Assembly (NCBI GenBank): GCA_010015805.1
Contig: ML978121.1
Span: 248,001 to 312,000 of the forward strand
Direction: 5' to 3'
Origin: Rhizodiscina lignyota
Taxonomy: Eukaryota
DNA length: 64,000 nucleotides
This document shows positions 1 to 64,000 of the stretch, one piece after another. Each line of letters starts with the position of its first letter. Position 1 is the stretch's first letter. Below the pieces are notes generated by a model that made no database searches, was not told where the DNA came from, and worked only from the letters and a program-made list of their open reading frames with translations. The translations under genes and the position numbers were made by a program.

Positions 1-3000
1 ATGGTTGAACGGCGTCTCGCTGCCGCACTAAGGCGTGGTAGGTGCCGCAGAGACGCCGTTGACGAAAGCACCGACACTGACTCAGGCAGGCGAAGGACGA
101 CGCTTCCATTCTTCGAACGATGTGCTGCGTCCCACTGCGCCGTGACGAAGAGGCCACACGGAAGATTTGCACAGCGATCACGCATGTATTGGACGCCATG
201 CCAGGAGATGGGAGCTCTTAGCCCCATCTGAGAGGGCTATCAGCGGGGATGGACAGCGTCGTGGAGTGAGCATCCAATGGCGCGCGATGCCCGCCTTTTC
301 CCGCAGTACGTCCACTATTTGGAAGCAGGCCGGCCGGGCATAACGCTGCTCAACGGTGATAAGAAGCAACGACGTCTCTGGCCGTTTTTTGGACCGCCGT
401 CTCGCGTGGCTGTCCCCACTTTAAGCTTTCCATGACAGCCACGCGAAGTTCTAGCGCGGGCATCTAACGCAATCCGCGTCGTTCTAGGTTGAACCGCATT
501 CGCGCGCTGGGCCGCAAGCTGGAGGCCTTTGGGCTGCGAGTTCGACCCGTTGGAGACGGACGCACCATGCGCTTTCCTCTTTCGGCCGTACTAAGTCTGG
601 AGCGGTCGATCGCAGCCACACGATCGTCGTCGTTCCATCCGGCCCTTTCCAACCACGCTGCAAATCATCATCTCAGCACGATCGATGCCTCGATATGGCC
701 CATCGGCCTCTACCGCTGGTCCGAAGAGACACCTGTCCAGAAGCCCTGGCCTGCTGTGGCTCTGCGGTTCATCCTGGACTGTGGCTAGCCACACGGCGTG
801 TCCGGAAGCAAGTCGACAAGCGATCCCTTAACTCTAACTTAAATTCCGCAACCGGAGGCGGTCCAACTGACTTCCAAAGCGCCCTCTCAACGTTCGTTCT
901 CGAAGACGCCATAGCGCGTGGAACAACCGAAGCGCCGCATTAGGCCGCCCGCGCTACCGCACTCTGACAGCCTTTATTGAACACTAGCCCTTCCGCTCCA
1001 AGCCAGGCGCCACGTGGTGTGGCTGAAGGCCGGGCATGAAAACTGGGCGCAGGTGACTTTCATCGTATGATTTCAGCTGTCAGATTGCGCTTTGAAAGGC
1101 GCACTTGTCGATTGGCAGGGCGCGAATATCAGCGTGCGATGTCTCGGCCTCGCTAGAGTTGTCGGTACCACTGCTGGCATTGGAGCGTCGCATGTTCACG
1201 CTCGACTTGACTCTCCCGAGATCCAACCCCGGCCACTAATGCAGCAGCACAGCCGAGCGAAGAAACTTTTCTCGGGGGAGAAGGTTTTCTCGGAGCATGC
1301 GGAAGTTGTGGTGTGGTGCAGCAAAACGTGGATGTGAACACTATCCGATGCGCTGCAGTGCGCGAGTATTTTAGTGTGTGGCGTCTGGGCCCCTTGCTAA
1401 GGTCAGCCCCATTGGAACGGTAGGCGCCGAATGGCGGAGCTGATGCACGCAAACTCTATCAGATAACCAGTGGGTAGAGGATTTCAGCCAACCTCGCATA
1501 TGCAAAAATCTGGAGAAGAACCCAGGCAGCTAAATGACTCGTAAAAGGCCCGATTACAGTAGCACGCGGCGAAACGTGTCTTGAGGAGAAGTGCTGCGAG
1601 CTCGATGGACATGGGATTTCCATCCAGCATCGCTCTGCTGAAGCCGCGATTCACGTCTCAGCTCACGACGAGACGCCTGACTGGAGCGAGTCCAAATAGA
1701 GCAACGTTTAGCGGTGTGGTCGGCCCGTGTTCGAGACGTACGATGGATCAGATCACATTTGCATGTAAGCGAAATACCTCCAACCAGACGGCTAAAGGGC
1801 CCCTGTCGTGAGGATTGCAGACGGCGCAGACGCATTCGTGAAGTCAGAATTGCATCGGCGGCGTGGTTGTGTAGTGGCAGTGAGCGGAAGCCTGCAGCTG
1901 TTATTGAAGTATGTAGCGCTGTTTTGAAAGCAGTTTGACGTTGCACAGACGACTTCGACGTGCTCGCCTCAGCAGCTGCAGCGGCGATGTGGGCGAGTGT
2001 GGCTGGGGAGCTGCGAGATTCCAGACCCCCGGCCTATCGGGTTAGCCACATCACTAACACCTGCCGCAGCATAAGCGTCTCCCAGCGCCGCGTTCGAATC
2101 GTACCAGAGCCATGGTTGGGCGTACGCGACACTATGGTCCGAGTCGTATGTTAAACATACGATATGCTGCGAGGCTAGACTGCGGTCTGCAGTCAGAATC
2201 TCTCCACAACGAGTTTTATCAGCAGTGCGCGTGTCTCGCGCTTGTGCTACACCCGTGCGCTCGCGAACGGTAACGAATTGTATGCTGCTCCGGACGCGCA
2301 CCGCAGCGCTATCTTTGGCAGCCAGGAGAAGGCGGCAATCCACTTCCCCATGCCGCCCTGGCGCCAGAATGCCATTAGGACGAGCCACATAGGTACCGCG
2401 CCGGATCGGGATCTCGCACGTTCCAAGGCTGTTCCCGACCCTCGCGTGCTAAACGACCAATCCTCACCGCGAATTGGCAACGGATGGCCTGCGGAACCCG
2501 GCAACGGCGCTCTGCAGAAGCGAGACGTGATCGTAAGAGCAAAAGCCGCCTCCTTCGTGCCGGCTCCGGATGCCGCAAGGCACTGTCTGCTGTGCTCGAG
2601 AGCACCACGAGGGAGCCACGAGGTTCTGCAGGGTTTCAGTGCCCTTTCGAGCACCCCCACCGGTCCAGCATGCGACAGCAAGGATCCCGACACGCGATCC
2701 TTCAACGGAGTCATTCGCAAATGGACCTCATCTCATGCTGTGCCCGGTGAATCAGCGGATAGATCCTGCAATGCTGTCTGCGGGCGGTAATGTGTAGCGA
2801 AAGTGGAGCGATTTCACTCCTCGTCCGATCCGCACACCTCCAGACGATTTATTTATTCGTGCAACGATTCACGAGATGCTGGTCAGTATGTTTCAAGCTC
2901 TCAGGGGTGTGATTCCTGTTACAGGGTCGAGGGCAAATGAACAGTAGCGGAGCACGTTGCGAGGGAGGACGCGATGATCCGCCTGATGATCCCACTGCAC

Positions 3001-3124
3001 ATCACAGATCGTTGATTGTGTGGAAGTTTATGACATCAGAATTGGGCCACTCTCTCTATTACAGAGTCGCCACTGACGTGATTTAGCCTTCTGCAGAAGA
3101 TATTGAGACCTGTCACAAAAGCCT

Positions 3125-6100
3125 TTACTGCAGCATCCCCGCGATGCTTTCGCCCATCGTCTTTTCCAACTCCTTAATCCAGCGCTTCGTCTGTCTCTCT
3201 ACCTCCTCATCTCCATCCTCCTGGGCCTCGTTGATGACCGGCAGCATTTGTGACAACATGGATGTCCACTCATCGCCCACGCGGTCCAGGAGCTGGATCT
3301 GACAGCCAATCGCGGCAGCGCGGACTTTAGGACTCTCATGCTTCACGAGCTTCAAAAGCATGTTGTTGATGTACGTGCGCTGATCTCGAGTATATGCTGC
3401 CACTACCAATGCTCGCAACGTCATGACAACAAGAGAAGTAATTGTCGGGTCGCCAAGCGCACAGCGAGCGACTTGGTCGAGCAGTGGCTCAGCAACGTCG
3501 TCGAAACGGCGAGGTCCTTGCCAGAAGTCTATGAGGAATGTAAGTGATAAAGCTACAATTGGAGACGAGGTTCAACTGCCTACCTTGTTTGTCATGCGCA
3601 AACGACACCATCAGAGTTCGCAAGACGGACTTCAACAAAGTCGTATCGGCGATCGTCCTAGGATGAGTTTGCTGGAGCATGTCCCGGGCCAGTGGCAGCC
3701 AATGGCTTGCATAGTGCGTGACCGATGCCTAGACAGTTGTCAGCTATGCTTTGCAAGGTGAGCGCGGTATTACTCACGCCAAATCTGTCCATGAATCTTT
3801 CAAGGAAGCGGAATAAACTCGTAATACGCAACGTGCGTCCAGCTGTGTCGTCTCTCGGCAGGCCCTTGGCGGCCCAGTCGATGACGCTGTGGAAAACGGG
3901 ACTGAACTGTTCATCATTCAATTTCTCAATGGCTGTCATGGCGATCTCGATGATGGAACTGTCGATAGCCTCTAACCGCAACTCCGTGTACTCGTCGTGC
4001 AACGACTCTTCATGACGGAGGCGCCTAACGTCAAGACCTTTGCGTACAAGCGCAAAGATAAGAGCGCGATGCTGTCTAATCCCTTTCTTCTTCTGCGCGT
4101 GTATGGCAGTGTCGATGAACTCGAGATGTCCTTTACATGCCTCAAACCCGGCACGAACGGCATCGTCAAAGTTCCTCTCGAGTGCGGAGAACAGCTCTTC
4201 GGGCTCCACGTAAACGGCGGCAGAGCGACAGAACTGCTGACGAGTTCCAGATATATCCTCCATCGGTTCGCCAGCGGCAGACCAGCGGCAGACATGTAGT
4301 GCCTTGTCCAGGTGCTCAGGAGACAACATGCCTGGAAGCCACCGCGTCACAGCGTCCAGTAGAGTAAACAGAGCATCGCGAAGCGCGGCAAAATTGCTGC
4401 CGCCGACCTCTTCTTCGAATATGTCGAATGACTGATCGAGAACGCGATGAGCACCGGCAATGAGTGGAACAAACTCATCTCGGAGCACCTCGACTGTCGA
4501 TGCGAGAAAGAGCATTGCGTTCAGACGAATTGATGAGTTGGGATACCGAAGAGCTGCATCGGTCGCAAGGCACTCTGCTGCAGCCAGGACCGCAGCTGTG
4601 TTCGTTTTGCCGAACTGCTCTGATATCTTGTCTATACAGACGATGGCGAGCTTCTTCAGCTCCACGGTGTCGGTCTTCTGCAATAGGCTACAAAGATCAT
4701 CCATGAGGTCGAGCAAAGCAGTCGTGGCCTTCTGGTTGACTTGCTTGAGCTGGAGAAGCTCATCGTATAGTGCTGATAAAGCGATGTAGCGAACCTCATC
4801 GTTCTGGGTCAGGATTTGAACCGACACGGTCGTAGCCATTTCCTCAACAGGAACAACCTTATACATGCTCGCAAGGCAGCTCTTAGCTACCTCTAATGCA
4901 CGAGGGTTGGTCTTCTTCAAAGGTTCGCATAACTCAATGATTGCTTGTATCGCATGCGCATATGTCTTCCTCGCTTCATTAACTTCATCGGCTTCGCGCT
5001 CCGGTCCACTGGCGATTAAAATTTGAAGTCGCTCATGGAAGGCTTTCCTGTCGAGAAGACCCTTCATCGCTGAAAGCAGATTACGCTCAACCTCTTGTAC
5101 TTGCTCCTTGGTTTTATCCTTGACAGTCAGCACCACTTCGGAAATTGTTCGTTTTGGAGCATGCAGATCAATCAGAAGGCGAAAGATCTTGTCGAAAGTC
5201 TGAAGTTCAACCTGAGCTCCGAATATCCTCATTAGATCTCCAACCGTCCGGTTTGCAGCAGTGTCGGTTGGATATCGGTCCACAAGCATTGCAACGACGG
5301 CGAAGAGACAATCAGCTGGTCCCAACGTCTTGACCAGATGCTCGAAAAGTGGAAGGCGTCGATGAGGAGGGACGTGTTCAAAGGCCGCAGTGAAGCTGAG
5401 AAGGATACTCGAAAGAGCAATGATGACATCTTTCTTCTCGCGACGACGGGACTCCGCCAATGGCGGAACAATTGTGTCGAGAGTGCGAGTAACTACCCCG
5501 ACCGAGTAGTCATCTCCATGGCGAAGTGTGGTTGAACTCATAAACGTGAAGATGGGCATGACATTATGCAGTACAAGATCGGGTGACCAGGCTGCAAGAC
5601 TTGAGATCAGGTCCAACGTGTTGTTTTGCACAGACGGGCTTTTGCTCTCCCTCACGCAGTCTACCAACGTATCCATGCGAATGACAGCCTGAATGGCTGC
5701 ACGATCCGCATCAGTATCTTGGCGGCTTCTCAGCCTATTCACAATCTTGATCAGAATGCGCGTTGTTGTCTGCAGAAGATATTCCAAACTTGACGAAGCT
5801 CGAGCGTCAACCAGAAGTAGCTCTGCCAGCGCATGAAAAAGTCCGGCGAGAAGGTCTGGATGATAGGTTTCCGAGGCTTCGACCAATTCCAAAACCATCG
5901 CATATTTCGATAAAATTTGCGAGACCTTTTCCGGGGTCAGCTCACTGCGCTGAGATGACTCGAACTTGCTCGTTCGTCGTCGTTTGGATGCGGAGGGCTC
6001 ATGGTCGCGTGGCCCTGCGAGGGGCAGGTTACTCAGTAAAGACGCTAGTGTGCTCTTTGAGAATTTGATGATGTTCAATGTCTGTCGAGCAAGCCTGCGG

Positions 6101-8920
6101 GCATTGAACGAGCCATTTACGTCGTCCTCCCCAGTAGCAACTTCTAGGAGGGGATCCAACAATATCTTTGGCGGCTCCGAGTTTGCAAATTCCGTCTCGA
6201 TGTAATCGAATGCAGGCGGCTGCAAGTCTTGTCGGTTGCTTGGTAGCCTGCCCTGGATAAGTCTCGAGATAAGGGACATCGTTTTTTCATCCTTCTTGGT
6301 GACGGTCTTCAGGAATCCTTTATTGACTTCATCGAGACTCAGAGTGGCCTTTGCAATTCTCGTCGCCCTTTTGAGGTACAAATCGCACCAAGCATTAAAA
6401 GCTGGAATGAGATACTCGGCTCGTGCAGAGTTGGCACTCTTTCCAACGTTGTGCAGGAAAGATATGACCTTTAGTTGAACCGGAAGCAGCTTCGAACGCA
6501 TTGCGTGACTTGCAAGAAACGTAGCAATGGAAGCTCGAACATCGGATCTCAGGTCTGTCTCATCCTTTCGAGATGAATGTAGCCGATCTGAGTGCCCGTT
6601 CAGAACAAGCTCAACAATTCTGTCCACGTATAAAGCGTCGGTAATGCATCCTTGCAGATGAGGGAGAAGAGAACCCTTGATGAAAGACTTCGTATCTTCA
6701 AAAGATAAGGAATGCCCTTTGAATTCCGACGCTTCGTACCAGTCATCGTCGCTAGGAGGGGATCGTTGTCCTTTCAAGCTACTTTTCTTCCCCGAATAGA
6801 ACGCTCTCAGTTCCAAGAGGCAATCCGAAGCTGCTTGTCTGACGAAACGTTCTGGATCTCCAAGTGCACATAAGAGATACGGAATTAGTAACTGCGGGTC
6901 CCATCCAGAGCTCCTGAACGTGGACAACAGGCCAGTCATTGCCTTCAATGCATTTGCACGCAAACTGGGAGGCGTTCTTGACAGAGACCAAGCCCGAATG
7001 AGAAAAGTCATGAGGGCAGTCTCTTTAATGCCCTGGAAAGGCGTTTGCGAACAAATGTCGTTAATTCCACCATCCAGAGTCGCTGCATGGGCCAATCCTG
7101 ATAAGAGGCCGTGATATGATTGTGGCATCTCTGTGAAGAAAGTGGATTCCGAGACCACAACATCCCGGAAACTCGAAGGCGCTGATAGTAGTGCATTGCT
7201 CGTTACGAAAGTTGATGGAACTGCGTCATGCTCCTCTAATGAGCCCGAATCAATGCGTTCCTCGACTGTCTGATCTGGGTCATTTTCTCCAAGGGTATCC
7301 ATGGTATCATGCACTACTTCGACATCGTTGGAGAGATTTTCTGCGCCGTCTACCATAGTCACATCATCGCCAAAGGCCACTACGGACGAATCATATAGCA
7401 TCGACTGTGACATCTGGGAGTCGGCCACAAGGACTGAAGCATGATCGTGACCACTTTGTTGAAGGCGCTGGAGCGATAGCCGAGCATCTGGAGGTAGGTC
7501 TTCTGGATCAACTTTGCCCCCATCAATAGCCTGCAAAATAATTCGACTGAGACGAGGACTTCGAGTCCAATCCACTAGAAGCTTTGTCATGCAGTCCTGG
7601 ACCCTTTGGGAGGCTTCGGTGGGGCTAACCATTCGGTGAAGCTCTCGGAGCAATTTCAGAGAGTCTCGTATGAAATTTTGAACAGCCTTGTCGCCCATTA
7701 AACCCGTTTGAATAATACCTGTGATGTTATGGCTGGATTTGGTCGGTCCTCCTCGCTTCCAGTTTTTGAGCTCTCTGTGGCAGAGTGCAATTGCGATCTT
7801 TTCCACAGCGATCCGGTCTCTTATTGCTAATAGTCGTTTGTAGATAGGCGGATCGCTCAACCCGTTCAAACTCATAGCAACTTGTCGTGAAAGTTTCCCA
7901 TCGCTCTTCTCCTCGGCCAAGACCACCAAGCACTGCATGCCAATGTCTGCTTCAGTTGCACTTCTGAACGTTCTGACGACAGAGAGCATAAGGTCATCGA
8001 CTGTCTCGTCAGGGATCAAGCCTTTCGATGCTATGATGATCAACATTGAGTAGCATGCCAAGTGCAGATCTGGCGCATCTGCCACATTCAATACATCATA
8101 GATTATAGGTGTCAGTTTATTGATGAAATTGCCTTGATCTGCCGATTGACGACCTGCACGTCCTGATTGGTATCTCTCTAACAAGATATGGACTGACTGT
8201 GTTGCAAATCCCGCCCAAAAGGACCCCAACCCAGGCCAATGGAGCTCCTTGCGAGTAAGTTGCACAACGTGGTTGTTGAAGTCCATGAAAATCTGCTGGT
8301 TTCGTACGGCAGCTCTCACAAGCGCACTCCCGGAAAGACTTGTCTGCGCCTGAATGTATTCCCACAAGAACGAATAAGGCACGTCAGGTTGGGCGAAGAG
8401 GTGGATGATCGAGGAGAATATGGGTGTCTCGTGGTATGGTAAAAACGACAGGACGAGAAACTTTGCGTTGTCCTTGTCCTCGTGCAGCCTAGAAGTACAT
8501 CAGTATATCAACCTTACATTTCGTGGTAGGTGAGAGCGTTATGTACCGAAATCGTCTTATGAGCCATTCCAACGCAACCTGCGCGTCTCTAAGTTGAATC
8601 TTGGGAGCCAGAAGACTCAAGAACTCCTCCAAGGTAGCATTCAATTGTCGGACTTCCGGCCTGAGCATTTGTGATCTATCCATAGCTACGCTCTCTTGGC
8701 TAAATATGGAGTGCCCAAACGGTCTGAACCTGTTGTCCAGCTCGCAAAGATTGTTGAAGCTTCGAACGCATAATTGATACAAGTCGTACAGGGTTTGAGA
8801 GGCCGCTTCTTGGGGAGGAAAGATGATCGATCTGCTGTGGGCGACTCTCTGAGCTCGAAGGTCGAGTTGATGCGTGCTCTGGGTCCTCAATGACCCGAGC
8901 TGGCTTTGCAGCGACGACAT
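3125..8920 (-). CDS. UTP10: U3 snoRNP / SSU processome HEAT-repeat protein Utp10 (4 exons: 8920-8547, 8488-3778, 3728-3584, 3528-3125)
   Basis: N-terminus MSSLQSQL..., motif 'ALEWLIRRFR-LHE', BP28CT-like 'EKLNDEQFSPVF..DWA', 'DFWQ', and C-terminal 'LPVINEAQEDGDEEVERQTKRWIKELEKTMGESI'. Three short GT-AG introns (8546-8489, 3777-3729, 3583-3529) join the ORF-track pieces in frame. Confidence 0.93.
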
Positions 8921-9264
8921 GGTGGAGAAGATTGGCTTTCGTCTGGGGTCTGGAAGACGATTATGGCGACATGGCTGTATATCGTGAGTGTATGTGGTGG
9001 AGACTTCGAGGTCACGGCACTGTAAGCATCTACAGTGTGCCTCAAATCTTCCTAGCTCTGGTGGCGCAAATTCAAGAAGTTTTGATGCTCCACGCTCAGG
9101 ATCAAAAGAGACTCGAGGGGTTCAGAAAAATCTTGCGGAACTTGCCGCGACGCGAAATCTTGGCATTGGCATCTCCGAACGCGCCTCTTCAAGCTTCTCG
9201 ATGCAGATTGTGACCTCATTCTCCTTTCACCACACCATGCTTAATTGGCGACGCACGCAGGACA
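8921..9264. promoter_or_regulatory. Short divergent (probably bidirectional) promoter between UTP10 and the NRDE-2 homologue
   Basis: Start codons at 8920 (-) and 9265 (+) are head to head with about 340 bp between them. Confidence 0.55.
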
Positions 9265-12200
9265 ATGTCGCAGCCTAGCAAACCCGTAATACCCAAATTT
9301 GCTAGTTTTCCTGGCAAAAGGCCGCCTCCAGAGCCGCCTAAAGCAACCGAAACCCCCGAACAACGCCGCACTTCACCAGGTCGCGACAAGCACCGGCACA
9401 GGCACAAGTCGCATCGGCATCCCACTGAGGATCCAAACACACGCCCGAGGAAGCGCATTCGCTCCGAATCTCCAGCTCGCTCCGAGCAGAAGAAATATGT
9501 CACGAAGCGCTCCAACGAGAGTTCCCAGTCGTCTCTCTTCGTCGTAGATCTGAAGGGCGATCCGCAGAACGAGCAATTTGGTCGCCTCCACCGAGCCGTC
9601 ATCCCTCAATACCGACTTGTTGGCTATGGTAGAGTGCTTGGTTTGGATAATTCTTGGAGAATTGATCGCGATGCCTCTAGCGAGAGTTACATCACGGTCT
9701 CGACGTCCAATCGAACTCGCGATTTGGATCCGCGTCTCCTAAGCAGCAAGACATGGAAAAACTATAAGTCGGATCGCCTCATCATACCTAAGGCTGGAGA
9801 CATTGGATTCGATGTTGATGATGACTTTCTGCCTTTGCGGAGAAGACATCACTCCAGGCCTGCCGAGGCAGCTGAGGCTGTCAGCGACCCTCTTAGAGAA
9901 GTATTTGACGGGCGAGCTTCAAGAGATGACATTCGATCCCACGAACAGCCACTAGATTCGGATTCAGATTCAGATATTCAGAAAGGCACACAGAACTTTG
10001 AGGCAGAGGCCGCTGCGGGAATCGAGCAGGCAGATAGCGAAGCCAAAAGTAGAAATGCTCTACTTTCAAGCTTGACCACCGCTGAGCCCAACAACGTACA
10101 AGCTTGGCTGGATTTCATTCACCACCAAGAAGAGATGATGATGTTGGGCCGAAGCCGAAACTCTCGGGGAACATCGTTGAAATCATCTGAGCGTCATGCG
10201 CTCGCGGATATCCGTTCTAATATCTATGAGAAGGCCCTGCGAGCATGCAAATCAAACCGGCATTCGCGTATCAGACTCTTGGTCTCCCAAATGGATGAGA
10301 TTGCTGATCTTTGGGAGGGCGACAAACTTTCAAAAAGGTGGAAAGATCTTCTACGCAAGGAACCCGATGCCGCCGAACTCTGGATCAAGTACCTCGACTT
10401 CATCCAAGCGGATTTTACACATTTCCGATATGACTCGTGTCGTAAAGCATTCTTAGAATGTCTCAAAGTCTTGTCTGCCAACATCAACCAAGTGGACCCC
10501 CAAGAAGCGCAACCCCTAGAATATCTGATGGAAACCTTTGCGCATGTACTCGCACGTATGTCAGTAATGATGCACCGCGCTGGCTATAGAGAGCATGCAT
10601 TAGCTCTTTGGCAAGCAATCCTGGAGTTTGGGTTCTTCAGACCCAAGGCGCTCGTCAATGCATCCTTGGAGAAACATGTACAGGCTTTCGAGGAATTCTG
10701 GGACAGCGAGGTCGCCCGCATTGGGGAGCCAGATGCACGGGGGTGGGTCTACTTTTATGAGAGAGGAGGCGATCCTCCCGCCGAACAGCCGCAAATCGAA
10801 GCAGAAAATCCTGGTACCAAGGACGGTTTCGCGGACTTTTGGGAGAATGAGGACCATAATTCAAGGATACTCTCCCATCCTGGACGAGCTTTGGACAAGT
10901 TGGGCGAAACAGACCCCTATCATACAGTTCTCTTCTCCGACGTGCGGCCCGTCCTCAATATCGTACCGAAAACCCTAGAACCTGCGATAATTCTTCAGGC
11001 ATATCTGTGCTTCCTTGGTCTACCTCTCTGTACGGGGTGTCCTACGCTTACCGCAAAGCTTTCATTAGATCCGTTTCTGCAAAGAAATCTGTTAAGGATC
11101 CCAGGTTCACCATCAACTGCGGAGAGGCCCTTCTTGAGCGCATCGTCCTACCTTCAGTCCACTGAGACTCTGTTCTCTATTGCGTTTGATGACTGGGACA
11201 TAACTGACAACGCGGATTGGGCTGTTCGTTCAATCGAAAGCCTCGTTACGGCTATGGCCATAAGCGTCAGCGACTGTGTTATGGAATATCTCGTTTCTCT
11301 GGTGGATACGAGAGAACATAAGCTGCCTGTGCAATCAGACCACGATTATGGCAGCACTACTACAAATGTCTCACGAGTCCTGCAAGAGATCACTCCATCA
11401 AGCCCCAGAATTCACAACGCCGGCGCTATAATTGAATCAAGAAGTGGTCATTCACACTCTAGGGATAACGCTTTTGCGAGTGCACTCGCATGGTGCTCTT
11501 CATTGCCGGAGGATCGCCAGGCCGATGTTGTTTTGCTCTGGCGAACCTGGATATGGGAGTGCTTGCGGACCGAGGATGTACAGATGGCGCGCTCTCGAAT
11601 GCTTCTAGTCGGTGGCAAAAATCCGAATTCGAACGACGATACCATGAAGGATAGTCCAGCCGCTCGGCTCAAGGCTCGTCAGGTATGTGTGTGTCCCACA
11701 TTGATATCCCCAGCTGGGTTTACTATTTGGCAGGGCTTCGAGAAGCTACGCGATCTTGCCCTTTCAAAGGGCCAGGCTGAGAACGCAGTTCTCGCAATTG
11801 AATGTCTCGCGCTGCTTGGGTACTTTGCTGCATCAAATAAGAATGAGCTTGCCCCTGCTCTTGCAGTCTACAAGCGAGCTGAGACGCTTATTGAGGAGCA
11901 TGGGCTGCAAAAATCGTCCGCGCACGAATATCTTCACCAAGCTCGGACGCAGCTCCTCGCCTATCATATAAAGCACAATCGGAGCTACAAACCTGCAGTC
12001 ATCCGTGACGCGCTTCTTGAAAGCATTTCTCTTTTCCCCAGTAACACTATTTTCCTCAACCTCTACTCTTCTAGCAAATCTCAGTTTAGCGTCGAAGACC
12101 GCATCCGTGGGGTTGCAGAAGACGTGCTTAGGACGAAGGCAGGCTCGCAATCCGAGTCTATCATCACTCAAGCATCTGCCATTGCAGACGAAATGCAGCG

Positions 12201-12519
12201 CAGTGTTTCATCGTCCGGCACGGTGCATGCTGTCCATGCTGCATTCGAACGGGCGGTGGAGAGCAAGCTCGGCAGAAACTGTCAACCTTTGTGGGAGGCA
12301 TATCTAGCTTTCGAGCTTTCGCAAGGTAAGATGGATAGCGAGGGCATCAAGAAGCTGTTCTACAGGGGCTTGACGCACCTGCCGTGGTCGAAGAGCTTCA
12401 TGTTACGCGCGTTCGGAGATCTCAAGAGCTGCTTCAGGGAAAGTGAGTTGCGCAGGATATACGAGGTGATGGAGGAGAAGGAGTTGCGCCTACACTGTGA
12501 CTTGAACGATTTCGTCTGA
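9265..12519 (+). CDS. NRDE2: NRDE-2 family (DUF1740) HAT-repeat nuclear RNA-processing protein, similar to S. pombe Nrl1; probable 51-nt in-frame intron at 11683-11733
   Basis: Motifs 'FVVDLKGDPQN..FG.LHR..IPQY...GYGRVLGL', 'PNNVQAWLDFIHHQ', 'LWIKYLDFIQ', 'AGYREHALALWQAILEF', 'FEEFWDSEVARIGE', and C-terminal 'LFYRGLTHLPWSK...IYEVMEEKELRLH'. Confidence 0.88.
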   Translation: MSQPSKPVIPKFASFPGKRPPPEPPKATETPEQRRTSPGRDKHRHRHKSHRHPTEDPNTRPRKRIRSESPARSEQKKYVTKRSNESSQSSLFVVDLKGDPQNEQFGRLHRAVIPQYRLVGYGRVLGLDNSWRIDRDASSESYITVSTSNRTRDLDPRLLSSKTWKNYKSDRLIIPKAGDIGFDVDDDFLPLRRRHHSRPAEAAEAVSDPLREVFDGRASRDDIRSHEQPLDSDSDSDIQKGTQNFEAEAAAGIEQADSEAKSRNALLSSLTTAEPNNVQAWLDFIHHQEEMMMLGRSRNSRGTSLKSSERHALADIRSNIYEKALRACKSNRHSRIRLLVSQMDEIADLWEGDKLSKRWKDLLRKEPDAAELWIKYLDFIQADFTHFRYDSCRKAFLECLKVLSANINQVDPQEAQPLEYLMETFAHVLARMSVMMHRAGYREHALALWQAILEFGFFRPKALVNASLEKHVQAFEEFWDSEVARIGEPDARGWVYFYERGGDPPAEQPQIEAENPGTKDGFADFWENEDHNSRILSHPGRALDKLGETDPYHTVLFSDVRPVLNIVPKTLEPAIILQAYLCFLGLPLCTGCPTLTAKLSLDPFLQRNLLRIPGSPSTAERPFLSASSYLQSTETLFSIAFDDWDITDNADWAVRSIESLVTAMAISVSDCVMEYLVSLVDTREHKLPVQSDHDYGSTTTNVSRVLQEITPSSPRIHNAGAIIESRSGHSHSRDNAFASALAWCSSLPEDRQADVVLLWRTWIWECLRTEDVQMARSRMLLVGGKNPNSNDDTMKDSPAARLKARQVCVCPTLISPAGFTIWQGFEKLRDLALSKGQAENAVLAIECLALLGYFAASNKNELAPALAVYKRAETLIEEHGLQKSSAHEYLHQARTQLLAYHIKHNRSYKPAVIRDALLESISLFPSNTIFLNLYSSSKSQFSVEDRIRGVAEDVLRTKAGSQSESIITQASAIADEMQRSVSSSGTVHAVHAAFERAVESKLGRNCQPLWEAYLAFELSQGKMDSEGIKKLFYRGLTHLPWSKSFMLRAFGDLKSCFRESELRRIYEVMEEKELRLHCDLNDFV

Positions 12520-15500
12520 ACGATCGGGTTACAATAAATGTCAATCTTGTCTTTGGCACACTTTATCCGAATTGTTCTTCGACGTGTTTCCCAGTCAGGG
12601 CAAATGAAGACTACTAGACTTCAGTCTAAAAGCTTCCCGCGCTGGGAAATACATAGCTAGACTTCTGGCATTGGCTAAAAATTAAGTTCGAATGGGTTCA
12701 AAGATCAGCGGAGGCTGTGCAAACTGTGTCGACCAACGCAATGAACTACAAGACGGTGATTCGGAATAGGGACCAACCACTCTAGCTGCTAACAAATCAA
12801 TCGAAAAAAAATGAGGAACAAGGTGGTGGGCAAATGCATGGGACGTTTTGTTCCGAAGATGTTGTTCAAGGGCTATGACCTATGGCGACTCCTGCTCCGG
12901 TCCATTCCTGCAATCCGTTCGCCCGAGTTCAGGCCAATGCATGACAGGTCGAGGAAATTCCTAATGCCTCATCTGCAATGCCAGGGCTAAAACTGAAAGC
13001 ATGACCGCACCATGACAACTTTAACCGATGTGAACAAAGTCGAGGGTCAGGGATTAAGATCTGTGCTTCTGGAAAGAATCTAGGGCACTGATCTGTGCAC
13101 ATCTGACGATGATCGCCGCTCTTTTGCGGAGTACCTGCGCAAAATCCACTCTTCTGGGACTATCGACGAAAGAACTGCTTGCGCTGTTTCACTACAACAG
13201 CAGGGAGACCAGCGACTAGCATGTTGACAGCTTGGTGTGCAACAGTTCAAGGAGTTGGCAATGGAGAAACATGAATGTGACAGGTGAACGTCCGACAAAG
13301 GAAAGACATAGCCAAATAGAGCTGAAAAGGGGCACTAGTCCGGAGCGGCTTCGTCGAACCTGAGATCAGCCCTGCGGCTATGTTCATGCGATCAGGAGAA
13401 AGTGTGCACTGTCTCCAACCTGCTACCTTGGCAATTTTGCAGGTCGTGAGGCCAAATTATGTGTATTCATAATTTCTCGGTGAAACATGTGCCTTGGCCC
13501 GTGGCGCATGTAGCTGCCCATGGGATGGATCATGGGCCGAAGCTTGAGAGAAGCTTTGGCCAAATTCTCTTACATTATGACGACGAAAGATTCGCACAAA
13601 ATCCTAACTGCAATTTATGAAAGTTGGTGGATACATAATTACGACACTTTTGGTCCCATCTCGATGTCGTGCGTTTCGGAAAACTGACAGTAGAAATGCC
13701 TCGCTCTGTGTGAGGGACCAATCAAGCACTGACATTTCAACTTGAGTCGATCCCCTGAGGAAAGCATATGCAGGTCCTTAGCAGACATAATGCTATGCAG
13801 CTGAACAATTGAATTTGTCGCCGGCTCGTGATGAATGACGCACGAGCTGATGAATCATGCTGAAGCAGCGGAGAATTCGTCGGAGAAGGTGGAGAGAAGG
13901 GAAAGTCGAGTCATGGCCACAGCAGAGATAGGAAAGGAGTCAAGAATGAACTGTTGTCCGTCTCGCGATCCGATCCGGCCGACGCCTCGAACAACACTTC
14001 CGTCATCGCTATCCCGTATTAACCATAGTAGTTTTACGCCAGCGTCCTGCACAAGCGGAAGCTTAGGGCTCCGCTGGACGTCTCAGGAGGAGGAACAGGC
14101 TGAATGGGGAAACATGATGCTGTGGAACTAGCCAGCAACTCGCGTCTCCTACGCATTGGTGCCACGCTGCTCTGAGGTACGCGTTGGAGAGCATCTCGGA
14201 CTCGGAGTGAGCTATGAAGTCAGACCGGCCAATCAAATTGCTGTTACACAGCAGCCTCAGTATGACGGGCCTCCACAGAACAGGCCGGCAGTGGCTGACA
14301 GCTGGCGTCCAATATCGAGCACATCGTCGCGTGGGCTATTAAGGCGTTTCGTGGTGTTGAGGCTTGCTGCAATGTTCCCAGCAGGAAGGTAGCAGTAGTG
14401 CTTGGGCCTTCAAAAGGGAGCCGAAAGAAGGGAGCTGCCGCTTAAGCGAGGCACTCGATCTCCATTATGCTATGGTAAAAACGAGGCTGTGGAACCGAGA
14501 TGCATCATCCACGCAGCGCTTGGCATCAGGTACGATATCGTCGCTTGCGACTCTACGAAGCATGGAGAATGAAGTGGCTGTGTTGCAACGTTCTGACGAG
14601 AGCAGCTGCACATGCCCCAGATCATCAACTGCGCCATACATCCTCTTTGAGTCTGCCGGATGTAGACGTCCTTTGGTGGTGGACGGAGCGGTTTCAGGAG
14701 TCAGGAGAGGGCCTGCTCAAATGTATCACAGAGAATGACATGCAGAGGTGCCTGGCTATCTGATGAGGGCTGGCAAACTCTCATTCGCTGCCGGCAACAC
14801 CGGATTCGTCTCACATCCTTCGAGAAGACCGTGTCCTCGCATCAATCATCCACGCCTGTACCCGGGCGCACAGGGCTACAGGGCCACAGGGCTGTGAACT
14901 GTCTCTAACCCGCTACCCAACGGTGTTCCGCTGCAATGGCAGCGCATCGCCCGCTTAGGGAAACGAGCAGTCCAACGCAGAGCAAACAACTGGCTGAGCA
15001 GTGCCTAGGACAGCGACACCCGCGCGTCCCCGGTGCGGAGGGTCAGCTCAATCTGGATTGCTGGCATTCCGATGACATTTTCTCGCATCCATGGATGCGT
15101 CAGACGTTTGTGGTGACTGACCACTGCCAGTTATCGAAAATAAAAGTCATGACATAGCTACATAATAACCCGTTGTGACACAACATAAGCCCCCAAGCAC
15201 CCCTCACGCAGCCACGCTTTGTCCCTGTGTGCTTCATATCAAGACAATTAAAACGGACAAGCACAGAGCTTCTGCCTCGGCTTTCGATGAAGGACCTGGA
15301 CTCCATGTGAGGCCTGCGAGGAGTGCGAGATTACTCAGTTTTAAGCACCGTCATGACCCTGCTCCTCCCTGGCCTTCTAGAAGGCCGGAGCAAACAATTC
15401 ACGAGAAGCGCCGATGCAAGCGACAGTTTGACTCGTGCGGATCGACCGCTAGCCGATTGAAACACATGGCAGTACCTTGCGCTACGGGGTTTTTCACTGC

Positions 15501-16364
15501 ACCCTCATAGGCCCATCGGGCGTATTCTATCGCGGATGGAACGGTGGACCAGGCCCTTGGGACTTTCATCGGCCGACACAGGTAGGTATTTGACATGAGC
15601 GTCATCACAGCGTGTCATCGTGCTATCTTGCCTCATCTGCAAGGACACTTTTTGATCTCTTTATGCAGACACTCTCAAGGCCTCGCTCCTTAGAAGCAAC
15701 CTAATTGGCAAACTGGAGGCCTCCATCTGAGCTTGTCAGACGTCTGAGATCCATTAAGCTGACAATCCTGGCAACGTCAAGCTATCGTGGACAGCGAGCT
15801 GCCTCTATCCGACCCTGATGCCGGCATCGCGGAGATATGTATGTTTTGGGCCTCAAACGCAAGACATAGCCCTTTTCCACCATGCGTCTTCCCCATCGGC
15901 TGAACATCCCATTGGGTTTCTTTTTAGCTCTAACGCTCCACGATGGTCCACCATCCCAACTCTGCTTCCCTACATCCGCTGGCGTGGCTCCACTACGCTT
16001 ACACAGAGCCGCAGGCGCTGTGCTGGGGTCCCAGCCAGTCTGCCTGACGACATCGTCTGCGCTGATGCACATGGAAATAAGGCCCATCGCCCACCCGCAT
16101 CAGTTTTGACATGCGTAAAATAGCGGCAACTCCCTGTATCCCTACTTCGATCCGACTGATCGTAGAAATTTCTTAGTAGCCTGTATTATGCCCCGAGGCC
16201 ATACATATGCGGCCACGCGCTTTCGCAAGCGTAAAATTGCCAACAGAGTGGCACTGGTCTGTCGTCAGATTTCATAAAGTCCGGAGTGTTTGCTTAGTTT
16301 AATTCTATGTTTTCGTCTGGCTCACATCAATCTTCTCTTCCCATGCTTTCGCCGTGCTCTCAAC

Positions 16365-16675
16365 ATGTGTGATTATACTCAAGTCGAATACGCCTGCGGC
16401 CACCTCAGATATACAGTTCGCGCATGGTGTGTCAAATATCAGGAGACTCATAAACGTTGCCCTGCAAACGTTGTAGCAATGTTCGTATTTGAGAATCGCA
16501 ATCGAACTCAGGCTTACCACTTCCACAGAGAATATCGATTGGACGAGAAGTGTGGTACGGCCTTCATCTGATCGAACTTCGCATGTGTTTATTTCCAACC
16601 CACTGACCTCCTCCAGGGGATTGCCGGACGTCATCATCGAGGAGGTACTGCGCGGCATACGCCAAAGTTAGATAA
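16365..16675 (+). CDS. Small Cys/His-rich protein, about 66 aa (exons 16365-16480, 16529-16554, 16617-16675): MCDYTQVEYACGHLRYTVRAWCVKYQETHKRCPANVVAIEYRLDEKCGDCRTSSSRRYCAAYAKVR
   Basis: ATG in CAACATG context. Introns GTTCGT..GCTTAC..CAG (16481-16528) and GTACGG..CTGAC..CAG (16555-16616) join in frame and complete a CxxC pair. The MC-x8-CGH...CxxC pattern resembles small fungal hypothetical proteins. Confidence 0.78.
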
Positions 16676-17945
16676 ATGGGGGGCATTAGCTGATTGGGGA
16701 TATTATCTCAGGAGATAAACCCTGTCTGATTCGAGACTTCGTACGTGCTAAGGACATGATCGCAATTCACTCTGTCAGATGGCTCATGCGACTCTAGACA
16801 AGTCGACCTTGTCCGCAGTTCTGCGGATGCATATGATCGCCGTCGTGAAGTGATTTTTCAATCACTTCTCCTCTCTTGCTACCTCGACCCATGCTCGAGA
16901 TCTCCCACATTCCGGTTTCCTGGCGATCCTCCAGGCATACTCGGTCGTCCGGCTATACTACGTAGGATATTGCAAACAAAGTACACACGGCAGGCCACCG
17001 AAAGATTGGAAGTTTCACTACTGTTGCGTCTGTTGTGCACAACCAACAAGTACAACTCCACAGTGAAGCTGCGATATATTCGATTTTCACAACTTACACC
17101 GAGTTTCGAACCATCACCTTTCAAGCAACTCATTCCGATGGGTTACCCCCTGCTATGGCCTTTGAGAAGAGACGCAGCTTAGGCTCAGTTGAGTGGATCA
17201 CACTGATCGGGAGACTGCCAGCAAGTGTACAAAGTATTACAGCACATGAGAAAGATCTGGCACTTACGCGACACTCGAGACGCGGTGAACGGGCGAAAAG
17301 GGCTACATCTTAGACAGCACGTGTGCAACAGAGCCCTACGAGATGTCCCGTTATGTCGAAGTGCCAAGCAGACAGTTCTCTGGAGGTGATTGATATTTAT
17401 GTATGCGTTCAGGATTCGGTATTTTCATGTCTATATTCTTTTGGGGAAACAATAGTTCCGGAAAGAGTGCCCAGCAGCACAGTATTTTCGGTACGGTCAC
17501 AAAAGTTCTTTGGTACTTTCTCATGGAAAGGAGGATCCATAGAGGCCCATACATACAGGCTTTAGAAAAGCGTGGCGTTTGGAAGAAAAGAAGGCTCATA
17601 CCTCACGGTTCTGGCCCTTCGATAGACGACAATTCATGTACATGTACTTTATGAGAACCCCACCACGTTTTACAGATGGGCACATACAACAGTGCTCTCT
17701 TTATCATATAAGCAATAATACCACATCGCAAAGGAAGCGCAAGCTGCAATCATTAAAAACATCTCGAAAACCAGGCCCCCAACTTGTCACGTGGCGCTGG
17801 CCCCGAACAAAGGATTAATCTCACCTCCACACAATAGCTTTCTGCAACGTCATCCATGCAGGTCCCTCCGCCAAAAACCCGAACCCCCCGGTGCACTTCG
17901 TGATACGGTGATCTCAGGCTGATTTATCAGTCAGCTCACGACACC

Positions 17946-19547
17946 ATGGTGCCACGGGCGGGTTTGCAGGCGGACGATGAACTACGCATACTCGTAACGG
18001 GCGCAAACAGGTATTGACTCTGCTTCACATCTGACGACTAAGATTTCCATTGGCCGTCGTATAATCTCGAAAACAACTTAGCTGACGCGTTCACCGCTTC
18101 CCTCTGCAGCGGCTTAGGATTCGCGATATGTACGCGCCTAATTGACGAATTCCTCGAGACGCACCCTCCATCCTCGCGGCTTGCCCTCATCCTCACCACT
18201 CGGTCGCAGACGAAGTCCTCAGATACTGTCCAAAGATTAAAAGCACATCTAAAGAGACTATGTCGGCGCGAAGAGAAGCAGTCTTCTGGTGCCGGAGAAG
18301 AGTTGGAGAGGCGTGTCAGGTTTCAGCCTGAGCAACTGGACCTCACATGCTTCTTGTCGATACGGAGGCTCGCTCGAAAGCTGATTAGGGGCACAGATGG
18401 GGTGGATTGTCCCCCTTCAATTGATGTGCTAATCCTCAATGCTGGTATGGGAGGCTGGACTGGACTCAATTGGCCTCTGACGATATGGACTGTTCTGACC
18501 GATATGCCACATTCCGTTACGTGGCCGTTATTCAAGGAATCCGGCATGGGATGGCTATGCAAGCCGCAATTGCCTCCTTCGAGCGTCAATGGCGACTCTC
18601 GGCAGACCAATGGAAGCGCAGAGAAAAAGGCACAGATCAATGGACAAGCTGTGGAAACCACAAGTGCACGGACGGAACCGCCGCTGGGGGAAGTCTTCAC
18701 GGCAAACGTATTCGGTCATTACATGCTGGCACACGAACTTGCGCCACTCTTGGGTAGGAGCAAGCGAGGAGCGCGGGTGATATGGCTGAGCTCGTTGGAG
18801 GCCTATTCGAAGGCTCTTGATATGAACGACTTCCAAGGCCTCCAGTCTAAAATGGTCTACGAGTGTACGAAGCGGATAACCGATGTTCTGGCACTGTCGT
18901 CCGAGCTTTCCGGCACCCGTCCGTGGGTCCAAGAATATTTGTCTCTGCCATCAACGAAAATACACGACCATTCAGATTCAACACACAATGGAGTTCTAGC
19001 CGCGGAACAAAGTTCTATAACAGAAGACGGACATCAATCACCGCCGAAAATGTACCTCTCGCATCCTGGCATATGCGCGACTGCAATCATCTCACTTCCT
19101 CTCATACTCGAATGGCTCATGATCGGCGCGTTCTATGTTGCACGCTGGATCGGGTCACCATGGCATACCTGTTCCTCATACAAAGGAGCTGTGGCGCCAG
19201 TCTGGCTGGCCTTGGCATCTTCCTCCGTACTCGCACAGTTAGAAATAGACGCCGAAGGGGAGTCGAGGAAGGGCAAATGGGGGAGCGCAATAGACATATG
19301 GGGCAACGAGAGGGTCGCGAGAACGGAGGTGGAGGGATGGGGTTGGGCTGGGGCGGTGGGAGAGGGAGCGGAGTGGCGTAGCGGGATGGGCAAACGTGCA
19401 CGGTGGAGGCACGCCCGCGATCTGACGGAGGAGAAAAGAGTGGAGTTTGAGGAGTCGGGACGAGAGGTCTGGGCGGAGATGGAGAGGCTGCGGAAAGACT
19501 GGGAAAAGAGACTGGACCAGCACGAGGCCGAGGCTGGCCAGATCTAA
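17946..19547 (+). CDS. ERG27: 3-keto-steroid reductase (SDR family, ergosterol C4-demethylation); exons 17946-18010 and 18110-19547
   Basis: Splicing restores the Rossmann motif 'ILVTGANSGLGFAICTRLIDEFL'. Also 'IDVLILNAGMGGWTG', 'LGEVFTANVFGHYMLAH', catalytic 'YECTKR', 'HPGICAT' and 'YVARWIGSPWH'. Confidence 0.92.
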
Positions 19548-21729
19548 TGTGGAGGCAACATCACACTCTCATACGGGCATAAAGGAACCAAAAGCATTAT
19601 GGGAGCTAATGCAGGATGTATATACTTCTGCCATAGGCTTGGAAAAAAAGAGGTCATTTTGCGGGAATCCATAGTTACTCCAATGCTCCTGCAAATGATG
19701 CGCACTTGACAAAGCAAGACACAACGCAGTGCGACTCCGCGCGGATACCCGCATATCGCTTAACTGCCGAAGACAACAATCGCGATGGGATGTATGGGGA
19801 CTGCTCGTGCCATCTATATTAAAGTGATGCGTTTAGTGAAGCTGCGGCAGGGCGGCTAATCAGGGCGTGCGCGTCGCTCCTGCACCGTGCATATGCACCT
19901 CGACCCTTGCGCAGGCACATCCGCATCTCGCGGCGACTCGTTCGAAATCCAACGCTTCCATTGCATGCATAACCTGCACAGAGATCAGGCGGGCACGGGT
20001 TCCATTGGAGAATCGAGCGTGAGAGGTGTTATGCATGCGGCCTGGGCCACAAAAGGATTGTCAAACATAGAAGAGCATGGAATGTGCGCAGGGCAAAGTG
20101 TTTCACGATTTGTGCGAATGTATGGCCGGCCGCGGGATCAGGACGCGCGACCTCGAAGTCATGCCATGTCGGTTGGCCTTCGACTCGAGCTCAAGACGCG
20201 CTAATCCCCTTCTACACTACACAATTGTCGGCAGAATCGAATCGTGAGGCGCGCCAGAAAATAACGGCTCGGAGCATTTGTGACGACTTTGCACTCTCAA
20301 ACAAGGGGGCCGGGTGCGCCTTTTCGGACCCAGCACAGCCAATTCTCGAAAAAGTCCGCCAAACAGGTGTTGGAAGCCCGATGCCCAACGGCAATTGGAT
20401 GGGCCCGCGAGAGACACGAGATTGTCTGGTCCTCTTCTTCCGACGACGCATCCAACGCGTCTACTGTAGAAACACAAGATGGTGCCCTGATGTCTCACTT
20501 AAACGTCCACAGGATGACTGCGTGCGCGATTTCTGTCGGTAGTTTCTAGGTGCAGCAATCGTCAAGGTGTTTGGGCGTTCCTGCAGACTCGCCCAATGTG
20601 CGCTCGTGCTCGGTCTTCTCGAGGCACGTTCGTGTGGAGCTAGCGCGAGCCGTTAAGAACGCTAACATTCATAAAAGCGTTATTCTCGTCTGCTCATTGG
20701 CCGCTTTTCTTGTTCTGCGCCGGTCCGCTGGGACGGCCCTGCTTCAAGCGTGTCGGCGGGCAAGGGCCGTGAGACCGTTCACCTGAAGCTGCACGGTGAC
20801 AGGTGCGCGAAGGTGATCAGACTGATCTGCGGCCATGTTGATGGCCTTCGCGTGAGCTGTGGAGAGTGAGAGACAGGAGCAGTCGGAGCGCGACGCAAAG
20901 CTGCAAGTCACCTCTCTCCACCATTGCCTTTCCGTCCACTCTTTCTTCCTCTCTTCTCTGTGACATGCGTCGAGCCTGAATCACCGTTGAGCGGCTGTCG
21001 AGTCTTCCTCGCATACGCGACTTTTTCTTCTTCTCCTTTCTTTTTCACCCCGCGTCAGACAGAGTGCGCTCGCTTCTCAGACGACCCTACATTCCTGTCT
21101 CCGAAAGCACAACAAAACTTATCCTCAAACCTTGCCATTGAATCGATCCCAAGCCAGGATTTCTGTCGCTGATCTTCGATTCCATCGAACGGTAGCCCAT
21201 CGACTAGCCTGCAGGAACTCGCATCGCCCACAACACTCCTTGTTAGCAGAAGCTTTAGCAAAGTGGAGAAAGGACGAATGACACCGACGAACCCTATGGA
21301 TCCCGTCCGCACCCCTTCAACTTCGAAGCCTGAAATTCTTTCAAGTGATTTTCCGCCTTGCTATTAGGCTTCTGTCAGAACGAATACGGCAACGGTGCCG
21401 GGTACTAAGTCCTACGGCCGACCTTTAGCCTCATGCGCTGAATTTCGCGTACAAAGTCCAATACGCAGGTTCTCATTCGGCCAAACAAAGACGATCTTTC
21501 CACAATGACTTTCTAACCGCTCATTTCGCCGATGTTTCTTTGTACATGTAATAAGTTTCCTCCTTTCTTCGTCGTTCCCTTTGCTCACTCATGGCATTGT
21601 TAGACCCAATGTCCCCTCACAAACGACAACAACGCCACATTCATTGCTCCAGAATTTCCTAGCCCAACACGTTGGACCAAATACGACCCAACTTATTGCG
21701 CAATCATCGGACTATATACGCGAACAACC

Positions 21730-23538
21730 ATGGAACAGTCAGCATCACGCTCTTCCAATTATCTACCTACTCGACCAGCATCAAGGATGACTGGAACACC
21801 CAACAGACGACCTTCTTCTTCCAGCGGATCGAGCTTCAGCGAACCAAAGTCGCAATACCTACAGCAGGCTCTTTTGGAACGTAGAGGTCAAGCTACGCCC
21901 CAGCCACGACCGACACCTCCCCGACGACCAAGTACCAGAACTGGGCTTTCATTTCAAGATGAATGGACCGCTGCTGGCGATGCGCCAATCAAACGATCCC
22001 AGAGTACCGACCCACAACGACATCACAAGCGGCGTGCAAGTGTAGGTGGAACGAATTCGCGCGACACGATCCCAGCCCCCCGACCCGGTTTGAACCTCAA
22101 GGAGACAAACGAGTTGATTGATAGGTTACAGAAGGACAACTTCGACTTGAAGCTGAGGGTAACACTTCAGGATGATAGGTTGAAGAAGCTTGTGCGGGAT
22201 CTTGAAGAGACGAAGGAGCGCGTTGAAGCGGCAGAAATATTGGAGGAAAAATATTCAATATTAGAGGATAAGGCTGCGAAGCTGGAGCAGCAAGTCACCG
22301 AATTAGAGAAAGAGAATGCTGAGTTGATGGGGTGGAATGAGGAGGCGGTCAAAGAGTTGGAGCAACGCGACATGGCAGTAAAAGAGGCGGTGACCATTAT
22401 CCACGAGCTGGAGCAGAAGTTGGAGGCTAAGCAAATCTCCATTCCACCCCGGCCCAGAGTCCAGACGATTGAAAGACATCATGATTCGGACTACTTCTCC
22501 GCCGAGCCTGACTCTCCCTACACTCCTGCAGTCAGTGCTAAACTTCGGCCTGGTTCTAGCTCCGGTAGCTCGATTCTCCCTGCGGACTCAGACTATTATA
22601 GCGCCACGTCATACTCGTCACCTGCCTCTACTGCACCGAAGGCCATTCGTCGTCCAAAGCCCATGCCCATTGCCATGCCCGATGTACCAAGGCCGCGATC
22701 TACAGTGGCTGCCCCTCTCAGCAGGCAAGAGCAAGCAATTGCGGACCACATCCCTACACGCATCTCTAGTGCGAAGGCCCTTGTCAAGGACTCTTTAGCT
22801 CGTGCACAACAGACTTCATCCTCCATCCACAGCAGTCCGGACCACACTCCTCGGCCAGGTCTGAGAAGAGCTCGGAGGACCCAAGCTTTGGAAATAGCGT
22901 CTCTGAGACTTCAGAACCAGCAACAGGTTCAAGGAGGACCCAGTACCCCACACATCTCCACCGCCTCAAATCTTACACCGAGACAAGCACCACCGTCAAG
23001 TTTACTCCAACTGCGTCAGTCTGCCACCGCGATTCCAGACATACCCAGAAGTAGTTCAGAGCCCCCGCAAGACTCTAGACCGGCAGGGGAACTTTACCAT
23101 CTCTGGAGGACCGGCAGATTGAACATGGATGTAACTACAGACGCACACTCTCCTCAGGATTTGCGACTCCGCGTTCCTGGAGAGGCTCCACCAAATGCCA
23201 CACCTTCCCTGCTTGAATATCCGGACGACGACGACGATCAGGCTTCCCAAGTCACACCCGTGACGGCGCGACCGACCTTGAATCGGGAGCATCGTCGGGA
23301 CCGGAACAGCACGGGCCGTATCCCTGACGAGGTTATCAGGGAGGACGGTCTCAGCGACGAGGAGTCCGCCATTCCGGCCACCATCACCAGCGGCAAAGAC
23401 CGACGAACGCGACATTCAGAGAGCGAATACAGTTTCGCCTCCAGCGTCACAGCCAATGGAACAAGGAGATACCCTCCTTGGCCCCCGAGTGGGGGAATCG
23501 AGCTGCGCAATTTCATGTTCGGATCTGGTAACTACTGA
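21730..23538 (+). CDS. Centrosomin N-terminal motif 1 (CM1/Cnn_1N) coiled-coil protein with long Ser/Pro-rich disordered regions
   Basis: 602-aa ORF. 'LNLKETNELIDRLQKDNFDLKLRVTLQDDRL' matches the CM1 gamma-tubulin-complex receptor pattern (ENFDLKLRI) and is followed by about 90 aa of coiled coil ('AVKELEQRDMAVKEAVTIIHELE'). Confidence 0.75.
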   Translation: MEQSASRSSNYLPTRPASRMTGTPNRRPSSSSGSSFSEPKSQYLQQALLERRGQATPQPRPTPPRRPSTRTGLSFQDEWTAAGDAPIKRSQSTDPQRHHKRRASVGGTNSRDTIPAPRPGLNLKETNELIDRLQKDNFDLKLRVTLQDDRLKKLVRDLEETKERVEAAEILEEKYSILEDKAAKLEQQVTELEKENAELMGWNEEAVKELEQRDMAVKEAVTIIHELEQKLEAKQISIPPRPRVQTIERHHDSDYFSAEPDSPYTPAVSAKLRPGSSSGSSILPADSDYYSATSYSSPASTAPKAIRRPKPMPIAMPDVPRPRSTVAAPLSRQEQAIADHIPTRISSAKALVKDSLARAQQTSSSIHSSPDHTPRPGLRRARRTQALEIASLRLQNQQQVQGGPSTPHISTASNLTPRQAPPSSLLQLRQSATAIPDIPRSSSEPPQDSRPAGELYHLWRTGRLNMDVTTDAHSPQDLRLRVPGEAPPNATPSLLEYPDDDDDQASQVTPVTARPTLNREHRRDRNSTGRIPDEVIREDGLSDEESAIPATITSGKDRRTRHSESEYSFASSVTANGTRRYPPWPPSGGIELRNFMFGSGNY

Positions 23539-24152
23539 AGAGATGGATACTTGTGAACGAGGATTGCCAATTGTCCGACGCCTCTACCTCACGGTTCTTT
23601 TTTTTTTTCTAAGCGAGGCGTTTTCAGTCGCTACAAATTTGTGGCATGACGTTGAATCAGTTTTTTTGTTTTTATTATTATTCCCAGCTTGGCGGCATTC
23701 TGTTTTGTTTGCGACGACTCGGGATCATCGAATTTAGCGATGGCGATATTGGAGGATTACGGAAAAGTTGGGGCGCTTGTAATGATAGCGAGCTTCGCCT
23801 TTGACTTGAGTAAGTAGATGATCTACCTTTCTTCGTCGAAAAGCCTTAATTTCATGACTGCGTTTATGTGCAAAGGAGTTCAAGTGATTGTCTTGCTCTT
23901 CTCGAGCTGCCATGAAAGACTGGAGAGACAAACGCTGTGATATTTTTAAGGAAGATCTCATTGTTTACATGCTTGACATCGGAGTATTTCTAGATGTACA
24001 GTACTCCACAGCTGAATAGTAATAAATGACATACAAGCCTCTTCTCTAACCACGATATTGGGGTATACGTTAACATATATTGACATATCGAACATTCAAT
24101 GAAATCAGGAGCTCCTTCCGCTCAGAAACCAAAATACACTCTCCTCCGGCCT

Positions 24153-26549
24153 TCATCTTAGTCCTTGCTGTGGTTGCTCGCCCAGAACGATCTCGCGCCG
24201 GGCGTCCTGCTCGCGATGCCACGTCTGCATCTCCTTTCGACCATGCTGTTTGACCTCCCCAAACAATCCCTGGTGTCCTGCTTGAACGCACTTCTGGAGC
24301 TCGCCGAGGCGAGTGGGATTGCAGCGGCAGACCCAGCCGCCAAATTCCTTGCGCTGGCCAACGTTTTCAAATTTAATGCTCACTCTCTGCAGACCTTTGA
24401 ACGCATGGTCCGGCAGCTCCGCGCGTTTGGTGGTGCCCAGCAGTGTGATGTCCCAGTCTTCTGAGCCGTCGGCGTCGTAGCGCTGCGCAAGCAAGTCCTT
24501 CTTACCGCCGGCGCGTTCGATGGCAGAGATTGGGCAATCCTTCCCGGAAATGCGGCAGTTGCACCGCTCTGCGTTCATTCCGGTATCTTCGTCGATGTGG
24601 ATCGTGACAAAAGACAGCTTCTGGTCGGGTGTCTTCAGGAACAGAACGACCATTGGCCTCAATGGCCGACGATATGTTAGCCCGTGTTCCTGGTCTCCCA
24701 AATTAACCGCTACTCGAGTGGTCCGACTGCCATGGCTGGTGCTGCTACTAAGAGACATCGAATTGTGACGCGGCGACGAGTTTGACATGGGTGAGCTCGC
24801 AAGGCTTGTTGACCGCGGAGGATTTCGTGAACTCCTTGCCTGAAAAGTGGTTGCCATAGTCGGCGTTGAGGAATCGACACCGCGCCCGCCTTGTAGACTC
24901 ATGTTGCCAACTGCACCGCCGAACGGATCTGGAGAAGAGAACAGAGCATCAGCCGATGACAGCTTTGTGGATGTGGGTGTGAGGAAGTCGATGGAATCCG
25001 TGCGTGGAGATACGGAACTGGTTCGGCTATCGGGAACATTCATTGCGGTTGACGTCCTATGAGCACCAGTACTAGGCCTTCCCACGATCTCTTTGGCTAT
25101 CCACAGTTGAACATGAGCATCAGCAATGATTGGGGTTTTCTTGTTCGAGACCACCAGGCTGGCTTGACAGTTCGGACGATCATAGAGTACAAAGGGCCGA
25201 TATCCAGTGACAGTGTGTTGGAATTTCAAGAGATCCTTCCGATTCGCAAACGTAAGCTGTGTTGCGGAGGATTCGGTACGAATTATGAGGCTGTTGACGC
25301 CATGTCCAATGCCCGGCTTTGCATATAAGGGCATTACTTTTGTCGAGTCCAGCCTAAGGTCGAGAGGTCGTGAAGCGGTCCGAGATCGTCCTTCGGATGT
25401 TCTCTCGACAGCAGTTTCTACGATGCGGAGGCGACTATTGCCGGAGCGTAAAACTTGAAGAGTGCTGCTGGTCGTTGACGTACCGGCCAGTGGCACGACT
25501 AACAACTCATCCATCATACCCTGGTCCGTATGAGAAGGGGACAGGATGTCTGGGATTTCTTGTGCCGGCCAGATATCAAACCGCTCAGCCGATAATGTAT
25601 CCAAAGACGGCGCAGTAAGTTGATTTGGAGATTGTGGGGTGAATCGTAAGCATTCTTGGGTTAAGCTCAGTTCGAGCTGCTTGATGAAGGATGGCCAGTG
25701 CGATTGTGACTCCACATGGCGAAGTCGTGGGCTTTCCTGTAACTTGCGCAAGATCCATACACATTTCAGCAGGTTCAGATATTGTTCCGGCGGAGGTGAA
25801 CGCTCATGGAGGAAGATTCCTGGTTGAAAGTCTGAGGTGGCGTTCTTGAAATGCAGGATGAATGCCTCCGAGCCCTCGCTCAAAGGAAAGTCGTCAGAGT
25901 CTCTCAGCTCTGGGTGCCCAATTTCAGACGCCGCTTGGAACATGGATTCCTCTGTTGGAGGCACTGGAAGCGAGGGTGCTTCTTGAGAGTCAAGTTGCTC
26001 TTTCCCCTGTTGGGGATCTGGAACCACCATTCCCCGAATCATCCGAACCTCACGAAATACGGCGTCAATCCGATTCGCCAAGTCTTCATGGATACGGCAG
26101 AGAAGGTCAATCTCTAACGGCTTCAGGAGGAATGTGATCTTTTCGTTGTGCATCTGTATGCGCTGCTGTAACCGGTCGACCTTCGGCTGTAGTAGCATGT
26201 TCCATTCGATACTGTTTATACCAGAGCCACCATGGCGATACTGTTGGTTTTCTTCCAGCAATCTCCGACAGTCGAGGAGAGTCGCACGGTAGTCACCCAC
26301 AATCTCTTGAATGCTTGTGAAGTTCCATGCAGGCAGAGTTGTCGACATGCGCCGTACTTCGACATGTTTGACGGCATTGCTAATGACTCTTCCGATGTTG
26401 TCCAAGTTCTCAGCGAGTCCTCTGACTGACTGCCAGAATTCGGTATACTGTCGGCTTGCTTGAAGCTCCTCGCTCCAACCAAGATTGTAGAGGTCCCAAA
26501 CAGCTTTCCCGAGATGTATGACGTCGCCGATCTGTATTGGAGAACCCAT
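24153..26549 (-). CDS. Hypothetical fungal protein, 798 aa: N-terminal helical domain (HeLo/SesA-like), central globular region, Cys-rich C-terminus
   Basis: Long uninterrupted ORF. The N-terminus 'IQIGDVIHLGKAVWDLY...ASRQYTEF..SVRGLAENL' resembles fungal STAND N-terminal domains. C-terminal 'ERCNCR..C...CRC...C..GHQGLFGEVK'. Confidence 0.72.
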   Translation of the reverse strand: MGSPIQIGDVIHLGKAVWDLYNLGWSEELQASRQYTEFWQSVRGLAENLDNIGRVISNAVKHVEVRRMSTTLPAWNFTSIQEIVGDYRATLLDCRRLLEENQQYRHGGSGINSIEWNMLLQPKVDRLQQRIQMHNEKITFLLKPLEIDLLCRIHEDLANRIDAVFREVRMIRGMVVPDPQQGKEQLDSQEAPSLPVPPTEESMFQAASEIGHPELRDSDDFPLSEGSEAFILHFKNATSDFQPGIFLHERSPPPEQYLNLLKCVWILRKLQESPRLRHVESQSHWPSFIKQLELSLTQECLRFTPQSPNQLTAPSLDTLSAERFDIWPAQEIPDILSPSHTDQGMMDELLVVPLAGTSTTSSTLQVLRSGNSRLRIVETAVERTSEGRSRTASRPLDLRLDSTKVMPLYAKPGIGHGVNSLIIRTESSATQLTFANRKDLLKFQHTVTGYRPFVLYDRPNCQASLVVSNKKTPIIADAHVQLWIAKEIVGRPSTGAHRTSTAMNVPDSRTSSVSPRTDSIDFLTPTSTKLSSADALFSSPDPFGGAVGNMSLQGGRGVDSSTPTMATTFQARSSRNPPRSTSLASSPMSNSSPRHNSMSLSSSTSHGSRTTRVAVNLGDQEHGLTYRRPLRPMVVLFLKTPDQKLSFVTIHIDEDTGMNAERCNCRISGKDCPISAIERAGGKKDLLAQRYDADGSEDWDITLLGTTKRAELPDHAFKGLQRVSIKFENVGQRKEFGGWVCRCNPTRLGELQKCVQAGHQGLFGEVKQHGRKEMQTWHREQDARREIVLGEQPQQGLR

Positions 26550-27527
26550 GATGTAGTCTGAATAAAAGAAAGAGGGCTACATGGTTCAAGTGAACGGAGA
26601 TCTAGTGAAAGCTTCGTGCGGGAAATTTTATTGAAAAAGGCATAACAACATCCACCAATCTTCCTTCCTCACCGAGGACGGAACATCAGGCAGTCAAACG
26701 AGGCTAAAATTCAATAAAACCTGCGCCTGGAACCTACTCACCCTCGCTTATCAGGCACTCGCGCACTCTACGTGTGCACGCGAGCAACTTGGCCAGCCTC
26801 ATGAACACGACCTCCCCTCATGCGGGAACGCGACTTCGGAATGAGGCAGTGCCCGGAGGAACCACACATGTGCTATCGCCAAGGAAGCCTCGAGTAAATG
26901 GTCATGCGCGAAGCTGCTGCTGCTGTTCGTTAGTTTCGATGGTGTCTCGGATTCCCACACCGAGGCGTTTTTGATTCGTCGCCTTGTTGCCGGCCGGTAT
27001 TTAATTTTGAATACAATATCGTATCATGCAGCCACTACAATCTTAGTACATGCCCCTACCTTCCTTACGAAACCAATTCTACATGAGGAACGACCCTCTT
27101 CGCGAGCACCAAAGCCGTGACCCTACTCTTTGATGCGGCGCTATGTCTCGAAATTATATAGCATCTGATCTATCCTACTTATGGTGGAACCCGCAACTCA
27201 GCTCGGTGAATCAATATTTCTCGCCAACCCCGGTCAGGCTGTGTACCGTAGCTTGCATCTTTGCAAGCCGGAGGCTCTCAGTTGCCTGCCAAGAGATGCC
27301 ATGGGCGTCCGCGCCCTATGTCTTAATGTGATGGCGGAGGCCTCTGACCGGGCGTTCTTGCCTTGCTTTATCGCTAGACCAGGAGGAAAATCTGCCTCGA
27401 ACGAGGCTGATTGCAATGGCAGGCCTCATCCCTCAATTGCTTCTTTGCTAACTCCAATATAAGGCTGCGGGAGCTCAGAAAGCAGTCTTCATCTCGCTCG
27501 TTTCTGGTTCGAGTCAGTGAAGGCAGA

Positions 27528-29581
27528 ATGACCGACTTCGATACACACGTTGACCTGGACGGGAGGCGGCCATCCGAAGGAGAGAGTGACCGAGAGAGCA
27601 TTTGGAACAATATAGACCAAGATGCCATTATCACCTACGCACCTGAGCAGCGCTTCAAGCTGGGAATCTGGTCCGTTATGGGTTTGGTCATCAATCGCAT
27701 GATCGGTACAGGAATCTTCCAGACGCCAGGTCGGGCCATGCAGGGCACGCTAAGTACAGGTGTAACTTTAATGTTCTGGTTTACTGGAGTGCTGTACGCT
27801 CTTTCTGGCATGCATGTCTACATCGAGTACGGTCTTAACGTTCCTCGTCGGGTCTACGAGGGCATAGAGCAGGGAGTTCCCAGAAGCGGTGGAGACTTGA
27901 ACTATGTGGGTTGAATCGTTCATCTTGACGGTTTGCAAACCGCGTGCTGATAACCGACAGCTTCAATATGTCTACACGAAACCTGCATATCGAGCAAAGA
28001 CTGTTCTTCTCTCTGCTACTGTATTTGGCATTGCATTCATCGTCTTTGGGAACATGGCCGGCAATGCTGTAACATTCGCCATACGAATACTCGAGGCGGC
28101 CGATGCTGAAGTCACGAATGGCGCCGTGAGAGGCATTGCCTTCTCAGTATCAATTATTGCATGTTTCATTCATGCTTTCTCCCGAAGAGGTGGCATTTGG
28201 CTGAACAACATCCTCGCCGTTGTGAAACTCTGCATCCTACTTCTCATCATTATTGCCACAATAATTTACGGCGCTGGTGGCTTCCCGAACACACCTGGAG
28301 TAGATCGGCAGGAGACTACAACTGAGAACCTCGTTGCGTCCCATTCGTTCAAGGGGGCATCGACGGAGGCAAATGGATACGCGCAAGCTTTCCTTGCAAT
28401 CAGTAAGTCCCAGAATCAACGGCTTTTCACGATTAACGAAATCTGACTTTAATCGCGTAGTCTTTGCTTTCAGCGGCTTTGAACAGCCAAATTATGTCCT
28501 TGGAGAAATCCAAAGGCCGCACCGCAAATACCCTATTGCCATGATTACGTCGGTCTCCATTGTTGGGTTCCTCTACATGGCCGTCAACATTTGCTATATG
28601 ATTGTCGTACCGCGCGAATTGCAAATCGAAGGGACATCCGTAGCGCAATCATTCTTTAGGCTTACCTTCGGGTCTCTCACCGACGACAACACTGGAAGTC
28701 GCATCTTTAGTGCCTTTCTAGCCATTTCCTCGCTTGGTAACATCATCGTGATGACCTACACTGCCGCTCGGGTCAAGCAAGAGATCGCGAAGGAAGGCAT
28801 CCTTCCGTGGGCCAAAGTGCTTGCTTCTAATTACGATGTCTCTGTCGGTCGACTCTTGAATTGGGCTCAACGGACGCCAACGATAAACAAACCTTTCCAC
28901 TGGTTGCTACGTTCCCGATGGCTTCGACCCGAGGACCACAGCGAGCGCACTCCTGTCGGTGCACTGGCTCTCCACATCCTGGTCTGCTTCGTTCTGCTTT
29001 TCGCGACTTGGAATAGCTCCCCGGCAGATGCATATACTCTTCTCACTAGCTTAAGCGCCTATACTGTCAATTCGGTCTTTGGAGCCCTTCTCGGTCTGGG
29101 GATCCTCATCCTCAGGTTCACACGCTCCAGAGGCTGGCGGAAGAAGGCGCCGGGCATTAACCCGTTTTTGAGTATTGTTGCCGCCTTCATCTACACCATT
29201 GGTAATCTCTTCCCGGTGGTAACGAGCTGGGTGAAGCCCTCTAAGGCTTTCGTTGAACGAGCACATCTGAGTCTCACATGGTATCTTGTACCTTCGATCT
29301 CGTGGGCGGTTCTGGGCTTCGGCGCCATCTGGTGGCTTGGATTCGTTGCATATGCGAAGCACAAAGAGCGGAAGTCGAACACTGTATTCACCGTCCAGAA
29401 GGTTCCAGAGTTTGATCGTGATCCACCGAACTCGGGACCTCCAGTTCAAGTTCATGAGACGGTGTACCTGAGCTGGGTCGGAAAGGAGACTGTCGGAGAC
29501 TTCGGCAACATCACTGGTACAGATTTTGATACTGTTCATGCGCGAACGAAGGAACGAAGGACTGGTTTTGATTTTGAATAA
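27528..29581 (+). CDS. APC/LAT-family amino-acid permease, high-affinity methionine permease (Mup1)-like; exons 27528-27905, 27961-28402, 28461-29581
   Basis: 'LVINRMIGTGIFQTP', 'VYIEYGLNVP...VPRSGGDLNYLQYVY', 'FAFSGFEQPNYVLGEI', 'SSLGNIIVMTYTAARVKQEIAKEGILPW', plus many hydrophobic segments. Two canonical introns join the three ORFs in frame. Confidence 0.88.
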
Positions 29582-30304
29582 ATGTACCATAGATCCATTC
29601 ACATCTCCAAGGATCCTAATGAAAAACTTCCTTATACTCTGCACCCTGCACTTTCTCAATAAAAGCTTCAGATGTAAGTGTTTCACAGAAGCCATCGATG
29701 GGAGCTCATAAAAATGCGGAGAAGTTCGTGAAAGCTGGGCAGTGGAGAGCTGAAGATCATGGCTTCTGTGGAGACAAAGGGGTGAAGCGAGCGCACATCG
29801 GTAGAGAGCAGGCGGAGCCACCTTCGCCAAGAGCTGAGGAAGACATAATCATGGAGACCTTTGTATACAAACTATCGCACAGCAAGATCTGAGGCAACAA
29901 AGACTGGAGACCGAAGCTAGATGGATGATTTTAGACTCCTGCAGGTGATGACATCTTCGGTATTGGTTTGATGACGCAACTGAGGTTTTGTCGAGTAGTA
30001 TCGCTGCTTCTTTTGTACTATCAGATGTTCGGAAGATCAAATGTGTAGCAATGAGGGGGGAAGTACTGGGAACTGGGGGAAAAGTTTGATGAGAGCTGCT
30101 GTCGATTCTGGTCAAGATTGGATGCCTATTCCGAAGATCTGCCGATGCCAAGCACGTGAGATGCTACATCTAAAATGCACTAGAGAGTATTAACATCACT
30201 TTGTCAACGTTTGGGCTATCCTTTGCGTGCCACAACCTTTCAAATCTTAACACGATTATCGAATTGCTGCACTGATAAACAACTCACATGAGCTGTCTTG
30301 CACG

Positions 30305-31399
30305 ATGGACTTCGCCTCCCTAATGTCCGCCGAGCTCTCGAAGAGCAAATCGAGCAAATCTTCCGATTCAGCCAAAAAATACCTCAAGCGTTCCGACATC
30401 GAGGCGCAGCGTGAAGCGACCTACCGCGCAGAACAGGAGGCCCTCGAAGCGCAGCGGCAGGAGAGGTTAGAGAGGAAACGCAAACTTGAAGAGGAAGAGG
30501 CAGAACACAAGCATGAAAGAGAAGAGAAGAGGCGCCGGCTAGCGGAGGAGTCGAGGCGCCGGAGAGAAGAGGAAGAGGAGCAACAGGAGAGGGATAGAAG
30601 GAGGAGGTTGGGACTACCAGATCTCCCACCAAAGAGTGCAAGTGCGGCGGGGAGTAAAGAGGGCACGCCCTTGCCTGAAGGCGAGGAAGACATCGCTGAG
30701 GAAGAGTTGGTGGTCAAGCTAAGAGAGCTGGGAGAACCTGTCAAACTATTCGGTGAAAGCCATCGACAAACCCTGCGGCGATACAAGCGGTTAACAGGAC
30801 GTGATGGCACTCCGGCACCAACGCTCACTGACGGACCGATTCCAACAACGTTGGCGCTTGTGCCAGAAGCGGAGATGAAGGTTGCCTCAAAGGTACCGAA
30901 AGACAAGGAAGGCCGCAAGTTTCTCTTCAGGCAGCTGGTATCATACTTCGACATGGTACTGCGGGAGTGGGTAATTGCGCTGGCAGAGCGTTCAGCAGAT
31001 GTCAAGACGAGTTTTCAAGGGAAGCAGGCGTACAATGCGATGGTGCAGGCACGTGAGAACATGCGGCCATTGTTCAAGAAGCTTGAGAGCGGCGATATCG
31101 AAGATGGGATTCTAGAGCCAGTGGTCGAGATCGTCATCGCGGCGCAAGAACGACGCTATGTTGATGCAAATGATGGGTATCTGAGGCTCAGCATCGGCAA
31201 AGCAGCTTGGCCTATCGGTGTCACCATGGTTGGTATCCACGAGCGTTCGGCACGGGAGAAGCTGCATGAGAGCGACAAGAATGCAGCGCACATCATGAGC
31301 GACGAGACAACGAGGAAATACCTGCAGAGTATCAAGAGATGTCTGAGCTTCGCCCAGACAAGATGGCCGCCGGACGATCAATTGCAGTTGATGGGCTAA
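30305..31399 (+). CDS. PRP18: Pre-mRNA splicing factor Prp18 (second catalytic step)
   Basis: PRP4-like motif 'KLRELGEPVKLFGE' and the Prp18 signature 'YVDANDGYLRLSIGKAAWPIGVTMVGIHERSAREKL...AHIMSDETTRKYLQSIKRC'. Confidence 0.96.
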   Translation: MDFASLMSAELSKSKSSKSSDSAKKYLKRSDIEAQREATYRAEQEALEAQRQERLERKRKLEEEEAEHKHEREEKRRRLAEESRRRREEEEEQQERDRRRRLGLPDLPPKSASAAGSKEGTPLPEGEEDIAEEELVVKLRELGEPVKLFGESHRQTLRRYKRLTGRDGTPAPTLTDGPIPTTLALVPEAEMKVASKVPKDKEGRKFLFRQLVSYFDMVLREWVIALAERSADVKTSFQGKQAYNAMVQARENMRPLFKKLESGDIEDGILEPVVEIVIAAQERRYVDANDGYLRLSIGKAAWPIGVTMVGIHERSAREKLHESDKNAAHIMSDETTRKYLQSIKRCLSFAQTRWPPDDQLQLMG

Positions 31400-31420
31400 T
31401 TGTTCTCAGTCGAGTCCCGT

Positions 31421-31870
31421 GGACTTGAAGTCGAATTCGTCCAAAAGAAATGAGGTCGACTCTTCAACACTTGTGAGGGCGTTTCTGAATGCTTGATTTG
31501 ATAATCTTTAGACAGTATTTGTTAGAGACGCACAGCTTTAGGTAACAGAACAGTAGGGTGCCTTGAAGTTGAACGAGTCTACCTGCAACAAAGTTTGCTA
31601 TTCCACACTTGTGAGAGGATCTCTGGGTGCTTGGTTTGAGATATTTCAGAGAGTAGTTTGCGGAAGTGCATAGCCTGAACGTCTAGAAGTTGTATTATAC
31701 GAAGAGGTAAATAAACAGTTAAGTCCTTTAAGGCCGAACGCATCCGTCAGGTACAAGACTTACTCTTCAACAACTGTGAGAGTATCTCTGAATGCTTGAT
31801 TTGATATGTAGAAGAGAGTATTACTTAGAAGTGCACGGAATCAGCGAGCACAGGTAATTATTGAAGAGTA
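31421..31870. repeat. Degenerate tandem triplication of a 140-165 bp unit
   Basis: The core 'actcttcaacacttgtgag..tctgaatgcttgatttgata' at 31459 recurs as 'attccacacttgtgagaggatctctgggtgcttggtttgaga' (31600) and 'actcttcaacaactgtgagagtatctctgaatgcttgatttgata' (31762). Confidence 0.75.
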
Positions 31871-32039
31871 TATGTGTAATCTGAGCTACCAAGCCAAACT
31901 CCGAATCCTGCTATGCTTCTGAAATTCAATTGAAACCGCTATCCATTATAGGGAGGGAACCAACGCGCCTAGTCATTCTAAAAGCGACAAAGTTAACAAT
32001 ATTTTGCATTTCATGTTGCAAGTGAGTAGCTTGCCTCAC

Positions 32040-32645
32040 TTAGCCCTCGATGCTCTCGATCAGGCATTTCATGCAGCCGTTCTGCTTGCACTCTGCGCAC
32101 TCGTCTTCCTCGAAAGCCTCCAGCTCATACTTGTTACGGAAGCTGCATTTACAGCATTCCCAGGTGCGCCACCTCTTTGATATGATGTAGAGGTACTTCT
32201 GGTAGCGATCAACGGGTCCTAGGGACACGGACGCGAGGCCGTTGCCCTGATTCGGGTAATGAGCGTATGCGGCCTGTTCTTCGGGAGGGAAGATGTCGCG
32301 CTGGTAGATCTCGACGAGGCCTTTTCCGTTGATGGGGAGTCGGGATACGCGAAAGCCAGAATTCTTCTTCGCCTCGAAGAACAGCTGGTGCTGGCTCCAA
32401 GTCTTATCAATACTTTGACCATGCTCATCCCTGTTCCACACAAGCACTTTGTCATGGGATAAAGAATTTAGTTCGCATGCGTTCGGGAAACCGACAGTCG
32501 GATAGACAGGAGACGCGGGGGGCATTTGGCGTGCTTGTCCGACGGGCATCTGTTTGATGGGCGCCTGTTCAATACTAAGCTGGGACAGGCGAGGACTAAG
32601 ATGTGCATGAATTAGTCGAATGCCTGGACAAGGAGGCGTGCTCAT
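32040..32645 (-). CDS. Hypothetical protein with a C-terminal Cys-rich zinc-ribbon-like motif; start uncertain (ORF is open to 32783)
   Basis: C-terminal 'WECCKC-x15-CAEC-x4-CMKC'. The 3' half has C/G-rich third codon positions. Confidence 0.6.
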   Translation of the reverse strand: MSTPPCPGIRLIHAHLSPRLSQLSIEQAPIKQMPVGQARQMPPASPVYPTVGFPNACELNSLSHDKVLVWNRDEHGQSIDKTWSQHQLFFEAKKNSGFRVSRLPINGKGLVEIYQRDIFPPEEQAAYAHYPNQGNGLASVSLGPVDRYQKYLYIISKRWRTWECCKCSFRNKYELEAFEEDECAECKQNGCMKCLIESIEG

Positions 32646-33025
32646 TTTGACTAACCTGTGAATCTCCCTTTCCGATTGATATGTGTCGGTAGCTCGAGAA
32701 GCTGTCGATTCGGAAGAAGTTGAGAGTTTGTGCGGAACGAAGTGGTTTTTAGTCGACAGAATGGAGTGTCGCGTGGAAACCAAATGTTATGCAATTGGTG
32801 AGGTAAAGAAGCACCGTGTCTGGTGTGACTGGTGTTAATGACATTGTTGTGAAGACAAAGGCAGGTGTCGGCGCTTGGAGGAAGAGAATCGTTCGAGGAC
32901 TTTCGAGAACCTCACTCAATAAAAGAGAGATTTGCAGTAACCCAAAAGTTGCAGCGATATTGTACAATACGTGGCCGTATCCGGCAGTTCGCAAAAATGT
33001 TGCGCTCCATGATGTCCCTTGCTCT

Positions 33026-33545
33026 TCATTGTTCGTGCCCATACTCGAAAGCATCCAAAAGTCCAATGAAATGGCTCAAAGCTCTAAGCACAACCAGGAC
33101 ATGCATGATCTGATGACTGGATTTCAAGACGCCGAATTGACATGGAAGCCATCGTTTAGACACTTGAGCTGCGTACTCTGCAGCTCTAGTGAAATTCAAC
33201 AGGACAAGGTAGAGAAAATACTCGAGCGACATTCTACGATCTTACACAGTGAAACCTCGTTGTACGACGCCATGGATGGCGCAGGCAAATGCTACGAGAT
33301 CGAGGATAGAATACATGGAGAATCATATGTTTTCCTCTTAGTGTCCTGAAGACAAGTTGAGGTGCGATAGAAGCAGAGGCAGCCGCTGCTACTGTGGCCT
33401 GCATGTTGTCAACTCTCACACTTGACAGTCTTGAACGCCGCTTACCAGAGTCGTCCCCAAGTTAGAGGTACAACTTCGATCATATTCGACGCCATGATAA
33501 AGATTGGAAGCCAAGATGGTTCTCCACATAGAAAACATATTCTGC
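33026..33545 (-). pseudogene. Degenerate PAQR/IZH (HlyIII, adiponectin-receptor-like) membrane protein pseudogene fragment
   Basis: 'YAAQVSKRWLPCQFGVLKSSHQIMHVLVVL..LSHFIGLLDAFEY' matches the PAQR C-terminus (YAxRVPERWxPGxFD..SSHQIFH). Upstream 'AFACAIHGVVQRGFTV*DRRMSLEY' has an in-frame TAA at 33244-33242, and 'FRTL' lies in another frame. A relict GTAAGC..TTGAC..CAG intron is present. Confidence 0.72.
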
Positions 33546-33971
33546 TCGTGGAGTTATCCGAGCGGGCCGGTCTGTGCTACATAGCACGAATTGAGAGGCA
33601 TTAGTCTGGTTAGCGTAATAGAGGATGTGATTCTTGCAATCACACAAATGAGTTGTTCTTTCAATGTTCTTGCTGAGACGAAACTCGTAGTGCTGTCGGG
33701 CTCCCAGGAGCCATTTTGCCATTATCGCCTCGAATGATTACATAGGCAACTCTTGAGGTCATAGTATCGTTCAAGCCAAGGAGCCATTTTGTCATACTCG
33801 TTTCGAACGATCACGCAGAGAACACCTTTGTTTGTCAACCAATGTATCACAGGTTCGGAGATGGATAGAATGAACATTTGGGACGGACCGCCGGAGTTCA
33901 TAAATGAACCTGGTATCTTGCAAACAACTCACATGACGCCTGAACACCAAAAATGCATAAACATCTTGATA

Positions 33972-35231
33972 TCATTCTTCCATTGCATCGTCATCCCGCC
34001 CATCTCCGCCACCATCCCCTTCACCTCGTCGTCCACTATTCAGCGCCCCAACAATCCGCTCCAACGCCTCCACCTCTTCCCTCCCCACCCTCCTCCCACC
34101 CGTCCCCTCCTCTCCCATCCCATCCTGTCTCGCGCTCATCTCATTCAAATCGACGCCACTCTGCCCCACAATGCGCAGCGTCTGCGCCTCCACATACTCG
34201 GCGCGCTCCTTCGCAAACCTGCTCTGGCTCGCGCCCGCGCCGGCGCTCGCGATCTTCGGCCGCAGCTCCGCGAGCAGCGCGCGCAGCGACGGGAGCTGCG
34301 AGAGCGTGAAGGACGTGTTCGTGGCTAGGGGCGCGGACGTGTGTTGCTGCGATGTGCTCGACGAGGACTTTGGCGAGGGGTTGATGGGCAGCATGCCGAG
34401 GGTGCGAGCGGCGAGTGTGGATGTGAGGAAGGATAGTACGGAATCGGGCGGCGCTGTGACGGTCGAGCTCGAGTGGATCATGCTTGCGGGTGATGATTGT
34501 GGTTCTGTTTTGGTGGTTTGAGGGGTGATGAGTGATCGTAATTGTGAGAGGAGAGCGTCGTTGCGAGCCTTCTCGGCGGCAAGCGCAGAGTGTAGTTTTC
34601 GCGTCTCCTGGAGCTTGCGACGGAGCAATCGGAGAGACTCTGGAGTGATGTTGGGGTCTGAAGATGCGGGGGACGGTAGATTGAGGTCCTACTCATGATA
34701 TGTGAGAATGCGCTCGTACATGGTGTTTGTAAAGCGATATGATTGCTGCGCCGGATTGAACGGATGATAAGGGACGCAAATCATACTTGATAGTGCCCAA
34801 GCCGCACCCACGGCACCAGATCCGGCTCGACGGCGAAGATGTTCCTAAGCGCAAAAATCTCGAACTTGTCGAAGTTGCGATCCACGTTTGTCGCAAGCAG
34901 AGTCTCTAGCTTGTGGACGCCCTCCTCTATCTCGGGGCGCATTTCAGGATAGAAATCCTGTCCATACTCGTCCGCCTCCCGGCCTGCATGTTCAGCGGCT
35001 GCTCGTTCTGCAAATCCAAGAGTCTCTGGGTCGGCGGTCAGGAGGCCTGTTTCGACAGCGTCAACGGCGCGGTTTACGAGGAGGTTTACGGTATTGATTA
35101 TGTCGTCCAGGATTGTCTAGATATACTGTTAGCTGTGGCGTTGAAGATGTAAGGGCGAAACTGCGTACGAGAGGCGTATAACGTAGATGTTCGGTTAGTA
35201 AAGATGTCTCTACTTGCTTCGCATTCGCCAT
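33972..35231 (-). CDS. MIS12: Kinetochore MIND/Mis12 complex subunit Mis12/Mtw1; exons 35231-35169, 35116-34787, 34688-33972
   Basis: Spliced N-terminus 'TSLLTEHLRYTPL|TILDDIINTVN', 'DKFEIFALRNIF...WVRLGHYQ' and 'PLATNTSFTLSQLPSLRALLAELRP'. Canonical introns at 35168-35117 and 34786-34689. Confidence 0.9.
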
Positions 35232-35935
35232 GTCGCCGAGTTGAAGCGATTGTCGCGTGGCCAAGTTGAATTGACGTGCGTTGGCGGCTGGCGGACGCGA
35301 TTGTTTACCTTGATGGCTTGGCGTGGGGTACGTCTCATAGGGCTGACTTAAAGAGCCGCGTGCCAGCGCCACTCTTCAGTTCACATGCAAGATGCACTTG
35401 AATGCTTGATGTGGAACCAACCATCAGGTTCAATGTAACGGCAACTAGAGATGGCAGATTTTTAGAATCATGATTCTTTATTCATGTCACTATCCTCCCG
35501 CGTTCCACTCCATAACTCGACCTCGCGGTCCACTTCACACAATCTGCCCCGCTAGCGTCATCTATGCTTCAGTCTTAATCCCCCCATAGCCATTCAACCA
35601 CCGCCCATACGACGACGTAGGTTCATCACCGACGCCACCTGGTATCGGAAACCCTGGTATCTAATTCGAAGCAAAGTGCAAAAAACAGGAAAAGGGAAAA
35701 AAGTCTATGATTACAAAAGCAAGTATAAGTGAAGGAAAGAAAGGAGTGGAAGCCGGGGCAGAAATGTCCCAGCGGATGGCGAATACAGCAGGTAAAGAAG
35801 AACTTTTGAGAAGGGGATTCCCATAGTCACAGACCATACCCAAGCGCCAAATCGCCAAGCCCAAAGTACCGCCCTATGGAAGTGCCTAAGAAATCTCGTC
35901 GAATCGGGTAGAGAGGCGGCCGCAGAGGTTTGCAT

Positions 35936-38595
35936 TTAAGCATTGGGCTCAGCAACGTCCTTGGCAGGAGAACCGTTCGGCTTCTCGCCCTCCTCTTCTG
36001 GGCCCTTGTTCTTGATGTAGTCATCGTAGACGCTCATGGCCTCCTGGACCTTGTTTTTGAGCGCCGACTCATCGGTAGTACTGTATATTGTTAATATTTC
36101 AAAGTTCATATTCTCATGGATCGTTTGGACTTACAGATTGAGAAGCTCCGCATCGTCCATCTCCAACAGCATACCAGTGATCTTTCCGGCCAACTCTGGC
36201 TGCTGGGCATGAATCTTCGGGTAGAGCGCCTCACCAAGCATCTGCTTCCTCTGGCCCTGTGGCACAGCTTGCAGCGTTTGAATACTCAAGTCGCCAGCTG
36301 GCGCACCACTTGGAGCAGGGACACCGGGAATGCCCTGCGGGGGGATGCCTTGACCACGTCCGACGGAAGGAGACATGCCTGGTACCTGGCCTGGACGTGC
36401 GCCAGGAGTTGGGCCACGAGCAGCACCGGCTGCGCCTTGTTGTTGCTGTTGTGAGAAGCCAGCATCACGGCCTCCACGCATGGCAGGAACGACACCTGGC
36501 ATCTGCGGCATGCCTGGCATGCCCATCATTGGACCACCACGTCCAGCTGCACCACGACCGCCCATTGCTTGCTGCGCAGCTTGGGTGAGCTGCTGAATAT
36601 AGGCGGGGTTATAGGCACCAGGTGGGAATGCACCAGGGGGCATGTTCGGCATCATGCCATACATCTGCGGTGGAATTTGCTGGCCACCCGGTCCGCCACG
36701 ACCGGCCTGCTGAGGAGGCATCTGGCCAGGGAAAGCACCTCCACGACCTGGCTGGGCGCCAGGCATGCCGCCAGGGAAGCCCGGCATCTGGCCACGAGCA
36801 CCTGGAGGGAGGAATGTCGGTTGCTGTCCAGGATTGAAGAACATCTGGGGCTGCATGAAAGCCTATCACTGGTATCAGTAACAATATTGAAAACACGGAT
36901 GGACATGAAAGGATAGTAGTTGGAAATTATCAGTCGAGTACGAAATTTTGACGGAAAGCAAGTTGAGACCAGTAAAGGAGAAGATATCCGAGATAGGAAA
37001 AAAAGATCAGGACTTCAAAGGCAGGAAAGCGAAAATCATAGGAATGAACGTTGGCGTACCTGGTTACCCATGCCGGCCGCAGCGGCCTGCTGCTGTGCCC
37101 TGAGCTGATTGCGAGCCTGGATAGTGGCCTCGAGCTGACTCTTCCTGACATCCTTGCGCTGCGCCAGCGCAACGTACAGCGGCTTGCCATTGAGCATCTT
37201 CTGGTTCATCTCGGTGACCGCCTTGGTGGACTCCTCGGGGTTGCTGAAGCAAACGAAGCCGAAGCCCTTGGACTTGCCCAGCAACTTCTTCTCGCCCTTG
37301 ATCACTACCTTCTCCATCTCTTGGCCGTCCTCATTCTCTTTGTTCTTCTCATTGTCTTCTTCATCTTCCTTGGGCTCCTCCTTGATATCGCCATTCTCTT
37401 CAGAGTCATCCTTCGTCGGAGACTCGGAGCCGTCAGCTGGCATCGTGTCACGCATAACCTTGGCGGAAGTGATTGTACCGAACGGTGCAAACATGTCACG
37501 CAACTTCTCATCGTCGACATCGTCATTCAGGTTCTTGACGTAGAGGTTCACGCCTTGGTACTTGGACTGCTTCTCCAGACGTTGGGCCTCGTACTGCTTG
37601 CGCAGCTCTTCCTCACGCTCGTGCTTCTTCTGCGCGCGACCGACGTAGAGCTTCTGACCCTTGTAGTCAGTGTCATTAAGGTCATCGACAGCCTTGGCAG
37701 CGTCCTCATGCCTGATAAAGTTGACGAAGCCGAAGCCGCGCGCCTTGCCGGTCTCGTTGTCGTGGGCGAGGGAAGCAGAGGTAATCTGGCCGAACTTCTC
37801 GAAAAGCTCGCGGAACTCGTCGTCAGTGACTTCTTGGTCGATGTTCTTGACGTAGACGTTGGTGAAGTTGGCCTTCATCTCCTCGAACTTGCTCATGCGA
37901 TCCTTCTTAGGGATGTGGTGGCCGACGAACACCTTCTTCTCGTTCAGAAGCATGCCGTTGACATGCTTGATGGCATTGTTTGCGGCCTCGGCGGTCTCGT
38001 AGTGGACAAAGCCGTAGCCCTTGGAGTTGCCCATCTCGTCTTGAGCAACCTTGCAGCTGAGAATGTTGCCAAAGGCGGCAAAGGTATCGTGGAGGGCCTT
38101 GTTGTCGATGGCGACATCAAGGTTCTTGATGAAGACATTGCCCTGGCCAGTCTTGCGCAGAGCTGGGTCACGCTGGGACCACATGATGCGGCAGGGTTTG
38201 CCCTTGATCAGAGTGTAGTTCAGCTCCTCCAAGGCCTTCTCTCCATCGTCCGACGAGTTGTAGTTGACGTAGGCGTATCCGAGAGAGCGACGAGTGACTG
38301 CGTCGCGGCAGACACGGATGGAGGCGACTTGGCCGATGGAAGAGAAGAGCTCGAAGAGCATCGCCTCAGTGACGGAAGGATCGAGCTCGCCGACGTAGAG
38401 GGAAGCAGAGTTGGGGTGGACGGCGGAAGAAGGAGCAGCAGAGGTGGGAGTCGCCATGTCGTTGCCCGTGCCAGCCGGGGCAGGGCCGACGTTGGTGTTG
38501 ATGGTGGTGCCGTTGGGGCCGGCGACGTCGGAAGGAGCGGTGGTCGCGGCGGCATCAGGGGCCGGAGAAGTTGTGCTGGCGACTTCAGAAGACAT
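35936..38595 (-). CDS. PAB1: Cytoplasmic poly(A)-binding protein; exons 38595-37060, 36862-36135, 36080-35936
   Basis: Four RRMs ('[20 protein letters not shown]', 'KGYGFVHY', 'RGFGFVNF', 'KGFGFVCF'), a Pro/Gln/Gly/Met linker, and the PABC/MLLE domain '[28 protein letters not shown]'. Confidence 0.98.
36930..37039 (-). ncRNA. Candidate intronic box C/D snoRNA inside the 197-nt PAB1 intron
   Basis: C-like ATGATT at 37039-37034, internal CTGA (D') at 37010-37007 and CTGA (D) at 36933-36930, about 67 nt before the 3' splice site. The C box is imperfect, there is no terminal stem and no target was identified. Confidence 0.3.
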
Positions 38596-38965
38596 TTTGG
38601 GTTTTGGTTCTGTATGAGTTGTCAGAATGATGGATCTCGTTGGATGTGAAACGCGTTGGGTTCGTGTGTGGAGTGTTTGTGTGCTTCGGGGGCGACTTGC
38701 GCACTTTTGTTTTTGATATCGAAGTGACGTGGTGTCAGAAGTGGTTATTCCTGTAGTGAAGGAAGAACGAAGCTTGTGAGGCGTTAGCTTGACAAAGCGT
38801 CACAGAATCCGCGGATGGGGATGAGGCGCACTCAAGAGGCGATGGTCTGAAAGGGTTGAAGTTTGCTCGCGCGACAGCTGGCGTTGGCTTGCGTGTCGTG
38901 GTTTGCGTCGGGAAATGCAGCGAGTCGGTGGACCGGGGATTTTTTATCGGTTTTCAATTTTTTTT
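38596..38965 (-). promoter_or_regulatory. PAB1 5' leader with two probable introns (38831-38751, 38704-38610) and A-rich tracts
   Basis: Both introns begin GTGCGC, have GCTAAC or CTGAC branch sites and end in CAG. A-rich exonic tracts 'aaaaaaattgaaaaccgataaaaa' (about 38965-38940) and 'caaaaacaaaa' (about 38715-38705). Confidence 0.55.
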
Positions 38966-39582
38966 GGAAGATAGAAGTTTTCTGAGAAGGGAGAACGGGA
39001 GCGGGATGGCGTGGTGGTGAGGAGAACAATCAGTGGTGAGCTTGTTGAAGAGGATAAAGCAGCAGCAGAAAGAAGTTGCAATTTTCTTTGCTGCGACCGC
39101 CCCGTTTGCGAGCACGGGCCACCCACGCCCAGGGTCCACTAATCACGTGATGCTACCCTTTGCGCGTTCCCATAACAAATCAGCGTAGCGCTCGCTCAAC
39201 GCTTCCACAGCTTTCTCAAACTCTCCTTCTCTATTGAGTCTGATTCGTCATTCAGCGCTACATATTTACATAAGGTCTTCACGTCTTGGTTCCTGCCCAT
39301 TCACTGTTTACGTTGTACTTGTTCAGTCTGATCACACGTGCTTGACAAAACACCTCTCCTTCGAGTGAAACCAAACTGTAACGGGCACCTTTCCGTGATG
39401 CCGATATCAGTGCGGTGATCTGTGATGCGGTGGTCCCTTGGTTGCTTACGAGTCTTCGTTCAACATCTGGATCGAGCCGGAGTAACTTTAGTTGATCTTC
39501 ACAAGCCAGTTGGTCACGATGTAAATTCTTAACGGTTTTACGACTCACCTGTCGCAGTTGACCATCGAACGGCTACGTCCTC

Positions 39583-40559
39583 ATGGCACCTACCAAGTCC
39601 CACCTGCATTCCTCAGCAGGTCTGGCACGACAACGGGTGAGGCCAGTCCAGACGCCCATGGCCTTCTTTCTAAGCCTGCCGCGCGAATTGCGGGACATGG
39701 TTTACGAGTACGCTCTTGACTGGAACGAGATGAATCGAGCTATGATTCGATTTGAACGAGGTCTCGAAAGCCACTATGAATTCTGCTCTATTTGGAGGCG
39801 TACAAAAGGTGATCCCCTCCCACCTCTGCCAAAGCTCACTCCTCTATCAACCCCAACGATCCTTTTGGTCTGCCGCCAAATAACCGACGAGGCATTGCCA
39901 ATCCTACGCAAGAAGGCGCTGACCATTCGACCGCCGCTTCTTGGAGTACCGAAGGAGTTCTGGCCCTTGCAGGTCACAGCGTTCATAAGCAGCGGCACTC
40001 TAAAGCACGTGCAGCATGTTGTACTGGAAGCTGAATCGGCTGAGCGTCCGATCGCTCGTGTAAAAAGAAACGGAAATCTTAAGCCCTCTGCAGAGCTACT
40101 TGATGCCCATCTGCAGTACCTTTGGGGCCTGCGCAGTGCGCTTGAGAACAATTCCGGCCTAAAGCGCATCAGCGTGAGTTTCGCGGAGATGACTGACCCA
40201 GCGATTCGGAAGGAGTACTATTGTTTGCTCGTACGCCTTTCACCTATCTTGTCTCCACCTTATTTTGAAATGGACATGACTGACAAACACAGCATCAAAA
40301 ACTTCTCCGATACTTCCCTCTTGTGGACATAGATCTCCCAGAGAATCCTGAAATCGTGGAGGAGATGTTGTTGGAATTTTTCATGTCACCTCGGACGCAG
40401 ACATGGAAGTCCCGTCCGCGCCAGTCTAGACGAATACCATTGGAGATCGCTTGGGAGGCGATGCGACACCCGTCATCCTTGACCTGGTACACTGGCGGTA
40501 GGACGACGTACGGATCCCTACTTGTGGAAGATGATTTCGTCAAGATATGGCATTGGTAG
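39583..40559 (+). CDS. Hypothetical protein with an N-terminal F-box-like motif; exons 39583-40230 and 40293-40559
   Basis: 'FFLSLPRELRDMVYEYAL' and 'TPTILLVCRQITDEALPIL'. The GTACGC..CTGAC..CAG intron 40231-40292 joins the 40323-40559 ORF in frame. Confidence 0.75.
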
Positions 40560-41721
40560 GACGACATGGCGAGCTCTTTAAACGCATGTGGGAAAGCGCG
40601 ATTGTCGCTTTGGATTACTCGGATGCAAGCCCTAGTTGCTCCGGTTTCAAATGCTTAGATAGGGCTATGCAGAGGGCGTAGCGAGCGGTCTCGATGATCA
40701 CCAGGAAGGCAGCCATTCTACACTTGATCGGTGAAGTGCTCGTACTCGGTGCTATTAGGGCGCGCGCATCGGAATTTGCCATACGGCGCAGTCAGACGCC
40801 TCCGCTCGCTGCCTCGCAAGGCACAGCGCTGCACGCCGTTGGGGTCCGAGAAGAGCAGCTCGTCGGCGCCGGGTAAAGCTGGGCGTCAGGAGGATTGGCG
40901 GTGGACGGGAGGATTCCAGACGGAGGCTCGGGGAATAACAAGGCGCGTTTGTGTCCGGGAGCAGAGTGAGGTTGCGGTGCAGGGAGCAAGCAGCGAGTAA
41001 GTGGTGAGGGCTCGCTAGAAGTCCCCCCGCACGGCACTTAACCGCATGTGGGAGGCGCAGGTCTGGACCGCAAACAAGCTCGCAGCCAGGCGATGCTCGT
41101 TAAATGACGGGAGATCGCCGAGTGAAACCTGCGACATGTCTGCGAGGCAGCGAGGCGGCCGGCAGCGCAGCCAATTTACCTGTGTATGTACGGCGCTCGT
41201 GTCGCCTGTTCAAGCCGGCACATAAGACTGCGGGCTTCTGGCAACAAGCTATGCGGCTCGGCGCTGCGCCAGGCCTGCGCCGTCGAAGCTTGTTGCCCAA
41301 TTCCTGCGAGGCCTGTCTGTCCCACGCCACAGCGCGTTCTCGCCATGCGCTCTGCACCACGCCGTGCCCCTGTGCAGGAGCTCTAGCTAATGCCAGCTGC
41401 CTTACGTGCTTTGTCACTGGCATTTCGCGCGGGCCTTGGCGCGCCTCCCACCACTCACCAAACGAGGGCGCAGGGCCTGCTAATTTTGAACAACCTTTCG
41501 CCATATTTGCCGTTAGCTGGCTACACGCCGGGAGCTTCCAGCCCTCCCGCCCTTCTCTTCAGCTTGCATTCTGATTCTTTAAGCATTTGCAAGTTACCTC
41601 CAGGCAAGCCGTCCTCAGTCGTTCCTTGCCCTCGAAAACATCCGACATTCCACCATGCATACGCCCAGATAGTCCTTCGCTATCGAGATCCCTAGGCGTC
41701 TCCACTCTGCGGTCCGCCACC

Positions 41722-43426
41722 ATGGTGCCCCCAGCACTCGACAATGACGGCAATGCGCGACGCCTGCTCTTCTCCGACGACACAATCCACGATCGCAGTT
41801 CAGAGTCGAGCGACCTCGACATTGACGAGGAGAATTTCCTCGAGTCGCACCCCGAGAATGTGTACAAACGTGCACCCCGGCAAAGGAGACGAGAGAGATG
41901 GAAACTGGGCAGAGGCAATTGGACGGTGCAATGTCCATCGATAAATCGCAAACAGAAGCTGCTCATCTTCTCGCTCACCCTACTCTTATTACTGGTGTCC
42001 TGCGCCGCAGTGTATAGTAAAAAGCATGGCATCCCGCAGTTGAAGAAGGAGAAGGAGAAGGACAAAAAACCTCCGCCGCCGCCCAAACCGACGTTTTGCT
42101 CCAGCTGGCCAGTAGATGAGAAGCGCGATGTTGCATCGCGAGATGTGAGCGCCCAAATACACGTCGAGCGACCGCAGCTCGAGACAAGGTCGACGTGGAA
42201 GAAGCCGACCGGCTTCAAGATTGTCGCGACCGTATTTTGTGAGTTTGCGCATTCACCCAATCGCGGCCTCGGGATTTCTAACAACATGACGTAGATGGAC
42301 GACGAAGGAACGTCGACGTCCTCGACTGCTATCTGCAGAAAAACCTTGCTCGTAATGGAGGATATCTCGATTCCGTTCATTTTATGGTCCATACGTCTGA
42401 AGAGGCGGACCGAGCGTGGATCGAGAAGAAGGCAAGGGAGACGGAGGGCTACGAGTATATCGACCTGAAAGACTGCACGCAGCTTCCCTACGGATGCATG
42501 TGGGACTTTATCGCAGAAACTGACACTCTTTACATTAAAATCGACGACGATATTGTACGTTGTGCCTCCCTGCAATCGTGGCGCAACAGTAATGCTGACC
42601 CGCCTGACAGGTTTATATCCACGAGGACGCCATCCCACACCTCGTACAAACCCGCCTTGAACAACCAAACGCCTTTGCCGTCTCCGCCAACCTGGTCAAC
42701 TCCCCGCTAACCGGCTGGCTGCATTTCCACTTTGGCGCCATCCATCCATACCTCCCCGATCCCGCAAAGACACCTTACTACCCCCCAACCACTGAGTGGC
42801 GCGTATCCAAACTTCCCCTCTACAAAGGCGAAAAGTCCGTCGACTTGGACGCTGACCGCATGGAGCCGCCCTTCCCCGGACACCGCTGGCTCCCTCTCAG
42901 CCACAACGACACCAACATGGACAACATGATGACGCCGATGGGCAAGGTAAACAACTGGGGCAGCACACGCTTCGGCCTCGCCCTCCACGGCTGGGGCGTC
43001 GCCGCGCAGCAGCACTACTCGCTCTTCCAGAACGTCGAGGAGGACACGGTCTGGAAGTACCACTTCGGCAGCCGCCAGGGCAACAGCGACAGCCTGTGGA
43101 ACATGCAGTACACCCGCTACAACCTCAATTTCATCGCCATCTGGGGCAAGGACGTGCGCGCCAATCTCCCCATCGAAGACGACGACGAGCAGGGCATTGG
43201 CGTCACGCTGCCGAAGAAGTTGGGCAGGCCCTTTTTCGTGGATACGAAGGCGGTCGTGGCACATCTGCACTTCGGCCCGCAGACGATGAATATGCTGAGG
43301 ACGGACATCCTGGATCGATATCGGAGCCTGGCGAATGAGAGGGTTTGCGCCAAGGACAACCAAAAAATCCCGATCGATGCGAGATGTCCGTGGGTCATGG
43401 GCATGGATATGGAAGACTTCATGTGA
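41722..43426 (+). CDS. Type II membrane protein, putative GT-A-fold glycosyltransferase of unknown specificity; exons 41722-42238, 42295-42554, 42611-43426
   Basis: ATG in CACCATGG context, one TM helix 'LLIFSLTLLLLLVSCAAVY', then 'VFYGRRRNVDVLDCYLQKNL..NGGYLD', DxD-like 'YIKIDDDIVYI' and 'VAAQQHYSLFQNVE'. Two canonical introns, in frame. Confidence 0.78.
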
Positions 43427-44187
43427 GACGCACAACGCGTCGGTGTTCCGATCGCCGGATGCCGCAATGTCTAAAGCCTTTTTTTTTATGCGTTCATGAG
43501 TCAAGGGAGATGACATGGGGGACTTATACCCAATGGTGGCAACGCGATTCCCACAGTTCTGCTTCTTTGGTTCGAAATCTCCTGTTGTATTAGCGCCACT
43601 CTGCATGGACACGCGGCGTTCTCTTTCTTTCGATTAGCCTTTGGTTTGGTGGCACACTCTACTGTAACACTTGTAGCAGCATTCTGGAGCGAGGGCGTTT
43701 TCCTTTTTTCCGTCTCCGTCAAAACCGGAGATTGCATTCCAGGAGGGGATGATGACAAGTGATGATATAGCATTTTGGAGCTTCGGGGGGCTGCTCTGAA
43801 TGATTGTACACGGTGGTTGCATGCGAATCTTCCCATCTGCATGGACTTTGCGTTTCCTAGATTTCGCATTCCTGCGCTTGAGCGTGGTGATTTGTATTGT
43901 ATGGATTTTCTTTAACTACTTTTCAATTTGAGTTCTCTAGATGTCGAAAGCACACACTTCAATCCACCAGACGCAGAACCTCTCTAGATTTTAGACTTCG
44001 CCGCGATCCCGATCTTAAGATGCCGTTCTTTCCTGTCTATTCTATATGCCAGGCATCAGCCCTGCCTTTTCAGAACGCAGCAGAAGCGAAAACCCTCTCT
44101 CTACCTTCAACTCCTTGCTCGAAATTCAAGGCGAGGTGGCCCCAGGCTCTAAGGCATCTGTGGCGCGCTTCAAGGGGCCATGCAACC

Positions 44188-45560
44188 TTACCTCGAGCGG
44201 CCGTATGTGGGAGCGGGCTTGGGCTTGTTCTGCAGCACGCCCTCGATCTCCTCCATCACCTCGGGCGTCAACTTGGGGATCAGCTCGAGGGCCTTGCAGT
44301 TGTCGTGGATCTGCTCGACTTTGGTTGCGCCAAGGATGACCTGTTGTGCTGTCATTAGTAACCGCGTCTACGTAATTCATGAGAATGTCTGGACGAAAAG
44401 AAAGAAAAATAGCTCCAAGACGTCGAACGGTGTGAGGTTGAAATAGAAGCCGAGGGGTGCGAGAGCGTGGAGGAAGGTATTTGGAATCACAGAATAAGCT
44501 AAAAACTCACAGTTGAAACGTTCGGATTCGCAACGCACCACGCCAATGAGAGCTGGCTCACGGAGCCGCCCAAGCGTTCGGCAATAGTAGTCAACTTCCG
44601 GACTTTCTCAATCTTCGATTGGCCCACTTCGGATTGGAGCGAGGCGATCGTGTCGTTGAACATACTGCCATGGTTCGCGAAGCGGCTGCCCTCTGGGATG
44701 CCCTGGTTGTATTTGCCGGTCAAAAGGCCTGATGCAAGCGGTGACCAGATGGTCGTTCCGTACTCGTACTTCTTGAACACCGGGTCGTACTCCACCTCGA
44801 ACCTGTCGCGGTGGAAGGCGTTGTACTGAGGCTGTTCGGCGATGGGAGCGATGAGGTTGTACTTTTCAGCGATGAGCGTCGCCTCTGTGATCTGCAGTGC
44901 CGACCACTCGGACGTGCCCCAGTAGTATGCGAGGTTGAGGTTGCGGATGACCTGCGTGAAACCTTCGACAATCTCGCGCATCGGTGTAGCAACGTCCGGC
45001 CTGTGAGCGAATACAACATCGACGTACGGCTGTTGCAGTCTCTCCAAGGAGCTCTTCAGCCCCTCAACAACGTGCTTCCTCGAAAGGCCCCTCGTGTTCG
45101 GCTCCTTGCGCCCCGTGCCGAAGAATACCTTGGTGGTGAGCACGTACTCGTCCCTGGGCCAATTGAGCTCCTTGAGAGCATTGCCCATCTCGATTTCCGA
45201 CTGGCCAGCGGCGTACGTCTCCGCGGTATCGAAGAAGTTGATGCCATTGTCCCATGCAGCTTGCAGGCACTCCTTCACGATGTTGCCCTTCTGCGTTCCG
45301 CCGTACGTGAGCCAGCCGCCCAGTGAGAGGACCGACACCTTGAGTCCAGTGGGGCCCAGGTGGCGGAAGACCATGTTCTTCGGGTCGTACATCGACCTGA
45401 CTGCCATCTTTGCGGTATTGTCGTCTCTGCGCGAGCTCGAAGAATGGAATTGGGCAGTGTGAGAACAAGACAGACGGGCCAAAGCCAATTGACGAAAACG
45501 GAGCTTCGTAAAGGGAGCTGGAGGAGAGTGACGAAGGAATTGCGTCGCGACGCGAGACAT
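44188..45560 (-). CDS. Aldo-keto reductase, voltage-gated K+ channel beta-subunit-like (AKR6-like); exons 45560 (or 45407)-44511 and 44340-44188; optional extra exon 44041-43984
   Basis: '[23 protein letters not shown]', '[14 protein letters not shown]', 'TTKVFFG', '[10 protein letters not shown]', '[11 protein letters not shown]', '[13 protein letters not shown]'. Intron 44510-44341 joins '[16 protein letters not shown]'. Confidence 0.93.
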
Positions 45561-46602
45561 GCGAGAGCTTAAATATTCCTGACCTACGAGGCGAGCGCAG
45601 CTTCGGCGGTGTGCTCCCCGAGACTAGGGAGAGCTTTATGTATGGGGAGCTGCACCGCACGTTTTAAAATGGCAATATGCCCCATTGCTCAAGGCATGCA
45701 GTGCACACGTCTTCCATTCGTGCTGGATGTTGGACTTAACGCGGATATAGCGTCATCGATTAATAACAGCCCACTTCGCACCTTAGAAATCTCGCAAAGG
45801 TGGCGCATTTAGCGCGGGGCCCTCTGTCTATCAGTAGGATGGATCAGGAAGGCCGTTATTTACCGGGGAGGTGTTGCATAGATGCAGCAGTGAGGTAGAG
45901 GCTGCTGCGAGATAGAGGCTCTGCCTTCCGATTATCGGGACACTTATCCGTGCCAGGGACGGAGTTTCTCCAAGCTGGCCCTACGCACGCTGAGGTGCCC
46001 GTACGAGAATTTAAGCGGTGGTCCATGCTCTCGCTTTCGCTATTTCGATCCTGTGTGGCTGGAGCAATGCCACGTGCAAGTCAAGTGTGGCGAGTGCGTT
46101 TCAGCCAAGCAGCGGAGCTTTTGCGGGAAACAGGGACAGGACTGCGAGCAAGCTTCTACCCAAGCTATTCAAGCTTCACCCGCTTGTAACCAGGCCCGCG
46201 GGTTTGACCCTCTTCAGGGAATCTCACTCCCTCTTCCAGCTTAATTAAAGTCGACGATACCCGGGAGTGAGCCAAGTACAGTGGCGAATAGAAACAAGGC
46301 AGGCTGGCGTGGTGCGATGGCATTCGCTGCCCACTTACCAAGTCTTGCTGTTTGCCTGCCGAATGCGTGATGTTTAAAATTGAACAAACGGTGCCAGTTA
46401 TGCAGCTGCGTGGCGGCGAAATGATTTGAGCGCGTTCCTTATTATCTGTCTGTGGCGCTACTTCCTCTCCTCAGCCGCTGTCACTCTTTCGTGGACTCCA
46501 TTCTCTGAATGTTGTGGCACTCCCTCAGCCTCCTATCAACTCTCATCAAACTCCACATCTTCTTTAGTACCGCCCTTTTCTTCCACTTTAATCTTCTTCA
46601 AC

Positions 46603-47952
46603 ATGAACTTCTTCTCACGCCGCTCCGCGGCAGTAGATCCGAATACTGCCAATGCGACTGGCACGCGTGAAAAGAGAAGCTTCCGTCAGTCGATTATGGG
46701 AGATCGCAGCAACGAGCGCAATGCTGGTCCTCGAGCGAATACATGGAACACCAGGCCAACCTTTGGGCAATGGCTCAAGGCAACATGGCTAGATATCCTC
46801 ACCATGGCAGTGATGGGCGCCATCGGTCTGGGCATATACGAAGCTCATCCTGCTCCCACGCGATCTTTCCCCGTTCTCTTTCAGGATGGACAGATTGTAT
46901 ATCCCCAATTTGCTTATCCTCTGCGCAATAGGATAGGTACGTGAAAGGCTTCGTTCTCCTCACTCTTGCAGCAGTGAAGCCGGCTCTGAAGTGGCCATAC
47001 ATTCAATATCATCTACTTACGTGTCTGTCCAGTACCGATCTGGCTTTCCGTACTCCTCGGAACCCTCATCCCCATATTCATATTTCTCTGCATGCAAATC
47101 CGCATCCGCTCCTTCTGGGATCTCAACAACGCCATCCTCGGCCTATTTTACGCCATTATCACCGGAGCCGTCTTCCAAGTCTTCATCAAATGGTTAATCG
47201 GTGGACTGCGACCCCATTTCCTCAGCGTCTGTAAGCCCGCAATCCAACCTGGTGCGGCCAATACAGGCAATGGGTACATGAACATCATGTACGACCGCAG
47301 CATCTGCACCGGCGATACAGACACCATCGATGACAGTCTTGAATCCTTCCCTTCCGGCCATGCAGTCGCGGCCTACGCAGGTTTCGTCTACCTCTACCTA
47401 TACCTAAACGCCAAGCTCAAAGTCTGGAGCAACTACCATCCCGCGTACTGGAAGCTCATCGCCACGTACACGCCAATTCTCGGCGCCACACTTATCTCCG
47501 GCTCCCTGACTATTGATCAGTACCACAACTGGTACGACGTCCTCGCCGGCGGCATCATTGGCACCATCATGGCGTTCTCCGCATACCGTATGGTATACGC
47601 CAGCGTATGGGACTTCCGCTTCAATCACATCCCATTGACGAGACATGCTCCGTTCACGTACGGCGCTGGACCGAGTGCGTGGGATGGATTCCACGATGCG
47701 ACGTTCACGCGTAAAGCCGGATGGGGTGTCGAGCAGGGCAATGGGGCGTGGGGAGGAGCGCCAGGTGATGCATCGAGTGGTCCGAGGGGTACGCCGTTTA
47801 ATGGTGCTCCTGGCACTGGACCAGGCCATGTCACGAATGGATATACCAATGGAGCGACGAATGGGCTAACATATGGACAGGGCCACCGACCGACGTATAA
47901 TATTGGTCGAAGGCCGGTCCCAGGAACGAAGAACGGAACAGATGCGGTGTGA
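46603..47952 (+). CDS. PAP2-superfamily lipid phosphate phosphatase-like protein (Dpp1/Lpp1-related); exons 46603-46936 and 47033-47952
   Basis: Motif 1 'KWLIGGLRPHF', motif 2 'SFPSGH', motif-3-like 'SLTIDQYHNWYDV', and several TM helices. Intron GTACGT..CTTAC..CAG at 46937-47032. Confidence 0.88.
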
Positions 47953-48472
47953 AGATCCAAACTCTGGTTACAAAATGTTACCTATGCTCTGCAATTCGGG
48001 CAGCTTCTGCACTATGGCGTTCTAATTCACGAACGAGCTTCTTCCATCCATGGACAGGTAATTGATTAGTTATACACTCGGCCTCCGGACCCCGAGGCTT
48101 GAATAAAGGCTTTGAAATCGTTTCGCTTTTCCTGCCGTAGATACATGAGAGCTGAATTCAGTGTTCATCTGCTGACACGAGGTGGCAAAATAGTTGGATG
48201 CAGGGCATGCTGTAACTCCTAAGGCCGAGCAGCTCTTGCACGTCAAGGTAAGCGGAACTTCTCCTGAAAATTTAGTTCTACGGTCATTCGAGTGTGTCTA
48301 ACAACTTGTACACCACTGAAGGAGTTATACACTTTGTTATACAGGCTAAACGTTATGGCTGTTCAGTGTCTTGGAAGAAAGCTGTGGGTAACGTTTTGTC
48401 GCCATCAAGGCTGGTAGCTTTCCTCTCTTCGCACTTTTGCAAGATTAGAAAATAATATCTTTTGAGAGCCAC

Positions 48473-49525
48473 TCAGCCCTCCCTCCTCACACCAAAGAAA
48501 TAATTCCCCAAACCCTCTATCCCTTTCCCTCCCCCTCCCACCTCCCTCCACCCCAATCCAGGTACATACATGACCTCCATCACAACTGGCTCACTCCACC
48601 TCCCCAGCCTCCCCAGCTCTTCCTCTCCCTGCCCGTCCAACTTCCGGAACCACTGCCTCAGCTCGTCCGGCTTGACATACTTCTCCCACTCATGTGTGCC
48701 CCTCGGCACCATCTTCAGCACCTCCTCCGCCATGAACTTCGTGACGAACCACGCCGGCCAGGTCCTTGAGATCGTGCTCAATACCAGCCAGCCGCCGGGC
48801 TTTACGTATGGCAGCATCTTCTCGAGGAAGCTGGACGGGTACGCAACGTGCTCCAGCACTTCGAACAGGGTGACGATGTCGTACTGTCTGTCCTGTTGTA
48901 CCACCCCTTGTGCCTCCAGCGTCTCTGCAAGTCCCTCAATGCTCGTATTCAGATATGTGAGACGTCCCGGTTCCAGTAGCAGTGGGTCCCGACGTGCGTG
49001 CTGTTTTGCGACGGCAAGGACCTCCGGTGATGGGTCAATTGCCGTGACACTGGCTGTGTCCCGCAAGCGCGCTGCCGACTCAGCGAAGATACCACCACCG
49101 CAACCAATGTCAAGATAGTGTAGCTTTGACTCTTCCTCTTCGGCTTCCTCGCCCTTTATATCTTGACTTCGCGCCGGAGACCCACGATGGGAGTACCCTG
49201 GCGGCGGGTACAGTGAACGGCAGCGCTTAATGAAGTCCTGCCGGATCGGGTTCATAGCATGTAAGATGCGCGAAGAGCCGTTTGGGTCCCACCATGAGGC
49301 GGCGAGCGCGTTGAAGTGGGATATCTCGCTTTCGTCGACGGAGGAAGACTTCGTAGATGGACCTGCCGATGAGGTAGAAGAGTACAGTCGGGAGCTCGGG
49401 CGCATTCGAATGGACGTCTTCGAGGCATTTTGAAGTTTGGTATGGCTCAATTGGCGTCTTCGGAGGGGAAAGAGGGTATGTCGGAGGAGGCGGAGTGCTG
49501 CTGGTGATGGGGGTTGGAGTGGCAT
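48473..49525 (-). CDS. COQ3: Hexaprenyldihydroxybenzoate O-methyltransferase (ubiquinone biosynthesis) with a mitochondrial presequence
   Basis: 'EISHFNALAASWWDPNGSSRILHAMNPIR', SAM motif 'YLDIGCGGGIFAES', 'FEVLEHV', 'VPRGTHEWEKY', 'GNYFFGVR'. Arg/Ser-rich N-terminus. Confidence 0.95.
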   Translation of the reverse strand: MPLQPPSPAALRLLRHTLFPLRRRQLSHTKLQNASKTSIRMRPSSRLYSSTSSAGPSTKSSSVDESEISHFNALAASWWDPNGSSRILHAMNPIRQDFIKRCRSLYPPPGYSHRGSPARSQDIKGEEAEEEESKLHYLDIGCGGGIFAESAARLRDTASVTAIDPSPEVLAVAKQHARRDPLLLEPGRLTYLNTSIEGLAETLEAQGVVQQDRQYDIVTLFEVLEHVAYPSSFLEKMLPYVKPGGWLVLSTISRTWPAWFVTKFMAEEVLKMVPRGTHEWEKYVKPDELRQWFRKLDGQGEEELGRLGRWSEPVVMEVMYVPGLGWREVGGGGKGIEGLGNYFFGVRREG

Positions 49526-50062
49526 CTTGGAGATGGACTGCTGGCTGAAAATTGGCTTAGCGGATCAGGAGATGCCGTTTAGCCTGAAGAATCGGTGTGG
49601 CATCAACTGTTGTGTCGAGCGCGGTTGTAGTGTAGCTTTTTAGAGGTACAGAGTATAAAAATACAGAATACTTAAATAGGCTAGCGTAGCTGGTAATATA
49701 CGATGCACTAGTACTTCGCACTATATTACTCCGTCCAACATCACCAGTGTTTGGTGTCCTCCTCGTCAACCTCACAAACACCTTTGATGACCAGTGTAGG
49801 GCTACAGATGGGTTCATGGCCACCTGCTCTTAACATATGAAGTTTAACAACTTAAACCTAGTAAGATACAGTAGACGTACGTATTGCGGGACAGTCTCAC
49901 CAAGCAAAACATGACCACCTCTAATAAAGCGGCCTTCGTACCTTTCGCTGTTTTTACTTCCACCTCTAATTGCATTACGAAACCAAATGCAGTAAGACAC
50001 ACACTCTTTAAACATGTCATCATCAACCTCATTCTGTAGTACCGATGGAATACGTTGAAAAT

Positions 50063-52156
50063 CTACGACAATCTGATTTGCGCGGCCGAGCATTCTCCTT
50101 TTGCTTCAAGGTCCAATATCTCACCATTCATTAAGCCATGAACATAGCATTCTCCGATGACTTTGAAACTCTTACGATGAGGCCTTAAAATGACTGGGAA
50201 ATTGCAACCGAAAAAGACAGCGATGACATCACCTCTTTCTGTCCTTGAAGGAACCAGACCCAGGAAGCCAGATTCCGAAATCATCAATCGTCGGCCGATC
50301 AGGGATATACTAGCAAGCTTCACATTGCTTGCAAGTCTTCCAGAATCCGGATTTGCTGTTGATATTGGAAAAAAATCTCGCAACTTTCGGCCGAAAACCA
50401 GCATTGACTGGTTTTCACGTTGGAATGATCGGAATCTTCGGAAATGTGTTAGACTGTCATCAGTCAAGTGAATTCCTGGTGTTCCGTCATGGTTACGGTT
50501 TTCGATATCTGTCGTACCTTCACTTTCAACCATCCAAGGCAGACTCTGATCCGAAGGCAAACGTAGGACCGCTGGATGGCCCACGCATAGAGTTTGCCAG
50601 AGCGCATGCAATTGACTACTCACAGATCCATATCGACATCGGCCAGATCTTGATTGTATTGGGGCTTCCACATGTGATGCATGGTGTGGAGTTGTAGCGC
50701 CGAGACCGTCGACACGATCAACTTCAAACCCGCTGCAGCTAAGCTCAGCATTGTCGCAGAACTCTACGTCTGTCATCCAGTTTCCTCCGGAATGGCGTGA
50801 TCGGATATATTGTATATGATTTCTCTCAAATGGACACCTCCAGTCTGGAAGCCAAGATGGCCATGTACTCGAAGAAGGTGGATATGTCCAACAGAAGAGG
50901 ACATCCAGCTTTCCAGTGGCTTCGACCATTGATCGTGCGTAGTCAGTGTAGACCTTTTGAATTGCCGCACCGTAGTTCGGGTTGACTTTCGACGAGATCT
51001 TCTCATCGATTACGCCAAGGACTCCATAAACCTTGTCTCTTGGATCAGTTGCACTAGATTGTCTGCTCAGTTGAAGTATGTGATGCAAGTCGTCGTTTGA
51101 ATCCTTGTTGGGCAGAGTAGCCAACAACCTATGGACTCGATACCCTGACGCCCACCCTTCCAAGCTTGCGCTCGTGGATGATTCCGTGGCGATTGGCTCG
51201 AGTATTTTGTTTATAGTCTCAAGATACCGTTGCCAGAAAACTGCTGCAACCCGAAGCATCCTCCTAGTGAATAGAATGTTACCGAACATTATCAGCGTGG
51301 AATGATGGTTGACGGCGAGCTCTTGGATAATCCATAGACGCTGCCAGTACGGTTTCCTAAAGAAAGATTCAGTTTCTTGTAGGACTTCCTGTCCTAGATC
51401 GTAGAGAAACGATGGTGGTCCGTCGGGTTCTTGTAAGACAACTCGGTTGACTTCATACAAAAACTGACTTGCTTTGTACTCGTGTTCCTTTGGTTCTCCT
51501 ACCCAAACCACAACTGCTCTGGCATCACTGTAGATGGTCTGCATTCGCTTAACTTGGTGATTGCGCTCGTCTTCGTCGGCTTGGTTGATGCACAGAGCGT
51601 CGATCCAGTAGTGCATTCCATTTCGTGTTTCTGGCCGAAGCAACAAAGCTCGTAATGCATTTTCAAGATTCTCAGAAACATTCCAAATTTTGCCGTTCAT
51701 TATGATTTGCTGTGTCGAGGTCTGGTTACCCCATGTATAGGAAAGAGCCTCGAAATCTCCCCATGCAAAGCGAGTAACCGCTGAAAGGTTGCTGGAGCGC
51801 GGCGATGGACTGGAAGAATGATCTGCCATGGGTGTTGAGGAAAAGTAGGAAAAGTAATCCGGTGAGCTACGCTCGATCCGCTCTTCCCGCTGATCTACTT
51901 CAGTAGAGAAGTCATCCGCATATTGCTCCTCTTCAGTAGAGAAGTCATCCGCATGTTGCTCCTTTCGTTCAAGCATGCCTCGGAAGCGCTCATACATCGA
52001 TGTGTGGCTTCTCTCGTCTAACGAGACATTCTTCAACCTGCATTTAACTATGTTAAATGTGGATTCGGAAGACCGGTCGGGCACCTGAGTCCCGGCCAAG
52101 GATGGGAGGAATTCGAGTACGCGGATTCCGTTAGGCTCCAGAAGTTTCTCGTACAT
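50063..52156 (-). CDS. HET-domain heterokaryon-incompatibility protein (het-6-like architecture)
   Basis: HET blocks 'FEALSYTWG', 'YWIDALCINQADEDERNHQVKRMQTIYSDA..VVVWVG', 'PYWQRLWIIQE', 'ATDPRDKVYGVLG', 'PSWLPDW', and C-terminal 'GDVIAVFFGCNFPVILRP...VIGECYVHGLMNGE'. The first ATG of the ORF is at 52156. Confidence 0.92.
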   Translation of the reverse strand: MYEKLLEPNGIRVLEFLPSLAGTQVPDRSSESTFNIVKCRLKNVSLDERSHTSMYERFRGMLERKEQHADDFSTEEEQYADDFSTEVDQREERIERSSPDYFSYFSSTPMADHSSSPSPRSSNLSAVTRFAWGDFEALSYTWGNQTSTQQIIMNGKIWNVSENLENALRALLLRPETRNGMHYWIDALCINQADEDERNHQVKRMQTIYSDARAVVVWVGEPKEHEYKASQFLYEVNRVVLQEPDGPPSFLYDLGQEVLQETESFFRKPYWQRLWIIQELAVNHHSTLIMFGNILFTRRMLRVAAVFWQRYLETINKILEPIATESSTSASLEGWASGYRVHRLLATLPNKDSNDDLHHILQLSRQSSATDPRDKVYGVLGVIDEKISSKVNPNYGAAIQKVYTDYARSMVEATGKLDVLFCWTYPPSSSTWPSWLPDWRCPFERNHIQYIRSRHSGGNWMTDVEFCDNAELSCSGFEVDRVDGLGATTPHHASHVEAPIQSRSGRCRYGSVSSQLHALWQTLCVGHPAVLRLPSDQSLPWMVESEGTTDIENRNHDGTPGIHLTDDSLTHFRRFRSFQRENQSMLVFGRKLRDFFPISTANPDSGRLASNVKLASISLIGRRLMISESGFLGLVPSRTERGDVIAVFFGCNFPVILRPHRKSFKVIGECYVHGLMNGEILDLEAKGECSAAQIRLS
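51898..51963. repeat. Near-perfect 33-bp tandem duplication inside the HET gene (EQHADDFSTEE / EQYADDFSTEV)
   Basis: 'cttcagtagagaagtcatccgcatattgctcct' (51898-51930) is followed by 'cttcagtagagaagtcatccgcatgttgctcct' (51931-51963), one mismatch. Confidence 0.92.
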
Positions 52157-52770
52157 GGTATTGGCGGAGAAAAATTTACTCAGAAGTGAAAGAACTCGAG
52201 TAGAGAAAAAAAGCAAGGAGCAATGTCCTCTTTTAAACGAAGTTCTCAGCTCAGGTGTTGTCTTTTGGAAGGCCCAGCTCGCTCTGATGAAATATCTGTT
52301 GGTGGTGACGCTTCTTTGACTGGTGTGCTTACCATACCAATCAGAACGTTTTGGCCATGTTGTCGCTGCCTGCACCTCATTCTGAATTCGGTCAAATGAT
52401 TTCGGAATAGATTTGCCTCAAAGAAGAGCAGTAGGTATTTTCCATTCTGGTTTACTACGTATGGAGTAGTGTTTGAGTAAGCATAGTTAAACCCCAAGTC
52501 TATGTCACGACGAACATAGGGCTATTCAAGGTCGCATGTGCAATGGCAGCACCATCATGCCGGTTGCTATATTTCAAAGCGCACGCCTGCTCCCTATTCC
52601 GCTCCATCGATGGGATTGACGTTGAACAAGCTCTTGAAATGATCGAGGTTTATTGACGCAACAGCTCATGCCGGCGGCAATGTTGGGGAGAAAATGTAAG
52701 AACCCCGCGTCAAGGATGATTTTTTTAAAAAATGGTTCACATTTTGGTTTCTGATATCGTATCTGAGGCC

Positions 52771-52940
52771 TAACCCTACGTAGGTAATTACTATCTACCT
52801 AGATAGAGCTAGTTTTAAGCTATAAATAAATATAGATTTTATATTAAATAGGATTGTTATAAAGGTATATTAGGAGCTGTCCCGAATACTCTAAGATTTA
52901 GGGTCTCCCGAATAGTAGCGGCCTAAAAATAAAAATAACT
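52771..52940. mobile_element. Short RIP-like AT-rich relic, probably a transposon remnant
   Basis: 170 nt with abundant TpA, no CpA and only two TpG by manual inspection. The motif 'tcccgaata' occurs twice. Element family not identifiable. Confidence 0.6.
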
Positions 52941-53104
52941 CAAAAGACTCAGAGCAATTTGCACATCGTTGAACAACATTCCTTCTTGAAACATCCGGTT
53001 AGGGGATCATCACATCATCCGCTTTGGGGCGCACCACGAACCTCACACACATTTTCACTGATACGCCGCTGGGGAGTACGAGGATACTGCCGGAATTGCT
53101 TCCT

Positions 53105-55061
53105 CTAATCCTCATTTCCCTCCCCATTCTGCTTCAGAAACGTAGCCAAGTATTCGTCCATCAACCTTTCGGCATCTTCCTCGGGATGAGCACCAGTTTC
53201 ATCGCTCGCCCTTTCTGGTATTAGTGTACGGTCTGCTCTGCGACGTACTGGAGCTGATTCATATGGTGATTTATACCAGCTACTCCTCCTCCTCTGAGCT
53301 CTCCTCCTAGGAGGGGAATGCTCCTCGATGACTTCGACAATATCATCACCTTCAGCCTGCCCCTCTGGTATAGGAACTGGCGCTCGGAGTGGCGATCGGT
53401 AGCGCCCCCGGACGATGACTTCTTCTGGTCCTTCGGGCTCGGATGCGCTACTGTAAGAGTAGGAGTAGTATGACGTCGATGATGTTCGATAAAGAGGAGT
53501 TGTCTCGTTCACCACACCGCGGAGCACAATCAGCCATTTTGGAGGAGATATGGGCTTATCCCTACCAAATATGAAGGCAAATTTACGAGTCTGGCGCTCG
53601 ATAGAGACAATCTTCCAACCCCAAGACTCTCTTTCTCTGCGATCTCTTCTGTTCTTGTTTTGTAGGAATAATGTGACCTTTTCCCGCGCACTTTTGGGTA
53701 GACCTAGTAGCATTCTATCGTTGCTGGCTTCGTGCGGCTCCTGGCGTATTCTCGTTTCGGCATCACCTACCATTCGCTTAGGTTTTCCTTTGTCATTCGC
53801 GCGCCTCGTAATCGTGTAAGTCGTTGGCGACGTGACTGAATAAACTCTCATTCTCATTCCACACAAGACAATGTGTGCGTTTTCGGTGTACTCTCGTGGG
53901 GTGGTTTCAAGAACCCACGCTTCGTAGATACTTTGTGTATCGGGGGAGGCCCTAGCAAGGTTATTAATCGGCCTTCGTCATTGGAAGAGCATGATAAGGC
54001 GAGTTCCACCAACCTGGGCACTGGATCTTCGGACCCTGATGAATTGACAGGTTCGCCTACAGAGATTCGTCGAGAAAGGTGCTCTTTTTCCACGACTACA
54101 ACATCATCACCCCCTTCAATTGATCGCGTCATTTCCGGTACCTTCGGCTCTACCGGCCACGTGGACGTGGAACCCTGCTGGATATCTCTAGTCCCTCCGG
54201 GGAGGCGTGGGGGGTCGTCAACATCTTCTTGTTGCCTCAGAGAGCCAAAACCAACGTCGACATCGTCAGCCTTGTCTACTGGTGCACCCCGCAGCAAGGG
54301 TAGAGAACGGTCTTCTGAAGATCCTGCGACGACTATGTGTGGTTCAACATTGACGCTGTTAGTTTCAGCCGGTTTCTCCGGCCTTTTATTCCGGTAGACG
54401 CCAGCTTTGATCAAACCTGCCTGTTGAAGGCCTGCGACCAGCTCGGGAAGCTGGGTCATGAAGAGTCTGAAATCCTCCGATTGCTCTTCGCTGAGGAGGT
54501 TACTAGACGAGCCCATATCAGACTCTGCACAATTTGCCGCGCATCAAGCGCTACCCAAATAATTGTGCTGACGAACCTTTTCCTCAGACCTCTCAAGACC
54601 AGAAACTGCAACGAGCTCAAGAGAAGCTGGAGATTTGATTTCGAGGCCTCGATAGACTGGATCAAGCCCTTCAGAGCATCGGCTCCACCCATGGCATGCA
54701 TCATTCTAACCCAGACGCCTAGTTTCTCAGCAATCTCTTTCGTCTGGATCTTCTTTTCGACTTCGCTCTTCTTGACTTGTCGCAGTGCTACCCAGAGGGT
54801 TTGGAAATTCCTTTCACACAAATCCTTTGCCGCAATAAAATTCTCGACCGTCAACCCGAACTGAGCCTCGTATTCTGTAATCATCTTACCGATCGAATCA
54901 AGGATGGAGGATGTAAGTGCTACGCTGGCTGATATGTCCTTGACATGCTGCTCAGCCTTGGCGAAAGTAGTCGAGAAGGTGTTTAGGGTGGTGACGATCT
55001 GAATGCCAAAGGAGGCCAGGCCAGCAATGCTAGCGGCGAACCCGACCGCAGCTTCTGCCAT
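53105..55061 (-). pseudogene. Fungal protein with a HeLo-like / STAND N-terminal helical domain; intron 54576-54503; reading frame breaks at about 53860 (frameshift or unrecognised intron)
   Basis: N-terminus 'MAEAAVGFAASIAGLASFGIQIVTTL..F..A...VKDISASVALTSSIL' and 'IEASKSNLQLLLSSL'. The GTTCGT..CTGAT..TAG intron joins the 53854-54516 ORF, which stops at TGA while a shifted frame continues about 250 codons to 53105. Confidence 0.6.
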
Positions 55062-55503
55062 TGCTACGGTAGCTGCTCATGAAGCATAATGAAGAGATGG
55101 CCACGCAGGCTAGCTGCATGGAGTTCAGCTGCAGAACTCTTGGCAGTTCTCAATTCGCCCGCATGCTGCAGTTCACCTGATCATTTGAATTTGGTTTAAT
55201 TGGAAAAGTCTCCTGAAGACGTGTTAAAGAATAGTCCCGAGTTGGCCACTTGAGTATCAGCATAATTGAACACCATTCTGTTGGACGCGTGTAAGATTTG
55301 TTATAGCCGCCCGTATGCTGTGGCGTTGAATATGCTCAACGCTACCAATAAATTCCAAGTAGTACCTCAAAAGGAGACCCAATCTGACTCCTCCCACGCC
55401 GATGATGCCATCGTTACTCGTCCCTACTATTACAGTATTACCTTAAAGTTACTATGTGCAGTCCGGTCCGAGTCCAAGTCCCCAAGCTTTTGTATAAAAC
55501 CAA

Positions 55504-57924
55504 TCACTGAAGCACACTCTGTCTCCACCGATCAATCAGATCCCTTTGCTCGGGCCTCATGCCCGCCAAGGGGTCCACGCCGCCTTGATTCCCCGCGCCC
55601 ATCTGCTGTTGCGCAAACGAGGCATACGTGCTCTGCGGCATCGCGAAGTTGGGCGTGCTCGCCATGCCCATGGGATTCTGCATCATGGACATTGCACCCA
55701 TACCGTTCGGCGTCCCCATGCCCATCTGCATCTGAGGAAGGTAGCCCATGCTCATGTGCGCCTGAGGGTTGCCGTACGGCATGTTCACGGCCATGTTGGG
55801 ATAGCCTCCCATCATGCCGGGGTTTTGCACGTATGGCGGCGGCATGCCCATTCCCATGTTCATGCCGTTTAGACCATTCATACCCATTCCGCCCATGCCC
55901 ATACCGTTCATCGCCATGCCGCTCATAGCAGCTCCGTTCATGCTGACGCCATTCATCTGCATGGACATTGGATCCATGCCAAACATGCTGGCTTGGTTCA
56001 TCATCTGCGGTTGTTGGGGTCCCATCAAACGTTCCTGCTCTTTTGCCCCGAGCATGCCACGATCAAACTCCATGCCGCCACTGCTCTTCCTGTTGTGGCC
56101 TTCGATGTCAACCAGAGGCTTTTCAAGTCCGCCACTGCCAAGCGCATTGGCATCGCTTAGTCTCTTCTTGTTACGACGCTGCCGGACTTCCGCCTGAGCG
56201 AGCAGGCTTCCGGAAGGCATGTTATTCGTTAACATTTCGTCAGAGACCTTTCTGGCAGTGTGCGCATTGGCGGTGAGTGGATGAGCAGCTAGCAGATCCG
56301 CCATGCTACGAGACGCTCGCAGACCTGTGAGCCCAAGACCAGATTGAGTACGCTGTTGCTGCGGGTCGCCGTCTTCCTGAGCAGAGGGGAACATGCCAGA
56401 TGAGAGCCTTGATGCATCCAAGGGTTGCGATGAACCGGACGTCTGCCGTACAGCGTCTTGTTGTGCTTGCAGCCTTGCACGTCGCTGGCCAAGCGTCTCA
56501 TCCGGATCCGGAGTCGTGTTGATGTTCTGCTGTTCAGCTTTCAGCGTATCATTGTTGGCTCCAGTCTCGGTTTCCGTGCCACCGAACTGTCCGAGAAGTT
56601 CTCCAGCAAAATCAGAGCTCAACGGCCTTGACTCGACGCCACCCAGAGCATTGTCAAGGGTAGATCGAGTCTTGAGACGGCGAAGGCGCTGTCCAAGAGT
56701 CTCGCCTTCTTCTTCCTCGTTTTCTTGATCAGGCTTCGGAGATGTGCCACCACTGCCTCCCTGTGCAAGGTCTCCTTGGCCACCTGTCGGGAGATGCAGC
56801 TGTGAAGCTGATGGCTGTGGTCCATGTCCTCCAATTCCAAATCCAGTGTTCCTCTTAGTCATGGTCTGTGGCTCAACTCCCTTGAGCCTGTTCATTCTCT
56901 TGCTTAGTGGTTCGTTGTCTTCAAGCTCTCTTTGTTCGATCAGACCAAGCGGCCTGTCCCAATCGGCTTCAAGGAGATGTGCGTGCGTTTCCGCTTCTCC
57001 GCGCGGCACCTTGCGAACGACTCCATTCGACTTGGTGAACAGCATACCCAACGGAACCTCATCATCATCGTTCTCTGCTTCTATTTGCGCCTTGGCATCA
57101 GGATCTTCCCAAGCCAAAGCAACACGCTTCTTGATGCGGCGCTTCTGCTCCACTTCGACAACAGCATCCATCTCAAGCAGAGTGCTATGCATCCCTCCGG
57201 GAAAAGCAGTAGCGGCTGTGCGATTACGGGACTTTTGCTGAGCTTTTCGTTTCTGCAGTTCCGCAAGCAGAGTCGTTGGAGGTCCAAATAATTCTTCTTC
57301 AGATTCTTCGTCTTCAGGTTGACCTTCTGGTGAATGGTCTTCCTGGTAATGACCCTCTCCCTCTGATGAATCGTACCCTTGGTCGGGCCTAGCATTCTCA
57401 TGAAGTGGAGTGTCTTCGCCGACGTCTGCAGATTGGCGTTCGTGCGCAGCAGTCCCGAAATCTGACTGTGTACGCATCGTAAGACGGCTATTCTGAGAGG
57501 CGCGGAGCTTTTCCTGAGTAGCAACTTCGTTCGTGGAATGGGATCGTTTTCCAAATAGCAGACCAAAGGAACTGCGACGTTTCTTGACCTCCATTTCGGA
57601 ATGTTGCTGGATGGTGAGAGACGCAGTACTCTTCCGAGCCGTGTCTCTTTCGGGATCCAATATTGAAGTAGTACTACGACGAGGATGCCTTGGGACAGCA
57701 CCTTCTCTCTTGTACACTTTAGCACCTTCGTGTCCGGCAAACGGATGATCAGTGAACGCGCTTGCTGGGAGGGCAGCGGAAGCCTCTAAAACGCTGTCCA
57801 GAGTCGCTATCGCCGAGTCAGCTTGGACCTCAACTTCTTGATGCTTTGGCTGAGCATCGAAGAACATGGTTGCTCGAAGCTGGGGAGGCAAGCCTGCCAG
57901 GCTGTTCTTGAGGATACCCTTTCT

Positions 57925-57956
<32 letters not shown>

Positions 57957-64000: not shown

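Follow-up and report, generated by a model that had tools for sequence, protein, structure and literature searches.

A stop codon within a splice donor and a candidate splice-controlled peroxisomal form of a Kv-beta-like aldo-keto reductase in Rhizodiscina lignyota

The coding sequence of an aldo-keto reductase gene of Rhizodiscina lignyota ends in a stop codon that is itself part of a 5' splice site. Does this arrangement hide a second isoform of the enzyme, and would that isoform be addressed to peroxisomes? The gene lies on the minus strand of a 64,000-nt stretch of DNA (contig ML978121.1), referred to here as the window, and all positions are given in its coordinates. A preliminary description of the window had inferred a splice-controlled peroxisomal form of this Kv-beta-like reductase, a view that conservation among orthologues supports. 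The reading that we consider probable is that the last intron is optional: its retention would give a cytosolic 349-aa form, and its removal an SKI-tailed form that partly enters peroxisomes.

The reductase gene and its proposed optional last intron

Judged by its closest matches, the gene encodes an AKR6 (Kv-beta-like) aldo-keto reductase that depends on NADPH. The Aldo_ket_red domain (PF00248) lies in exon 1 at residues 27-298 (E 1.7e-45; 155.8 bits, with a cut-off of 24), and the nearest solved structures over residues 12-343 are Kv-beta-2 (3lut, E 7.5e-100) and AKR6D1 (8hw0, E 1e-95). The Kv-beta-2 chains range from E 7.5e-100 to 3e-98, and other AKR families (AKR14 among them) come next at about 1e-45. 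Residues D60, Y65, K93 and H135, which from the AKR motifs we take to be the catalytic Asp-Tyr-Lys-His tetrad, are unchanged across 36 fungal orthologues; Kv-beta-2 presumably has Asn at the position of H135. While the fungal protein resembles mammalian Kv-beta-2 (AKR6A; 3lut, 2a79 and 1exb among others) and bacterial AKR6D1 (8hw0) in sequence, the potassium-channel role of Kv-beta-2 is not implied for it. To our knowledge, the mammalian Kv-beta proteins have neither a PTS1 (type-1 peroxisomal signal) nor such a terminal intron.

The annotated R. lignyota protein (P0003, 349 aa) is 100% identical to the translation of the locus. Its model ends at the TAA, and its C-terminus, GRSR, carries no PTS1. 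Intron 1 is placed by the translations of exons 1 and 2, which sum to the annotated 349 aa. The convergent open reading frames downstream had no Pfam match. From the start codon to the end of the predicted tail, the features of the gene are these:

44511..45407, minus strand: exon 1, 299 aa, beginning MAVRS; PF00248 match; 100% identity to P0003
44341..44510, minus strand: constitutive intron 1, phase 0 (GTGAGT ... TACTAAT ... CAG)
44192..44340, minus strand: exon 2 as far as the alternative donor (VILGATK...TYGRS, then AG, bases 1-2 of the last Arg codon)
44188..44190, minus strand: stop TAA of the short isoform (349 aa, no PTS1), bases 2-4 of the donor
44042..44191, minus strand: proposed optional terminal intron, 150 nt (donor GTAAGG 44191-44186, branch CTGAT 44059-44055, acceptor TAG 44044-44042)
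44033..44035, minus strand: alternative in-frame acceptor CAG (intron 159 nt; tail three residues shorter, SKI end unchanged)
43987..44041, minus strand: predicted terminal mini-exon, one base finishing Arg349 plus 18 codons, ending Ser-Lys-Ile (PTS1)
43984..43986, minus strand: stop TAG of the predicted long isoform (367 aa), from translation

The sequence anatomy of the predicted cryptic isoform is real, and its description is correct base for base. On the minus strand the coding sequence ends TAC GGC CGC TCG AGG TAA, with the AGG at 44193-44191. Together AGG and TAA spell AG/GTAAGG (the slash marks the splice boundary), and the exon would end at 44192. This donor, with an intron start at 44191, had been claimed in the preliminary description and was found exactly there, as were the branch site GCTGAT (44060-44055) and the TAG acceptor ending at 44042. 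The branch site includes CTGAT, which fits the branch consensus CTRAY; its branch A lies 14 nt from the acceptor G, and the TAG is the first AG past it. The CAG acceptor proposed 9 nt further on does keep the frame. Between the two in-frame acceptors lies another TAG (44039-44037), the use of which would give a 155-nt intron and an out-of-frame product. Translation bears out the claim that splicing removes the stop and leads in frame to an SKI end: positions 44040-43987 encode IDRKERHLKIGIAAKSKI, and the spliced Arg codon consists of AG and the A at 44041. If the TAA were simply read through, the next in-frame stop would come five codons on.

Two properties follow from the overlap of stop and donor. 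The donor is suboptimal because it must spell the stop codon. Moreover, a phase-2 GTAAG or GTGAG donor always gives an in-frame stop when its intron is retained, so the stop alone does not show that a short isoform has been selected for.

The proposed mechanism runs as follows. With the intron retained, the ribosome would halt at the TAA and yield the 349-aa enzyme, which has no targeting signal and would be cytosolic. With the 150-nt intron removed, the stop would be gone, Arg349 would be kept (AGG becoming AGA) and 18 residues ending in Ser-Lys-Ile would be added. This tripeptide would be read by Pex5 as a type-1 peroxisomal signal and would take a fraction of the enzyme into peroxisomes. 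The splicing in R. lignyota, the ratio of the isoforms and the Pex5-dependent import are what we infer.

Donors and tails at orthologous loci

The comparison set comprised 35 non-duplicate orthologous loci from metagenomes, each with at least 150 nt of downstream sequence. At 29 of the 35, AG/GT stands at the stop. Fifteen of these 29 combine the donor with a short, basic tail in frame (4-30 aa) that ends in [SAC][KRH][LMI] and is reached through a YAG acceptor, a count to be read with the mutual relatedness of the loci in mind, as they are not independent events. The expectation from shuffles is 0.61 among 29 loci, and 0 of 200,000 simulations attained 15. The preliminary description had looked to the orthologues for a donor at the stop together with an exon ending in a PTS1, and had counted the absence of an equivalent exon or PTS1 as evidence against itself; the outcome is strongly positive (donor 29/35; tail 15/29, compared with 0.61), and it points to the donor and the PTS1 exon having been kept beyond chance.

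Several further observations belong with these counts. The loci without an AG/GT donor have a PTS1 tail in 0 of 6 cases, and the other AGGTRRG sites within the same loci, used as a control, lead to one at 1 of 76. Of 54 non-duplicate loci, 37 use AGG for the last Arg, a codon that makes up 8.5-10% of the Arg codons at other positions; a G directly follows the stop in 29 of 34 loci. Further loci present AAG acceptors or near-canonical ends (TKL, NKL, GKL, ANL, PKL). No PTS1-like tail was found in six of the 29 donor-bearing loci (L044, L045, L047, L054, L055 and L072), and the device is therefore not universal. One clade, whose proteins stop ten residues short (...NKP), showed no PTS1 tail when searched for a comparable device. 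Alignment of the terminal-intron DNA of R. lignyota with part of L009 gave no meaningful conservation past the donor, as is expected for an intron.

What the tails of the orthologues share is not their sequence, which diverges, but a short length, a high content of Lys, Arg and Pro and a PTS1 at the end. In R. lignyota the SKI matches the pattern [SAC][KRH][LMI], and Lys residues stand at positions -4 and -10 within the last 12 residues. That SKI is a working PTS1 variant, as claimed earlier from Hansenula polymorpha catalase, agrees with the excerpt of PMC9305541 that deals with this enzyme: the catalase SKI peptide binds PEX5 with an affinity 8-fold below that of its SKL version. The catalase and the predicted R. 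lignyota form share this C-terminal tripeptide, a Pex5 ligand that is weak yet functional; in the catalase, an unrelated protein, the PTS1 is constitutive and does not depend on splicing. A suboptimal donor and a weak SKI fit a minor peroxisomal fraction.

How far can such a weak signal still be trusted? The R. lignyota tail is 18 aa long and has two acidic residues, compared with about 10-13 aa in the relatives, which, together with the weak SKI at its end, may mean that the lineage is losing the signal. A stronger version of this idea holds that the device is real in the family and that the R. lignyota tail has drifted so far that splicing or import is lost. Loss does happen, as the six donor-bearing loci with no recognizable PTS1 tail illustrate. 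We nonetheless regard a relic as unlikely in R. lignyota, where the donor, the CTRAY branch, the first-AG acceptor, the frame and a tripeptide of canonical pattern are all intact and a Lys is still found at position -4. The start of the tail, I-D-R, also continues to resemble that of P0123 (I-E-K...AKL) and that of L009 (V-D-K...SKI), and L009 and L014 likewise have predicted tails that end in SKI.

Candidate spliced and retained forms

An optional intron should be met in both states, and the relatives provide sequences that bear on each. In two cDNA-like contigs (L003 and L004), a 12-aa tail with SRL or SKL at its end comes immediately after GRKR. The break falls on the exact site of a 120-nt GTGAGC...TAG intron in an unspliced relative (L005), and the Arg codon is AGA, not AGG. 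That these two contigs are cDNA is judged from their size, the sample series and the missing introns of the coding sequence; alternatively, the intron may have been lost in those species and the PTS1 be constitutive there. The convergent HAD-like gene downstream of L003-L005 was sought among the genomic loci and found in none. Thirteen cDNA-like contigs without any intron in the coding sequence keep AG/GT at the stop, with only two contigs spliced, and in 12 of the 13 a tail with a canonical or near-canonical end can be reached. These contigs suggest that retention of the terminal intron is common in the relatives.

Protein models bear on both forms as well. PTS1-like tails occur in seven of the best 120 homologue proteins of a first search (three Diplodia species with AKL, Phyllosticta with SKL and PRL, P0031 with SKL and P0034 with ANL). 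A second search added one tail among 94 new proteins, that of P0123, which ends in AKL and has a core end identical to that of R. lignyota. The contigs that encode many of the 349-350 aa homologues have the size of mRNAs (1.2-1.6 kb).

For the R. lignyota sequence itself, a search of sequencing runs matched a single RNA-type run (0.06 share of words), the other match being probably the source assembly. One contig covers the end of the gene:

43928..44079, strand unassigned: stretch matched by a 154-nt soil RNA contig, 100% identical with 0 gaps, the acceptor crossed unspliced

RNA, or contaminating DNA, of the R. lignyota sequence reaches past the mini-exon; this soil-library contig may be DNA carry-over. 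Polyadenylation upstream of about 44050, together with a lack of junction reads, had been named earlier as speaking against the proposal, and the identical contig spans 44079-43928. In the contigs of the matching runs no junction was found at the site of the terminal intron. An Rfam search of 43600-44400 returned only a chance-level snoRNA match (E 5.2) outside the feature, so no known small RNA accounts for the soil contig. Elsewhere in the gene, a joint from 44331 to 45211 (ends AA..CG) was considered as a splice and rejected, since its contig has 15 differences and thus comes from another organism.

The same material bears on the suggestion that the intron is constitutive, that the 349-aa model is an annotation error and that the enzyme is purely peroxisomal. 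Gene predictors often miss tiny last exons, a tail present in only seven of the best 120 homologue models could be a product of this habit, and a phase-2 GTRAG donor makes a stop automatically, with no need of selection. Yet the 13 intron-free cDNA-like contigs that keep AG/GT and the downstream sequence, compared with two that are spliced, argue for genuine retention. So do the mRNA-sized contigs behind the 349-350 aa homologues, the identical RNA-library contig unspliced at the acceptor and the donors that are suboptimal at +6. We consider a constitutive intron quite improbable, and optional splicing remains the reading that we prefer.

The chance level for the single locus was obtained from 2000 first-order Markov shuffles of the 420 nt downstream in R. 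lignyota, scored for an in-frame tail of 4-30 aa ending in [SAC][KRH][LMI] via a YAG acceptor; 2.85% of the shuffles yield one. About 20 genes were scanned, and luck could suffice. The observation in one sequence is thus not significant by itself, and its significance comes from the comparative data of the relatives. That an ordinary 3' untranslated region merely has its donor-like stop and its SKI frame aligned by luck is, for all the 2.85% and the many genes scanned, very improbable in view of tails at 15 of 29 orthologous loci (0.61 expected; 1 of 76 control sites), the strong enrichment of AGG as last codon and the apparently spliced forms in relatives (L003, L004, P0031, P0034, Diplodia, Phyllosticta and P0123).

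Hidden peroxisomal signals and a possible third compartment

Comparison with known systems places the gene among enzymes with concealed targeting signals. Fungal glycolytic enzymes reportedly make cryptic PTS1 isoforms through alternative splicing or stop-codon readthrough, as Freitag, Ast and Bolker are said to have described in 2012, and this hidden-PTS1 strategy would appear to extend to the Kv-beta-like AKR family. As in fungal GAPDH, PGK and TPI, the AKR6 gene would have a predominantly cytosolic product and, in smaller amount, one extended at its C-terminus in which the PTS1 is the sole novelty, with a signal that is hidden from the standard gene model and conserved across fungi. The differences lie in the enzyme family (GAPDH, PGK or TPI there) and in the design of the switch: in the AKR6 case the 5' splice site takes in the stop codon itself, and the extra exon encodes little beyond the signal.

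A second comparison is offered by Ustilago maydis, in which Art1 (um03914, 'related to lactaldehyde reductase') and Rpe1 acquire a PTS1 via readthrough at UGA CU, according to the excerpt of PMC4207609 concerned with them. As described there, Art1 is an aldehyde reductase of unknown role that gains a hidden peroxisomal form through readthrough (PMC4207609); the AKR6 enzyme would gain one through splicing. Side by side, the two hidden forms suggest that fungal peroxisomes require carbonyl reduction or a means of redox balance. The lactaldehyde-reductase-like Art1 presumably belongs to another fold family than AKR. In the literature searched for the AKR6/Kv-beta-like family together with peroxisomes, PTS1 or alternative splicing, no description of such a form was found (the supplements of bioRxiv preprints and of the 2012 Nature paper lay outside the scope). 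The words 'aldo' and 'potassium' are absent from the main text of a Histoplasma peroxisomal proteome paper.

If optional splicing is correct, a conserved NADPH-dependent aldehyde/ketone reductase joins the likely peroxisomal matrix proteome of filamentous ascomycetes. Both the supply and use of NADPH in these peroxisomes and their clearance of reactive carbonyls are poorly mapped. Annotation pipelines would be truncating this AKR6 gene systematically, as seen in the seven tailed models among the best 120. The signature of the device (last codon AGG, a stop within GTRRG and a PTS1-ending mini-exon) could be used to find more cryptic peroxisomal proteins.

The other end of the gene adds a further element:

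45408..45560, minus strand: in-frame upstream ATG plus 51 codons (open reading frame 44499..45560)

This upstream stretch is a possible mitochondrial presequence made from the upstream start. A three-compartment view would then have the upstream start supply a presequence, the standard form stay cytosolic and removal of the stop-codon intron add a PTS1. That one AKR6 gene serves mitochondria, cytosol and peroxisomes in many Pezizomycotina is a tentative suggestion, and we rather doubt it. If it were true, all three compartments would need NADPH-dependent carbonyl reduction by this AKR6 enzyme, and in most fungal genomes two of the three isoforms would be absent from standard annotation. The 51-codon extension is rich in Arg, Ser and Leu, and has Asp or Glu only within its last six residues (RRDDNTAK). 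Comparable N-terminal extensions occur in 14 of the best 120 homologue models, and at the loci L009, L021, L051, L055 and L067.

Predicted splice anatomy at the reductase stop codon

The reductase carries a Pfam Aldo_ket_red match (E 1.7e-45), and among solved structures it stands closest to Kv-beta-2 (3lut, E 7.5e-100) and AKR6D1 (8hw0, E 1e-95). Over exon 1 it is 100% identical to a 349-aa protein annotated as 'Aldo/keto reductase' in Rhizodiscina lignyota (Dothideomycetes, order Aulographales). Residues D60, Y65, K93 and H135, which we take to be the AKR catalytic tetrad, are invariant in an alignment of 36 orthologues. The elements of the gene, read from sequence and translation, are these:

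45407-44511, minus strand: exon 1 (translation, 299 aa)
44510-44341, minus strand: intron 1, GTGAGT...TACTAAT...CAG
from 44340, minus strand: exon 2, ending TAC GGC CGC TCG AGG TAA
44191 and following, minus strand: donor AG|GTAAGG, in which the final AGG supplies the first G (44191) and TAAGG follows
44060-44055, minus strand: GCTGAT, with a CTRAY branch
44044-42, minus strand: TAG acceptor, the first AG past the CTRAY branch
44040-43987, minus strand: coding part of the tail, IDRKERHLKIGIAAKSKI (translation), with its TAG stop at 43986-84

The donor at the stop codon and the tail ending in SKI are confirmed; the positions of donor, branch, acceptor and tail in the preliminary description were exact on re-checking the minus strand, and the second acceptor that it reported (CAG, 44035-33) is indeed in frame by our acceptor scan. 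The TAG lying between the two acceptors is out of frame. Arginine is kept across the junction (AG + A, at 44041). The acceptor at 44042 is probably the preferred one, because the tail starts alike in the window (I-D-R), in the homologue protein P0123 (I-E-K) and in the closest cDNA-like relative, locus L009 (V-D-K). The SKI end is common to the window, L009 and the orthologous locus L014; the window tail is ~7 residues longer than theirs and contains two acidic residues. Readthrough of the TAA is ruled out as a route to the tail, because that frame closes after five codons.

Retention of the terminal intron would leave a 349-aa enzyme without a targeting signal, and its removal would give a 367-aa enzyme ending in SKI, to be imported by Pex5. 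We agree with the earlier view of SKI as a working PTS1, though a weak one: according to PMC9305541, PEX5 binds the catalase peptide of H. polymorpha with 8-fold lower affinity when it ends in SKI than in the SKL version. When the 420 nt downstream were shuffled 2000 times, 2.85% of the shuffles gave an equivalent tail (YAG acceptor, in frame, 4-30 aa, ending [SAC][KRH][LMI]). The window taken alone is hardly beyond chance; the relatives decide.

Donor and tail in orthologous loci

The alignment of 36 orthologues, scanned against metagenome records, yielded 217 confirmed stretches; the best 80 were taken further, and 78 of these were anchored on exon 2. Among 54 non-duplicate loci from these best 80 of 217 whose G-R-x-R end is aligned, 37 have AGG as the final codon, 8 have AGA, 7 have CGG, and one each has CGT and CGC. 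Of the remaining Arg codons in 11 complete ORFs only 8.5% are AGG, and in the last-50-codon region 10%. The stop following AGG is TGA (13), TAG (11) or TAA (10), with G as the next base in 29/34 loci; therefore the site spells AG|GTGAG, AG|GTAGG or AG|GTAAG.

The tail was sought in 35 non-duplicate loci, again from the best 80 of 217, that end exactly at G-R-x-R and extend 150 nt or more beyond it. To count, a tail had to be in frame, 4-30 aa long and closed by a canonical PTS1, and to be reached through a YAG acceptor 35-300 nt downstream. The conserved donor and PTS1 terminal exon that the preliminary description had proposed to look for in orthologues were found: AG|GT stands at the stop in 29 of the 35 loci, and 15 of these 29 have such a tail (AKL, SKL, SRL, SKI or SKM) against 0.61 expected from first-order Markov shuffles, the loci being kin and the counts thus non-independent events. 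In 200000 simulated sets a count of 15 was never reached. No PTS1 tail was found in the six loci without AG|GT, and only one at 76 further AGGTRRG sites, counted over both strands of the same loci. Among the other donor-bearing loci, two (L034, L061) reach an AKL or ARL end via an AAG acceptor, others have near-canonical ends (TKL, NKL, GKL, ANL, PKL, SRF), and in six (L044, L045, L047, L054, L055, L072) a recognisable tail was not found.

The tails cannot be aligned across clades; what they have in common is that they run to ~10-13 aa, are rich in Lys, Arg and Pro, and close with the tripeptide. Selection on a targeting signal would be expected to leave this pattern, and divergence with the signal retained argues against plain unconstrained inheritance. 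The predicted tail is missing from six loci with CGG or CGC as the last Arg (L025, L027, L028, L049, L051, L053) and from a clade (L029-L033, L040-L043) that ends ten residues earlier (...NKP), where no PTS1 exon was found even with GT after the stop; parts of the family have therefore lost it or never acquired it.

Tailed proteins and putative spliced molecules

Of the 120 best homologues, at 79-100% identity, nearly all stop at the conserved G-R-x-R; in seven a short tail follows:

AKL: Diplodia seriata, D. intermedia and D. corticola
SKL: Phyllosticta citriasiana
PRL: P. capitalensis (Phyllosticta)
SKL: P0031, from an mRNA-sized contig
ANL: P0034, from an mRNA-sized contig

Both forms are present for D. 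seriata: P0006 (355 aa) has the tail and P0005 (349 aa) lacks it. The remaining short additions do not resemble a PTS1: unrelated 6-aa ends in three proteins and a single L in seven (...RERL/...RQRL; P0025, P0041, P0051, P0055, P0061, P0076, P0100). According to PMC4207609, a readthrough tail ending ERL on U. maydis Art1 sent GFP to peroxisomes although a predictor scored it as non-targeted.

A second search, targeted at the C-terminus, listed 120 proteins; one of the 94 new ones, P0123, has the same 12-residue core end as the window plus an 11-aa tail, I-E-K...AKL. Metagenome ORFs with a length of exactly 207 aa are numerous; they begin at the conserved Met143, apparently where a gene caller restarted past an upstream intron, and P0123 (218 aa) is this ORF plus the PTS1 tail. 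The contig of P0123 may be genomic and lack the terminal intron, in which case the PTS1 would be constitutive in that species.

Loci L003 and L004 read ...GGT CGC AAG AGA and run directly into 12 tail codons that end in SRL or SKL. In their relative L005, ...GGT CGC AAG AG|GTGAGC is followed by 120 nt with AATAG at the end and by an exon matching that tail. The change from AGG to AGA is the one that splicing predicts. L003 and L004 may instead have lost the terminal intron from the genome. CDS introns are absent from L003-L005 and 24 other contigs, and we infer that these are transcript assemblies, because introns are present in every full-match locus on a contig >6 kb and the intron-free contigs come mostly from a few sample series. 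If the contigs are cDNA, the terminal intron is retained in 13 that lack all other introns and removed in 2, which agrees with the short form being the major one and the long form the minor one. In this one clade, a convergent HAD-like hydrolase gene (248 aa, 82-98% identity) lies ~0.5 kb downstream of the reductase in L003-L005 (about 1560-2450); neither a genomic locus with it nor a copy in the window was found.

The comparative evidence is strong and, with the junction-bearing sequences of relatives, supports a splice-controlled PTS1 form of this reductase; for Rhizodiscina lignyota itself we infer it. The predicted hidden-tail arrangement is widely conserved and mostly missing from annotations.

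Transcripts, known systems and neighbouring features

A search of sequencing runs found no RNA-seq run of Rhizodiscina lignyota. In one soil RNA library, a 154-nt contig matches 43928-44079 at 100% identity; it is unbroken across the acceptor and extends 56 nt past the tail stop, hence an unspliced molecule (RNA or DNA carry-over). Coding parts of the reductase are matched there only by contigs from other fungi, with 1-15 differences, and Rfam gave no known RNA over 43928-44079. The simplest reading is low-coverage sampling of an unspliced transcript or DNA of this species. The contig weakly disfavours polyadenylation upstream of the mini-exon and is mute on the spliced form. By eye, the terminal intron is GC-rich without A-rich signals, and 43925-43890 is A-rich, which would fit 3'-end formation past the mini-exon.

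Hidden PTS1 forms of fungal glycolytic enzymes are well established, reportedly from Freitag et al. 2012. PMC4207609 ascribes them to alternative splicing or readthrough and adds U. maydis Art1 and Rpe1, both by readthrough; its supplementary table names Art1 (um03914) 'related to lactaldehyde reductase'. Art1, unlike the window reductase, is not an AKR6 protein. The preliminary description knew of no such case in the Kv-beta-like family, and we likewise found no peroxisomal or alternatively spliced fungal member in the full-text literature searched, which takes in a minority of subscription journals and not all supplements. The reductase would be a new instance of a system already known from other fungal enzymes.

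Convergent with the reductase, ~560 nt past the mini-exon stop, is a 193-aa ORF (42845-43426, plus strand) without a Pfam match, which may form one multi-exon gene with an upstream ORF (42384-42710). At the other end, an in-frame ATG lies 51 codons upstream of the annotated start. The resulting extension (45408-45560, minus strand) is rich in Arg, Ser and Leu, has Asp or Glu only within its last six residues, and resembles a mitochondrial presequence. Similar extensions are seen in 14/120 homologue gene models and in loci L009, L021, L051, L055 and L067, so the upstream start suggests a third, mitochondrial isoform. P0044 of Phyllosticta capitalensis, one of these 14 models, carries an N-terminal extension and the C-terminal tail together.
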